Of a stretch of 39,010 bases of DNA, positions 1-39,010 are shown one piece after another. Below the pieces are notes generated by a model. The model did not search any database. It was not told the DNA's origin and saw only the letters and a list, made by a program, of their open reading frames with translations. Each line of letters starts with the position of its first letter. Within the stretch, counting starts at the first letter, position 1. Source of the DNA: an uncultured bacterium (lineage in GTDB: Bacteria; Patescibacteriota; Minisyncoccia; Phycocordibacterales; UBA9973); contig CAITGV010000005.1 in assembly GCA_903892035.1 (NCBI GenBank), positions 1 to 39,010 on the forward strand. Reading direction: 5' to 3'. A program made the position numbers and the translations under genes.

Positions 1-208
1 CAATGGAATTACAAAAGCTATCCTATAATGGTTCTATATCACCTGTTATCTATAATCAAGCCCTAGATAGGGCGAGAGGACAGAAAAGAGTAATAAACAA
101 TATATATAGTAGGAATGGTCGCGACATCAAACCCATTATCATGCTCCTCCTCCGCCAAGTGCGTAATCGCTTAAAGTAACTATTTATTAATATAAATTTT
201 TATTTTTT

Positions 209-874
209 ATGGCAACACCACCACCAAAAGGCGGAAAACCTGCACCAAAAACACATTCTGGAACAGGACCACATACTTTTATAGGTATTTTTCTTGTTCT
301 TCTTATTTTTATTTGGATAGTACGTCATCCAAATCTGAATTCAACTTCAACCAATACAAATAGTTCCACTACAAATAACACTGCTACAAAAGTAGCTCAA
401 AAATCCATGAATACAATTACATTAAATACAAATATGGGTCAGATAGTTTTTGAAACTTACAATAACGACGCACCAAGAACTGTTCAAAATTTTATTGATC
501 TCGCAAATAAAGGCTTTTATAATAATTTAATTTTCCACCGAGTAATTAGTGGTTTTATGATTCAAGGTGGAGACCCAAGTGGAAATGGCACAGGAGGTCC
601 AGGATACGATTTTCCAGATGAATTAAATCCTAATACTGCATCATATCAAGCAGGCTACACAAAAGGAGTTGTCGCAATGGCAAACAGAGGTCCAAATACA
701 AATGGAAGTCAATTCTTCATAATGCTTGCCGATAATCCTCTTCCACATAATTACACAATTTTTGGAAAAGTTATTTCAGGACAAGATGTAGTAGATCGCA
801 TAGGACTTTTGCCAGTGGATGCTAGTGACAAACCTCTCACTTCTGCTGTCATAAATTCTGTTGTAGTAAAATAA
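209..874 (+). CDS. Cyclophilin-type peptidyl-prolyl cis-trans isomerase with N-terminal membrane anchor
   Basis: Cyclophilin motifs FHRVISGFMIQGGDP, GTGGPGY, VAMANRGPNTNGSQFFI and YTIFGKV. Hydrophobic segment FIGIFLVLLIFIWIV is followed by a Thr/Asn-rich linker. Confidence 0.95.
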   Translation: MATPPPKGGKPAPKTHSGTGPHTFIGIFLVLLIFIWIVRHPNLNSTSTNTNSSTTNNTATKVAQKSMNTITLNTNMGQIVFETYNNDAPRTVQNFIDLANKGFYNNLIFHRVISGFMIQGGDPSGNGTGGPGYDFPDELNPNTASYQAGYTKGVVAMANRGPNTNGSQFFIMLADNPLPHNYTIFGKVISGQDVVDRIGLLPVDASDKPLTSAVINSVVVK

Positions 875-1561
875 ATGTCCACACTTTACATAGTCGCCAC
901 TCCAATCGGAAATCTTGAAGATATTACTCTTCGTGCACTTCGAATTTTAGCAGAGGTAGATTTAATACTCTGCGAAGATACTCGTACAACTCGTACTCTT
1001 CTTGCCCATTATAAAATTAAAACTGCGACAAAAAGTTATCACGCTCATAGTAGTATTTCAAAAGAAGACACAATAATTAAAATGCTTGAAAGTGGCAAAA
1101 ATATTGCTCTAGTTTCTGATGCAGGAACACCAGCGATATCTGACCCAGGAGCAATGCTTGTAAAAAGTGTACTCGAAAATCTCGGTGATGATGTGAAAAT
1201 TGTTGCAGTACCGGGTGCCTCAGCTTTAACTTCTGCAATATCAATCTCTGGAATATTACCAAGTGAATTTGTTTTTTTAGGTTTTTTACCACACAAAAAA
1301 GGTAGGGAGACTTTATTTAAAGAAATTGCCTTATCGGAGCGTACAATGGTTTTCTATGAATCATCACACAGAATTTTAAAAACTTTAAAATCACTCTCTG
1401 ACGTACTAGGTGAAGATAGGGAAGTAGTAGTGGCTCGAGAAATTACAAAATTTTTCGAAGAAGTAAAAAAGGGTACATCAAATGAAGTTCTATCCTACTT
1501 TACAGACAATAAAGAAAAGCAGAAAGGGGAGTTTGTGGTTATCGTATCGGGGGTGATATAA
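875..1561 (+). CDS. rsmI: 16S rRNA (cytidine1402-2'-O)-methyltransferase
   Basis: LYIVATPIGNLEDITLRA, CEDTR, LVSDAGTPAISDPG, FLGFLPHKK, YESSHR, AREITK and KGEFV are RsmI motifs. Confidence 0.96.
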   Translation: MSTLYIVATPIGNLEDITLRALRILAEVDLILCEDTRTTRTLLAHYKIKTATKSYHAHSSISKEDTIIKMLESGKNIALVSDAGTPAISDPGAMLVKSVLENLGDDVKIVAVPGASALTSAISISGILPSEFVFLGFLPHKKGRETLFKEIALSERTMVFYESSHRILKTLKSLSDVLGEDREVVVAREITKFFEEVKKGTSNEVLSYFTDNKEKQKGEFVVIVSGVI

Positions 1562-1568
1562 TAGCCTT

Positions 1569-1811
1569 ATGTCTAAAAGAAAAATATTAATTATCCTAGG
1601 TGCCATTATTGCCCTTATGCCATTTCTTGGTTTTCCAAGAAGTTTTAAAGATTTCTTGTATGTTATTGCTGGTCTTGCTATATGCGTATTTGCATATTTA
1701 CAAAAGACTACATCTTCCCAAAAAATAACAAAAAAACCTGATACCTTTACTGACAATTCTGCACAATTTATGCATTCCACGAATAAGATTTCAGACATAA
1801 ATACAAAATAA
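1569..1811 (+). CDS. Small hypothetical membrane protein (2 TM)
   Basis: 80-aa ORF filling the gap between rsmI and the S41 peptidase (7-bp and 1-bp spacers), with two hydrophobic segments. Confidence 0.75.
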   Translation: MSKRKILIILGAIIALMPFLGFPRSFKDFLYVIAGLAICVFAYLQKTTSSQKITKKPDTFTDNSAQFMHSTNKISDINTK

Positions 1812-1812
1812 T

Positions 1813-3036
1813 ATGAATAAAAAAATAAAAATTAATATTGCTATTTCTCTTCTTATTTTATGTTTAATATACGGATCATTTTCTTTTGGCTACCACAAAG
1901 GATTGGCAAATCGTCCAGCTGAAGATTTAGTCACAACAGTAGACAATAAAGACAATCCAGTAATCGATAAAGCTGATTTTAGTACTTTTTGGAAAGTTTG
2001 GAACATCATTGATGACAAATCACCAAATGCAAAAGATGTAAAACCCCAAGACAGAGTCTACGGTGCAATTTCAGGCCTGATGGGTTCACTCAATGATCCT
2101 TATTCTGTATTTTTTAACCCACAAGAATCAAAAGACTTTCAAGATACTATCGATGGTTCATTTGTAGGTGTTGGGATGGAAATGGGAATGAAAGACAAAG
2201 TTCTTACAGTCATTTCGCCTTTGAAAGACACACCTGCATATAAAGCTGGAATAAAATCTGGTGACAAGTTGCTCAAAATTGACAAAACTACAACTACAGA
2301 TATGAGTATCGATACAGCAATAAAACTCATTCGTGGAGAGCCTGGTACTACGGTTGTTCTTACGATGTATCGAGATGGTGACAAAGTACCAAGAGTTTTC
2401 AATGTTGTGCGTGCTACAATCACAATTCCAACAATTAAAACAGAGAAATTAGACGGGGGAGTTTTCTCAATTGCGCTATACAGTTTTGACGCAAATGCAA
2501 TCACTAAATTCAAAGAAGCTCTTACTGAATTCAAACAATCAGGTGACACAAAGTTAATTCTCGACCTCAGAGGCAATCCTGGTGGATACCTAGATGCTGC
2601 AATAGACATTGCGAGCTATTTTCTTCCAAGTGGTAAAACTGTTGTAATCGAAGATTTTGGTACAAAAAGTCCAGCTCAAACCTACAGAAGTAAGGGCTAT
2701 GATTTACTTGGAAATACAAATATTAAAATGGCAATTCTTATGGATGGTGGCTCCGCTTCTGCATCTGAAATTCTCGCGGGAGCACTTTCAGAGCAAAAAG
2801 TTGCAACACTTATCGGAGAACAAAGTTACGGTAAGGGTTCAGTACAAGAACTTCTTCCAGTGACAGATGATACATCTCTGAAAATTACAATTGCAAAATG
2901 GCTTACCCCAAACGGTATCTCTATTTCAAAACAAGGACTTACTCCAGACATTGCAATTAAAAATCTAGATAGCTGGGACGGAAGTGAGAAAACAGATTTG
3001 CAATTTGCAAAAGCATTAGAATTTTTAAATAAATAA
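1813..3036 (+). CDS. S41 family C-terminal processing peptidase (CtpA/Prc-like) with PDZ domain
   Basis: N-terminal TM; LNDPYSVF; PDZ (GVGMEM...[15 protein letters not shown]); [11 protein letters not shown]; catalytic SASASE and GKGSVQ; KWLTPNG. Confidence 0.94.
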
Positions 3037-3041
3037 ATTAT

Positions 3042-3485
3042 ATGAAAGTTATATTACTGAAAGACATACCAAAGATCGGAAAGAGAAATGAAATAAAAGA
3101 GATTAGCGATGGATACGCACGCAACTTTCTTCTTGCAAAAGGTTTGGCAGAACTTGCAACTCCACAAGCGATTGAACGTGTAAATAAAATAAAAAATATT
3201 GCCGAAGTAAAGAAAAATGTTCAAGAAAATTTACTAGTAAAAAACTTAAATGAACTAAGTGGTGTGATCGTAAATTTAACAGAAAAAGCAAACGACACAG
3301 GTAGTTTATTTAAAAGTATTCACCAAAAAGAAATATCCGAGGCACTAAAAAAGCAACATCACATTGATGTTGCCGTAGATAGTATCGTATTAGATAAACC
3401 GATAAAAGAAACTGGGGAATTCAATATTAAGGTAAGTATTGGAGGAAAAACAACTACTTTTGTTCTGAAAATTGTGAAAGCCTAA
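3042..3485 (+). CDS. rplI: 50S ribosomal protein L9
   Basis: [14 protein letters not shown]...[10 protein letters not shown]-terminal domain; LFKSI and IKETGEF in the C-terminal domain; 147 aa. Confidence 0.96.
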
Positions 3486-3487
3486 AA

Positions 3488-3760
3488 CTATACAATATTT
3501 ACTGTCTTCTTTAGCATTGTCTTGCCATTGAAATGAGTTTTGCGCATTGTGCCAAATTTTACAGTACCTTCTTTTAGAGCAAAGATTGTATGATCTTTTC
3601 CAAGACCAGTATTTTTTCCAGCCACAATACGTGTACCGCGTTGGCGAATTATAACTGAACCTATTTTTGCTTTCTCACCATCATAAAGCTTCGTACCGAG
3701 GTACTTAGGATTTGAATCTCTTAGATTTTTGGCGCTACCGCCCGCTTTTCTATGTGCCAT
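3488..3760 (-). CDS. rpmA: 50S ribosomal protein L27
   Basis: [32 protein letters not shown]. Confidence 0.97.
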
Positions 3761-3811
3761 ATTATTTAAAGTCTTTCTTTGTTATGTATAAAACAGTATA
3801 ATTACTGTGGT

Positions 3812-4240
3812 ATGAGTATAAATGATTTTACAGAAAAAATCAAGGGGTTAAGGCATAGGGAAGATATTGCCGACATATATTCCATAATCATCATCATTTT
3901 GGTGGCTATTACAGCCTTTGGTTTAGGCCGTCTCTCTAAAAGGGACACTGGAAGCTCTCCTGTGGTCATACAGGGCAATTTTGACGCAAATAATGCCTCC
4001 CAAAACCCTCTCGATGGCTCAAATAGTACCCAAAATTCCCTAATAAATGCCTCTGCTAATAATAACACACAAAACCCTACTGGTAAATACTTTGTAGCAT
4101 CAAAGAACGGTAAGAACTATTATTCACTAAATTGCTCTGGTGCAAATAGAATCAAAGAGGGGAATAAGGTCTTTTTTGCCACAAAAGCTGAAGCCGAAAA
4201 TGCTGGTTATACAAAGTCTGCAACGTGTAAAGATTTATAA
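3812..4240 (+). CDS. Hypothetical membrane-anchored protein with C-terminal Ada metal-binding-like domain
   Basis: TM segment, Asn/Ser-rich linker, then VASKNGKNYYSLNC...FFATKAEAENAGY...C. Start moved from TTG 3779 to ATG 3812, which lies 9 nt after TATAAT (3797-3802). Confidence 0.7.
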   Translation: MSINDFTEKIKGLRHREDIADIYSIIIIILVAITAFGLGRLSKRDTGSSPVVIQGNFDANNASQNPLDGSNSTQNSLINASANNNTQNPTGKYFVASKNGKNYYSLNCSGANRIKEGNKVFFATKAEAENAGYTKSATCKDL

Positions 4241-4354
4241 AAATATATTTGTAAATTCCTAGAATCAATTAATCAAATAAGAAAATATCAACCACTATAC
4301 CTACCTAAATATAAGGCTCGGGTGAGTGGTTTTAGTACCATCCGCTCTCGAGGA

Positions 4355-4416
4355 CTAGTGTCGCACAATATACCTTTTGCGACACTAGGCTTGGAACAAG
4401 CCGTGTCGCAAAAGGT
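4355..4416. repeat. Triple alternating-orientation palindromic element (GTGTCGCA units)
   Basis: ctagtgtcgca (4355-4365) pairs with tgcgacactag (4378-4388). accttttgcgacac (4372-4385) pairs with gtgtcgcaaaaggt (4403-4416) around an inner ggctt/aagcc hairpin. Confidence 0.8.
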
Positions 4417-4469
4417 CTTCAATTATTAATATTTATATTAACTTTCTATCTGCTATACTATTAAATCAA

Positions 4470-5690
4470 ATGCAAAGAATAAAACATAAAATTAAAAAAA
4501 CATTCTCTTCCCTAGCAATTCGTAATTATCGTTTATATTTTTTTGGAATCACAATTTCTACAACTGGAACTTGGATGCAAAATATTGGCCAGGCTTGGCT
4601 TGTGCTCAAATTGACCAATTCAGGCACTGCTTTAGGTATAACTATCGCACTTCAATTCTTACCAATGCTTTTTTTAGGCCCTTGGGGCGGAGTTTTGGTA
4701 GATCGATATTCAAAAAGAAAAATTTTATACATTACTCAAACTATTGCTGGAATTTTAGCATTGATACTTGGCATACTAGTTTTCACAAATTTTGTTCAAC
4801 TTTGGATGGTTTACGTTTTAGCATTTTTACTCGGACTTATTAGCGTTGTTGATAATCCTGCGCGACAAACCTTCATCACTGAAATGGTTGGTGAAAAACA
4901 TTTAATGAATGCAGTATCAGTCAATGGTATTCAAATTAATCTCACTCGAGTGATCGGTCCTGCTCTTGCTGCAATTTTAATTGCGACTCTTGGCATGGCT
5001 CCGCTCTTTTTTATTAATGCGATTTCATATGTTGCTGTGATTGTTGCTTTACTTTTAATGAATAAAGATGAACTTTTAACAGTTACTCCTGTTGATAAAA
5101 CCCCAGGTCAAATAAAAGAAGGATTCAAGTATATGATGCGATCAATGACAATAAGCACAACTCTTTTAATGCTTGCTATCATCGGCACTTTTACTTATGA
5201 ATTTTCTGTTGTTCTTCCCCTATTTTCTCAATTTACTTTTCATGGCGATGCATCATCTTTTGCTTTACTGATGGCGGGTACTGGCATTGGTGCAGTTTTT
5301 GGTTCAATAAGTATTGCTCATTCGAAAAAAGTAAATTTAAATACAATTGTTAAAAAAAGTTTGTATTTTGCAATCTCGATGTTATTTTTTGCTTTTTCTC
5401 CTACGCTTTATTTCGCAATACTTATGAGCGTGATTGTTGGTTTTTGTTCAATTAATTTTCTTTCACTTTCAAATGTACTTTTACAAATTGAAAGCGTACC
5501 TGAAATGCGCGGACGTGTAATGGCTATTTGGGCTGTAGCTTTTCTTGGCTCCACTCCAATCGGTGGACCAATTATTGGTTTTATTAGTGAACATGCAAAT
5601 CCTCGTATAGCACTTCTTGTCGGATCACTTGCAGCCTTTGTCGCTTCTTATATTGGCTTTCGTGCACTTAAAAAACACAAATTAAATTAG
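4470..5690 (+). CDS. MFS transporter (MFS_3/DUF894-like, 12 TM)
   Basis: RNYRLYFFG...GTWMQ..GQAWLV, GGVLVDRYSKRK (motif A), DNPARQ, EMRGRVMA; about 12 hydrophobic helices. Confidence 0.92.
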   Translation: MQRIKHKIKKTFSSLAIRNYRLYFFGITISTTGTWMQNIGQAWLVLKLTNSGTALGITIALQFLPMLFLGPWGGVLVDRYSKRKILYITQTIAGILALILGILVFTNFVQLWMVYVLAFLLGLISVVDNPARQTFITEMVGEKHLMNAVSVNGIQINLTRVIGPALAAILIATLGMAPLFFINAISYVAVIVALLLMNKDELLTVTPVDKTPGQIKEGFKYMMRSMTISTTLLMLAIIGTFTYEFSVVLPLFSQFTFHGDASSFALLMAGTGIGAVFGSISIAHSKKVNLNTIVKKSLYFAISMLFFAFSPTLYFAILMSVIVGFCSINFLSLSNVLLQIESVPEMRGRVMAIWAVAFLGSTPIGGPIIGFISEHANPRIALLVGSLAAFVASYIGFRALKKHKLN

Positions 5691-6937
5691 GAATTCATAC
5701 CGGCAATGTAGCCAGTAGTCCAACATATCTGCAAAGAAAAGCCTCCACTTGGTCTATTTATGTGAAGCAAATCCCCTGTTATATATAAATTTTTATAAAT
5801 ATTTGAGCGCATTGTTCTCATATCAATTTCTTTGAGATTTACTCCTCCGTCAGCCACAACTGCTCGATCAAAGCCCATAAGTCCTATGATGGTCATTGGT
5901 ATTGCTTTTAAAAGATTTACAATTTGTTTACGTTCATCTTTTGTAATACTGTGAACTTTTGTATCTGGATTTATATTATTCAAAATTGAAAGTATCGCTT
6001 CTTTTGTGCCGTGAGGTGCAATTTCATCAAAAATATTCTTTAGCATTTTATTTTTATTTAAATCAAATATTTTTATTATTTTGTCTTCCAAAGCCACAAT
6101 ATCAGTATCGGGATATGCATCGATATTTGCTGTAACAATTCCTTCATGAATCAAATCACTGACTTTACCTGCAAGATTTAAAATCAGTGGCCCAGAGATG
6201 CCAAAATGCGTAAACAGAAGCTTGCCAGTTTTATTAAATTTCTTTACACCATTTACATAAAAAGTAATTTTCATAAATGATAAAGAAACACCAGCAAGTG
6301 AATGGACCCATTTTTCTTTTACAGCAAGTGGGACAATTGTTGGCGTCGGTGACATAACTTTATGACCTAAATCTGAAAGCCAAGTAAAACCATCGCCAGT
6401 AGAACCAGTTTCAGGATGCGACATTCCGCCAGTTGCAATGATATACGAATTTGCTTTATATGTTGTACCAGAAGCATTTACTCCTGTTATAAGTCCCCCA
6501 TTTGACAATATTCTCTTTACGTGTGCTTCTGTTTTAATTGTGACTCCCCCACTTTTAATATATTTATCTAAAGTATTAAAAACATCAAGTGCTTTTTCTG
6601 TATTTGGAAATGCTCTTTTGCGAGCTTGCACGACTAGGGGAAGACCCAATTTTTCAAAAAAATTAAATGTATCTTTATTGCTAAATTGTGAAAATGGTGA
6701 GTATAAAAACTGCTCAGCTTTTCCATAATTTTTCAAAAAAATTCTAGTGTCTTCTTCGGCATTTGTGACATTACATCTTCCACCACCAGTAATTTTTAAT
6801 TTCTCACCGAGTAATTTATTTTTCTCTAGTATTAAAACTTTTTTACCACGCGCCGCCGCTGTTCCAGCCGCCATCATCCCAGATGCGCCCCCACCGATAA
6901 CTATGACGTCATAATGCATTTGTGTATTGTCTTTCAT
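5687..6937 (-). CDS. HI0933/BaiN-family NAD(P)/FAD-dependent flavoprotein
   Basis: GGGASG, LGEKLKITGGGRCNVTN, ATGGMSHPETGSTGDG, FTHFGISGP, VADGGV, GGFSLQ..WTTG. Confidence 0.94.
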   Translation of the reverse strand: MKDNTQMHYDVIVIGGGASGMMAAGTAAARGKKVLILEKNKLLGEKLKITGGGRCNVTNAEEDTRIFLKNYGKAEQFLYSPFSQFSNKDTFNFFEKLGLPLVVQARKRAFPNTEKALDVFNTLDKYIKSGGVTIKTEAHVKRILSNGGLITGVNASGTTYKANSYIIATGGMSHPETGSTGDGFTWLSDLGHKVMSPTPTIVPLAVKEKWVHSLAGVSLSFMKITFYVNGVKKFNKTGKLLFTHFGISGPLILNLAGKVSDLIHEGIVTANIDAYPDTDIVALEDKIIKIFDLNKNKMLKNIFDEIAPHGTKEAILSILNNINPDTKVHSITKDERKQIVNLLKAIPMTIIGLMGFDRAVVADGGVNLKEIDMRTMRSNIYKNLYITGDLLHINRPSGGFSLQICWTTGYIAGMNS

Positions 6938-6950
6938 AAAAATTTAAAAT

Positions 6951-6980
6951 AAAAATCCAAGGGTTAAGCCTTGGATTTTT
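6951..6980 (-). terminator. Intrinsic terminator (likely bidirectional) after the Lys-rich sORF
   Basis: 12-bp perfect stem aaaaatccaagg/ccttggattttt with a 6-nt loop and T tails on both strands. Confidence 0.8.
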
Positions 6981-6986
6981 ATAAAG

Positions 6987-7052
6987 CTATTTCTTCTTAG
7001 CTTTCTTTGGCTTTTTTACTTCTTTCTTTTGATGTGTATTTCCTTTTGCCAT
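6987..7052 (-). CDS. 21-aa Lys-rich small protein MAKGNTHQKKEVKKPKKAKKK (absent from the ORF track)
   Basis: ATG at 7052 to TAG at 6987. It has its own TGn-TATAAT (7084-7089) upstream and a terminator 6 nt downstream. Confidence 0.65.
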   Translation of the reverse strand: MAKGNTHQKKEVKKPKKAKKK

Positions 7053-7089
7053 ATAAATTTTATATTACTCTAATAATAAAATAATTATA

Positions 7090-7656
7090 TCACATAATTG
7101 CTTTCGCAAGTTCATTTATACCCAATTTCTTTTTTGAAGAATACGGCACGATAGTGTGAGCACCGATCATGTCCGTAAGTTTTTTAATTTTCTTTCCGTA
7201 TTCAGATTTTTTTATTTTATCAATTTTATTTGCAACAATAACAATGTCTTTGCCGTGCTCTTCGAGAGCTTGCAACATTCCGAGGTCACTTTCAGTAGGT
7301 CCGACTTCGGCATCGATAATGAGTACAACTTTTTTCTGGTCATAATTTGAATTGAAAAGATATGAATATATAAGGTCGCGAATTTTTTCTCTGCCAGCGC
7401 CAGATGCTCGTGCAAAACCGTAACCCGGTAAGTCTACTAAGTAAAAAGAATCATTTATTAAAAAGAGGTTTATCTCCTGCGTTCGCCCTGGAAAAGAGCT
7501 CGTCCGAGCCAAACCCTCCTTTCGGGTCAAAGAATTGATAACGCTCGATTTACCCGCATTTGAGCGCCCTATAAAGGCTATCTGGGGCACTCCGTCACCC
7601 AAAACCTTATCGTCCCCCACCAACCCCTTTACAAATTTTGCAGATATTATTTTCAT
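7090..7656 (-). CDS. engB: Ribosome biogenesis GTPase EngB/YsxC/YihA
   Basis: GRSNAGKSS, RTSSFPGRTQEIN, VDLPGYGFA, NKIDK. Confidence 0.95.
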   Translation of the reverse strand: MKIISAKFVKGLVGDDKVLGDGVPQIAFIGRSNAGKSSVINSLTRKEGLARTSSFPGRTQEINLFLINDSFYLVDLPGYGFARASGAGREKIRDLIYSYLFNSNYDQKKVVLIIDAEVGPTESDLGMLQALEEHGKDIVIVANKIDKIKKSEYGKKIKKLTDMIGAHTIVPYSSKKKLGINELAKAIM

Positions 7657-7659
7657 AAA

Positions 7660-9138
7660 TTATTTCTCCAAATCTAGGGTCTCATCGATACGAATCTTGG
7701 AGACGAATTCGGGAACGTGAGAGACGAGGATGAGGGCGCCTTTGTAGGCGTCTATGGCTTCGGCTATGACGGGGATGTGGCGGAAGTTTATGTGGTTTGT
7801 AGGCTCGTCGAGGATAAGGAGGCCGGGGCGCTGTAGGACGAGGCCAGCAAAAGCTACGAGGCCTTTTTGACCTTCGGAAAGAGCGCCAATTTTTGTGCGA
7901 ATCATATCACCAGTGATGAGAAAGCTCGCAGCAGTCGCGCGCATCTTTTCTTCATCAAGGAGAAGCCCCCCAGCAAGCATTGCAGCAGAAAGAGATTCAT
8001 ATACACTATGATCAAAATTCAAAGTCGAAAAATCTTGTCGATAGTAACCAACGCGGATGCCATCTAAAATTTTTGCACCATCTGCAGTATTGTTTGCTAG
8101 GTGTTCAAGAAGTGTACTCTTCCCTATTCCATTTGGACCACGAAGAAGTAAGTGCTGATTTTTTTTCAATTTTATATTTGCTGTACTTTTTTTTATTTTT
8201 CCAGTCTTGTGATTCATCGTAGTAAAAGAAGTAATTGTGATGATGTCGCCCAAAATATCTTCTTGGGCAGGAATAGTAAACTTTCTTATTGTTTTATCTT
8301 CTTTGCGAACATCCACCATTTCGTCTTCAAGGTCTTGTGCAAGTTCTTTCATCCTTTTTGCAACTAGACGCAAACGTCCTCCTTTGTGAGCAAATTCATT
8401 TGATTTATCCTTCTTTGCTTGAATTTGCTTTGCAAGCTGTGCATTTTTCATATTTTCTTTTTCAACTCGGGCAGTAATGTCTTTCAGCACATTCAAATAG
8501 TTACCGACATACTGCTCGACTTTTCGAGTATAAATATCTAAATAAAGAACTCCGTCGGAAAAAGCATTCAAAAATTCTGCGTCGTGAGAAATCACAACAA
8601 CAGTCTTTTTATAATTTATGAGAAATTTTGTGAGGTGTTCGATCCCAGCTTTGTCTAGATTATTTGTCGGCTCGTCGAGAAGCAAAAGATCTGGATCTTG
8701 GATTAAAGCAGAAGCAAGTAAAATACGCGCAAGCTGACCTCCAGAAAATGTTTTTAAAATTCTTTCATGTAATTTTTCATGACCTTTCAAATTTACAACT
8801 TCGAGCACTTCATCAATACGTGGGTCAATGTCGTACACTTTTTTTGTAAAACAAGATTCAAAAAATTCTCGCACAGTCAAAGTCAGTGCTTCACGAGGTA
8901 TTACTTGTTTTGCAATAGCAATACTTACATTTGAACCACGATGAATTTGCCCTGATTCAGGTTGTAATGTTTCTGTAATAAGACCAAATATTGTACTTTT
9001 TCCAGCACCATTTTGCCCCATGATCGTAATTTTACTTCCACGACGCAGAGGAAAACTCACCTCATCTAAAATGGGTTTATTTGGTCCGTACTCAAAAGAC
9101 ACTTTATCAAATCTTAAAATTACTTCATCGTTTGCCAT
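7660..9138 (-). CDS. ABC-F family ATPase (two ABC domains, no TM)
   Basis: GQNGAGKST/FSGGQ/LLLLDEPTNNLD and GPNGIGKST/LSEGQK/LLILDEPTNH, joined by a charged helical linker. Start taken at the second ATG (MANDEV). Confidence 0.92.
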   Translation of the reverse strand: MANDEVILRFDKVSFEYGPNKPILDEVSFPLRRGSKITIMGQNGAGKSTIFGLITETLQPESGQIHRGSNVSIAIAKQVIPREALTLTVREFFESCFTKKVYDIDPRIDEVLEVVNLKGHEKLHERILKTFSGGQLARILLASALIQDPDLLLLDEPTNNLDKAGIEHLTKFLINYKKTVVVISHDAEFLNAFSDGVLYLDIYTRKVEQYVGNYLNVLKDITARVEKENMKNAQLAKQIQAKKDKSNEFAHKGGRLRLVAKRMKELAQDLEDEMVDVRKEDKTIRKFTIPAQEDILGDIITITSFTTMNHKTGKIKKSTANIKLKKNQHLLLRGPNGIGKSTLLEHLANNTADGAKILDGIRVGYYRQDFSTLNFDHSVYESLSAAMLAGGLLLDEEKMRATAASFLITGDMIRTKIGALSEGQKGLVAFAGLVLQRPGLLILDEPTNHINFRHIPVIAEAIDAYKGALILVSHVPEFVSKIRIDETLDLEK

Positions 9139-9195
9139 ATGAATTTGCAATTCACGTCGCGTAAGTCCTTTTGGCGCGACGCCCTTAATACACCT

Positions 9196-9249
9196 AAAGA
9201 AATTGCCCCTTTACATTTTAACTTAAAATGCTTTAGGAGCAACTTCTTT
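9196..9249 (-). terminator. Long hairpin terminator after the cold-shock gene
   Basis: On the minus strand aaagaagttgctcct/aggggcaatttcttt pairs fully using G-U, around an inner cattttaa/ttaaaatg stem. It starts 7 nt after the csp stop. Confidence 0.75.
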
Positions 9250-9256
9250 TGTAGTA

Positions 9257-9454
9257 TTATGCGCGAGATACGTTTGTTGCAGATGGGCCTTTGTCGCCTT
9301 GTACAACTTCAAAAGTTAGTTCATCACCAACTTTCAATTCGTCATAAGTAACGCCTACGAGTTCTTTAGAGTGGAAGAAAAGATCCTTTGCTTCGCCTTC
9401 GCGAGAGATGAATCCAAATCCTTTGTCTGTTAGAGTCTTGATTGTTCCTTTCAT
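9257..9454 (-). CDS. Cold-shock domain protein (CspA family)
   Basis: KGFGFI (RNP1), DLFFH (RNP2), KGPSATNV; 65 aa. Confidence 0.96.
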   Translation of the reverse strand: MKGTIKTLTDKGFGFISREGEAKDLFFHSKELVGVTYDELKVGDELTFEVVQGDKGPSATNVSRA

Positions 9455-9529
9455 ATGATTGTTTTTTATTATTGCTTCTTAACTTTACCGCGAAACTCGA
9501 CTCTTTTTGGATTCGTATCGGGTCTAGCT

Positions 9530-9558
9530 ATTTTATATTATTTATTCATCTTTGTCAA
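9530..9558 (-). promoter_or_regulatory. Sigma70 promoter of the csp gene
   Basis: TTGACA (9558-9553)-N17-TAAAAT (9535-9530), giving a 5'-UTR of about 70 nt. Confidence 0.8.
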
Positions 9559-9564
9559 ATGTTT

Positions 9565-10044
9565 CTATTTCGAAACTTCAGTAAGATCGCCATTTACTAT
9601 CTTAAACGTTCTTATTGTTTCGACAGTGGGCACCGTGACCATTGGTTCCGTCAATTTTCTATCAAGGTAATTTACAACAATATTTCCATTTTCACTTTTT
9701 ACACTTTCAGGAGTAATCCTATCACCCAAAAATGCTGGCTTTAAACCATCGTATCCTTTGTCTGTTTTAAGTGCTACAACTAAATAATAAAAAGTGCCAC
9801 TTCCACCAGGGTTTTCTGTAACCAAAAATGCAGCGTCTTGCTTTCCGTCACCATTGAAGTCCCCCATTAAATCATCACCAAAATAAGTGAATTTCATTTT
9901 AAAATCTGTATTTTTATAATCTACCGGAACTTCTTTTATTTTATTTTTTTGAAAAAATATTGGTGTAATAAAAGACAAAAAAGCAATTACAACAAAAATT
10001 ATTACAATATTCTTATTTGGTAAATGTCTTTTAATTTTATCCAT
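9565..10044 (-). CDS. Hypothetical membrane-anchored exported protein
   Basis: N-terminal TM, then a GDFNGDGKQDA Ca-binding-like loop and GGSGTFYYL; 159 aa. Confidence 0.8.
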   Translation of the reverse strand: MDKIKRHLPNKNIVIIFVVIAFLSFITPIFFQKNKIKEVPVDYKNTDFKMKFTYFGDDLMGDFNGDGKQDAAFLVTENPGGSGTFYYLVVALKTDKGYDGLKPAFLGDRITPESVKSENGNIVVNYLDRKLTEPMVTVPTVETIRTFKIVNGDLTEVSK

Positions 10045-10051
10045 ACTTACA

Positions 10052-10906
10052 TTATACTATACAATCACCGCAATAAACTTTTTCACCTTTTGTACAGTCG
10101 TCACAAGCGAGGAAGTGTAGATGGCAGAGATTGTTTTTACAATTTACATATTTTTCAGTTTTAGATTTACAAAGCTTGCAGGTACCGATGATTTCGCGAT
10201 CTCCACCAAAGTCCATCACTAGGCGGTTGTCGAAAGTATAAAGTGTACCCTGATAATCTTTACCAGGATATTTTTCCATATAAGTATGAATACCGCCATC
10301 CAATTGATAAACATTTTTAAAACCTTTATTCAATAAATATGCTGACATTTTTTCACAACGCACTCCGCCAGTACACACAGTAAGTACAGTTTTTTCTTTT
10401 ATAGGTTCAAGTTTTTCTAAGGCTTTTGGTAAATCACGAGAATTTTCAAGTTCTGGATTTATTGAATCCTTAAAATGTCCAGATGCAAATTCATAGTCAT
10501 TGCGCATATCAACCACGACAAAATCTTTTTGATTTTCATACCAATTTCGAAGTTCTTCTGGCGAAAGATATGGGGCAGTACGAATCCGTGGATCAGCTTC
10601 ATCGTAAGAAAAACGAGTACCCACAATTTCATCACGAACCTTTACTGATACTTTTGGAAACGATGATCCATCCCCTGCACTTCTTTTTATTTGAACATCA
10701 GAAAAACGCTCATCTTTTAAGAAGTTTTGTGCAAATTCTTCAGTAGACATAAACTTTCCTTCCATTGTGCCATTTATCCCTTCGTGTGCCACTATTACAC
10801 GCCCCCTTAACCCTAGATGCACCATTTGTGCTCGTAAGGTATCGGCTACCTCTTTTGGGTTTTCGATAGTAATGTATTTATAAAAAAGTAAAACTTGGTA
10901 CTGCAT
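10052..10906 (-). CDS. trhO: tRNA U34 hydroxylase TrhO (YceA/UPF0176 rhodanese-related)
   Basis: LFYKY, GRVIVAHEGINGT, VDMRNDYE...GHFK, CTGGVRCEK, YQLDGGIHTY, FDNR and a Cys-rich C-terminus. ATG at 10906 is preferred over GTG at 10912. Confidence 0.9.
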   Translation of the reverse strand: MQYQVLLFYKYITIENPKEVADTLRAQMVHLGLRGRVIVAHEGINGTMEGKFMSTEEFAQNFLKDERFSDVQIKRSAGDGSSFPKVSVKVRDEIVGTRFSYDEADPRIRTAPYLSPEELRNWYENQKDFVVVDMRNDYEFASGHFKDSINPELENSRDLPKALEKLEPIKEKTVLTVCTGGVRCEKMSAYLLNKGFKNVYQLDGGIHTYMEKYPGKDYQGTLYTFDNRLVMDFGGDREIIGTCKLCKSKTEKYVNCKNNLCHLHFLACDDCTKGEKVYCGDCIV

Positions 10907-10916
10907 AGGCACATAA

Positions 10917-10950
10917 TAGCAAAAGTTCCTCTTTAAAGGAACTTTTGCTA
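10917..10950 (-). terminator. Terminator after the SWIB gene, overlapping the trhO -10 box
   Basis: 14-bp perfect stem tagcaaaagttcct/aggaacttttgcta with a 6-nt loop. Confidence 0.75.
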
Positions 10951-10966
10951 AAAACTTTACTGTCGA

Positions 10967-11224
10967 TTAAGAAAGGTGCTTTGAAACCAACTTTGTCATT
11001 TCAAACATGTTTACTACAGCCTTGCCACCGAATACCGCCTTTAGAGGAGCGTCAGCAACAATATTTCTCTTTGCCTTTGGATCTTGTAGATTGTTCTTTT
11101 TAATGTAAACCCACAATGCCTTTACTACTTCAGAGCGAGGCATTGGACCCTTTCCAACAACTGCTGCGAGTTCTGGACTAATGTTCATCGGCTTCATAAA
11201 TGCTGATACTTTTTTTTCTGCCAT
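10967..11224 (-). CDS. Stand-alone SWIB/MDM2-domain protein
   Basis: FMKPM..SPELAAVVG..PMPRSEVVKALWVYIKKNNLQDP..KRNI.AD, then VFGGK..VNMFEMTKLVSKHL. Confidence 0.93.
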   Translation of the reverse strand: MAEKKVSAFMKPMNISPELAAVVGKGPMPRSEVVKALWVYIKKNNLQDPKAKRNIVADAPLKAVFGGKAVVNMFEMTKLVSKHLS

Positions 11225-11290
11225 ATTTTTTTGGCCACAAAGGCTTTGACACCAGAGGGCTTATATTAAATAATAATTTAAGACCCTTCT

Positions 11291-11346
11291 ATTATAGCAC
11301 AAATCCCCTTGTAAATGCCACAAGGGGGTGTAAAATGTGCTACAAT
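11291..11346. promoter_or_regulatory. Divergent extended -10 promoters flanking an 8-bp inverted repeat
   Basis: TGc-TATAAT on minus (11296-11291) and TGc-TACAAT on plus (11341-11346); ccccttgt-N7-acaagggg (11305-11327) lies between them. Confidence 0.65.
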
Positions 11347-11353
11347 TACTCTA

Positions 11354-12286
11354 ATGAAAAATTTCTTCATGCAGCCCATTAACGGAAAAATCCTTTTAGG
11401 AATTGGACTTTCTGTCGTATCACTTTCAAGTTTTGGCTATATTTTTTACACATATATTCATACAATAAATAAACTTGATGTATTATCTACTGATTTAGTA
11501 AATACCAAAAATGAATATCAGGCTAAAATATATGAAAACCAAACTGATATTAAAAAAATGTCAGATGAAATTAGTTCTATAGTAAATACTCTTACCGATG
11601 AACAGAAAAAAAGTTTATTAATTGGTGATCAGCTTGGTGCTATAGGTCAACAAGTTGGAGCCATTGGTGGAACAGTGGGAAATCTTGAAAAGCTTTCGAA
11701 AACTGACCCAGAATTACTTAAAAAATACTCAAAAGTATATTTTTTAAATGAACACTACGTTCCACTTTCACTTTCAAATATTGACTCAAAGTATTTAATT
11801 ATAAAAAATACTCCTCTTCAGATTCATAGTAGCGTTGCACCTTATTTACAAAGATTACTTGATGATTCTACTTCCTCTGGTTTATCACCAGAAATTATTT
11901 CTGCATTTCGTTCGTTTGGAAGCCAGGCACTTTTAAAATCTAGTTACAAGTTTACCTACGGCGCTGGTACTGCAAATGCTTTTTCCGCCGAACAAGGTTA
12001 CTCAGAACACCAGCTTGGCACCACTGTTGACTTTGCAACTCCTACGACTGGCACTGGTTTTTCTGGTTTTGATAAAACTCCAGAATATACTTGGCTTACC
12101 AACAATGCTTATAAATATGGCTTCATAATTTCCTATCCTGAAAATAATTCATATTATAAATACGAACCATGGCATTGGAGATTTGTCGGTGTTGCTCTTG
12201 CTACAACTCTTCATAATAGAAATGAATACTTTTACAATATGGACCAGCGTGAAATTGACACATATTTGGCAAATATTTTTGATTAG
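11354..12286 (+). CDS. M15B (VanY-like) D-Ala-D-Ala carboxypeptidase with TM anchor and coiled coil
   Basis: SAFRSF..Q, SEHQLG..VD and EPWHWRFVG Zn motifs. Start set at ATG 11354, 7 nt after TACAAT. Confidence 0.9.
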   Translation: MKNFFMQPINGKILLGIGLSVVSLSSFGYIFYTYIHTINKLDVLSTDLVNTKNEYQAKIYENQTDIKKMSDEISSIVNTLTDEQKKSLLIGDQLGAIGQQVGAIGGTVGNLEKLSKTDPELLKKYSKVYFLNEHYVPLSLSNIDSKYLIIKNTPLQIHSSVAPYLQRLLDDSTSSGLSPEIISAFRSFGSQALLKSSYKFTYGAGTANAFSAEQGYSEHQLGTTVDFATPTTGTGFSGFDKTPEYTWLTNNAYKYGFIISYPENNSYYKYEPWHWRFVGVALATTLHNRNEYFYNMDQREIDTYLANIFD

Positions 12287-12329
12287 GTGTATTATGTACA
12301 TTATTAGAGTTAAGTAGTAATATAAATAT

Positions 12330-13322
12330 ATGAAATGGACAGCCGAATCAGTAACCCCAATGCATCCCGATAAAATTTGTGACCGCATAAGTGACGGTAT
12401 TTTGGACGCATGTTTAACAATTGACCCATATTCTCGCGTAGCGGCAGAAGCTATGGGTGGACACGGTGTCGTATGCATAACTGGAGAGCTCACAACAAAT
12501 GCTTATATTGATATTCGAGGTATTGTAGAAAAAGCTGTAGGAAAGCCTTACGGAGTGCAGATAAATATAGTTAAACAATCAAATGAAATTGCTCAAGGGG
12601 TAGATATAGGAGGAGCTGGTGACCAAGGAGTAATGGTTGGTTTTGCTTGTAGAGAAACTCCAGAACTTATGCCAAAAGAGGTAATGCTTGCTCGAAGACT
12701 CGGACAATTTATTTTCGCTCGAGCACCTTACGATGGAAAAACTCAAATTACTTGGGATTCTGACACAGACGAAGTCGGTACAGTTATCGCTTCATTTCAA
12801 AATACTACAGTTGTACAACTCGAAGGCTATGTTAAAGAATGGTTGAGTGATAAAAAAGTTGCAAGTGATTTAAAAATCCATTGCAATCCGGCTGGTGAAT
12901 GGAAAATGGGTGGTTTTGATGCTGATACAGGACTAACTGGTAGAAAAATTGTTGTAGATCAATATGGTTTGCGTTGCCCTATCGGTGGAGGAGCATTTTC
13001 TGGTAAAGACGCTACGAAAGTAGACCGCTCTGGTGCTTATATTGCACGCAAGAAAGCTATCACAATTTTGAGTGAAAATCTTGATGCAAAAGAAGTTACT
13101 TTCTACCTTGGTTATGCAATTGGAATTGCTGAGCCAGTATGGGCAAAAGCTTTGATGATCATGAATGATGGTACAAAAAAAGAAATTGACTACAAAGAAG
13201 GTCTTGAAGTATTTACTCCAAACAAAATTATTGAAATTCTAAAACTTTACGAACCAAAGTTTGCAAAAACTGCAGAATGGGGACATTTTGGTAATGGTTT
13301 CGACTGGGACGTCGGATTCTAA
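12330..13322 (+). CDS. metK: S-adenosylmethionine synthetase (compact)
   Basis: ESVT..HPDK.CDRISD, GAGDQG, DTGLTGRK, GGGAFSGKDATKVDRSGAY, GHFG. Confidence 0.93.
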   Translation: MKWTAESVTPMHPDKICDRISDGILDACLTIDPYSRVAAEAMGGHGVVCITGELTTNAYIDIRGIVEKAVGKPYGVQINIVKQSNEIAQGVDIGGAGDQGVMVGFACRETPELMPKEVMLARRLGQFIFARAPYDGKTQITWDSDTDEVGTVIASFQNTTVVQLEGYVKEWLSDKKVASDLKIHCNPAGEWKMGGFDADTGLTGRKIVVDQYGLRCPIGGGAFSGKDATKVDRSGAYIARKKAITILSENLDAKEVTFYLGYAIGIAEPVWAKALMIMNDGTKKEIDYKEGLEVFTPNKIIEILKLYEPKFAKTAEWGHFGNGFDWDVGF

Positions 13323-13332
13323 AATTAAATAT

Positions 13333-14796
13333 TTATTTAAGTATCCCAACTACTACTTCAATACGGGAGAGCGTTTCGTTTTTACCTAAAACTGAAGCTA
13401 CTGTAAAAGGGTCAGGAGAGCGTTCGAGGCCTGTGAGTGAAAAACGCATTGGGTGAAGCACCGAACCTCGGTCCCCTAATGCATCAGCAAAAGCCATAAT
13501 TTTTTCTTTTATATTTTCTAAAGTAAAATTATCATTAGAAATTTCATTTAAAATTTCTTTAATTTTATTTAAGTTTAGAATTGTATTTTCTTTATCAGAT
13601 TTTTTCCAAATAAGTTTTACAGGATCAACATTTGGCACAGAAAAAAAGAAATCAAGCTCACCTGCCTCACACATTTCTGTAACTTCACCAAATTTTTTAA
13701 TTCTATCAATTACGATTGGAACAATATTATGTAAACGCTCGATGGAAAATTGTGGCAAATTTTTAATTTTTTCAGACAAAAATTTTGTTATCATTTCTTC
13801 CTGGTCTTCATAATTCATTTTCTTTATATGCTCCTTATTTAGCCAATCTAGTTTTTCATCATTGAAACCACCACCAGCATTTTGAATTTTTTTTAAATCA
13901 AAGGCGTCAATTAATTCTTGTTTCGAAAAAACTTCTTGTTCTGTGCCAGGATTCCAACCAATAAGAGCCAAGAAATTTATCATAGCCTCCGGTAAATAAC
14001 CCTCTGCTCTATATTCAAGCAAATCTTTTGCACCATCTCTTTTACCCATTTTTTTATTACCTTCTGTAGCCATTATATGAGGCAAGCAGGCGTATAGCGG
14101 AGGTTTGATTCCCATTGATTCATAAACAGAGAGGTACCTAGGAGTAGAAGAAATATATTCTTGTCCACGCATTACAAGTGTAATACCCATTTCAATATCA
14201 TCTACAATGTGGGCAAAATTGTAAGTTGGGTAACCGTCACTTTTTATTAAAATAAAATCATCGAGAGCTTCAGGACCCGCAGACAAATCCCCAAATACTT
14301 CATCATGCCATGAATAACTTTTTATCTCTGGAACCTTAAATCGTAATGGTTTCGTACCGTCCCATACATCAAATTTTTCTGGTCTGTGTTCTCTGAAAAG
14401 AAAAGCTCTTTTTTCCTCTTCTGCTTTTTTTCTAAAACTTTCTACTTCTTCATTTGTATATGGATCTGGATATGCAAGACCTTTTTCAATAAGTTTTTGA
14501 GCGTATTTATTGTATAAATCTAGGCGATCAGACTGCTTATATGGAGCGTGAGGGCCACCGACAACCATTCCTTCATCCCAATCAATACCAAGCCACTCAA
14601 GCGACTCTATGATGTGTTCAATTGAGCCAGGCACTTCTCGAACTTTGTCAGTATCTTCAATTCTTAAAATATATGTTCCCTTATTTTTTCTAGTCCAAAG
14701 GTAAGCAAAAAGCGCAGAACGAACATTGCCCACATGCATAAAACCCGTAGGACTCGGGGCAAAACGTGTTACAACTTTTTTATGATTATCATTCAT
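13333..14796 (-). CDS. gltX: Glutamate--tRNA ligase
   Basis: RFAPSPTGFMHVGN, LRIEDTD, PTYNFAHIVDD, RGQEY, KKMGKR, C-terminal SPD. ATG at 14796 lies 1 nt after the murG stop (alternative start 14808). Confidence 0.96.
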   Translation of the reverse strand: MNDNHKKVVTRFAPSPTGFMHVGNVRSALFAYLWTRKNKGTYILRIEDTDKVREVPGSIEHIIESLEWLGIDWDEGMVVGGPHAPYKQSDRLDLYNKYAQKLIEKGLAYPDPYTNEEVESFRKKAEEEKRAFLFREHRPEKFDVWDGTKPLRFKVPEIKSYSWHDEVFGDLSAGPEALDDFILIKSDGYPTYNFAHIVDDIEMGITLVMRGQEYISSTPRYLSVYESMGIKPPLYACLPHIMATEGNKKMGKRDGAKDLLEYRAEGYLPEAMINFLALIGWNPGTEQEVFSKQELIDAFDLKKIQNAGGGFNDEKLDWLNKEHIKKMNYEDQEEMITKFLSEKIKNLPQFSIERLHNIVPIVIDRIKKFGEVTEMCEAGELDFFFSVPNVDPVKLIWKKSDKENTILNLNKIKEILNEISNDNFTLENIKEKIMAFADALGDRGSVLHPMRFSLTGLERSPDPFTVASVLGKNETLSRIEVVVGILK

Positions 14797-14797
14797 A

Positions 14798-15922
14798 TTA
14801 TTGTTCATGAGAGAGCGCTATGTCGACTAACTCTTTTGCGATTTTTTCGGCAGCATCAGGTTTCCCAAAATTCTTTGCATTTTTTGCCATACTTTCCAAA
14901 CGTGTTTTATTTGCAATCAGTTTATCAACTTCTTGAATTAAAATATTTGGTGTAAGATTTGTTTCCTCTATGACATCACAAGCTCCAGCTCGAGCATAAT
15001 TGAAAGCATTTTTTCTTGCATGATCACCATTTGATTTATTAAATGGAATTAAAATTGAAGGCAAACCCCAAGATGCAATTTCAAAAATTGTTGAGCCAGC
15101 TCTTGAGATCACAAGAGTAGATGCACCTGCCGACATTTTTATAGCCAAAGAATTTAAAAATCCAAAAGATTTATATCTGTCTTTCAATTCATCGGTCAAA
15201 ATTACACTCACTCTTTCATTTGTATTTTCGACATTATTTGTTCCAACTTGATGAATAATTTGATATCTCTTAAGAAGTTCGGGAAGCGCGTCGATAACAG
15301 TATTGTTTATAATTTCTGCACCTTGTGATCCACCAAGAACAAACAGGACGGGCATGCTTGGATTTAATTTCAAATATTCAAAAGCACCCTCTTTTTCTAT
15401 GTGTGTTATTTCACTTCGAATTGGCTGTCCGGTTAGTACAGTTTTATCTTTTGGGAAATATTCTCCAGCTTCATCGTAAGAAATAGCAATTGCTTTTGCA
15501 AATTTACTTGCCCATAAATTTACTCGTCCTGGAGCACAATCAGATTCATGTATTACTACTGGAATTCTTAATATTTTTGCAGCAAAAAGTACTGGGAAAC
15601 TCGCATAGCCACCTTTACCAAAAATAACATCGGGGTAAATTGTAAAAACTTTTATCAATGCTTCAATTATACCAACTCCTGTTTTAAAAAAATCAAAAAA
15701 ATTCAAAAGTGAAAAATATGTGCGCATTTTTCCAGCATTCACTTGCTCAAAAATAATGCCATTTTCAAAAAGTGCATTTTTATCGTATGGACTAGTAGAA
15801 ACAAAGTACAACTTCGCACCAATAATTTTCTCTTTGTCAATTATTTGATTGACCTTTTCAGCTATAGCAATTATTGGGTAAAAATGCCCTCCTGTCCCCC
15901 CTCCAGTAAATAATATCTTCAT
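14798..15922 (-). CDS. murG: UDP-GlcNAc:lipid I transferase
   Basis: TGGGTGGHFYP, GKGGYASFP, IHESD..PG..N, GQPIR, GGSQGA, SRAG. Confidence 0.96.
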   Translation of the reverse strand: MKILFTGGGTGGHFYPIIAIAEKVNQIIDKEKIIGAKLYFVSTSPYDKNALFENGIIFEQVNAGKMRTYFSLLNFFDFFKTGVGIIEALIKVFTIYPDVIFGKGGYASFPVLFAAKILRIPVVIHESDCAPGRVNLWASKFAKAIAISYDEAGEYFPKDKTVLTGQPIRSEITHIEKEGAFEYLKLNPSMPVLFVLGGSQGAEIINNTVIDALPELLKRYQIIHQVGTNNVENTNERVSVILTDELKDRYKSFGFLNSLAIKMSAGASTLVISRAGSTIFEIASWGLPSILIPFNKSNGDHARKNAFNYARAGACDVIEETNLTPNILIQEVDKLIANKTRLESMAKNAKNFGKPDAAEKIAKELVDIALSHEQ

Positions 15923-15951
15923 AAGTCTTTATTTTACATCACTTTTACAAC

Positions 15952-17052
15952 TTATGCCACTTTATTATTTTGATGTTTAGAAATTTGTAGCATTATACCC
16001 ACCATACCCAAAGCAACAGCAAGAGATGTTCCACCTTGGCTCACAAATACCAGAGGTACGCCAGTTAGTGGGAAAAGTCCAACAATTGAAGCAATATTTA
16101 AAAATGATTGTGTCATTATAACCATCATTACACCCACTCCAAGTAAACGACTAAACTGGTCAGGTGCATGGTTTGCAATCTTAAGTCCACGAACACCTAG
16201 AATGATAAATATTAGTATTAAAATTGAACCACCAATAAAACCGAGCTCTTCACCCACAATAGCAAAAATAGAATCTCCTTGAGGTTCTGGTAAATAATTA
16301 AATTTCTGCACACTTTGTCCATATCCTCTTCCAAAAATTCCACCCGAACCAATTGCTATCAATGATTGATTGAGCTGGTACGACGAACCAGTAATATCAC
16401 TCGAAGGATTTATATACGTCTTTATTCTAGATGCAACATAAGGGCGAAAAATTGCTAAAACTAAAACTAATGCCACACCTACACCAATAAAACCAACTAT
16501 CCATTTCCAATTTAATCCCGATACAAAAAGCATTACGATTCCAGCTGATCCCATGATTATCAAACTTTTTGTGTCCGGCTGTTTCAATAAAATACCAGCA
16601 ACCAAAGCAAGTAAAATTGCAAATGGTATAATTCCAATTTTCATATTCATAGATTTATTTCGAAGCCACGAAAGCCAAGCAGCCAAATATATGACAAAAC
16701 CAAGTTTCAAAAATTCTACAGGTTGAAAAGAAACAGGTCCTAAAGCAATCCAGCGTCTTGCTCCTCCGTGGGAAAATCCTATATGAGGGACAAAGACAAG
16801 TGCCGTAATACCAATTGCAGCAAGAAAAATGTAAAGTGAATGTTTTCTCCAAAATTTATATGGAATTTTTGAAAAAGCATAAAGAGCTATCAGACCAAAA
16901 ACTAAACCTAGTACCAATTGACTCAATAAAACTGAATAAAATTGACTCTGACTTTTCGCCAATATTCCAAGTGAAGCTGAAAAAAATATTAAAAGACCCC
17001 CAAATAGGAGTACGAGTGTGATACCTAAAAATGTCTTATCCATTTTTTTCAT
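15952..17052 (-). CDS. ftsW: SEDS peptidoglycan polymerase FtsW
   Basis: GGARRWI, FQPVEFLK, QPD, YQ..QSLIAIGSGG..GRG, LPEPQGDSIFA, PLTGVPL.FVSQGG; dcw gene context. Confidence 0.92.
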   Translation of the reverse strand: MKKMDKTFLGITLVLLFGGLLIFFSASLGILAKSQSQFYSVLLSQLVLGLVFGLIALYAFSKIPYKFWRKHSLYIFLAAIGITALVFVPHIGFSHGGARRWIALGPVSFQPVEFLKLGFVIYLAAWLSWLRNKSMNMKIGIIPFAILLALVAGILLKQPDTKSLIIMGSAGIVMLFVSGLNWKWIVGFIGVGVALVLVLAIFRPYVASRIKTYINPSSDITGSSYQLNQSLIAIGSGGIFGRGYGQSVQKFNYLPEPQGDSIFAIVGEELGFIGGSILILIFIILGVRGLKIANHAPDQFSRLLGVGVMMVIMTQSFLNIASIVGLFPLTGVPLVFVSQGGTSLAVALGMVGIMLQISKHQNNKVA

Positions 17053-17055
17053 ATT

Positions 17056-18108
17056 TTATATTAGTGTAATTATTATTCCAATTACTGCAAAAAGAACAGA
17101 GAGAATCCAGTAGCGCATTGTGACTTTTGAAGCTGGCCAGCCGACAACCTGAAAATGGTGATGAAGGGGTGCAACATGAAAAATCTTTTTTCCATTACGA
17201 AATTTTTTAGACAAAACCTGAGCGACGCTTGAAAGTGATGTAGCCACTAGCGGAAAAGCAATTATTGGCAAAACGGCTACAGCCTTAGTTAGAAATGCTA
17301 CAACTACAAGAGTGGTAGTAAGAGCCATTGTACCAGTTTCAGAAAGATAAAATCTTGCAGGAGGAACATTGAACCAAAGAAAAGCCAAAAGTGAACCGAC
17401 TATTACCATACAAAATGCTGAAAGATCTACTTGGTGATTATGAAAAGCAATTATTGCATATGATGAAAAAATTACTGCAAATACTCCTCCAGCAAGACCA
17501 TCTATGCCATCGATTATTCCACCCGAATAAATTCCTATCATAAAAATAATAAATAGTGGTATAAACATATACCCCAATTGTATTTCTCCAAAAGATGGAA
17601 CAATTATAGAATGAACTCCGAGCTTAAAAAAGAACCACCAAGCTCCTATAATAGCTAAAAACAAAACAACAATAATTCTTTTCTTTAACGAAAGTCCTCC
17701 ACCAACATATTGTCCTTTATCTGAAACTACAAGATAATCATCTACCAAGCCAACAATAGCACCAACCAGAAGAGTGAAGAGTGGAAGCCAAGTTTGATTT
17801 CTACTCAAAAAAGAAAGCTTGTCCGCATCAGCATTTGTCGTAAAAAATGAAAATAAAAATATTACTAGTATTGTAAGAAATGCACTACCCCAAACAATTA
17901 TTCCACCCATCCTGGGTGTTTTCCGTCCTTCATCATTATGCAATTTTGAAGTAATTGGTGTATCGATACCATCTAGAGATTTTCCCACGCTAGACTTTTT
18001 CCAAAATTTATGACGATATAAAAAACCACTTATAGATGGTTCAATTAAAAATCCTATTATAAAGGATATTGTGGCTGGCAGAAAAATTTTTACAGCATCA
18101 GTAATCAT
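17056..18108 (-). CDS. mraY: Phospho-N-acetylmuramoyl-pentapeptide transferase
   Basis: KTPRMGG, GLVDD, DGIDGL, FNVPPARFYL, APLHHHF. Confidence 0.95.
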   Translation of the reverse strand: MITDAVKIFLPATISFIIGFLIEPSISGFLYRHKFWKKSSVGKSLDGIDTPITSKLHNDEGRKTPRMGGIIVWGSAFLTILVIFLFSFFTTNADADKLSFLSRNQTWLPLFTLLVGAIVGLVDDYLVVSDKGQYVGGGLSLKKRIIVVLFLAIIGAWWFFFKLGVHSIIVPSFGEIQLGYMFIPLFIIFMIGIYSGGIIDGIDGLAGGVFAVIFSSYAIIAFHNHQVDLSAFCMVIVGSLLAFLWFNVPPARFYLSETGTMALTTTLVVVAFLTKAVAVLPIIAFPLVATSLSSVAQVLSKKFRNGKKIFHVAPLHHHFQVVGWPASKVTMRYWILSVLFAVIGIIITLI

Positions 18109-19415
18109 TATTTTAATTTATTTAATTCTTCACGAACGACAACTCTGTCATCCCAAGGAATCTTATTTTCCTTTATTACCATAGTTTGCTCGGCTCCTTT
18201 TCCACTTATAAGTACTATATCACCTTTCCCAGCTAATGAAAGTGCCTTTTTTATCCCCTCTCTTCTATCTAAAATTACAAATAAATTTTCACCATCTTTT
18301 TTACCGTGTAGTCGTGCATGTCGAGCAATACCCTCTGCAATTTCCACAGGATCATCATCATAAGGATCTTCATTTGAGACAACCACGTAATCTGCTTTAT
18401 CTCCAACCGCAATACCCATCAATTCCCTTTTGCCTATATCTCTTCCCCCTCCAGCGGCACCGAGTAAAATAATAATTTTCTGTCCATCTTTTCTCATTGC
18501 TAAAGCTGTATCTAAAAGCAAATTCATACTTATTTTTTCATGAGCATAATCGACTATTACAGTAAAATCCTGAGCACAATCAATATTTTCCATTCTTCCA
18601 GGAATAATTTTTAAATTTGCAAGACCTTCGACAATTTTCTCTTCAGAAATATTTAGTAAATGAGCCAGTGCAATTGCAGGCAATGCATTGTAAGCATTGA
18701 AAAGTCCTGCAATATTTAAATGATATTTATTTTCACCCACATAAAAAGAAATTCCCACTCCGTCAGTTTCAACCTTTTTTGCAACTATATCTCCAGAGTG
18801 AAGGCCGTAACTTTGATGAACATCTGCTTTAAAATTTGCATAATAATTTCCAAATTCACTATCAGCATTTGTTAAAACAATTTTTTGTATATTTTTGCCA
18901 TTGATATTTTTTTTATAATTATATAATTCACTAAATAATGGTGTTTTGGCAACTTTATATTTTTCAAAACTACCTCCGTGGTTTGGTAAGTGCTCAGGAG
19001 TAAGATTTGTAAAAATTGCTACGTCAAAAAATATTCCTACGTGTCTGTGTAGCTTCATTCCTTCAGATGTTGCCTCCATAACCACGTGAGTACAACCAGC
19101 ATCTTTCATTTGTTTCAATATTTTTTGAGTAATAAACGGCCCAGGCATTGTCATATGATATGGATTAAGTGACTCTTTATCGCCTATTCTTATATTTGCA
19201 GTTCCAAGAAGTCCAACTTTATATGAGGCACTATTTAATACAGACCAAACAAAATTTGCAGTTGAAGTTTTTCCTTTTGTACCCGTAATTCCAACGACAA
19301 TCATTTTTTTTGTTGGATATCCATAATAAAATGCTGCCAGATAAGCAAGTACTTTGTGATACATAAGTAGTAAATGCTCAGGTGTCATTTTTTTAATTTT
19401 ATTTTTTATGCTCAT
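18108..19415 (-). CDS. murE: MurE-type UDP-MurNAc-peptide ligase (short N-terminus)
   Basis: GITGTKGKTST, MEATS, NLTPEHL, PGRME, VDYAH, GGRD..KR..MG, GKGAE. Confidence 0.88.
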   Translation of the reverse strand: MSIKNKIKKMTPEHLLLMYHKVLAYLAAFYYGYPTKKMIVVGITGTKGKTSTANFVWSVLNSASYKVGLLGTANIRIGDKESLNPYHMTMPGPFITQKILKQMKDAGCTHVVMEATSEGMKLHRHVGIFFDVAIFTNLTPEHLPNHGGSFEKYKVAKTPLFSELYNYKKNINGKNIQKIVLTNADSEFGNYYANFKADVHQSYGLHSGDIVAKKVETDGVGISFYVGENKYHLNIAGLFNAYNALPAIALAHLLNISEEKIVEGLANLKIIPGRMENIDCAQDFTVIVDYAHEKISMNLLLDTALAMRKDGQKIIILLGAAGGGRDIGKRELMGIAVGDKADYVVVSNEDPYDDDPVEIAEGIARHARLHGKKDGENLFVILDRREGIKKALSLAGKGDIVLISGKGAEQTMVIKENKIPWDDRVVVREELNKLK

Positions 19416-20338
19416 TTGTATTTTAATTTTATATAATCAGTAGTTTTTTGTGCCAATAATTCCACATCAGAAAAACGTTCTTCTTTTCCCGAACCCAAAA
19501 CAACAATTCCAACCTTGTGTCCCTCTGTCGAAAACATTATAGCAAGATTTCCGCCAGCAAGCTTTGTATAACCTGTTTTTGAGGCCAAAAGCCCAGGCAA
19601 GTTTCCAATACTTGTATCTGTATTATAAACTGTAATAATTTTTCCATCTAACGTAGGAAACATTGCGGCTCTCTGTGTTGTATAAGAAAAAATATCTGGA
19701 TATTCATTTTGTGCATCATAAAACATTTGTGCGACATCTCGTGCTGTACCTATTGCACCAGGTAAATTATTTTCAACATCAAAATCTAGACCTGACGGAT
19801 TATAAAATATTGTATTATCCAGACCCATATTATTAGCTTTTTCGTTCATTTTTTCTACAAAATGATCTACTGATTTTTTATTAGGACCATTTATAAAAGA
19901 AAGTGAAAGTGCAGCATTGTTTGATGATGAAACCAACATCAACTTCACCATATCATTCAATAAAAATTTATCATTATCTGTAAAATCTACAGTGTCTTTG
20001 GGATAAAGTGCATCTTTTACAATTTGAATTTGTGAATTTGTTTTATAACTTTCTAGTGCAACCATTGCTGTCATTATTTTTGTAAGAGACGCAAGAGGCA
20101 CTGGTGTATTTTCATTATATGCGTATATTTTCTTATTACTTGTAAAATCGTAAATTATCACTGACTTTGCAGAAAGATCTATATCGGAAAATATGTCTTT
20201 ATAATTTTCATCATTAGAATTTATTACAGACGCCGTCTGAATTTTTTTATTTATGTTTATATTTCCCAAAAAATATACTAACAAAAAACCTGAGAAAACC
20301 ATTATTAAAAGTAAAATAAATTTATTTACTCTATCCAT
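19412..20338 (-). CDS. S11 serine D-Ala-D-Ala carboxypeptidase (PBP5/Dac-like)
   Basis: ASLTK (SxxK), SSN (SxN), NPSGL, KTGY; N-terminal TM. Confidence 0.92.
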   Translation of the reverse strand: MDRVNKFILLLIMVFSGFLLVYFLGNININKKIQTASVINSNDENYKDIFSDIDLSAKSVIIYDFTSNKKIYAYNENTPVPLASLTKIMTAMVALESYKTNSQIQIVKDALYPKDTVDFTDNDKFLLNDMVKLMLVSSSNNAALSLSFINGPNKKSVDHFVEKMNEKANNMGLDNTIFYNPSGLDFDVENNLPGAIGTARDVAQMFYDAQNEYPDIFSYTTQRAAMFPTLDGKIITVYNTDTSIGNLPGLLASKTGYTKLAGGNLAIMFSTEGHKVGIVVLGSGKEERFSDVELLAQKTTDYIKLKYK

Positions 20339-20340
20339 AT

Positions 20341-20892
20341 TTACAATTCAGAAGAAGTAATATTATTATTAACCGAAATTGATTCATTCATCATTTTATT
20401 TACTTTTTCAAATTCAGGAGCATCTTCTACCCTTGCTATTCCCATATATGTGAGTAAATCAAAAGTTGGTCTATATACAAGTTTACGCTGATCATCCTTA
20501 TGCGGAACTTTTTCTACAAGTCCTCGGACCATTAAGTTCCTTAAAATAAAACTCGAATTTACTCCGCGTATATAATCTATTTCGCTTCTAGTAGAACCGT
20601 TTGAATATAAAATAATTGAAATGGTTTCCATCGAGGCTTTTGAAAGGTCTTTCATCAATTCCTCCTTTCTCATATTTTCAATTAACTCACTTAGTTCATG
20701 ATTAGTACCTAGTGTCACCTCTTCATTTTTTCTTAGCATTACAATTCCTCTTTCTTTTAAATCATTTTCAAGTTCTAAAAGTGCATCCATTACTTCATTT
20801 TCCTGCACGTCAAAAACTTTCATTAAAAAATTTACAGAAACTGGCTCTCCTTTCCAAAACAATAGTCCTTCAATTTTTGAACTTAATTTCAT
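20341..20892 (-). CDS. scpB: Segregation/condensation protein B
   Basis: IEGLLF..GEPV, LSKASMET.SIILY, TRSEIDYIRGVNS, YRPT. Confidence 0.93.
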   Translation of the reverse strand: MKLSSKIEGLLFWKGEPVSVNFLMKVFDVQENEVMDALLELENDLKERGIVMLRKNEEVTLGTNHELSELIENMRKEELMKDLSKASMETISIILYSNGSTRSEIDYIRGVNSSFILRNLMVRGLVEKVPHKDDQRKLVYRPTFDLLTYMGIARVEDAPEFEKVNKMMNESISVNNNITSSEL

Positions 20893-20895
20893 ATA

Positions 20896-21648
20896 TTATA
20901 TTTGTTCTAATTTTAAAATTTTCATATCATCAAATGTATTTTCTTGAAGCACATCGAGTATCCCTCCGCGCACAAGCTCAAGCATTGCCAGAAATGAAAC
21001 GATCATATAAACTTTCTCTTCTTTTGCATTTTCAGGATTTGGATGCTTTGCAAAATCTTTAAATGACATATTCATTGCAGTTTGAATTCGCTCTGTTAAG
21101 TCTGAAATCATTTCTTCAATACTTACTACTTTTTTTATATTTACTTCAGGTAAAATTTCTTTTTTTGGAATTCGCGCAAGTACGTCTTGGCCTGCATTGT
21201 ATAAATTCATTAAATTGAGTGCAGGGTCAGGGCTAAAAATTGGTTCATTCCAACTTCTTTCAGGGCTCAAATAAATTAATTGTTTTCCAAAACGCTCTTT
21301 TACAAAAACACTTGCGTCTTTTATTACTTGATATAAACGCAAACGAGCCTCAAGGTCAACAATTTTTTCTTCTTCATCTGGAGTTAAATTTAAATTTGGA
21401 AGCAGTGATCTGGATTTTATTAAAATCAAAGTCGAAGCCACGACAATAAATGCTGTGACATCGTGCATATTCATCGAGGGCAATGCTTTTACGTAATTTA
21501 TGTAGTCTGAAGTAACTTCGGCCAAGGAAATTTCATTGACAAAAAGTTTCCTTTTTTCAATCAAATCAAGCAAAAGCGACAACGGTCCTTCAAAACCACC
21601 CGCTTTCACAGTATATGCTGTTTCCATCTCTAAAATTTCTCCTTCCAT
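20896..21648 (-). CDS. scpA: Segregation/condensation protein A (kleisin)
   Basis: FEGPLSLLLDLIEK, LIKSRSLLP, FLAMLEL. ATG at 21648 lies 8 nt after TATAAT. Confidence 0.93.
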   Translation of the reverse strand: MEGEILEMETAYTVKAGGFEGPLSLLLDLIEKRKLFVNEISLAEVTSDYINYVKALPSMNMHDVTAFIVVASTLILIKSRSLLPNLNLTPDEEEKIVDLEARLRLYQVIKDASVFVKERFGKQLIYLSPERSWNEPIFSPDPALNLMNLYNAGQDVLARIPKKEILPEVNIKKVVSIEEMISDLTERIQTAMNMSFKDFAKHPNPENAKEEKVYMIVSFLAMLELVRGGILDVLQENTFDDMKILKLEQI

Positions 21649-21697
21649 ATCGGTCAATTATACTCGAAATGGAACCATTTTGAAAGAAAATTTTTGC

Positions 21698-21726
21698 TTG
21701 ACATTTTTTACTATTTGTCCTAACAT
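21698..21726 (+). promoter_or_regulatory. Sigma70 promoter of the 61-aa ORF
   Basis: TTGACA (21698-21703)-N17-TAACAT (21721-21726). Confidence 0.7.
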
Positions 21727-21760
21727 TTAGAAAAATGTTTAACCCTAAAAAATTAATAAA

Positions 21761-21946
21761 ATGAAAAGTCTAGTAATTGAAAAATCAAACAAAAACGACT
21801 TCAGCAAAGCAGTCGCTGAAGCTCAAAGTCAGGGATACGTCCCTGCAACTGAAAAATTAGTAAATGAAATTTACCCTCCATTACATCATGGAGAAGTGAA
21901 AATCAACATTTCTCAAACTTTCAAAAAGGAGGATGGGAAAAATTAA
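21761..21946 (+). CDS. Small hypothetical protein (61 aa; N-terminus reminiscent of DUF1737-like proteins)
   Basis: Occupies an otherwise empty gap, with its own promoter and a downstream plus-strand terminator. Confidence 0.65.
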   Translation: MKSLVIEKSNKNDFSKAVAEAQSQGYVPATEKLVNEIYPPLHHGEVKINISQTFKKEDGKN

Positions 21947-21966
21947 AAAAACTATTTTGAAATATT

Positions 21967-22002
21967 AAAGTTCCCTCTGATTAATTTCATGGAGCTTTTT
22001 TA
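21967..22002 (+). terminator. Terminator between the 61-aa ORF and the convergent aspS
   Basis: aaagttcc/ggagcttt stem with one G-U on the plus strand, followed by a T-run. Confidence 0.55.
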
Positions 22003-22008
22003 TTTGTA

Positions 22009-23394
22009 CTATTTCTTAATTTGTATTTTGAGTTCTTTGAGAGTTTTTTCGGAAGCTTCGGAAGGAGCATTCATCATAAGGTCACGGCCTTCGCCAGTTT
22101 TTGGAAATGTAATAACTTCGCGAATATTTGGTTCATTTTGCATAAGCATTACTATACGGTCGATACCTTGAGCACAGCCTCCGTGCGGTGGAGCACCGTA
22201 TTCAAAAGCTGTAAGCATATGTCCAAAACGCGCTTCGATAAGCTCGGGACTTAAACCAAGCAATTCAAAAACTTTATTTTGCAATTCTCTTTGGTGAATA
22301 CGAATTGATCCTCCACCCAATTCATAACCATTCAAAACTATATCGTAAGCATTTGCACGAGCTGAAAGAGGATCAGTTTCTAGTAAATGTGCATCTTCTG
22401 CTTTTGGTGATGTAAATGGGTGATGCACCGCTTGCACTCCGCCCTCACTATCTTTCTCAAACATAGGAAAATCCACAATCCAACAAAATGCTAAAAGATT
22501 TGGATCATTTTTATCTTCACGAAGGTCAGGTTTATCATTGCCGTATTTTTCCATTGACTCTTTATATGTAAGTCTTGGAAAAGGCATTTGCTGAATTTTT
22601 TTCTCTGGATATACAGTTTGAACCATTTTTATAAACATATCTTCGGTATAAGAAATAACTTCTTCTTGTGTGGTAAAAGATATTTCATAGTCAAGTTGAG
22701 TAAATTCTGGTTGACGATCTCCGCGAGTATCTTCGTCACGCATACATTTTGCAATTTGAAAGTATTTTTCAAAACCAGCTACCATTGCTAATTGTTTAAA
22801 TTGTTGTGGTGACTGAGGAAGAACATAAAAATTTCCAGGGTAAATTCTAGAAGGTACGAGATATTCACGAGAACCTTCAGGAGTACCTTTTGTCATTATT
22901 GGAGTTTCAATATCTAGAAAACCATTTGCATGCATATGGTCACGGAAAAAAGTCACAATTTTATCACGCATACGAATATTGTTTTGCATACGAGTACTTC
23001 GAAGGTCTAGATAGCGATATTTCAAACGCAAATCCTCTGTTATTCCACTCGTATCTTCGTTAACAGTAAATGGTGGAGTCTCGGCTTTATTTAAAACTTC
23101 TATTAAATTTACAGAAAATTCAATATCACCATTTTGTTGATCTTTATTTATATTTTTTTCAGGACGTTTGTTTACTTTACCTTCCAAGCGCAGTACCCAT
23201 TCAGGACGCATTTCCTTTGCAAGCGTAATTGCCTCACTTGCAGGAAGTACTATACACTGCACTTTTCCAGTCATATCTCGAAAATCAAAAAAGACCATTT
23301 TTCCTTGGTCGCGACGAATATCCACCCAGCCAGCGAGAATTACACTCTCCCCTACTTTTCCGCTTAAATCTTTAATGTATGTTCTATTTATCAT
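22009..23394 (-). CDS. aspS: Aspartate--tRNA ligase, bacterial type, lacking the GAD insertion domain
   Basis: GWVDIRRD, LRLKYRYLDLR, LPQSPQQFKQ, RDEDTRGDRQPEFTQLD, HHPFT, GGGSIRIH, PPHGG..GIDR. Confidence 0.95.
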   Translation of the reverse strand: MINRTYIKDLSGKVGESVILAGWVDIRRDQGKMVFFDFRDMTGKVQCIVLPASEAITLAKEMRPEWVLRLEGKVNKRPEKNINKDQQNGDIEFSVNLIEVLNKAETPPFTVNEDTSGITEDLRLKYRYLDLRSTRMQNNIRMRDKIVTFFRDHMHANGFLDIETPIMTKGTPEGSREYLVPSRIYPGNFYVLPQSPQQFKQLAMVAGFEKYFQIAKCMRDEDTRGDRQPEFTQLDYEISFTTQEEVISYTEDMFIKMVQTVYPEKKIQQMPFPRLTYKESMEKYGNDKPDLREDKNDPNLLAFCWIVDFPMFEKDSEGGVQAVHHPFTSPKAEDAHLLETDPLSARANAYDIVLNGYELGGGSIRIHQRELQNKVFELLGLSPELIEARFGHMLTAFEYGAPPHGGCAQGIDRIVMLMQNEPNIREVITFPKTGEGRDLMMNAPSEASEKTLKELKIQIKK

Positions 23395-23438
23395 AATATT
23401 AAATTACCATATTATATGGTTTTATAAAAGAAATAATT

Positions 23439-23663
23439 TTAATGCAGATGGTCAGCCACTGCTTCGTAAAGCATTGTGACCCCAGCTGTAATCCAATAAA
23501 ATGGATAGAAAAAAATCGCTAAAATATAAAAAACAACTTTATCTTTTTCTCGCCATTTATAAAAACGGGGGCGAACCCACATTAAAAGTAAATTTAAAGG
23601 AAAATAAATTATCGAAAATATTCCGACGATAAAAAATTTTATAAAAGTTACTACGTATTCCAT
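23439..23663 (-). CDS. Small hypothetical membrane protein (2 TM)
   Basis: 74 aa, 3 bp downstream of trpS on the same strand, with two aromatic-rich hydrophobic helices. Confidence 0.7.
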   Translation of the reverse strand: MEYVVTFIKFFIVGIFSIIYFPLNLLLMWVRPRFYKWREKDKVVFYILAIFFYPFYWITAGVTMLYEAVADHLH

Positions 23664-23666
23664 AAA

Positions 23667-24617
23667 TTAATAAAGGTTTACACCAATTTTCTTTTTAATA
23701 TCTTCCATTTTAGCACTTGCAACTTTTTTTGCTTTCTCACCTCCACTTTTTAATATTTCCAAAACCTTTGGTATGTCACTGGCAATTATTTTTCTTTTTT
23801 CACGAAATGGTTTAATGAAATTTTCCATATCTTCTATAAGCATTTCTTTCAATTCTTTATATTTTCCACTTTTTGCTTCATATATTTCTTTTAATTCTTT
23901 TTCATCACGGATGAGTTTATGAATTGCAAAAACATTTTCAGGAATTCCACCACCTGAGTCAGTGACTATAGACATTACCAATTTTTTTATATCTTCATAT
24001 TCTGAAAAAAGTGGAATTGTATTGTCATAACTCTTACTCATTTTTCTACCATCAAGCCCTGGAACAATGGCGACTTCAGAAATAATTTTTGGTTCTGGAA
24101 GTTTAAATGTTTCTCCAAAAATGTGATTAAATTTCTGGGCTGTATCACGAGCAATTTCAACGTGTTGTTTTTGATCTTGACCGACAGGCACAACATCCGG
24201 TGAATAAAGTAAAATGTCAGCTGCCATAAGCATTGGGTAATTAAATGTTCCTACACAAATTTCTTTATCTTTGGCTTCGGCATCCTTATAAGCATGAGCG
24301 CGCATTAAATACGGCATTGTAGTTATGGTGTCAAAAATCCAAGAAAGCTCAGTATGCTCACTAATGTCAGATTGTTTAAACAATACAACTTTTTCTGGGT
24401 CAAGACCTGCAGCCATATAGTCGATCATCAAATCCACAATATTGCTCTTCATTTCATCCTTATTTTGAATAAAATTTAAAGCGTGATAATCAGCAATAAA
24501 AATATAACTTTCGTGGTCTTCAACCATTTCTACCCATTGTTTTATGGCTCCAAAATAATTACCAATATGTGGGCGCCCTGTTGGCTTTATGCCTGACAAT
24601 AATATCTTCTTTTGCAT
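23667..24617 (-). CDS. trpS: Tryptophan--tRNA ligase
   Basis: SGIKPTGRPHIGNYFGA, YPMLMAADILLY, VPVGQDQKQH, KMSKS. Confidence 0.97.
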   Translation of the reverse strand: MQKKILLSGIKPTGRPHIGNYFGAIKQWVEMVEDHESYIFIADYHALNFIQNKDEMKSNIVDLMIDYMAAGLDPEKVVLFKQSDISEHTELSWIFDTITTMPYLMRAHAYKDAEAKDKEICVGTFNYPMLMAADILLYSPDVVPVGQDQKQHVEIARDTAQKFNHIFGETFKLPEPKIISEVAIVPGLDGRKMSKSYDNTIPLFSEYEDIKKLVMSIVTDSGGGIPENVFAIHKLIRDEKELKEIYEAKSGKYKELKEMLIEDMENFIKPFREKRKIIASDIPKVLEILKSGGEKAKKVASAKMEDIKKKIGVNLY

Positions 24618-24708
24618 GCATTTATCGTAACATATTTATCAACATTTTAGTAACAAAGTATTCCCCTATTAAAATTGCGGGGTTTTTGGTCCATGCTACA
24701 ATCGTTAT

Positions 24709-26103
24709 ATGTCCACAAAAATACCATCACAAAAGTCCGTCAGAATACCACCACAAAGCATTGAATCTGAACAAGCAGTTTTGGGTTCTATAATGCTTCG
24801 CCCTCAAGCGCTCCAAGACGTTGTCGATGTAATTGGCGTAGATTCGTTTTACGCTGATAAACATAAAATTATTTTTCGAGCAATGCTTGAACTTTCTTCA
24901 AAAAGTGAACCTATCGACATGCTCTCACTTTCTCACAAATTGAAAGAGAAAAAAGAAATTGAAAGAGTTGGTGGAAATGCATATCTTACTGAGCTTGTGA
25001 ATTGTGTACCTTCTTCTACAAATGCTCGCCACTACGCTGAAATAGTTTCCAAAAAACATATTCTTCGAAGCTTGATTGATGCCGCAGATTATATTTCAGA
25101 ACTTTCTTTTAGTGAGGGTGACGAAGAAATTGATAATTTGATGGATAGTGCTGAGAAAAAAATCTTTGGCATTACTAGTGCGCCAAAAGGTCAAAAATTT
25201 GTCAGTATTAAGCAAACGTTGAAAGAAACTTGGGAAGAATTGGAAAAATTACAAGAAAACCAAGGTGCAGTGCGCGGAGTACCTACTGGCTTCAAGCAGC
25301 TCGACGATTTACTTGGTGGACTTCAAAATTCTGATTTAATTATTTTAGCTGCAAGACCGTCTATCGGTAAAACAACGCTCGCTCTCGACATTGCTCGCCA
25401 TGCTGCAACTGCACACAATGTACCAGTAGGAATTTTTTCTTTGGAAATGAGTGCTCAGCAATTAACAACGAGAATGCTTTCTTCCGACTCTCGCGTGGAT
25501 GCTTGGCACTTGCGTACAGGTCGTCTATCTTCAGATGAACAATTTTCAAAAATCCGCGACTCACTCGACAAGCTTGCAAAAGCTCCAATATTTATCGATG
25601 ATCAAGCTGGAAACTCAATTGTGAGAATGAAAGCAATCGCTAGAAGACTAAAAAGTGAACAAGGTCTTGGGCTCATTGTTGTCGACTATTTGCAATTGAT
25701 GACTACATCAAAAAATTACGATTCGATGGTGAACCAAGTTACAGAAATTTCACGTTCATTGAAAGGTCTTGCGCGTGAGCTCAATGTCCCCGTCTTGGCT
25801 CTTTCACAACTCTCTCGTGCTATTGAATCTCGTGGAGGTAAACCTCGCCTATCCGACTTGCGTGACTCTGGCTCTATCGAACAAGACGCGGACGTGGTAA
25901 TGTTTATTCATCGTGAAGACAAATACAAAGAGGCGTCTGAGCGAACAAACATAGCCGAAATATTGGTTGAAAAACACAGAAATGGTCCCGTCGGCAGTGT
26001 CGAATTGTATTTCGACGAAAAGACCACAGCCTTTTTGCCTCTTGAAAAAAGTGATTATGGCGCTATGAAGTCTGCGACGGAAAAAGATTTCTCAGATTTT
26101 TAG
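24709..26103 (+). CDS. dnaB: Replicative DNA helicase
   Basis: PPQSIESEQAVLG, AARPSIGKT, FSLEM, VVDYLQLM, LSQLSR, LRDSGSIEQDAD, KHRNGP; no intein seen. Confidence 0.97.
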   Translation: MSTKIPSQKSVRIPPQSIESEQAVLGSIMLRPQALQDVVDVIGVDSFYADKHKIIFRAMLELSSKSEPIDMLSLSHKLKEKKEIERVGGNAYLTELVNCVPSSTNARHYAEIVSKKHILRSLIDAADYISELSFSEGDEEIDNLMDSAEKKIFGITSAPKGQKFVSIKQTLKETWEELEKLQENQGAVRGVPTGFKQLDDLLGGLQNSDLIILAARPSIGKTTLALDIARHAATAHNVPVGIFSLEMSAQQLTTRMLSSDSRVDAWHLRTGRLSSDEQFSKIRDSLDKLAKAPIFIDDQAGNSIVRMKAIARRLKSEQGLGLIVVDYLQLMTTSKNYDSMVNQVTEISRSLKGLARELNVPVLALSQLSRAIESRGGKPRLSDLRDSGSIEQDADVVMFIHREDKYKEASERTNIAEILVEKHRNGPVGSVELYFDEKTTAFLPLEKSDYGAMKSATEKDFSDF

Positions 26104-26132
26104 TTTTTGAGCGAGCGTAAATGCTTTTTAAA

Positions 26133-26216
26133 AGGTGAGCTGAGGAACTTACTTTTTAAAATAGTCTGGGGATTTTTTCCGAGGACTTTTTACAAAGTAA
26201 GTTCCTCAGCGAGCCT
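26133..26216. repeat. ~85-nt intergenic hairpin between dnaB and recR
   Basis: 17-bp perfect stem gctgaggaacttacttt (26139-26155)/aaagtaagttcctcagc (26194-26210), with further inner and outer pairing. Confidence 0.8.
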
Positions 26217-26226
26217 CATTTAATAT

Positions 26227-26841
26227 ATGGACCCAGTACAAAAATTAGCACAATATTTTGCAAAATTTCCAGGCATCGGCGGAAGACAGTCGAAGCGTTT
26301 TGTGTATCACCTACTTTCTGCCGACCAAACATATTTAAATGACCTTTCAAAAGCTATTTCAAATTTAAAAAAAAATATTACACAATGTCCTTCTTGTTTT
26401 ATTTTTTTTGAAGCAGATGGAAAAAATCTTTGTAGTACTTGCGAAAATCCGAAAACAGACCGCTCTACTCTAATGATTGTCGAAAAAGATATTGATGCTG
26501 AAAGTATAAAACGCTCAGGAAATTATAAAGGTAAATATTTTATTCTTGGTGGACTTATTCCAGTAGTGGAAAAAGATACGCCAAAATGGGCACGAGTAAA
26601 GGAAGTCGTATCTGCTGTCGAATCTCAAATTAAAAATGATGGTCTAAAAGAAATTATTTTAGCCTTTGCCGCTAACCCTTCCGGTGAGCATACCGATATG
26701 TATATGCGCAGACTTCTTTCACCTATAGTTGAAAAAAATAATATTTCAATCGCCTCTCTCGGCCGTGGACTTTCCACTGGCAGTGAAATCGAATACGCCG
26801 ACTCCGAAACCCTCAAAAACGCCCTCAAAAATAGACAATAG
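26227..26841 (+). CDS. recR: Recombination mediator RecR
   Basis: FPGIG...KR, C4 Zn finger (CPSC...CSTC), IVEKDID, YFILGG, TOPRIM domain, GRGLSTGSEIEYAD. Confidence 0.95.
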   Translation: MDPVQKLAQYFAKFPGIGGRQSKRFVYHLLSADQTYLNDLSKAISNLKKNITQCPSCFIFFEADGKNLCSTCENPKTDRSTLMIVEKDIDAESIKRSGNYKGKYFILGGLIPVVEKDTPKWARVKEVVSAVESQIKNDGLKEIILAFAANPSGEHTDMYMRRLLSPIVEKNNISIASLGRGLSTGSEIEYADSETLKNALKNRQ

Positions 26842-26877
26842 AAATCCCCAAAACGTTTTCAGGTGAATTGGGGATTT
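26842..26877. terminator. Bidirectional terminator between recR and the convergent sORF
   Basis: aaatccccaa/ttggggattt 10-bp stem immediately after the recR stop. Confidence 0.7.
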
Positions 26878-26886
26878 ACTACTTGA

Positions 26887-27072
26887 TCAATCTCGAAATC
26901 TTAAGGGCTGTTTTCCGCCCCATGGAGAAAGTTTTCTTCTGCTTGTATCATGTACCGATACATAGCTCACAACACCATGATTGATTACTCTATTTTTTTT
27001 GTCGTAATCTTTGTGGGTTTTAGCTGGATTCTGTTGTTTTTTTGGCATAATCTTTTCCGTTTGGTTTAACAT
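26887..27072 (-). CDS. Small basic hypothetical protein (61 aa)
   Basis: Own promoter TTGACT-N16-TATAGT (27125-27098) and a terminator 9 nt after the stop. Confidence 0.55.
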   Translation of the reverse strand: MLNQTEKIMPKKQQNPAKTHKDYDKKNRVINHGVVSYVSVHDTSRRKLSPWGGKQPLRFRD

Positions 27073-27155
27073 TTATGTAGTTGATAGGAACATTAAAACT
27101 ATACTCCACAATAGAATGAAGTCAATAGCAAGAGGTGGATAACAGAAATGATAAA

Positions 27156-28910
27156 TTAAATTTTTTGTTTATCCCAAAAATCTCTAAAACGCCCATCTTT
27201 TGAATAGAGTTCATCGAAAGTTCCCTCTTCAATTATTTTCCCATCTTCAATTACAATTATTCGATCCATTTCTTTTACTGTCGATAGACGGTGAGCAATG
27301 ACTACCGCAGTAACATTCTTGAAAAACTTTTTCAAAGAGTCTTGAATTTTTTGTTCTGATTCAATGTCTAAATGCGAAGTAGCTTCATCTAAAAATAAAA
27401 TTTCAGGTTGTTTAAAAACAGCTCTAGCAATTCCAAGACGTTGACGTTCACCACCAGAAAGCTTTACACCTTTTTCTCCAATCTTAGTTTCTACGCCATC
27501 TTTAAGTTTAGGTAAAAAATCTCTCACATGAGCAATATCTAAAGCTTGCTCGAATAATGTTTCGTTATCTATTTCATTACTATTTGCTAACACTACGTTT
27601 TGTTTTAGTGACATATTAAATACTTCTGTTTCCTGAAGTACAGCTGCCATATGTTTCGTATAACTTGATTTTTTAATTGTTTTTAAAGATGTTTCTCCAA
27701 TTAAAATTTCTCCGTCATAATTTTCATATTCTTTTAGTAAAAGTTTGAAAAGAGTCGATTTACCAGCGCCAGATAGTCCGACTATTCCGACTTTTTCACC
27801 TTTTTTAATTTGAAGATCAATATTTTGAAGTACAGGAACGTCACCATACATAAAGGAAAGATTTTTCATTGTAATAAACTGCCAGACAGTAGGAAATTCC
27901 ACTTTATTTTTTTCGCTTTCGATATTTATCGGCTCATCAAGCATTTCAGTCAATCTTACAATATTTGCATTATATGTTGCTACTTCTTGTGCAACATCAG
28001 AGAAATTGCCAATCGAATTTGTTAGTGTACTGAAATATCCATAGAACAATACAAGAAAACTAACTTCATAGTGTCCCTTGAAAATATTCCATATCACAAA
28101 AATAAAAAGAGCAATGCGCCCAAACCCCTCCCACAATCCTCGCAACATTCCCGCGACTTGATACCAATATACTCTCTTTTTTGCTTTTTGTGCATAATCA
28201 ATAACTCCTTCTTTAGTATAACCAAGAATTTTTTTTGCCATCCCAAGTACTTTGACTGTTTTAATATTTGAAATTATCTCAAAAAATAAACCTGTTATTT
28301 CTTCATCTTTAATATTAACAATTTGCTTTGCCTTTGTGGCTCTAACGCGCGTAAAACGTGCAATGCCAAAATATACTACTAGATAAACAGCAAGTAGTCC
28401 TGAAAGATTTGCATCAAAATGGGCAATAATGATAAATGATCCGACAACACTTACGATAATGTCGATAATAGATCCGAGCCACAAGCGCATACCATCAATA
28501 ATATTTTGAGATGCACGATCTATTTTTTTTAATTTATTTCCAGTGTTTTCTTTTTCATGCCACGATATGTCCAGAAGTGAAAGATGCTCTATTGAAAATA
28601 CTTCTGCATCTTTTCCTGCCCGCTCTGATGTACTCATTCCAATATATCGTGACAGAAAAAGAGTAATATGCCTTACGCAAATTACAACAAACCATATGAT
28701 AAATATTGTATAAAGTGGTGTCAGGGATTGATTGGGTTTATATGCAACTACAAAATTTACAATACTAGCAAGTGCGTAAGCATTGTAAAGCCAGACTGCA
28801 GAACTTATAGCTGATAAAAAAGTGGAAGTATAAAACTGCCTTGAGTAAGGCTTAATTAAAAATTGTTTAAAAAATAAAAAAACTCGTTTGTAAGAGGAAT
28901 GGTTTTCCAT
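27156..28910 (-). CDS. ABC exporter, fused TMD-NBD (MsbA/MdlB-like type IV)
   Basis: About 6 TM helices, then GLSGAGKST, LSGGERQR, FLDEATSHLD, IAHRLST. ATG at 28910 lies 7 nt after TGt-TAAAAT. Confidence 0.93.
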   Translation of the reverse strand: MENHSSYKRVFLFFKQFLIKPYSRQFYTSTFLSAISSAVWLYNAYALASIVNFVVAYKPNQSLTPLYTIFIIWFVVICVRHITLFLSRYIGMSTSERAGKDAEVFSIEHLSLLDISWHEKENTGNKLKKIDRASQNIIDGMRLWLGSIIDIIVSVVGSFIIIAHFDANLSGLLAVYLVVYFGIARFTRVRATKAKQIVNIKDEEITGLFFEIISNIKTVKVLGMAKKILGYTKEGVIDYAQKAKKRVYWYQVAGMLRGLWEGFGRIALFIFVIWNIFKGHYEVSFLVLFYGYFSTLTNSIGNFSDVAQEVATYNANIVRLTEMLDEPINIESEKNKVEFPTVWQFITMKNLSFMYGDVPVLQNIDLQIKKGEKVGIVGLSGAGKSTLFKLLLKEYENYDGEILIGETSLKTIKKSSYTKHMAAVLQETEVFNMSLKQNVVLANSNEIDNETLFEQALDIAHVRDFLPKLKDGVETKIGEKGVKLSGGERQRLGIARAVFKQPEILFLDEATSHLDIESEQKIQDSLKKFFKNVTAVVIAHRLSTVKEMDRIIVIEDGKIIEEGTFDELYSKDGRFRDFWDKQKI

Positions 28911-28943
28911 TGTATACATTTTAACACACCTTACGTACAACGT

Positions 28944-28969
28944 AAAAATCGTCCTGTTGGACGATTTTT
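28944..28969 (-). terminator. Terminator of rplU
   Basis: aaaaatcgtcc-tgtt-ggacgattttt, overlapping the rplU stop codon. Confidence 0.8.
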
Positions 28970-29285
28970 ATTTTATAGAAGTTATTTTTACTTTAGTGAA
29001 AGGTTGGCGGTGGCCGTTTTTGCGAAGGTAGCGAGATTTTTGTTTATATTTTAGAACGATAACCTTTTTTGCGCGTCCATTAGTTTCAAACAATGCATCT
29101 ACAGAAGCACCTTTGATGTAAGGCATACCGATAGTGGTATCTTTTCCATTATCTACAAGCAAAACCTTGTCAAAAGTGATTTTATCGCCTTTTGCGTGCT
29201 CGCCGTCGAGCTTTTCAATAGTGATAATGTCACCAACTTTGACTTTATATTGTTTGCCCCCTGTTTGTATTACTGCAAATTCCAT
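28968..29285 (-). CDS. rplU: 50S ribosomal protein L21
   Basis: FAVIQTGGKQYKV, FDKVLL, GHRQPFT. Confidence 0.97.
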   Translation of the reverse strand: MEFAVIQTGGKQYKVKVGDIITIEKLDGEHAKGDKITFDKVLLVDNGKDTTIGMPYIKGASVDALFETNGRAKKVIVLKYKQKSRYLRKNGHRQPFTKVKITSIK

Positions 29286-29292
29286 AGGGGTA

Positions 29293-29345
29293 ATACTACA
29301 CTAAATACACATATATTGCAAGCACCTGTAAATATAAGGTATAAT
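29293..29345. promoter_or_regulatory. Bidirectional promoter sharing one palindromic -35 (TTGCAA)
   Basis: TTGCAA at 29316-29321 gives N17-TAGTAT toward rplU and N18-TATAAT toward corA. Confidence 0.7.
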
Positions 29346-29353
29346 AGCCCTAT

Positions 29354-30265
29354 ATGATATCAAAATATACGTATAAAAAGCTCACTTGGGTCGACCTTGA
29401 ATCTCCTACAAATGAAGAAATACTGTCACTTATCGAACAGTACAATTTACCCCTTTTGGTTGGTGAAGAAATTGCTGGGACTACACTTCGATCAAAGGTA
29501 GATGTGTATCCAAATGCCCTTTATTTGGTCCTTCACTTCCCTAGCCTCTCTCATACAAACAGTGAGCCATGCGAACAGGAAGTGGATTTCATAATTGGTA
29601 AAGATTTTCTTATAACTATTCACTATGAGCTTATTGATCCTTTGCATGAATTTTCAAAAGTCTTTGAAGCTAACTCAATTTTAGATAAAAGCATGATGGG
29701 CGACCACGCAGGCTTTTTATTTTTCTATATTATTCGTGAACTTTACAAACACCTCGCTCACGAACTCGACAGTATGAATGGTTCACTAAAAGAAATTAAA
29801 AAATTAATTTTTGACGGCAATGAAGAGCAAATGGTTCAAGAAATTTCTAAAATAAATCACCGTTTGCTTGATTTCAAACAAGCAATTCGATTCCACAACG
29901 AAACTTTAAAATCTTTTGAAACAGCAGGTCGTCATTTCTTTGGCGATGGCTTCGGATATTATCTTTCCGCTATCACTGGTGAATACAATAAAGTCAGCAA
30001 TATGCTTGAAGGTCACAGAGAAATACTCGCGGACTTACGCGATACAAATGATTCAATACTTCGAAGTAAAGTTGATGACACGATGAAGAAGCTCACAGTT
30101 ATGAGTTTTATAATAATGCCTCTGACCCTTATTGCAGATGTATTTTGTATGAATACTTTTTTCCCAATTCTCCGCACAACAAAAGATTTTTATACAGTCA
30201 TAGGTGCGATGGTTGCAATGGCTTTAATTATGTACGTTTACTTCAAACGTAAGAAGTGGTTCTAA
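29354..30265 (+). CDS. CorA/ZntB-family divalent cation transporter
   Basis: TWVDLESP, QEVDFIIGKDFLITIH, MKKLTV...MPLTLI and two C-terminal TMs. The signature reads CMN instead of GMN. Confidence 0.88.
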   Translation: MISKYTYKKLTWVDLESPTNEEILSLIEQYNLPLLVGEEIAGTTLRSKVDVYPNALYLVLHFPSLSHTNSEPCEQEVDFIIGKDFLITIHYELIDPLHEFSKVFEANSILDKSMMGDHAGFLFFYIIRELYKHLAHELDSMNGSLKEIKKLIFDGNEEQMVQEISKINHRLLDFKQAIRFHNETLKSFETAGRHFFGDGFGYYLSAITGEYNKVSNMLEGHREILADLRDTNDSILRSKVDDTMKKLTVMSFIIMPLTLIADVFCMNTFFPILRTTKDFYTVIGAMVAMALIMYVYFKRKKWF

Positions 30266-30266
30266 A

Positions 30267-31646
30267 ATGAAAATAAAACTTTACAATACCCTGTCACGAA
30301 ATATTGAAGATTTTGTACCACAAGCTCCAGGTCATGTTTCTTTATATACCTGCGGGCCAACTGTTTATAATTATGCTCATATTGGCAATCTTCGTGCTTA
30401 TATTTTTAGTGATATTTTGAAACGAGTACTTTTATACAACGGTCTTGAGGTAAACCACATAATGAATTTGACTGACATAGATGATAAAACAATTCGTGAC
30501 TCTCAAAAAGCTGGGCAAACACTTAAAGAATTTACAGAATTTTACACCAAAGAATTTTACACTGACCGTGATGCGTTAAATATTTTGCCTGCAACAAAAT
30601 ATACAAAAGCCACAGATTATATAAAGGAAATGGTAACGATGATTGAAACTCTTTTAGAAAAAAATTATGCGTACAAAGAAAATGACGGAAGTGTATATTT
30701 TGATATTAAAAAATTTCCTGAATATGGAAAACTTTCTCACATAGATATGAATGAGCAAAAGGAAAATGCTTCAGGAAGAATAAAGAAAGATGAATATGAA
30801 AAAGAAAACGCTCAAGATTTTGCGCTCTGGAAAGCTTGGGATGAAAATGATGGTGATGTTTTTTGGGATCCCTCGACAACACTCGGGACAAGCACTTCTT
30901 TAAGTAAGGGGCGCCCAGGGTGGCACATTGAATGCTCTGCAATGAGTATTGCAAATTTAGGAGAGACGATAGACATCCACACAGGTGGTATAGACAATAT
31001 GTTTCCCCACCACGAAAATGAGATTGCTCAGTCCGAATGTGCCACTGGAAAAACTTTTGCTAACTATTTTATGCACAATGAACACCTTCTTGTGGATGGT
31101 AAAAAAATGTCAAAGTCTGCTGGAAATTTTTACACTTTACGTGACATTGTAGCAAAAGGTTACAACCCTATCGCTTTTCGTTACCTCGCTCTTCAAAATA
31201 GCTACCGTACACCACTAAACTTTACTTTTGATTCTCTTGATGGCGCACAATCTGCCTTAAAAAAAATGTATAATATTTTCCTAAAACTTGGCGCTGAATA
31301 TGGAAATATCAATAAGAATTATGAAGATGAATTTATAACTGCAATTAATAGTGATCTGGGAGTCTCTCAGGCCCTTGGTATTGCATGGAAAATGCTTGGA
31401 GATGAATCTGTATCAAAAGCTGACAAAAAGGCCACAATACTGAAATTTGATGAAGTTTTTGGGTTAGGACTCTTAAATGTTAATAAAATTGAAATTCCCG
31501 ACGAAATAATCAAACTTAAAGAAGAAAGAGAATACGCACGCTCACAAAAGAATTGGGCAAGCTCTGATGAAATTAGAATAATAATAGAAGAAAAAGGCTA
31601 CAAAGTTATAGATTCTGATTCTATTTCAACAATAGAAAAAATATAA
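30267..31646 (+). CDS. cysS: Cysteine--tRNA ligase
   Basis: [58 protein letters not shown]. Confidence 0.97.
30869..30893 (+). repeat. In-frame palindromic micro-insertion within cysS (encodes PSTTLGTS)
   Basis: tccc-tc-ga-caacac-tc-ggga bulged hairpin. There are 14 residues between W and GRPGWH versus the usual 6. Confidence 0.65.
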
Positions 31647-33347
31647 CTATTTTGTAGGAGCTGGTACTTCAGGAAGAGTGAAGCTAAACGTGGAACCCAT
31701 GTCTACACCTGGAGATTCAACTTTTATGCCTCCTTTATGGGCATCTAAAATCTGCTTCACAAGGTAAAGCCCAAGACCTGATCCGCCAGCATTTACTTTC
31801 TGTCCTGCGCCACGCGAGAACTTTTCAAAAAGTTTTGTTTTACCTTCTTCGGAAATTCCAATACCAGAATCGGATATAGACACTGTGACATTTCCACCAT
31901 TTCGAGATAGATTTACTTTTATAAAACCTTGTTTTGTGTATTTCAATGAATTATCAATTAAATTCACAAGTACCTGACGAATTTTCACATTATCAGCTGA
32001 AACAAAAATCTCTCCTTCAAAAGTCTTTTCAAAAGTAAGCGCGAGGCCTTTTGCTGTAGCAGTGACATTCAATTCTTTTACTACGGTCTCTGCCATCTTG
32101 GCTAAATCCACTGGCGTAAATTCAAAACGCATTCCTCCTTGTTCAATTTTCGAGACATCGAGCAAGTCTTCCACAACTCGTGACAAATTTTGTGCAGACT
32201 GAAATACGCGATCAATCGCCTCTTTTTGCTCAGGAGTAATGGAACCAAACGAACCCTCAGAAAGCATTGAAGTATAGCCCTTGATAGCAGTCAAAGGGCT
32301 TCGAAGCTGATGCGAAGCGAGCGAAAGAAATTCTGTCTTCAACTTATCAAGAGATTTTAATTTTTCATTCGCGTCACTTAATTTCATATTTGTATCTTCT
32401 AATTTCAAACGTAGTTGTTCTAACCTTTCACGCTGTTCAACTTCACGTTTTACTGCTTTAATTAAAAATTGCCCCAAAACAATTGATACAATAAACCCAA
32501 TACCATTGAGAATAAAATTTATGTGTGTTTTTATAAAAAAGAACTGTGAACCGATAAGTATAACAAGACCCCACACCAAAGCTTCAGTCGCTAGAAGTTT
32601 AATATTAAATGTCCTAAACCTCGTTATAAGAATACTTATAAAAATCATAAATATAACAATTCCCAAAAGTCCGTACATTTCAAGTGAAGAATTAGCCAAT
32701 ACACCTATTTGAGTAAGATAAGATGCCAAAAATATCATCACAAAAAATACAAACAAGAACAGCTCAATTCCTACTCCCATATATATTATCTGTTTTTTAA
32801 AATCTGAGGTAGATATTCGATACTTTCTAATAAGTAGAACAAAGATCCAAACAAGTGCAAGCACACCAAGTAGGGTGTAGTAAATTTTAAATGGTAACCA
32901 TTCAAACCGAAAAGCATCACAGTCAGTTATATTAAAACCACTTATATTTATTGAGGTTGTAGAAAAAAGAAAAATAGGAGCTAAAAGAGTAATAAAAATA
33001 AATTTAATTTTATTAGAAATATCTTCTTTATTTAAAAATACATATATAAAATATATACTAAGTATAGCAAGTAAACCCAAAATCAAACTGAAGAAAGACC
33101 ATGCAAACATTACAATATTACTATGAATATTTGTCCATGTAATTAAATTTACAGTTGCCCAAAATGAAAAAAGAATAGAAATTAAAAAAAACAATCGATT
33201 GAGCAGAAATTTTCTACCGCTCCAAAAAACAAAGAATCCAACAAATAGCGAAATTATTATAGCTGGAATATGAGCATAGTATAACAATGATGGTACATCA
33301 GAGGAATAAATAAAATATGTTGGTTCTGGAAATAAATAGCAAATCAT
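31647..33347 (-). CDS. Membrane-bound sensor histidine kinase (multi-TM input domain)
   Basis: About 8 TM helices and a coiled coil, then H-box FLSLASHQLRSPL, N-box NLIDNSLKY, G1 DSGIG, FEKF, G2 GSGLGL. Confidence 0.93.
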   Translation of the reverse strand: MICYLFPEPTYFIYSSDVPSLLYYAHIPAIIISLFVGFFVFWSGRKFLLNRLFFLISILFSFWATVNLITWTNIHSNIVMFAWSFFSLILGLLAILSIYFIYVFLNKEDISNKIKFIFITLLAPIFLFSTTSINISGFNITDCDAFRFEWLPFKIYYTLLGVLALVWIFVLLIRKYRISTSDFKKQIIYMGVGIELFLFVFFVMIFLASYLTQIGVLANSSLEMYGLLGIVIFMIFISILITRFRTFNIKLLATEALVWGLVILIGSQFFFIKTHINFILNGIGFIVSIVLGQFLIKAVKREVEQRERLEQLRLKLEDTNMKLSDANEKLKSLDKLKTEFLSLASHQLRSPLTAIKGYTSMLSEGSFGSITPEQKEAIDRVFQSAQNLSRVVEDLLDVSKIEQGGMRFEFTPVDLAKMAETVVKELNVTATAKGLALTFEKTFEGEIFVSADNVKIRQVLVNLIDNSLKYTKQGFIKVNLSRNGGNVTVSISDSGIGISEEGKTKLFEKFSRGAGQKVNAGGSGLGLYLVKQILDAHKGGIKVESPGVDMGSTFSFTLPEVPAPTK

Positions 33348-33739
33348 GAGTTTATATTATTAGTATTATTCTGTTGTGCTGGTATGTCGCATACTTTTTC
33401 TGTAATATTCTTATCACAGTATGTTACTGAACACTCCCTGTCTCCCTGAAGGCATTGATTTGAAGCTTCACAATTCGTAATATCTTTACCACATTCTTTA
33501 TATAAATCTGGTTCATATTTTTGTATTTCAGAATAATAATCTGGCTTAGCACAAGCACTATCTCCACCGCAATCCACAAAACATTTATGTGCGGATGGAT
33601 CACAAGAAGCATGGTACCACACAATGTAATCTTGTTTAATAAAAAAGTGATTATAAGAAATAATACCAATAACAAGAATGAGTATTGTTATTAAATAGAA
33701 GAAAAAGTTTTTCCGAATTTTTAAAAATAAGAATTGCAT
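33344..33739 (-). CDS. Hypothetical Cys-rich membrane-anchored protein (10 Cys)
   Basis: One N-terminal TM, then 10 Cys; overlaps the kinase start by 4 bp. Confidence 0.8.
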   Translation of the reverse strand: MQFLFLKIRKNFFFYLITILILVIGIISYNHFFIKQDYIVWYHASCDPSAHKCFVDCGGDSACAKPDYYSEIQKYEPDLYKECGKDITNCEASNQCLQGDRECSVTYCDKNITEKVCDIPAQQNNTNNINS

Positions 33740-33744
33740 GTTTA

Positions 33745-34641
33745 TTATAATTGATTTTTTTTGAAAAGTTGACTGGAAATAATATTATAACATAGTTGAG
33801 CAGCTCCATATTCTGTCCGTACATCATTTGGAACTGGTGCAACTTCTAATATCCCTAAACCAATGACACTTTTTCTATTTACAATTTCTTTAAGTAAATT
33901 TATTGTATACCACCATTCAAGCCCACCCTGCACAGGTGTACCAGTGGCAGGTAAAAATGCAGGATCAATGCCATCTACGTCAATTTCAATATACACTTTA
34001 TCAGTTTTTATTGAACTAATTATTTCTTCAATGGTTGGAACTTTCCCTAATCCCCACTCAAACACAGTAATAGGATTATTAGTAAAAAAATCATATTCAT
34101 CTTTTGAATATGATCGAATTCCAACTTGCACTAAATTAAAACCAAATTCAAAAGCTCGACGCATAACACACGCATGCGCGAAAGTACTTGGTCGTGACTG
34201 GTCTGGATTTGCATTTCTATCATCCTGGCGTAAGTCTGGATGAGCGTCTATTTGTAAAATAGTAATATCTTTAGAATTTTCTAATTCAGAAATAGCCTGA
34301 AAAGCACCGATGGAAACTGAGTGTTCTCCACCTAGTATTACTGGAAATCTTTCTTTTTTTGAATAAATACTTTTATATTCGTCCTTAACCTTCAAAACCA
34401 TATCTTCCGGATATAATTCGTTTAAATCACCTAAATCTAAATGTGCAATTTTATGTTCATAGCCAGTTTCCCTCTTAGTGTACCTATCGAAAAACTCAAC
34501 ATCTTCTTCCAGGCATTTTACAATTGCTTTTCCTCCATCAATAGCTCCCTTTCGATGGGAAGCCGTTCGGTCGTAGCCAATTGTTAAGAGCAAAACCTCA
34601 GATTCATCTATTTTTTTACAGTTTATAATGGAGTCAATCAT
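33745..34641 (-). CDS. speB: Agmatinase (ureohydrolase family)
   Basis: GGEHSVS, IDAHPDLR, HAC, GIRS, IDVDGIDP, PATGTPVQGG; close to speA. Confidence 0.88.
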   Translation of the reverse strand: MIDSIINCKKIDESEVLLLTIGYDRTASHRKGAIDGGKAIVKCLEEDVEFFDRYTKRETGYEHKIAHLDLGDLNELYPEDMVLKVKDEYKSIYSKKERFPVILGGEHSVSIGAFQAISELENSKDITILQIDAHPDLRQDDRNANPDQSRPSTFAHACVMRRAFEFGFNLVQVGIRSYSKDEYDFFTNNPITVFEWGLGKVPTIEEIISSIKTDKVYIEIDVDGIDPAFLPATGTPVQGGLEWWYTINLLKEIVNRKSVIGLGILEVAPVPNDVRTEYGAAQLCYNIISSQLFKKNQL

Positions 34642-34721
34642 AAGTATATTTAATAATAATATTTTTCAATTATTTTGTATTTAAATTATATCATATAAAT
34701 TAGTTAAACATATAGTGATTA

Positions 34722-35642
34722 TTACTTAGAAAGAAACAACAAATACGTCCCAATTCCTGTTATCAGTATTGCAATAACTTTCTGCCAAATATGTTTTGCT
34801 TGTATTTTTTCAACTGATATTTTTGGGAAAAACATAGTTAAAAATATGCCAATCAATAATGCAAAAATTGACTGAAATGAGTCCGTCAAAAGGACAAGTG
34901 CAACAGGAGCAAGCATATAAGCAACCGCAAAGACTATGTTACCTAAAATGTACAAGAATTCATTTAAAATTCCTAAGGATAAGACGACTTTTGAATTACC
35001 CTTGATTGCTGAAATAAAATTTGTACGATACGAACGAATAAATAAAAAAAGTATAATACCAACTAATACCAAACTAAGGTCTTCCCAAAACAGCGAGCGC
35101 CAAACATTTTCCTGAATTGCTACTGATTTAAAAATAACTGCTTCGAGTGCCCAGCATAAACATGCAGCAAGCATTGGTAAAACTGTTTTCTTTCGAAGCT
35201 TAAATTTATTTTCTGAATCTACTTCAAATGAAATTACTGATGTTCCTAAAATTATTATTGCCATTGAGATGAGTTGTATCTGTGTAAGAATTTCTCCAAG
35301 AATAAAATAACCGAGTATATATCCAAACACAGGTACGAGCTGATAGAACACAATAACAATTGAGGCCTCTTCTTCTTTTATTGCTTGTAAATAGAACCAC
35401 AATACTAGAACATTTAGTATACCCACAACAGCGAGCGCGAGAATCTTTATTCCATCGACATCTAGAACTGAGGGATCTGCAAAAAATATAAATGGTAGGG
35501 CAAGAATTGCCACAAAAGAAGATAGGATGAGAATAGTACCAACACCACCGTGTTTAAAATATTTTTCTAGAAGAATTTTATCTATATGGTTCGTTGTTGC
35601 GTACAGCAATGGACCAATTAATGCTATGAAAAACCAGTTCAT
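34722..35642 (-). CDS. EamA/DMT-family transporter (10 TM)
   Basis: Two-repeat 10-helix pattern; FYQLVPVF..ILGYFILGE.L. Confidence 0.88.
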   Translation of the reverse strand: MNWFFIALIGPLLYATTNHIDKILLEKYFKHGGVGTILILSSFVAILALPFIFFADPSVLDVDGIKILALAVVGILNVLVLWFYLQAIKEEEASIVIVFYQLVPVFGYILGYFILGEILTQIQLISMAIIILGTSVISFEVDSENKFKLRKKTVLPMLAACLCWALEAVIFKSVAIQENVWRSLFWEDLSLVLVGIILFLFIRSYRTNFISAIKGNSKVVLSLGILNEFLYILGNIVFAVAYMLAPVALVLLTDSFQSIFALLIGIFLTMFFPKISVEKIQAKHIWQKVIAILITGIGTYLLFLSK

Positions 35643-35655
35643 AGGTATGAGTATA

Positions 35656-36555
35656 CTACTGTGTATGTTTCTTTACAATGTATTTATTTAAAAATGAATC
35701 AGGTTTATAACTCTCTTTTGATTTTCTTAACCCGAGTATACCTAGATCTTGCTGCCAATTAACATACTGCATTCCATGAGCTTCTAAAAATTTTGCTTCT
35801 TCCCAATCTAAAATATCACTCACCTTACAAGATAAATCTGTCTTAATAAAATGAGAAATCGCATATGAATCAGAGCAAATTTCATACATAGTAAAACCAA
35901 TTAAGAGCTTATTTTTATATATTGAAACTACTTTAATTTTATCATTTTTTATTTCTAAAAATCTTTTGAATGCTTGGTACTCGTTAAAATCTGGGAAATT
36001 ATACATATTTTTATATATTGCCCATTTTTCAAAAATTTCAGTATACTCGTCCTTAGCAATGTCTTGCAACAAACAATTTTTTACTTCATAATCTGGGTGT
36101 AATTTTAGAAATTTTCTAATACTCTTACTTGAATTATGACCTTGCCAATTATTTATATTTGATAAATGTTTAACTGAATATATATAGTCGTGTGAATCTA
36201 TATCTGGAGTAAAATCAAATTCTTTTTTATCTAATAAATTTACAGTTATTTCTGGAATTAATTCTAGTAAATTTATTTTATAATTTTTCTCAGAAAATTT
36301 AATTAACTCTTTAGCGGTCTCATTAACCATATTATCTCCAAGAAAAGAAAGAAAAGTTTGACCATCTATGTAATCTGAGAACTTAACTACAAGATTTCCA
36401 TTCAAAATAGAAAGTCCCATTTCTCCTTTTAAATCCCAAGCCCACATGCTTGAAAAATTAAAATCTGAATACGGAGGGTACTTTGATGTAAGATTTTCCA
36501 CATCTACCCTGTCGGTAAGTTCAAGTTTCTTAAATATTGGAAATAATGGAATCAT
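35656..36555 (-). CDS. DUF2156/MprF C-terminal-like (GNAT-fold) protein
   Basis: SDFNFSSMWAW, D..DYIYSVKHL, HFIKTD, YVNWQQDLGILGLRKSKESYKP match the family pattern as I recall it. Soluble, no TM. Confidence 0.75.
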   Translation of the reverse strand: MIPLFPIFKKLELTDRVDVENLTSKYPPYSDFNFSSMWAWDLKGEMGLSILNGNLVVKFSDYIDGQTFLSFLGDNMVNETAKELIKFSEKNYKINLLELIPEITVNLLDKKEFDFTPDIDSHDYIYSVKHLSNINNWQGHNSSKSIRKFLKLHPDYEVKNCLLQDIAKDEYTEIFEKWAIYKNMYNFPDFNEYQAFKRFLEIKNDKIKVVSIYKNKLLIGFTMYEICSDSYAISHFIKTDLSCKVSDILDWEEAKFLEAHGMQYVNWQQDLGILGLRKSKESYKPDSFLNKYIVKKHTQ

Positions 36556-36581
36556 AAGACCCTAAAAAATAGGGTTTACAT

Positions 36582-36623
36582 AGTATACCATATTTATAGT
36601 CATAAGTAAACCACTTATCCACT
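36582..36623 (-). promoter_or_regulatory. Promoter of the DUF2156 gene with an adjacent DnaA-box-like 9-mer
   Basis: TTTACT-N17-TATACT; ttatccact at 36615-36623 (1 mismatch to TTATCCACA). Confidence 0.6.
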
Positions 36624-36629
36624 TTTTGT

Positions 36630-38021
36630 TTATTTATCTCCATTTCCCCAACCAAAGAGTTTGCCGACCATTTCGGCTGTCTCGCGCTTGCGAGCGACTT
36701 TTATTGTACCGTCTTGAGCTATGAGCTTGATTGGTGAAGAAAGTAGGCAATGGTGTGAAGCAAGGGCGTCCTGATATGCACCAGTGTCGAATACTGCGAT
36801 GTATTGGTCTCCGCTGTCTTTGAGCTTTGGTAGGAGCATATATGTGCCTCCGGCTGTGTATTTGTCGTCTGAGTCACAAGAGCTTCCTGCAAGCCACACA
36901 CGCTTCAAATCTTTTGAATTTGCATTGTTTACCGGAGCGACGTGCCATTTTTGGTGAATTGCCCATGTATCAATGAGATCATTCATAAAGCTTCCGTCGA
37001 TCACATACCAGGACTTTGCATTGCCTTTATAAATTGGTTTTTCAGCAATAGCTTTATAAATTGTCATTTGCGCAGGAGCAGTGACATACTGACCCCACTC
37101 TACAGCGAGGTTTGGATGGCGAATTCCTGCTTTGTCGGACATTTTTTTAAGTAATTTAACAATTTTATTTGCCATTATTTTTGCCGTGTAAAATTTCTTT
37201 TTTTCATAAGGAATACTCATTCCTCCACCGATGTCGAGCGTGTCGAGGTTTGGATGAATTTTTGTCATCTTTGCATAAATGTCGAAACCGCGCTTCACAC
37301 CTTCGAGTAAACTTTTTTGTGTAGAAATTTGTGAACCCATGTGATAATGCATTATTTTCAAATTTTTTATTTTTGAAAGTGCAAGAACTTTTTTCTCAGA
37401 AATTCCGAAGCGATCGATTTTTTTATCCCATCTTGAATCGGCTTTCATATCGAGGTCGACACGTACACCAATATCGCCTCTTATTTTTACAAGGTCTTCA
37501 AGTTCACCTTCGTCTTCAGCAATAGGAATAATATTTAAGCCTTTTGATTTCAATTCGATAATAAGGTCTAGATATGCACCAGTCTTTGGACCATTGCAAA
37601 GTACGCGAATTTTCGAATGAAATTTCTCTCCCTCCCAGAGCTTCTTAATTAAATATAGTTCATTTGCAGACGTGACTTCCATATGCGCACCCTCAGAAAG
37701 AAGTGGCATGATGAATTCTTTATTTTGATTTACTTTCATCGGATAATGATAAAAGAATTTACCACGGTAGCCATATATTTTCATATATGCGTCGAAATAT
37801 TCTATGAGGTCAGAAAGTCGGTCTTCTAAAATAAATGGAAAAACAATTTCCATTGAACTTCCGTATTTTTTTACGATTTGGTGAATATTGTATATATAGT
37901 TTCCTTCCTTCACAGTCAGCTCTCCGTCTTTGGTCACGTTGAAATACTGCGTGTTGAATTCAGAAACACCCAATTTCCAATATTTTCTCCAATCTTTCTT
38001 CGCACTAACTTTCTTTTTCAT
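36630..38021 (-). CDS. speA: Biosynthetic-type arginine decarboxylase (alanine-racemase fold), short form
   Basis: YPMKVNQ (PLP Lys), LCNGPK, HYHMGSQ, LDIGGG, SCDSDD, GAYQD; 463 aa. Confidence 0.85.
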   Translation of the reverse strand: MKKKVSAKKDWRKYWKLGVSEFNTQYFNVTKDGELTVKEGNYIYNIHQIVKKYGSSMEIVFPFILEDRLSDLIEYFDAYMKIYGYRGKFFYHYPMKVNQNKEFIMPLLSEGAHMEVTSANELYLIKKLWEGEKFHSKIRVLCNGPKTGAYLDLIIELKSKGLNIIPIAEDEGELEDLVKIRGDIGVRVDLDMKADSRWDKKIDRFGISEKKVLALSKIKNLKIMHYHMGSQISTQKSLLEGVKRGFDIYAKMTKIHPNLDTLDIGGGMSIPYEKKKFYTAKIMANKIVKLLKKMSDKAGIRHPNLAVEWGQYVTAPAQMTIYKAIAEKPIYKGNAKSWYVIDGSFMNDLIDTWAIHQKWHVAPVNNANSKDLKRVWLAGSSCDSDDKYTAGGTYMLLPKLKDSGDQYIAVFDTGAYQDALASHHCLLSSPIKLIAQDGTIKVARKRETAEMVGKLFGWGNGDK

Positions 38022-38032
38022 TTCTTTAAAAA

Positions 38033-38100
38033 TTTGTATTCCAGCTTCCCCACCGTTTACGTTAGGCCTTGCCTAGCGAAAATCAATTGAAACACCAAAA
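38033..38100 (-). promoter_or_regulatory. Candidate structured 5'-UTR of speA
   Basis: Outer stem gtgtttc/ggaatac with 2 G-U pairs encloses hairpin cgctaggc-aag-gcctaacg (38078-38060), inside a ~95-nt leader. Confidence 0.4.
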
Positions 38101-38124
38101 GACAACAAAACTATTAATATGGCA

Positions 38125-38175
38125 ATATTACCATATTCTCATTGAAAGTAAAGGCCCAAAACGACTTTATCCACA
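38125..38175 (-). promoter_or_regulatory. speA promoter with a perfect DnaA box upstream
   Basis: TTTACT (38152-38147)-N16-TAATAT (38130-38125) with TGn; TTATCCACA at 38167-38175. Confidence 0.6.
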
Positions 38176-38186
38176 GAAATAGCAAT

Positions 38187-38900
38187 CTAGCCCCTCAAAG
38201 CTTTCAGCCACATTTCAATGATCACCAAAGCTTGTTTTTTATTCATTACTTTATTGTGCCCAGGCAAGACTAGATTGAAATCTAATCCTTGAATTTTCTT
38301 AAGAAATTTAAAGAACGACTTCTTATCCGAATTTTTCATAGTCATGTATATCTTGCCGTTGTACAAAGTATCTCCGGTAATTATGATTTTATTTTTTTTA
38401 TCAAAAAGAATATAGGAGTCATCAGTATGCCCCGGTGTATGTATTATCTCGAAAGAATAAGTCCCATTTGAAATAACATTCTTTTTATAAATGGATGGTT
38501 TTTTAATTTTGTCTACATTGAATTTTTTACAAAATTCCTTAACATTAACTCCAAGTTTTTTGCCAATATTTATATCAAAGTCTTTGTCGTGCAAATATTC
38601 CAATCCAAACAGTTTTTTATTGCTTAAATTTTCAGCAACTTTTCCACAAATTAACAACTCATTGGGTTCAAAAAACTTCATTCCACCGATATGATCAAAA
38701 TGCCCGTGGGTAATGAATACTTTTGGGTTCATTATTTTTTTCTTCAATAAGAATTCTTTAAGATTTTCTAAACCCATACCACTATCAACAACTAAATCAA
38801 ATTTCTTTCCTTTTACGATAAAAATATTTGCATGCTCTTTAAAGTACGGCTCGGATATTTTGTATATATTTTCTTTAATTTTGTCTATTTTGAATAACAT
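38187..38900 (-). CDS. MBL-fold metallo-hydrolase (glyoxalase II-like)
   Basis: VVDSGMG, THGHFDHIGG, HTPGHTDDS, TGDTL, PGH. Confidence 0.9.
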   Translation of the reverse strand: MLFKIDKIKENIYKISEPYFKEHANIFIVKGKKFDLVVDSGMGLENLKEFLLKKKIMNPKVFITHGHFDHIGGMKFFEPNELLICGKVAENLSNKKLFGLEYLHDKDFDINIGKKLGVNVKEFCKKFNVDKIKKPSIYKKNVISNGTYSFEIIHTPGHTDDSYILFDKKNKIIITGDTLYNGKIYMTMKNSDKKSFFKFLKKIQGLDFNLVLPGHNKVMNKKQALVIIEMWLKALRG

Positions 38901-38950
38901 AAAATTTTGCCAGTTATTATTATAACACTTCGACCTACTGATAATTATAG

Positions 38951-38989
38951 AAAACAGGAAGATAACTCAAAAAAGTCACTTCCTGTTTT
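38951..38989 (-). terminator. Terminator probably belonging to a minus-strand gene beyond the window
   Basis: aaaacaggaag/cttcctgtttt 11-bp stem. Confidence 0.6.
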
Positions 38990-39010
38990 TTCTACTAATA
39001 CCCTTCAAAT

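Follow-up and report, generated by a model that had tools for sequence, protein, structure and literature searches.

Why would the sole cysteinyl-tRNA synthetase (CysRS) gene of a bacterium carry eight extra codons just ahead of an active-site motif? The gene, cysS, lies in a window of 39,010 nt (C5:1-39010), the whole stretch of DNA that was analysed, from a genome of Patescibacteria type (G000; 807 kb, 36% G+C, 5 contigs). Its product has 14 residues between a tryptophan and the GRPGWH motif, where the initial annotation held that CysRS normally has six. Comparison with relatives bears this out. In an alignment of 30 CysRS orthologs from the same family and order as G000, 26 read W-x6-G(R/F/H)PGWH, and the long loop is found only in the remaining four (G000, G012, G020 and G003), with the pattern W-D-PSTxLGxx-(T/A)(S/K)(L/I)(G/S)K. 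The solved CysRS structures 1li5, 3tqo and 8qhp are likewise short, with a gap at the identical point, between E. coli S196 and P197. This point is 9 residues ahead of W205 and 13 ahead of C209 in E. coli numbering, residues that we take to be a substrate-cysteine contact and a zinc ligand, respectively. In an AlphaFold2 model built on 20 orthologs (mean pLDDT 90.4, pTM 0.86), the insert maps to a loop of lower predicted confidence (pLDDT 71 for the insert-bearing block) within an otherwise confident structure.

The exact string CCCTCGACAACACTCGGGACAAGC maps to positions 30870-30893 of the window, and the borders of this 24-nt unit may be shifted by 1 nt. The insert had originally been placed at 30869-30893, a start that is one base early or else takes in the T that pairs at the base of the stem; the rest of that placement stands. 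The features of the locus, together with the copies in or beside RNA genes that are discussed below, are collected in Table 1.

Table 1. Features of the cysS insert and copies of the same element in or beside RNA genes. Positions are those of the window unless a contig is named.
Feature	Position	Strand	Basis
cysS (cysteinyl-tRNA synthetase, class I; host gene of the insert)	30267..31646	+	ORF of 459 aa; phmmer against PDB 8qhp, 1li5, 3tqo: E 1e-82 to 1e-90
Inserted 24-nt unit CCCTCGAC-AACA-CTCGGG-ACAAGC, reads PSTTLGTS	30870..30893	+	Clean 8-codon indel against 26/30 orthologs; family consensus and 24-nt length match seven other exact insertions
5′ stem arm TCCC	30869..30872	+	Pairs with GGGA at 30885-30888
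Conserved loop TCGAC-AACA-CTC, with variable spacer AACA	30873..30884	+	Loop kept with different stems in 16 G000 copies; spacer differs in 4/4 cysS carriers
3′ stem arm GGGA	30885..30888	+	Complement of 30869-30872
3′ tail CAAGC, within family tail R-Y-A-A/G-R	30889..30893	+	Consensus of 61 copies; in nested insertions, the 24 nt are complete only with the tail
Native loop codons ACT TCT TTA AGT AAG (TSLSK), ancestral W-x-TSLGK loop	30894..30908	+	Insert-free orthologs: GAA ACA TCT CTC GGT AAG
GRPGWH active-site motif (E. coli G201-H206)	30909..30926	+	G215, P217, G218, W219, H220, E222, C223 invariant in ortholog alignment; numbering via 1li5 alignment
RNase P RNA P15-P17 arm, made of an inverted pair of copies	C1:66423-66774 (RNase P RNA)		
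One copy	Group I intron of 23S rRNA gene (G000)		
One copy	L10 leader (G000)		
One nested copy	Between tmRNA gene and GIY-YIG gene		

The eight codons had also been described as a bulged hairpin. Such a hairpin is real, though weak: T-CCC pairs with GGG-A, and GA with TC, around a TC bulge. It is thermodynamically marginal, with minimum free energies of -1.5 kcal/mol as DNA, -4.7 as sense RNA and -7.3 as antisense RNA, and the hairpins of the copies in ruvC and ligA (see below) are stronger. On the antisense strand, the conserved TC/GA positions may form tandem G.A pairs, to judge by the sequence.

It was further proposed that the insert resembles small dispersed repeats of the form CCyTCGAC-N4/5-CTCrGG, and searches of the genome place it firmly among them. 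The pattern CCYTCGAC-N3-6-CTCRGG has 10 matches in G000 and none in 20 Markov-2 simulated genomes. When the element is defined by loop plus stem (TCGAC-N3-5-CTC and any complementary stem of at least 4 bp), 16 copies are found, against 1 for a reversed-loop control. Nine different complementary stems occur among these 16 copies, including TCCT/AGGA, CCCT/AGGG, TGGT/ACCA, CACT/AGTG, ATACT/AGTAT and ATAGT/ACTAT; thus, it is the loop that is conserved, while the stem covaries. Across 41 related genomes, CCC..GGG / CCT..AGG covariation is observed in 60 of 62 copies, and the base preceding CCY (-1) pairs with the base following RGG (+1) in about 57 of 61. The stem is followed by a tail with the consensus R-Y-A-A/G-R, derived from 61 copies. 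The anatomy of the family is, then, a loop TCGAC-N3-5-CTC, a short covarying stem and a tail of 5-7 nt, with a total length of 24 nt. No conserved 5′ head of the GTAG or CGTC kind was seen, the 5′ flanks of 61 and 87 copies showing the pairing base at -1 only. Rfam scans, both at the gathering threshold and by E-value, returned no family at the element itself, and no published description of a TCGAC-N3-5-CTC core was found in the searchable literature.

The 24 nt in cysS are best read as a solo copy of a mobile repeat that is very small, forms a hairpin and is non-autonomous, with a probability of roughly 0.85. This agrees with the original suggestion of a mobile micro-element tolerated in a protein loop, which is supported by the discreteness of the unit, its patchiness among relatives, its copies elsewhere and its in-frame insertion into essential genes. 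For instance, topA has an insertion of exactly 24 nt, CCTTCGACAAGCTCAGGGCAAAGC, between HDD and IP (site 2), and another of net 21 nt (site 1), while ruvC has exactly 24 additional nt, CCTTCGACTAGCTCAGGTCGAGGG, which form a perfect 8-bp hairpin. At each of these three sites, G000 is alone among 30 orthologs in carrying the insert, and the closest TopA is 85% identical to its own. The ruvC and topA insertion sites share no flank similarity. A copy in ligA, with an 8-of-9-bp stem, lies inside a zinc-finger loop. In addition, the genome G020 has five nested copies (for example, CCCTCGACTTCGCT[CCCTCGACAAGGCTCAGGGCAAGT]CGGGGTAAAC), and in each of them taking out the 24-nt inner unit restores a canonical outer copy. 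Exact 24-nt insertions total eight: those in cysS, topA site 2 and ruvC and the five nested in G020. Copies with a 3-nt instead of a 4-nt spacer have a tail longer by one base, so that the unit stays at 24 nt.

In-frame, stop-free inserts of 24 or 21 nt are present in cysS, topA (twice), ruvC and ileS. Since they are multiples of three without stops, it is implied that they are translated and not removed. A copy landing in a surface loop of a protein would thus add eight translated residues, and it would be tolerated because 24 nt, being divisible by 3, keep the reading frame and the residues encoded in sense are small and polar (P-S-T-x-L/S-G). The insert in cysS, in particular, is probably translated and roughly neutral for CysRS.

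The copies are also oriented. In long ORFs, 31 are sense and 5 antisense (p=1.3e-5), and the sense copies are read as PST.. (18), xFD/xLD.. (8) or LRQ.. (5). About 10 of the 16 copies in G000 lie within protein genes and 3-4 within RNA genes; those in protein-coding genes are all sense (10/10), including the ones in the lagging-strand genes cysS, topA and ruvC, whereas relative to the replication fork the copies of the genome are split into 6 co-oriented and 10 anti. Thus, the bias follows transcription or translation, and a lagging-strand orientation bias like that of IS608 was rejected on these counts. Selection for the most benign peptide is the simplest reading of the bias in sense and frame.

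Outside G000, the motif is present in 16 of its 41 relatives. An even sampling of the phylum gives 174 genomes with the motif out of 401, against a total of about 25 control hits; the other 227 genomes have no copy. Copy number reaches 76 in one genome (G410) and is 25 in a closed one (G347). The search for further copies that had been recommended has, in effect, found them in G000, throughout this phylum sample and in other phyla. Exact matches to a 17-mer, CCTTCGACAAGCTCAGG, are found in contigs of Bacteroidota, Cyanobacteria (one of them a Leptolyngbyaceae contig), Proteobacteria, Chloroflexota, Actinomycetota, Nitrospirota, Planctomycetota, Acidobacteriota, Verrucomicrobiota and several CPR groups, as well as in at least 120 viral contigs. 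Raw counts of this 17-mer are not evidence on their own, as about 70 chance hits are calculated for 596 Gb. The cross-phylum evidence comes instead from the flanks, which are strongly non-random: C occupies position -1 in 62 of 87 copies and G occupies position +1 in 60 of 87, GCGAACGG often fills +1 to +8, the stems are complementary and inverted partner copies are found nearby.

Alignment of CysRS with close relatives had been suggested as a check, and it reveals a patchy insert rather than a clade-wide one. When the insert is masked, the CysRS tree joins G000 to G012, but the pair that is sister to these two is insert-free, and G003 and G020 fall in other parts of the tree. The four carriers belong to four genera and are not a clade; no bootstrap tree can be explained by a single change, and an AU test rejects a single clade of the four (p=0.0013). 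At 68 conserved fourfold-degenerate codons outside the insert, pairwise identity of the third position averages 0.26, and all four carriers agree at 3% of them. At the five such codons inside it, identity is 0.80, with CCC, CTC and GGG invariant (permutation p<5e-5), while the 4-nt spacer differs in each carrier (AACA, TTCT, TTGG and TCTG). As the insert codons are alike while other synonymous sites are saturated, protein constraint does not explain the similarity. The outcome that had been set against a mobile element, namely a clade-wide loop with synonymous changes that destroy the hairpin and no other copies, is not what is seen, the arms being kept at synonymous sites. Either copies were repeatedly acquired or homogenised at this site, or the nucleotide sequence itself has been under selection.

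A comparable pattern is observed in ileS, where only G000, G003 and G031 (the last from another family) have a 24-nt insert at the same site, HY-[CCCTTCGACTTCGCTCAGGGTAAA]-CCCTTTGAA, and the closest relatives of G000, at 73-75% identity, have a plain HYPFE. The native targets resemble part of the element, with CCNTTYGA in ileS and ACN-TCN-CTCGG in cysS, where the native loop codons are similar to its 3′ half (AC-N4-CTCGG). This suggests that the element may prefer self-similar targets, as it would in nested copies too. Same-site patchiness could also reflect one old gain followed by precise losses, or allele transfer, rather than re-insertion; an Asp precedes the insert in all four cysS carriers. 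What the data do show is that inserts recurred or were lost at one and the same position in cysS, and likewise in ileS, and that their nucleotides are kept to a degree that protein constraint does not explain.

Could the hairpin be something other than a selfish insert? It might be a functional nucleic-acid signal kept by selection, such as a protein-binding site or a structural mark in RNA or DNA. This explanation overlaps in part with that of a mobile repeat and we regard it as unlikely, but it has several observations in its favor: the arms kept at synonymous sites in four genera, a loop that is near-invariant across phyla, a strong sense bias that tracks transcription and not replication, and copies that are part of structured RNAs (the RNase P arm, the L10 leader and the group I intron). 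Nevertheless, the closest relatives do without the inserts in cysS, topA, ruvC and ileS and show no visible compensation, more than half of the sampled phylum is copy-free, nested insertions are typical of selfish spread, and peptide tolerance explains the bias in sense and frame equally well.

If the element is a mobile repeat, its copies would be expected to spread via a trans-acting, structure-specific nuclease. A linked gene of either the HUH or the GIY-YIG type had been anticipated, and the two have fared differently. An HUH (Y1) transposase resembling RAYTs could, in principle, mobilise the element as REPs are mobilised in REP/RAYT systems: G000 contains five Y1_Tnp ORFs whose HUH motifs are intact, and motif count correlates with Y1 count among the 41 relatives (rho 0.43, p=0.0045). 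However, each of the five genes is accompanied by a different private hairpin, which stands upstream of the gene, within its reading frame and/or at its 3′ end; the TCGAC..CTC hairpin is not among them. In a case-control comparison of 18 high-copy and 18 zero-copy genomes, Y1 genes are present in 11/18 of both groups (means 1.9 vs 1.06; MWU p=0.27), and they are absent from both G410 and G347. Y1 loci of high-copy genomes have no consistent element arrangement, and a replication-strand bias of the IS200/IS605 kind is not seen. The HUH link was rejected on these grounds, and mobilisation by such a transposase is very improbable.

Barely credible, finally, is an ordinary lineage-specific expansion of the loop, for instance by tandem duplication of native TSLGK codons, with a chance likeness to the repeat: insert and native loop do look like an imperfect tandem repeat (STLLGK-STSLGK in G003) and native ACN TCN CTC GGN is similar to the 3′ half of the element, but a 14-base match to the family has essentially zero chance expectation, four lineages that are not sisters share the same arms at synonymous sites that are otherwise saturated, serine is encoded by TCG in the insert and by AGC or ACN-TCN in the native unit, and the 24-nt unit is also found at the unrelated ruvC and topA sites.

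Within the mobile-repeat reading, the GIY-YIG part of the prediction has held up as a count association and, in some genomes, as a bracketing of the gene. PF01541 matches number 7.06 per genome in the 18 high-copy genomes and 2.28 in the 18 zero-copy ones (MWU p=1.2e-5, uncorrected for phylogeny). One match per genome is presumably due to UvrC, and 8 of the 18 zero-copy genomes have one only; the extra matches are ORFs of 80-130 aa with the form MYYVYIL..LY.G.T. An element lies at most 250 nt from a GIY-YIG ORF in 5 of 18 loci of high-copy genomes, compared with 0 for a control pattern and about 0.6-0.7 loci estimated by chance. In three genomes (G410, G350 and G349), the geometry is the same: one copy, in antisense orientation, precedes the start by 22-127 nt, and a second, in sense orientation, coincides with the stop codon or follows it closely. 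The sense copy encodes the final residues and the stop in G410 (..RPSTGSG-stop) and G349 (..RSFDYRSG-stop). The two ends form true terminal inverted repeats, with TGTCATCCT-GAGCTTGTCGA-AGGATGA at one of them and its complement at the other. The nuclease gene is similarly bracketed by inverted copies in the metagenome locus L499, and a one-sided copy is found at GIY-YIG genes of G000 (giy1), G031, G020, G093, L501, L503, L504 and L512. In G031 and G020, whose loci were picked by motif alone, the copy is directly upstream of a small GIY-YIG gene; in G000, giy1 (C1:160488-160706) is preceded, 80 nt before its start, by the exact core in antisense, and no copy is near giy2 or giy3, so that one of the three small GIY-YIG genes has a copy.

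A set of 80 metagenome loci was chosen by the nuclease, with a single nuclease protein as query. Inverted matches of at least 12 nt between the upstream region and the stop region occur in 27 of the 72 usable loci, against 1 of 72 in the control. These 27 loci share TGTCATYCTGAG.. heads and differ in their loops. The TCGAC loop is in its canonical places in only 5 of the 80, all of them at least 61% identical to the query; at most GIY-YIG loci, bracketing copies are absent. Of 181 core copies located in other phyla and in viral contigs, not one has a GIY-YIG ORF within about 4 kb, in a search that called such ORFs by HMM and whose positive control worked; consequently, the link is not general for the exact core. 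Within Patescibacteria, it is a well-motivated candidate, neither proven nor general.

A small stand-alone GIY-YIG nuclease is the best candidate for the trans-acting enzyme, at somewhat less than even odds. A GIY-YIG gene bracketed by inverted hairpins would then be a 0.4-kb autonomous form, of which the solo hairpins would be MITE-like derivatives. Taken together, and still more tentatively, the 24-nt hairpins may be the solo ends of undescribed elements of about 0.4 kb, in which a gene for an 80-100-aa GIY-YIG protein stands between inverted hairpins and the right-hand hairpin supplies its last codons and stop. Different nuclease lineages would have different loops, and solo hairpins would have spread as copies to structured RNAs and to the loops of essential proteins, in Patescibacteria and more widely, repeatedly at self-similar sites.

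The family is a new addition to a known class of in-frame palindromic repeats. Rickettsia palindromic elements (RPEs), reportedly described by Ogata and co-workers in 2000, are said to occur in frame in essential genes, including those of aminoacyl-tRNA synthetases, where they add surface peptide segments, and outside protein genes as well, both in non-coding DNA and in genes for RNAs. With a length of about 100-150 bp, RPEs form families RPE-1 to RPE-8 and are confined to Rickettsia. The analogy with them drawn by the initial annotation holds for behaviour, as both are palindromic selfish repeats found in frame within essential protein genes and also in RNA genes. It does not hold for size or sequence, the present unit being 4-6 times smaller and unrelated in sequence; moreover, it is distributed across Patescibacteria, with its core in many phyla.

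Small hairpins in many copies are also familiar from REP and REPIN elements and their RAYT (TnpA-REP) transposases (Bertels and Rainey 2011; PMC3116915). As in these, the present element is a short imperfect hairpin in many copies per genome, with conserved and covarying parts and occasional inverted doublets (here the RNase P arm), and its candidate autonomous form has a nuclease gene between inverted copies. REPs, however, are mostly extragenic, whereas the present element is mostly intragenic; it lacks both a cognate RAYT and a GTAG or CGTC head, its most conserved part is the loop and not the stem, and its candidate enzyme is GIY-YIG, not HUH. The proposed GIY-YIG element would be a GIY-YIG counterpart of REP/RAYT 'REPtrons'. 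REP/RAYT systems are reportedly also the subject of work by Nunvar in 2010 and Ton-Hoang in 2012.

Closer in size are the small dispersed repeats (SDRs) of cyanobacteria, at 21-27 nt. In papers that cite the original description, the SDRs of heterocyst-forming cyanobacteria are characterised as very small, with hairpin potential, precise insertion into other repeats and a transposase that is not known, and SDR5 is reported to insert inside HIP1 (Elhai et al. 2008, Genome Res 18:1484; via PMC4390886, PMC3116915). Very small size, hairpin potential, precise insertion and nesting are shared with the present element (eight exact insertions, five of them nested), as is the lack of a known transposase; sequence and taxa set the two apart, as far as the SDRs are described in those citing papers. 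No fixed target of the SDR5/HIP1 kind was seen for the present element. In AT-rich yeast mitochondrial genomes, GC clusters are short, GC-rich, palindromic mobile inserts, also found in coding regions, and some are skipped by the ribosome. They share with the present element the short palindromic form and the occurrence inside coding regions, but they are organellar and include ribosome-skipped inserts, whereas the inserts described here keep the frame, which implies translation.

No answer to how transposase-less micro-repeats spread was found in the searchable literature, and recurrence at self-similar sites, together with a candidate GIY-YIG partner, provides a testable handle on this process. 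The peptide strings PSTSSG, PELVEG, LSLSKG and FDKLR presumably recur in hypothetical-protein annotations across phyla, and the family, if this reading is correct, would explain them. Such inserts can also mislead alignments, phylogenies and gene calling in metagenome-assembled genomes. If the reading is true, one of the smallest known mobile DNA units, of 24 nt, repeatedly edits CysRS, IleRS, topoisomerase I, RuvC, DNA ligase and RNase P RNA in minimal-genome bacteria, and it would be a steady source of protein-loop variation.

In the source genome (G000), copies of the 24-nt hairpin element are found in genes for structured RNAs. An inverted pair of copies, CCUUCAACAAGUUCAGG...CCCGAGCGAAGUCGAAGG, makes up the P15-P17 arm of the RNase P RNA, and a second hairpin with the same sequence as P18 (CCCGAGAGUAAUCGAGGG) is inserted near P3/P4. 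Another copy (C1:413687-413703) lies inside a group I intron that splits the 23S rRNA gene. In the leader of L10 (rplJ), a copy is present in antisense orientation at C1:404474-404492; it is followed, 1.1 kb downstream, by a further one with an ATACT/AGTAT stem (C1:405589). Element cores also occur beside tRNA sequence at two other loci. In locus L185 a tRNA gene ends only 2 nt before the core begins, with its 3′ end towards the core, and in locus L236 a core adjoins what, on inspection of the sequence, is a putative T-arm and acceptor end of a tRNA.

In protein genes of G000, three more in-frame copies are putative insertions, with stems that differ from those of the other copies. Within the window, TCGATAAGCTCGGGAC (22235-22250) is similar to the 3′ two-thirds of the element and lacks the CCY arm; as judged from this resemblance, either decay of a former copy or a match by chance may account for it.

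Features in or beside which element copies or private hairpins are found
Feature	Location	Orientation	Remark
RNase P RNA gene	G000 C1:66423-66774 (= L314:624-975)	- strand	
Group I intron in 23S rRNA gene	L317:382-630, within G000 C1:413200-414200 (L317)		Rfam score below gathering
L10 (rplJ) leader	G000 C1:404439-404574 (= L315:440-575)		
Element core beside tRNA gene	L185:339-431		Candidatus Staskawiczbacteria contig
Copy in superoxide-dismutase-like ORF	G000 C1:208627	sense, in-frame	GSTTLTTGG
Copy in aminotransferase-like ORF	G000 C1:456441	sense, in-frame	TSTSLSAG
Copy in 361-aa ORF	G000 C5:87809	sense, in-frame	LSTVSQASA
Five diverged RAYT-like HUH genes	G000 C2:21098-21730, C2:112848-113504, C1:400177-400917, C2:66992-67663, C1:447310-447987		

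In the topA genes of two related genomes, G019 (L032) and G011 (L035), other GC-rich palindromic inserts, such as CCCCTCAGTCCCCTCCTCAGGCAGGAGGGG, are present at both TopA loops that hold the element in G000. Both loops appear to be targets of several repeat families. For LigA, identity between G000 and the related genome G003 (L090) is only 46%, compared with 74% for TopA of the same pair. There are two classes of ligA in the family of G000, with distinct zinc-finger regions, and this division may indicate gene replacement.

Each of the five RAYT-like HUH genes of G000 has its own private hairpin, located directly 5′ of the start, in frame within the gene and/or directly past the stop; around C2:112848-113504, for example, the hairpin TTTGGGAGC-tta-GCTCCCAAA is present three times. 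Small stand-alone GIY-YIG genes (80-100 aa; metagenome loci L498-L577) often have, on both sides, terminal inverted repeats that begin with TGTCATYCTGAG and have lineage-specific loops. An inverted match of at least 12 nt was observed at 27 of 72 GIY-YIG loci; the control gave 1 of 72. From their sequences, the GIY-YIG genes with such repeats appear to form a so far undescribed family of tiny elements that encode a nuclease.

Follow-up and report, generated by a model that had tools for sequence, protein, structure and literature searches.

A DUF2156–EamA gene pair linked to agmatine enzymes in Patescibacteria and its predicted role in aminoacylating agmatine or putrescine

The window analysed here, a stretch of 39,010 nucleotides, is CPR/Patescibacteria-like in content, with homologues of its genes carrying Paceibacterota or Nomurabacteria names. 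An earlier note on this DNA had described co-directional speA, DUF2156-like, EamA and speB genes between positions 33745 and 38021, and we confirm this run of four genes on the minus strand. The same-strand run extends further than the earlier note had drawn it, to the genes of a Cys-rich protein and a histidine kinase, and comprises:

36630–38021, minus strand: short SpeA-type arginine decarboxylase, 463 aa (Pfam and NCBIfam)
35656–36555, minus strand: stand-alone DUF2156 (PF09924) dual-GNAT protein, 299 aa (Pfam and fold)
34722–35642, minus strand: EamA/DMT-family transporter with 10 transmembrane (TM) segments, 306 aa (Pfam and hydropathy)
33745–34641, minus strand: agmatinase (SpeB, ureohydrolase), 298 aa (Pfam and TIGR01230)
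33344–33739, minus strand: Cys-rich membrane-anchored protein, 131 aa (TM prediction)
31647–33347, minus strand: histidine kinase (HK) with ~9–10 TM segments, 566 aa (HisKA and HATPase_c, TM prediction)

The gaps between speA, DUF2156, EamA and speB are 74, 13 and 80 bp, in that order, the Cys-rich protein gene starts 5 bp past speB, and its stop overlaps the start of the histidine kinase gene by 4 bp. Promoter-like and hairpin signals within the gaps are no higher than chance, and the operon structure is therefore only putative. The remaining genes of the window are housekeeping, and no response regulator is present among them.

The 463-aa protein matches the Pfam families Orn_Arg_deC_N (81 bits) and Orn_DAP_Arg_deC, and in NCBIfam it scores highest with SpeA models, at 204 and 194 bits, without reaching the cutoff of either. 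In an alignment with E. coli SpeA (3NZQ), residues 59–323 correspond to SpeA 90–375 and residues 338–443 to SpeA 485–598, and the YPMKVNQ (PLP-lysine), DIGGGM and CDSD motifs are kept. We predict from these matches an alanine-racemase-fold, PLP-dependent arginine decarboxylase that would supply agmatine. It is of the "ancestral" form that lacks the ~110-aa four-helix bundle, as described for other arginine decarboxylases of this fold (PMC13625781). The 298-aa protein belongs to the Arginase family (173 bits) and passes the agmatinase model TIGR01230 (191 bits; cutoff 174), with the metal-site motifs GGEHS, DAHPD and DVDGIDP readable in its translation; it is predicted to convert agmatine, possibly also N-acylated agmatine, to the corresponding putrescine form and urea.

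The DUF2156 protein matches PF09924 (LPG_synthase_C/DUF2156) with 45 bits (cutoff 27.5), over profile positions 8–297 of 298. No TM segment is predicted within its 299 residues and it carries no flippase domain, in agreement with the earlier view of a soluble transferase that has no lipid-flippase partner here. Its AF2 model (pLDDT 94.9) is matched most closely in Foldseek by 2HQY (TM 0.83), a solved structure without known function, followed by MprF synthase domains, Sbb17/Sba18 (amide synthases that depend on aminoacyl-tRNA) and FemX at TM 0.53–0.63 (MprF ~0.6; Sbb17/Sba18 and FemX 0.53–0.61), which bears out the proposed likeness to the MprF catalytic domain and FemX. The two GNAT halves are separated by a basic helix (residues 141–152) that is conserved in the family through K144, R147 and K151, and K238, K280, N266, Q269, D270 and G272 are invariant, with K280 lying within a GLRKSK motif. 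Such a basic helix and C-terminal lysine are described features of both DUF2156 and FemX (PMC7334510; PMC12945691). The fold and motifs thus fit an aminoacyl-tRNA transferase.

The GNAT fold would also suit an acyl-CoA-dependent N-acyl- or acetyltransferase that neutralizes agmatine or putrescine for export, by analogy with polyamine detoxification by SSAT or SpeG plus an exporter. Tandem-GNAT acetyltransferases are indeed found among the weaker Foldseek matches, and a conventional GNAT (PF00583) lies between EamA and DUF2156 in one related locus (L015). However, acetyl-CoA-dependent tandem GNATs reach TM scores of just 0.33–0.52, below those of the aminoacyl-tRNA-dependent enzymes, the glycine-rich acyl-CoA loop (Q/RxxGxG/A-type) at β4–α3 is absent from both GNAT halves, and the conserved basic helix is of the tRNA-binding type. 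Moreover, the enzyme that replaces DUF2156 at some loci is an amino-acid-activating ATP-grasp protein (see below) rather than an acyl-CoA enzyme, and we consider acyl-CoA-dependent chemistry very unlikely.

Rather, the modelled fold leads us to predict an aminoacyl-tRNA-dependent transferase with agmatine or putrescine as acceptor. GNAT-fold/PF09924 enzymes that use aminoacyl-tRNA on small amines include VlmA and Ady7, which act on alkyl-hydroxylamines, and Orf11/Sba18, for which the acceptor is the amine of an amino sugar. The adjoining 306-aa protein matches Pfam EamA (53 bits) and shows ~10 hydrophobic segments in its hydropathy profile; its best NCBIfam match, a weak one, is "carboxylate/amino acid/amine transporter". 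We predict that it moves the cationic product and/or its precursor.

The neighbourhood survey covered 165 related DUF2156-anchored loci, with counts taken over 78 well-flanked, non-redundant loci and neighbours defined as lying within 2.5 kb of DUF2156. DUF2156 and EamA form a conserved core, present in either gene order in 52 of the 78 loci (67%), and the pair also occurs in high-GC Rhodocyclaceae/Sulfuritalea loci. The four-gene block is not a conserved unit: speA lies within 2.5 kb in no DUF2156-anchored relative, and thus stands directly beside the pair in this window only, speB does so in just 4/78 loci, and the four closest relatives (68–73% identity) have neither gene. The earlier note had held that a lack of co-conservation with speA and speB would speak against a joint system; read literally, this is almost what we find. 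What stands is the DUF2156–EamA linkage, together with a recurrence of agmatine enzymes beside the pair.

An AdoMetDC-fold pyruvoyl decarboxylase adjoins the pair in 24/78 loci (31%), whose arrangements span over 20 gene orders and include either strand, and all four closest relatives carry it between DUF2156 and EamA. One subfamily of this enzyme passes the AdoMetDC equivalog cutoff (81 versus 75.65); that of the closest relatives, at 48–51, falls below it and may therefore be a true AdoMetDC, an arginine decarboxylase or an ornithine decarboxylase. A PvlArgDC arginine decarboxylase (94–101 bits) is found in L015/L109 and L054, and agmatine-deiminase-family (AguA-like) genes occur in three Myxococcota loci. 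Agmatinase occupies four different slots near the pair: the window enzyme is 81% identical to that of L108 (order DUF2156>speB>HK), and others sit in Cys>speB>HK slots (L018/L110, L120, L122 and L125). Across 80 genome loci, the AdoMetDC-like gene and speA/speB are mutually exclusive; in L122, a truncated AdoMetDC-like remnant alone is left, beside the agmatinase. In addition, the window, L026 and L079 share one backbone (HK>CysRS<CorA<…RecR<DnaB<), on which three different amine-enzyme combinations accompany DUF2156 and EamA. The enzymes near the pair include three unrelated decarboxylase folds (SpeA, AdoMetDC-fold and PvlArgDC), and the agmatine enzymes come from four unrelated folds. The tie between DUF2156–EamA and agmatine is strong.

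The adjacency in the window could nevertheless be coincidental, with SpeA and SpeB serving ordinary putrescine or homospermidine synthesis and DUF2156–EamA being an unrelated insert into an inherited Paceibacteria gene order. The SpeA-like protein shares 70–83% identity with many Patescibacteria proteins, some annotated as arginine decarboxylase, and its gene is widespread and highly conserved there, usually at locations other than beside DUF2156/EamA, including speA>Arginase>DS (homospermidine-type) clusters. The backbone of the window, L079 and L166 has speA and HK as neighbours with or without DUF2156/EamA, ~65% of loci have no amine enzyme within 2.5 kb, and the low GC of the DUF2156 gene (0.27 versus 0.33–0.38 in adjoining genes), together with best matches that fall in other loci than those of the HK, suggests cassette exchange. 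We nonetheless regard coincidence as improbable, as the linkage outlasts reshuffling of gene order, strand and upstream context, involves four non-homologous agmatine-related families and, with the AguA-like gene in Myxococcota, reaches beyond any order inherited within Paceibacteria.

A further line of evidence comes from loci in which the DUF2156 slot is filled by another enzyme. In L172/173, L176/177 and L179 (three organisms, all CPR), the order is EamA>AdoMet_dc>PurD-like ATP-grasp>HK, and these loci share orthologous EamA, decarboxylase and HK genes with the DUF2156 loci. The ATP-grasp protein scores 115 bits against TIGR00877 (cutoff 288) and is found in none of the 165 DUF2156-anchored loci. 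PurD joins an amino-acid carboxylate to an amine, and its net chemistry, from amino acid and amine to amide, is the same as that of aminoacyl transfer to an amine. Replacement of DUF2156 by a PurD-like amide ligase in orthologous modules thus lends independent support to an aminoacylated amine as product.

This exchange also bears on the possibility that the decarboxylase and EamA are the working pair, with EamA as an arginine/agmatine or agmatine/putrescine exchanger for pH control or proton-motive force and DUF2156 peripheral or regulatory. The direct contact of small pyruvoyl decarboxylases (AdoMetDC-fold or PvlArgDC) with the transporter gene resembles the decarboxylase–transporter systems AaxB–AaxC and AdiA–AdiC, EamA's weak NCBIfam match would agree with such a role, and CPR bacteria are energy-limited fermenters. 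Pure exchange would, however, have no need of an amide-forming enzyme, which the slot always holds (DUF2156 or ATP-grasp); the strongest linkage is DUF2156–EamA rather than decarboxylase–EamA (67% against 31%), and proteobacterial versions with DUF2156, SET, methyltransferase and EamA lack a decarboxylase. Antiport of this kind seems to us improbable.

The methyltransferases recur more widely, SET-domain enzymes in 9/78 and PrmA/PRMT-like enzymes in 7/78 loci, with the order DUF2156>SET>MTase>EamA in Sulfuritalea. These enzyme types act on side chains of the lysine or arginine kind, and putrescine and agmatine may mimic such groups. They could also tailor lipid-bound Lys or Arg in a split MprF-like system, where DUF2156 would transfer Lys, Arg or Ala from aminoacyl-tRNA to a membrane lipid or a peptidoglycan or lipid-linked precursor, EamA would be the flippase and polyamine genes would be co-located for management of surface charge. 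The DMT superfamily, to which EamA belongs, includes flippases of lipid-linked sugars such as ArnE/F; Fmt/ArnA-like formyltransferases lie in a few loci, and the multi-TM kinase downstream would suit envelope sensing. Apart from the VlmA type, the well-studied DUF2156 enzymes all acylate lipids (PMC7334510), and the fold matches to MprF synthase domains and FemX point the same way. Yet at E ≤ 1 a PDB search with the family sequence profile finds 2HQY only and no MprF, and the module has neither a TM or flippase domain on DUF2156 nor a lipid-metabolism gene. Envelope modification would leave unexplained the recruitment of three arginine decarboxylase folds, agmatinase and AguA-like enzymes, as well as the soluble PurD-like ligase in the DUF2156 slot, and we consider it unlikely.

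The best explanation is that a soluble, stand-alone DUF2156 dual-GNAT enzyme and an EamA/DMT transporter make up a two-gene functional core that works on agmatine or putrescine. More specifically, we tentatively propose, at a little short of an even chance, that DUF2156 N-aminoacylates agmatine or putrescine from aminoacyl-tRNA and that EamA moves the substrate or product. In the window, SpeA would decarboxylate arginine to agmatine, as its family and motifs suggest, and DUF2156 would transfer the aminoacyl group to the free primary amine, yielding N-aminoacyl-agmatine or -putrescine. Agmatinase would strip urea off the guanidino end before or after aminoacylation, and EamA would export the cationic conjugate, perhaps with arginine or agmatine entering in return. 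The pairing in a tiny-genome CPR bacterium, together with the unrelated decarboxylases of its relatives, suggests an undescribed pathway joining amino acids to agmatine or putrescine, in which the DUF2156 step would be an undescribed variant of the known tRNA-dependent GNAT transferases.

In CPR loci, the pair is usually followed by the Cys-rich membrane protein and the multi-TM histidine kinase. The kinase (TM segments N-terminal) is downstream in 62/78 DUF2156 loci and in the ATP-grasp variants, and may regulate or sense for the module; its linkage could in part be inherited gene order, since L166 has the kinase without DUF2156/EamA. The Cys-rich protein, which has no match in Pfam or NCBIfam, has a single TM segment at its N terminus and an extracytoplasmic domain rich in Cys, and homologues lie between EamA/DUF2156 and the kinase in 23/78 loci. 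It is a possible co-sensor whose membership of the module is uncertain, and together the two proteins might conceivably serve as sensors of the product or of envelope state.

The four genes that an earlier note had placed in a co-directional block at 33745-38021 are confirmed as minus-strand open reading frames separated by gaps of 74, 13 and 80 bp, and they are followed in the same direction by two further genes:

36630-38021, minus strand, SpeA-like decarboxylase of 463 aa with the Orn/Arg-decarboxylase fold; its best NCBIfam matches are SpeA models, at scores well below their cutoffs
35656-36555, minus strand, DUF2156 protein of 299 aa, matching PF09924 (LPG_synthase_C) above the gathering score across the whole profile
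34722-35642, minus strand, EamA transporter of 306 aa (PF00892)
33745-34641, minus strand, agmatinase (SpeB) of 298 aa, above the agmatinase equivalog cutoff
33344-33739, minus strand, Cys-rich protein of 131 aa with one TM segment, beginning 5 bp past speB
31647-33347, minus strand, histidine kinase of 566 aa with ~9-10 TM segments, overlapping the Cys-rich gene by 4 bp

We suggest that this module may aminoacylate a polyamine. Arginine would be converted to agmatine by SpeA in the window and by AdoMetDC-fold or PvlArgDC enzymes elsewhere, and DUF2156 would move an aminoacyl group from aa-tRNA onto the primary amine. Agmatinase or AguA-like enzymes, joined by SET and PRMT-like methyltransferases in certain lineages, would tailor the distal guanidino or amino end, with EamA transporting the product and/or the precursor.

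The remaining genes of the window are typical CPR housekeeping genes (murein synthesis, aaRSs, DnaB, RecR, ScpAB and a short MetK). No response regulator is encoded in the 39 kb, where searches for an AdoMetDC-like remnant, a DHS/SpeY gene, PvlArgDC and a PurD-like gene also found none. The MBL-fold gene upstream (38187-38900) was rejected as a module member, as it is without a homologue in related loci. Rfam detects no guanidine or other riboswitch, either at the gathering threshold or at E<=1 on 33300-39010, and promoter- and terminator-like sites in the module region are not more numerous than in shuffled sequence. Within the speA–DUF2156 gap, right before the DUF2156 start codon, 36559-36610 contains a promoter-like TTTACT-17-TATACT, preceded by TG, and a hairpin of 6 bp (ACCCTA…TAGGGT), which are only suggestive as signals.

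DUF2156 scores 45 bits against PF09924 (cutoff 27.5), with residues 30-294 spanning profile positions 8-297 of 298. The fold proposed in the earlier note, that of the MprF catalytic domain, is borne out by the AF2 model (pLDDT 94.9), which adopts a double GNAT fold and is matched by Foldseek with probability 1.0 to 2HQY (TM 0.83) as well as to the MprF synthase domains 4V34-36, 5VRV, 6LV0 and 7DUW and to FemX (TM ~0.6). The closest solved relative, 2HQY, comes from Bacteroides thetaiotaomicron (full-length match at E=4e-34, 24% identity). It is likewise a stand-alone DUF2156 protein and shares the soluble ~300-aa architecture and the EDLGIEGLRKAK motif of the window protein, but adds no functional information. 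It is also the only PDB entry reached by the sequence profile of the family, which misses the MprF structures. The model ranks MprF synthase domains, Sbb17/Sba18 and FemX (TM 0.53-0.63) ahead of acetyl-CoA tandem GNATs, and DUF2156 has no glycine-rich CoA loop; both observations speak against acyl-CoA-dependent acylation, an alternative that nevertheless retains weight.

DUF2156 shares with the MprF/aminoacyl-phosphatidylglycerol synthase domain the PF09924 family, the dual-GNAT fold, a basic helix between the GNAT domains and the lysine of a C-terminal GL(R)xxK motif (PMC7334510). This helix (residues 141-152 of the AF2 model, between GNAT I and GNAT II) reads NSSKSIRKFLKL, and its three basic positions are kept, with K144, R147 and K151 being K/R in 29, 26 and 30 of 32 sequences, respectively. 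By analogy with MprF, the positively charged helix is predicted to bind the tRNA acceptor stem (PMC7334510). Invariant in the family are K238, K280 (GLRKSK motif), N266, Q269, D270 and G272, and among the acidic and aromatic residues also D15, D31, D123, E192, E225, Y29, F32, W40, Y124 and W178. As had been proposed, the transferase appears soluble: it has no hydrophobic segment. Since all of its 299 aa align with the synthase part and the N-terminal multi-TM flippase domain is absent, it is no MprF. The TM-score to MprF domains is only ~0.6, its partner is an EamA transporter, and its genomic associates are agmatine enzymes, not lipid genes. The likenesses favour lipid or envelope aminoacylation, in which EamA would act as a flippase, and the differences weigh against it; this alternative too retains weight.

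Stand-alone proteins of this kind form a large family, with 1,231 representatives of 50%-identity clusters (E<=1e-30), nearly all of them stand-alone and of ~300 aa. The window gene has a GC content of 0.27 (GC3 0.20), compared with 0.33-0.38 in neighbouring genes. Its best matches (73% identity) lie in loci of the L082 type, whereas the best match of the adjacent kinase is in L026, a locus where DUF2156 is only 44% identical. The low GC and the differing best-match loci suggest cassette exchange between CPR lineages.

The SpeA-like protein contains PF02784 and PF00278, and its YPMKVNQ, DIGGGM and SCDSD motifs align with the PLP-lysine, GGG and catalytic Cys motifs of E. coli SpeA. It misses the cutoffs of both SpeA equivalog models (204 vs 369 bits and 194 vs 624 bits). 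The alignment to E. coli SpeA falls into two blocks (59-323 with SpeA 90-375, and 338-443 with SpeA 485-598), such that the 463-aa protein is without SpeA residues ~375-485 of the ~630-aa full-length enzyme. So-called ancestral AR-fold ADCs (arginine decarboxylases) lack the four-helix bundle, a ~110-residue insertion (PMC13625781), and the window protein would fit this type. Arginine is its predicted substrate, given the agmatinase next to it and the homologues that lie in speA>Arginase>DS clusters. It is among the best-conserved Patescibacteria proteins, with 70-83% identity over many lineages. SpeB scores 191.3 bits against TIGR01230 (cutoff 174.3) and carries the Mn-binding motifs GGEHS, DAHPD and DVDGIDP; by family it is an agmatinase, with agmatine or an N-substituted agmatine as candidate substrate. 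EamA matches PF00892 with 53 bits on its first half and has ~10 hydrophobic segments.

A gene-neighbourhood survey anchored on DUF2156 covered 80 genome loci, 5 contigs of the closest relatives and 80 metagenome loci, in which ORFs were called and clustered and family HMMs were built. Counts rest on the 78 of 139 non-redundant loci with at least 2.5 kb on both sides, a neighbour being a gene within 2.5 kb of DUF2156.

Neighbours of DUF2156 (loci with the gene, of 78)
Histidine kinase, 62/78
EamA, 52/78
AdoMetDC-fold protein (PF02675), 24/78
Cys-rich protein, 23/78
SET-domain protein, 9/78
PrmA/PRMT-like methyltransferase, 7/78
speB, 4/78
speA, 0/78

The order speA–DUF2156–EamA–speB does not recur as a block; with speA near DUF2156 in none of the loci and speB in four, the literal four-gene block is unique to the window. 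The rival explanation that the gene order is coincidental and inherited draws on the absence of an adjacent amine enzyme in 65% of loci and on SpeA being a common CPR gene that is usually located elsewhere, and it retains weight. On the other side, more than 20 local arrangements place an AdoMetDC-like gene, encoding an AdoMetDC-fold pyruvoyl decarboxylase, next to DUF2156, before or after it and on both strands. The order DUF2156>AdoMet_dc>EamA is common to the four closest relatives (68-73% identity), followed by the small Cys-rich gene and the kinase where the contig reaches, and their upstream contexts are mutually unrelated.

The AdoMetDC-like proteins comprise at least three subfamilies. 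A bona fide AdoMetDC was taken to score above the TIGR03330 equivalog cutoff (75.65) and to carry an ESH…HTWPE-type motif, whereas the subfamily of the closest relatives scores 48-51 bits and has ESGIQIHT(L)xPK; another subfamily reaches 81 bits. SpeD homologues of CPR can be ODCs (ornithine decarboxylases), and neofunctionalised SpeD-type ADC/ODCs are described from CPR (Li et al., PMC10407285), an assignment with which the motif and the score of the ESGIQIHT subfamily would be compatible. A tblastn search against phage genomes did not retrieve the biochemically validated phage homologues. The alignment of the AdoMetDC-like proteins included a presumed T. maritima sequence.

Other enzymes of agmatine metabolism are also encoded near the DUF2156–EamA pair. 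PvlArgDC (94-101 bits) adjoins EamA–DUF2156 in L015/L109 and L054. In L079 and L063, EamA>DUF2156 is closely preceded by a speA>DHS-like>speB cluster, which in L011 is found ~5 kb upstream. One locus (L108) has DUF2156>speB>HK with an agmatinase that passes TIGR01230 and is 81% identical to that of the window, and agmatinases passing TIGR01230 occur as Cys>speB>HK in L018/L110, L120, L122 and L125. Three high-GC Myxococcota loci (L057:1157-2614, L053:2233-3612 and L044:6155-7654) have a gene of the agmatine-deiminase family next to their DUF2156 homologue. Here the DUF2156 homologues are 386-428 aa long with a C-terminal low-complexity tail, and the neighbour is a divergent agmatine-deiminase/PAD_porph-family protein, separated from the DUF2156 homologue in L057 by a small, weakly SMR-like membrane protein.

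AdoMetDC-like genes and speA/speB do not co-occur across the 80 genome loci. In L122 (3364-3552) and L123 (3272-3460), DUF2156 is directly preceded by an AdoMetDC-like gene truncated to its first ~45 codons, with the pyruvoyl-forming site gone; L122 has an intact agmatinase downstream, and the truncated genes are possibly a snapshot of decarboxylase turnover. One backbone, HK>CysRS<CorA<…RecR<DnaB<, is found in the window, in L026 and in L079; upstream of it, each of the three has DUF2156 and EamA with a different set of amine enzymes. We read the window as a probable in-place non-orthologous displacement, in which SpeA and SpeB would occupy the position that a small pyruvoyl decarboxylase has in relatives.

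A search from the decarboxylase side yielded 1,492 homologues, of which five contexts were sampled. Three of the five have the order EamA>AdoMet_dc>ATP-grasp>HK, the third gene encoding a 437-aa GARS_A/GARS_C ATP-grasp protein, and the other two have neither partner:

L172, 5535-6848, PurD-like ATP-grasp with GARS_A and GARS_C, in the slot otherwise held by DUF2156
L176, 5530-6840, the same
L179, 5532-6845, the same

The EamA, decarboxylase and kinase genes that flank the ATP-grasp gene have orthologues in the DUF2156 loci (44%, 75% and 40% identity). DUF2156 is absent from the ATP-grasp loci, and the ATP-grasp gene from all 165 DUF2156-anchored loci. The protein scores 115 bits on TIGR00877 (cutoff 288), aligns only from about residue 75 on and has a diverged N-terminal acceptor domain; it looks like an orphan paralogue, in hosts that generally are without purine synthesis. 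PurD couples glycine through its carboxylate to the primary amine of phosphoribosylamine, and more generally PurD and the ATP-grasp enzyme glutathionylspermidine synthetase (GspS) form amides between the carboxylate of an amino acid or peptide and a primary amine or a polyamine. An aa-tRNA transferase acting on an amine would give the same type of amide, which is the chemistry predicted for the module, although the window carries DUF2156, not an ATP-grasp. This replacement, seen in three organisms, is the strongest single argument on the role of the DUF2156 slot. Given the interchange of DUF2156 and ATP-grasp, and that of three decarboxylase folds, the hypothesis is directly testable with few recombinant proteins.

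In the valanimycin cluster, the acceptor amine is made by the amino-acid decarboxylase VlmD of the same cluster, and the proposed pathway logic of the module is nearest to this decarboxylase-then-VlmA scheme, minus the N-hydroxylase. In valanimycin and azodyrecin synthesis, VlmA/Ady7 (PF09924) acylates a small amine-derived acceptor from Ser- or Ala-tRNA, and together with Orf11/Sba18 these proteins provide precedents for PF09924/GNAT-fold aa-tRNA enzymes acting on small amines (PMC9379638, PMC12945691). Unlike the valanimycin cluster, the window module has no N-hydroxylase (VlmH/VlmR) and no azoxy-forming genes, and an amide on the amine, not an O-ester on a hydroxylamine, would therefore be expected. 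Indeed, there is no monooxygenase in the module or among its recurrent neighbours, and an HI0933-like flavoprotein is encoded 27 kb away, at 5687-6937. The acceptor would also differ, being agmatine or putrescine, the host is a CPR bacterium, not an actinomycete, and the constant partner is a transporter. Orf11/Sba18/Sbb17 (streptothricin-type) and FemX likewise have the dual-GNAT architecture and use aa-tRNA to build an amide at the free amine of a soluble substrate (TM 0.53-0.61; PMC12945691), but they belong to a FemABX-like Pfam lineage, act on an amino sugar or UDP-MurNAc-pentapeptide and are only 9-12% identical.

Arg/agmatine exchange is a further alternative that retains weight. As in AdiA–AdiC and Chlamydia AaxB–AaxC, an arginine decarboxylase lies beside a transporter, and some related loci have a PvlArgDC like AaxB. 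In contrast to those systems, the transporter is DMT/EamA, not APC, an amide-forming enzyme is constantly present, there are agmatinase or AguA-like tailoring genes, and acid-resistance regulators are lacking.

No DUF2156–EamA–agmatine module is described in the literature retrieved by full-text searches on DUF2156, PF09924 and aminoacyl-tRNA transferases in connection with polyamines. Minimal CPR genomes nevertheless keep this large stand-alone DUF2156 family beside a dedicated transporter and agmatine-pathway genes. If DUF2156 aminoacylates agmatine or putrescine, this would be the first tRNA-dependent polyamine conjugation, would carry DUF2156 chemistry past lipids and actinomycete antibiotics, would give the 2HQY-type orphan family a function, and would provide a candidate cationic metabolite, secreted or at the surface, for organisms with poorly understood host interactions. 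In a much wider scenario, which we consider improbable, a new class of N-aminoacyl-agmatines and -putrescines, N-methylated in some lineages, would be made by Paceibacteria and, through transfer, by some Proteobacteria and Myxococcota. These would be built by tRNA-dependent DUF2156 or, interchangeably, by a PurD-derived ATP-grasp ligase, released through a dedicated DMT exporter and sensed by the Cys-rich protein as receptor with the multi-TM kinase, giving a synthase–exporter–sensor circuit for signalling or host interaction in ultra-small episymbionts.

The kinase and Cys-rich protein may be functionally attached to the module, a link that we grade as weak because the kinase is also present without DUF2156/EamA in L166. 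This region contains the nearest SpeA relative (83% identity), together with a PvlArgDC (11459-11971) and a carbamoyltransferase near c3–c6–HK–CysRS; two arginine decarboxylases of different fold thus share one neighbourhood, with neither DUF2156 nor EamA in the 8-kb flanks. The uncharacterised neighbours c3 (~277 aa, multi-TM) and c6 (~95 aa, soluble), neither with a Pfam match, lie between DUF2156 and a shorter kinase in ~20 loci (L008, L046, L050, L054, L079 and others), where they stand in for the arrangement of Cys-rich protein and long kinase. That c3 arose as a sensor domain split from the kinase was considered and rejected, the c3 HMM having matched nothing in the kinases. In L009, L014, L069, L099 and L119, the Cys-rich and kinase genes are separated by a gene for an Fmt/ArnA-like formyltransferase (Formyl_trans_N) with a hydrophobic N-terminus.

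SET-domain proteins and PrmA/PRMT-like class I methyltransferases recur within the module in L030 (9472-10989), L034 and L135 and in the CPR loci L051, L133, L141, L118 and L129; SET methyltransferases acting on small molecules would be unusual. The order in Sulfuritalea (GC 0.62) is DUF2156>SET>MTase>EamA, and the proteobacterial versions have no decarboxylase, which fits hosts with agmatine or putrescine production of their own. One clade (L031-L033, L038) has a class IIb aaRS (LysRS-like) immediately upstream of AdoMetDC-like/EamA/DUF2156, which may be a clue to the donor amino acid or a coincidence. The Bacteroidota locus L039 has DUF2156, then a half-size, single-domain EamA (157 aa, 8903-9376), then a 2,445-aa ORF. 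The MetK homologue of the window (12330-13322) is short (330 aa), with a truncated-looking match to the N-terminal and central domains, and several related loci (L024, L063, L106 and L124) also have a MetK gene next to the DUF2156 module.
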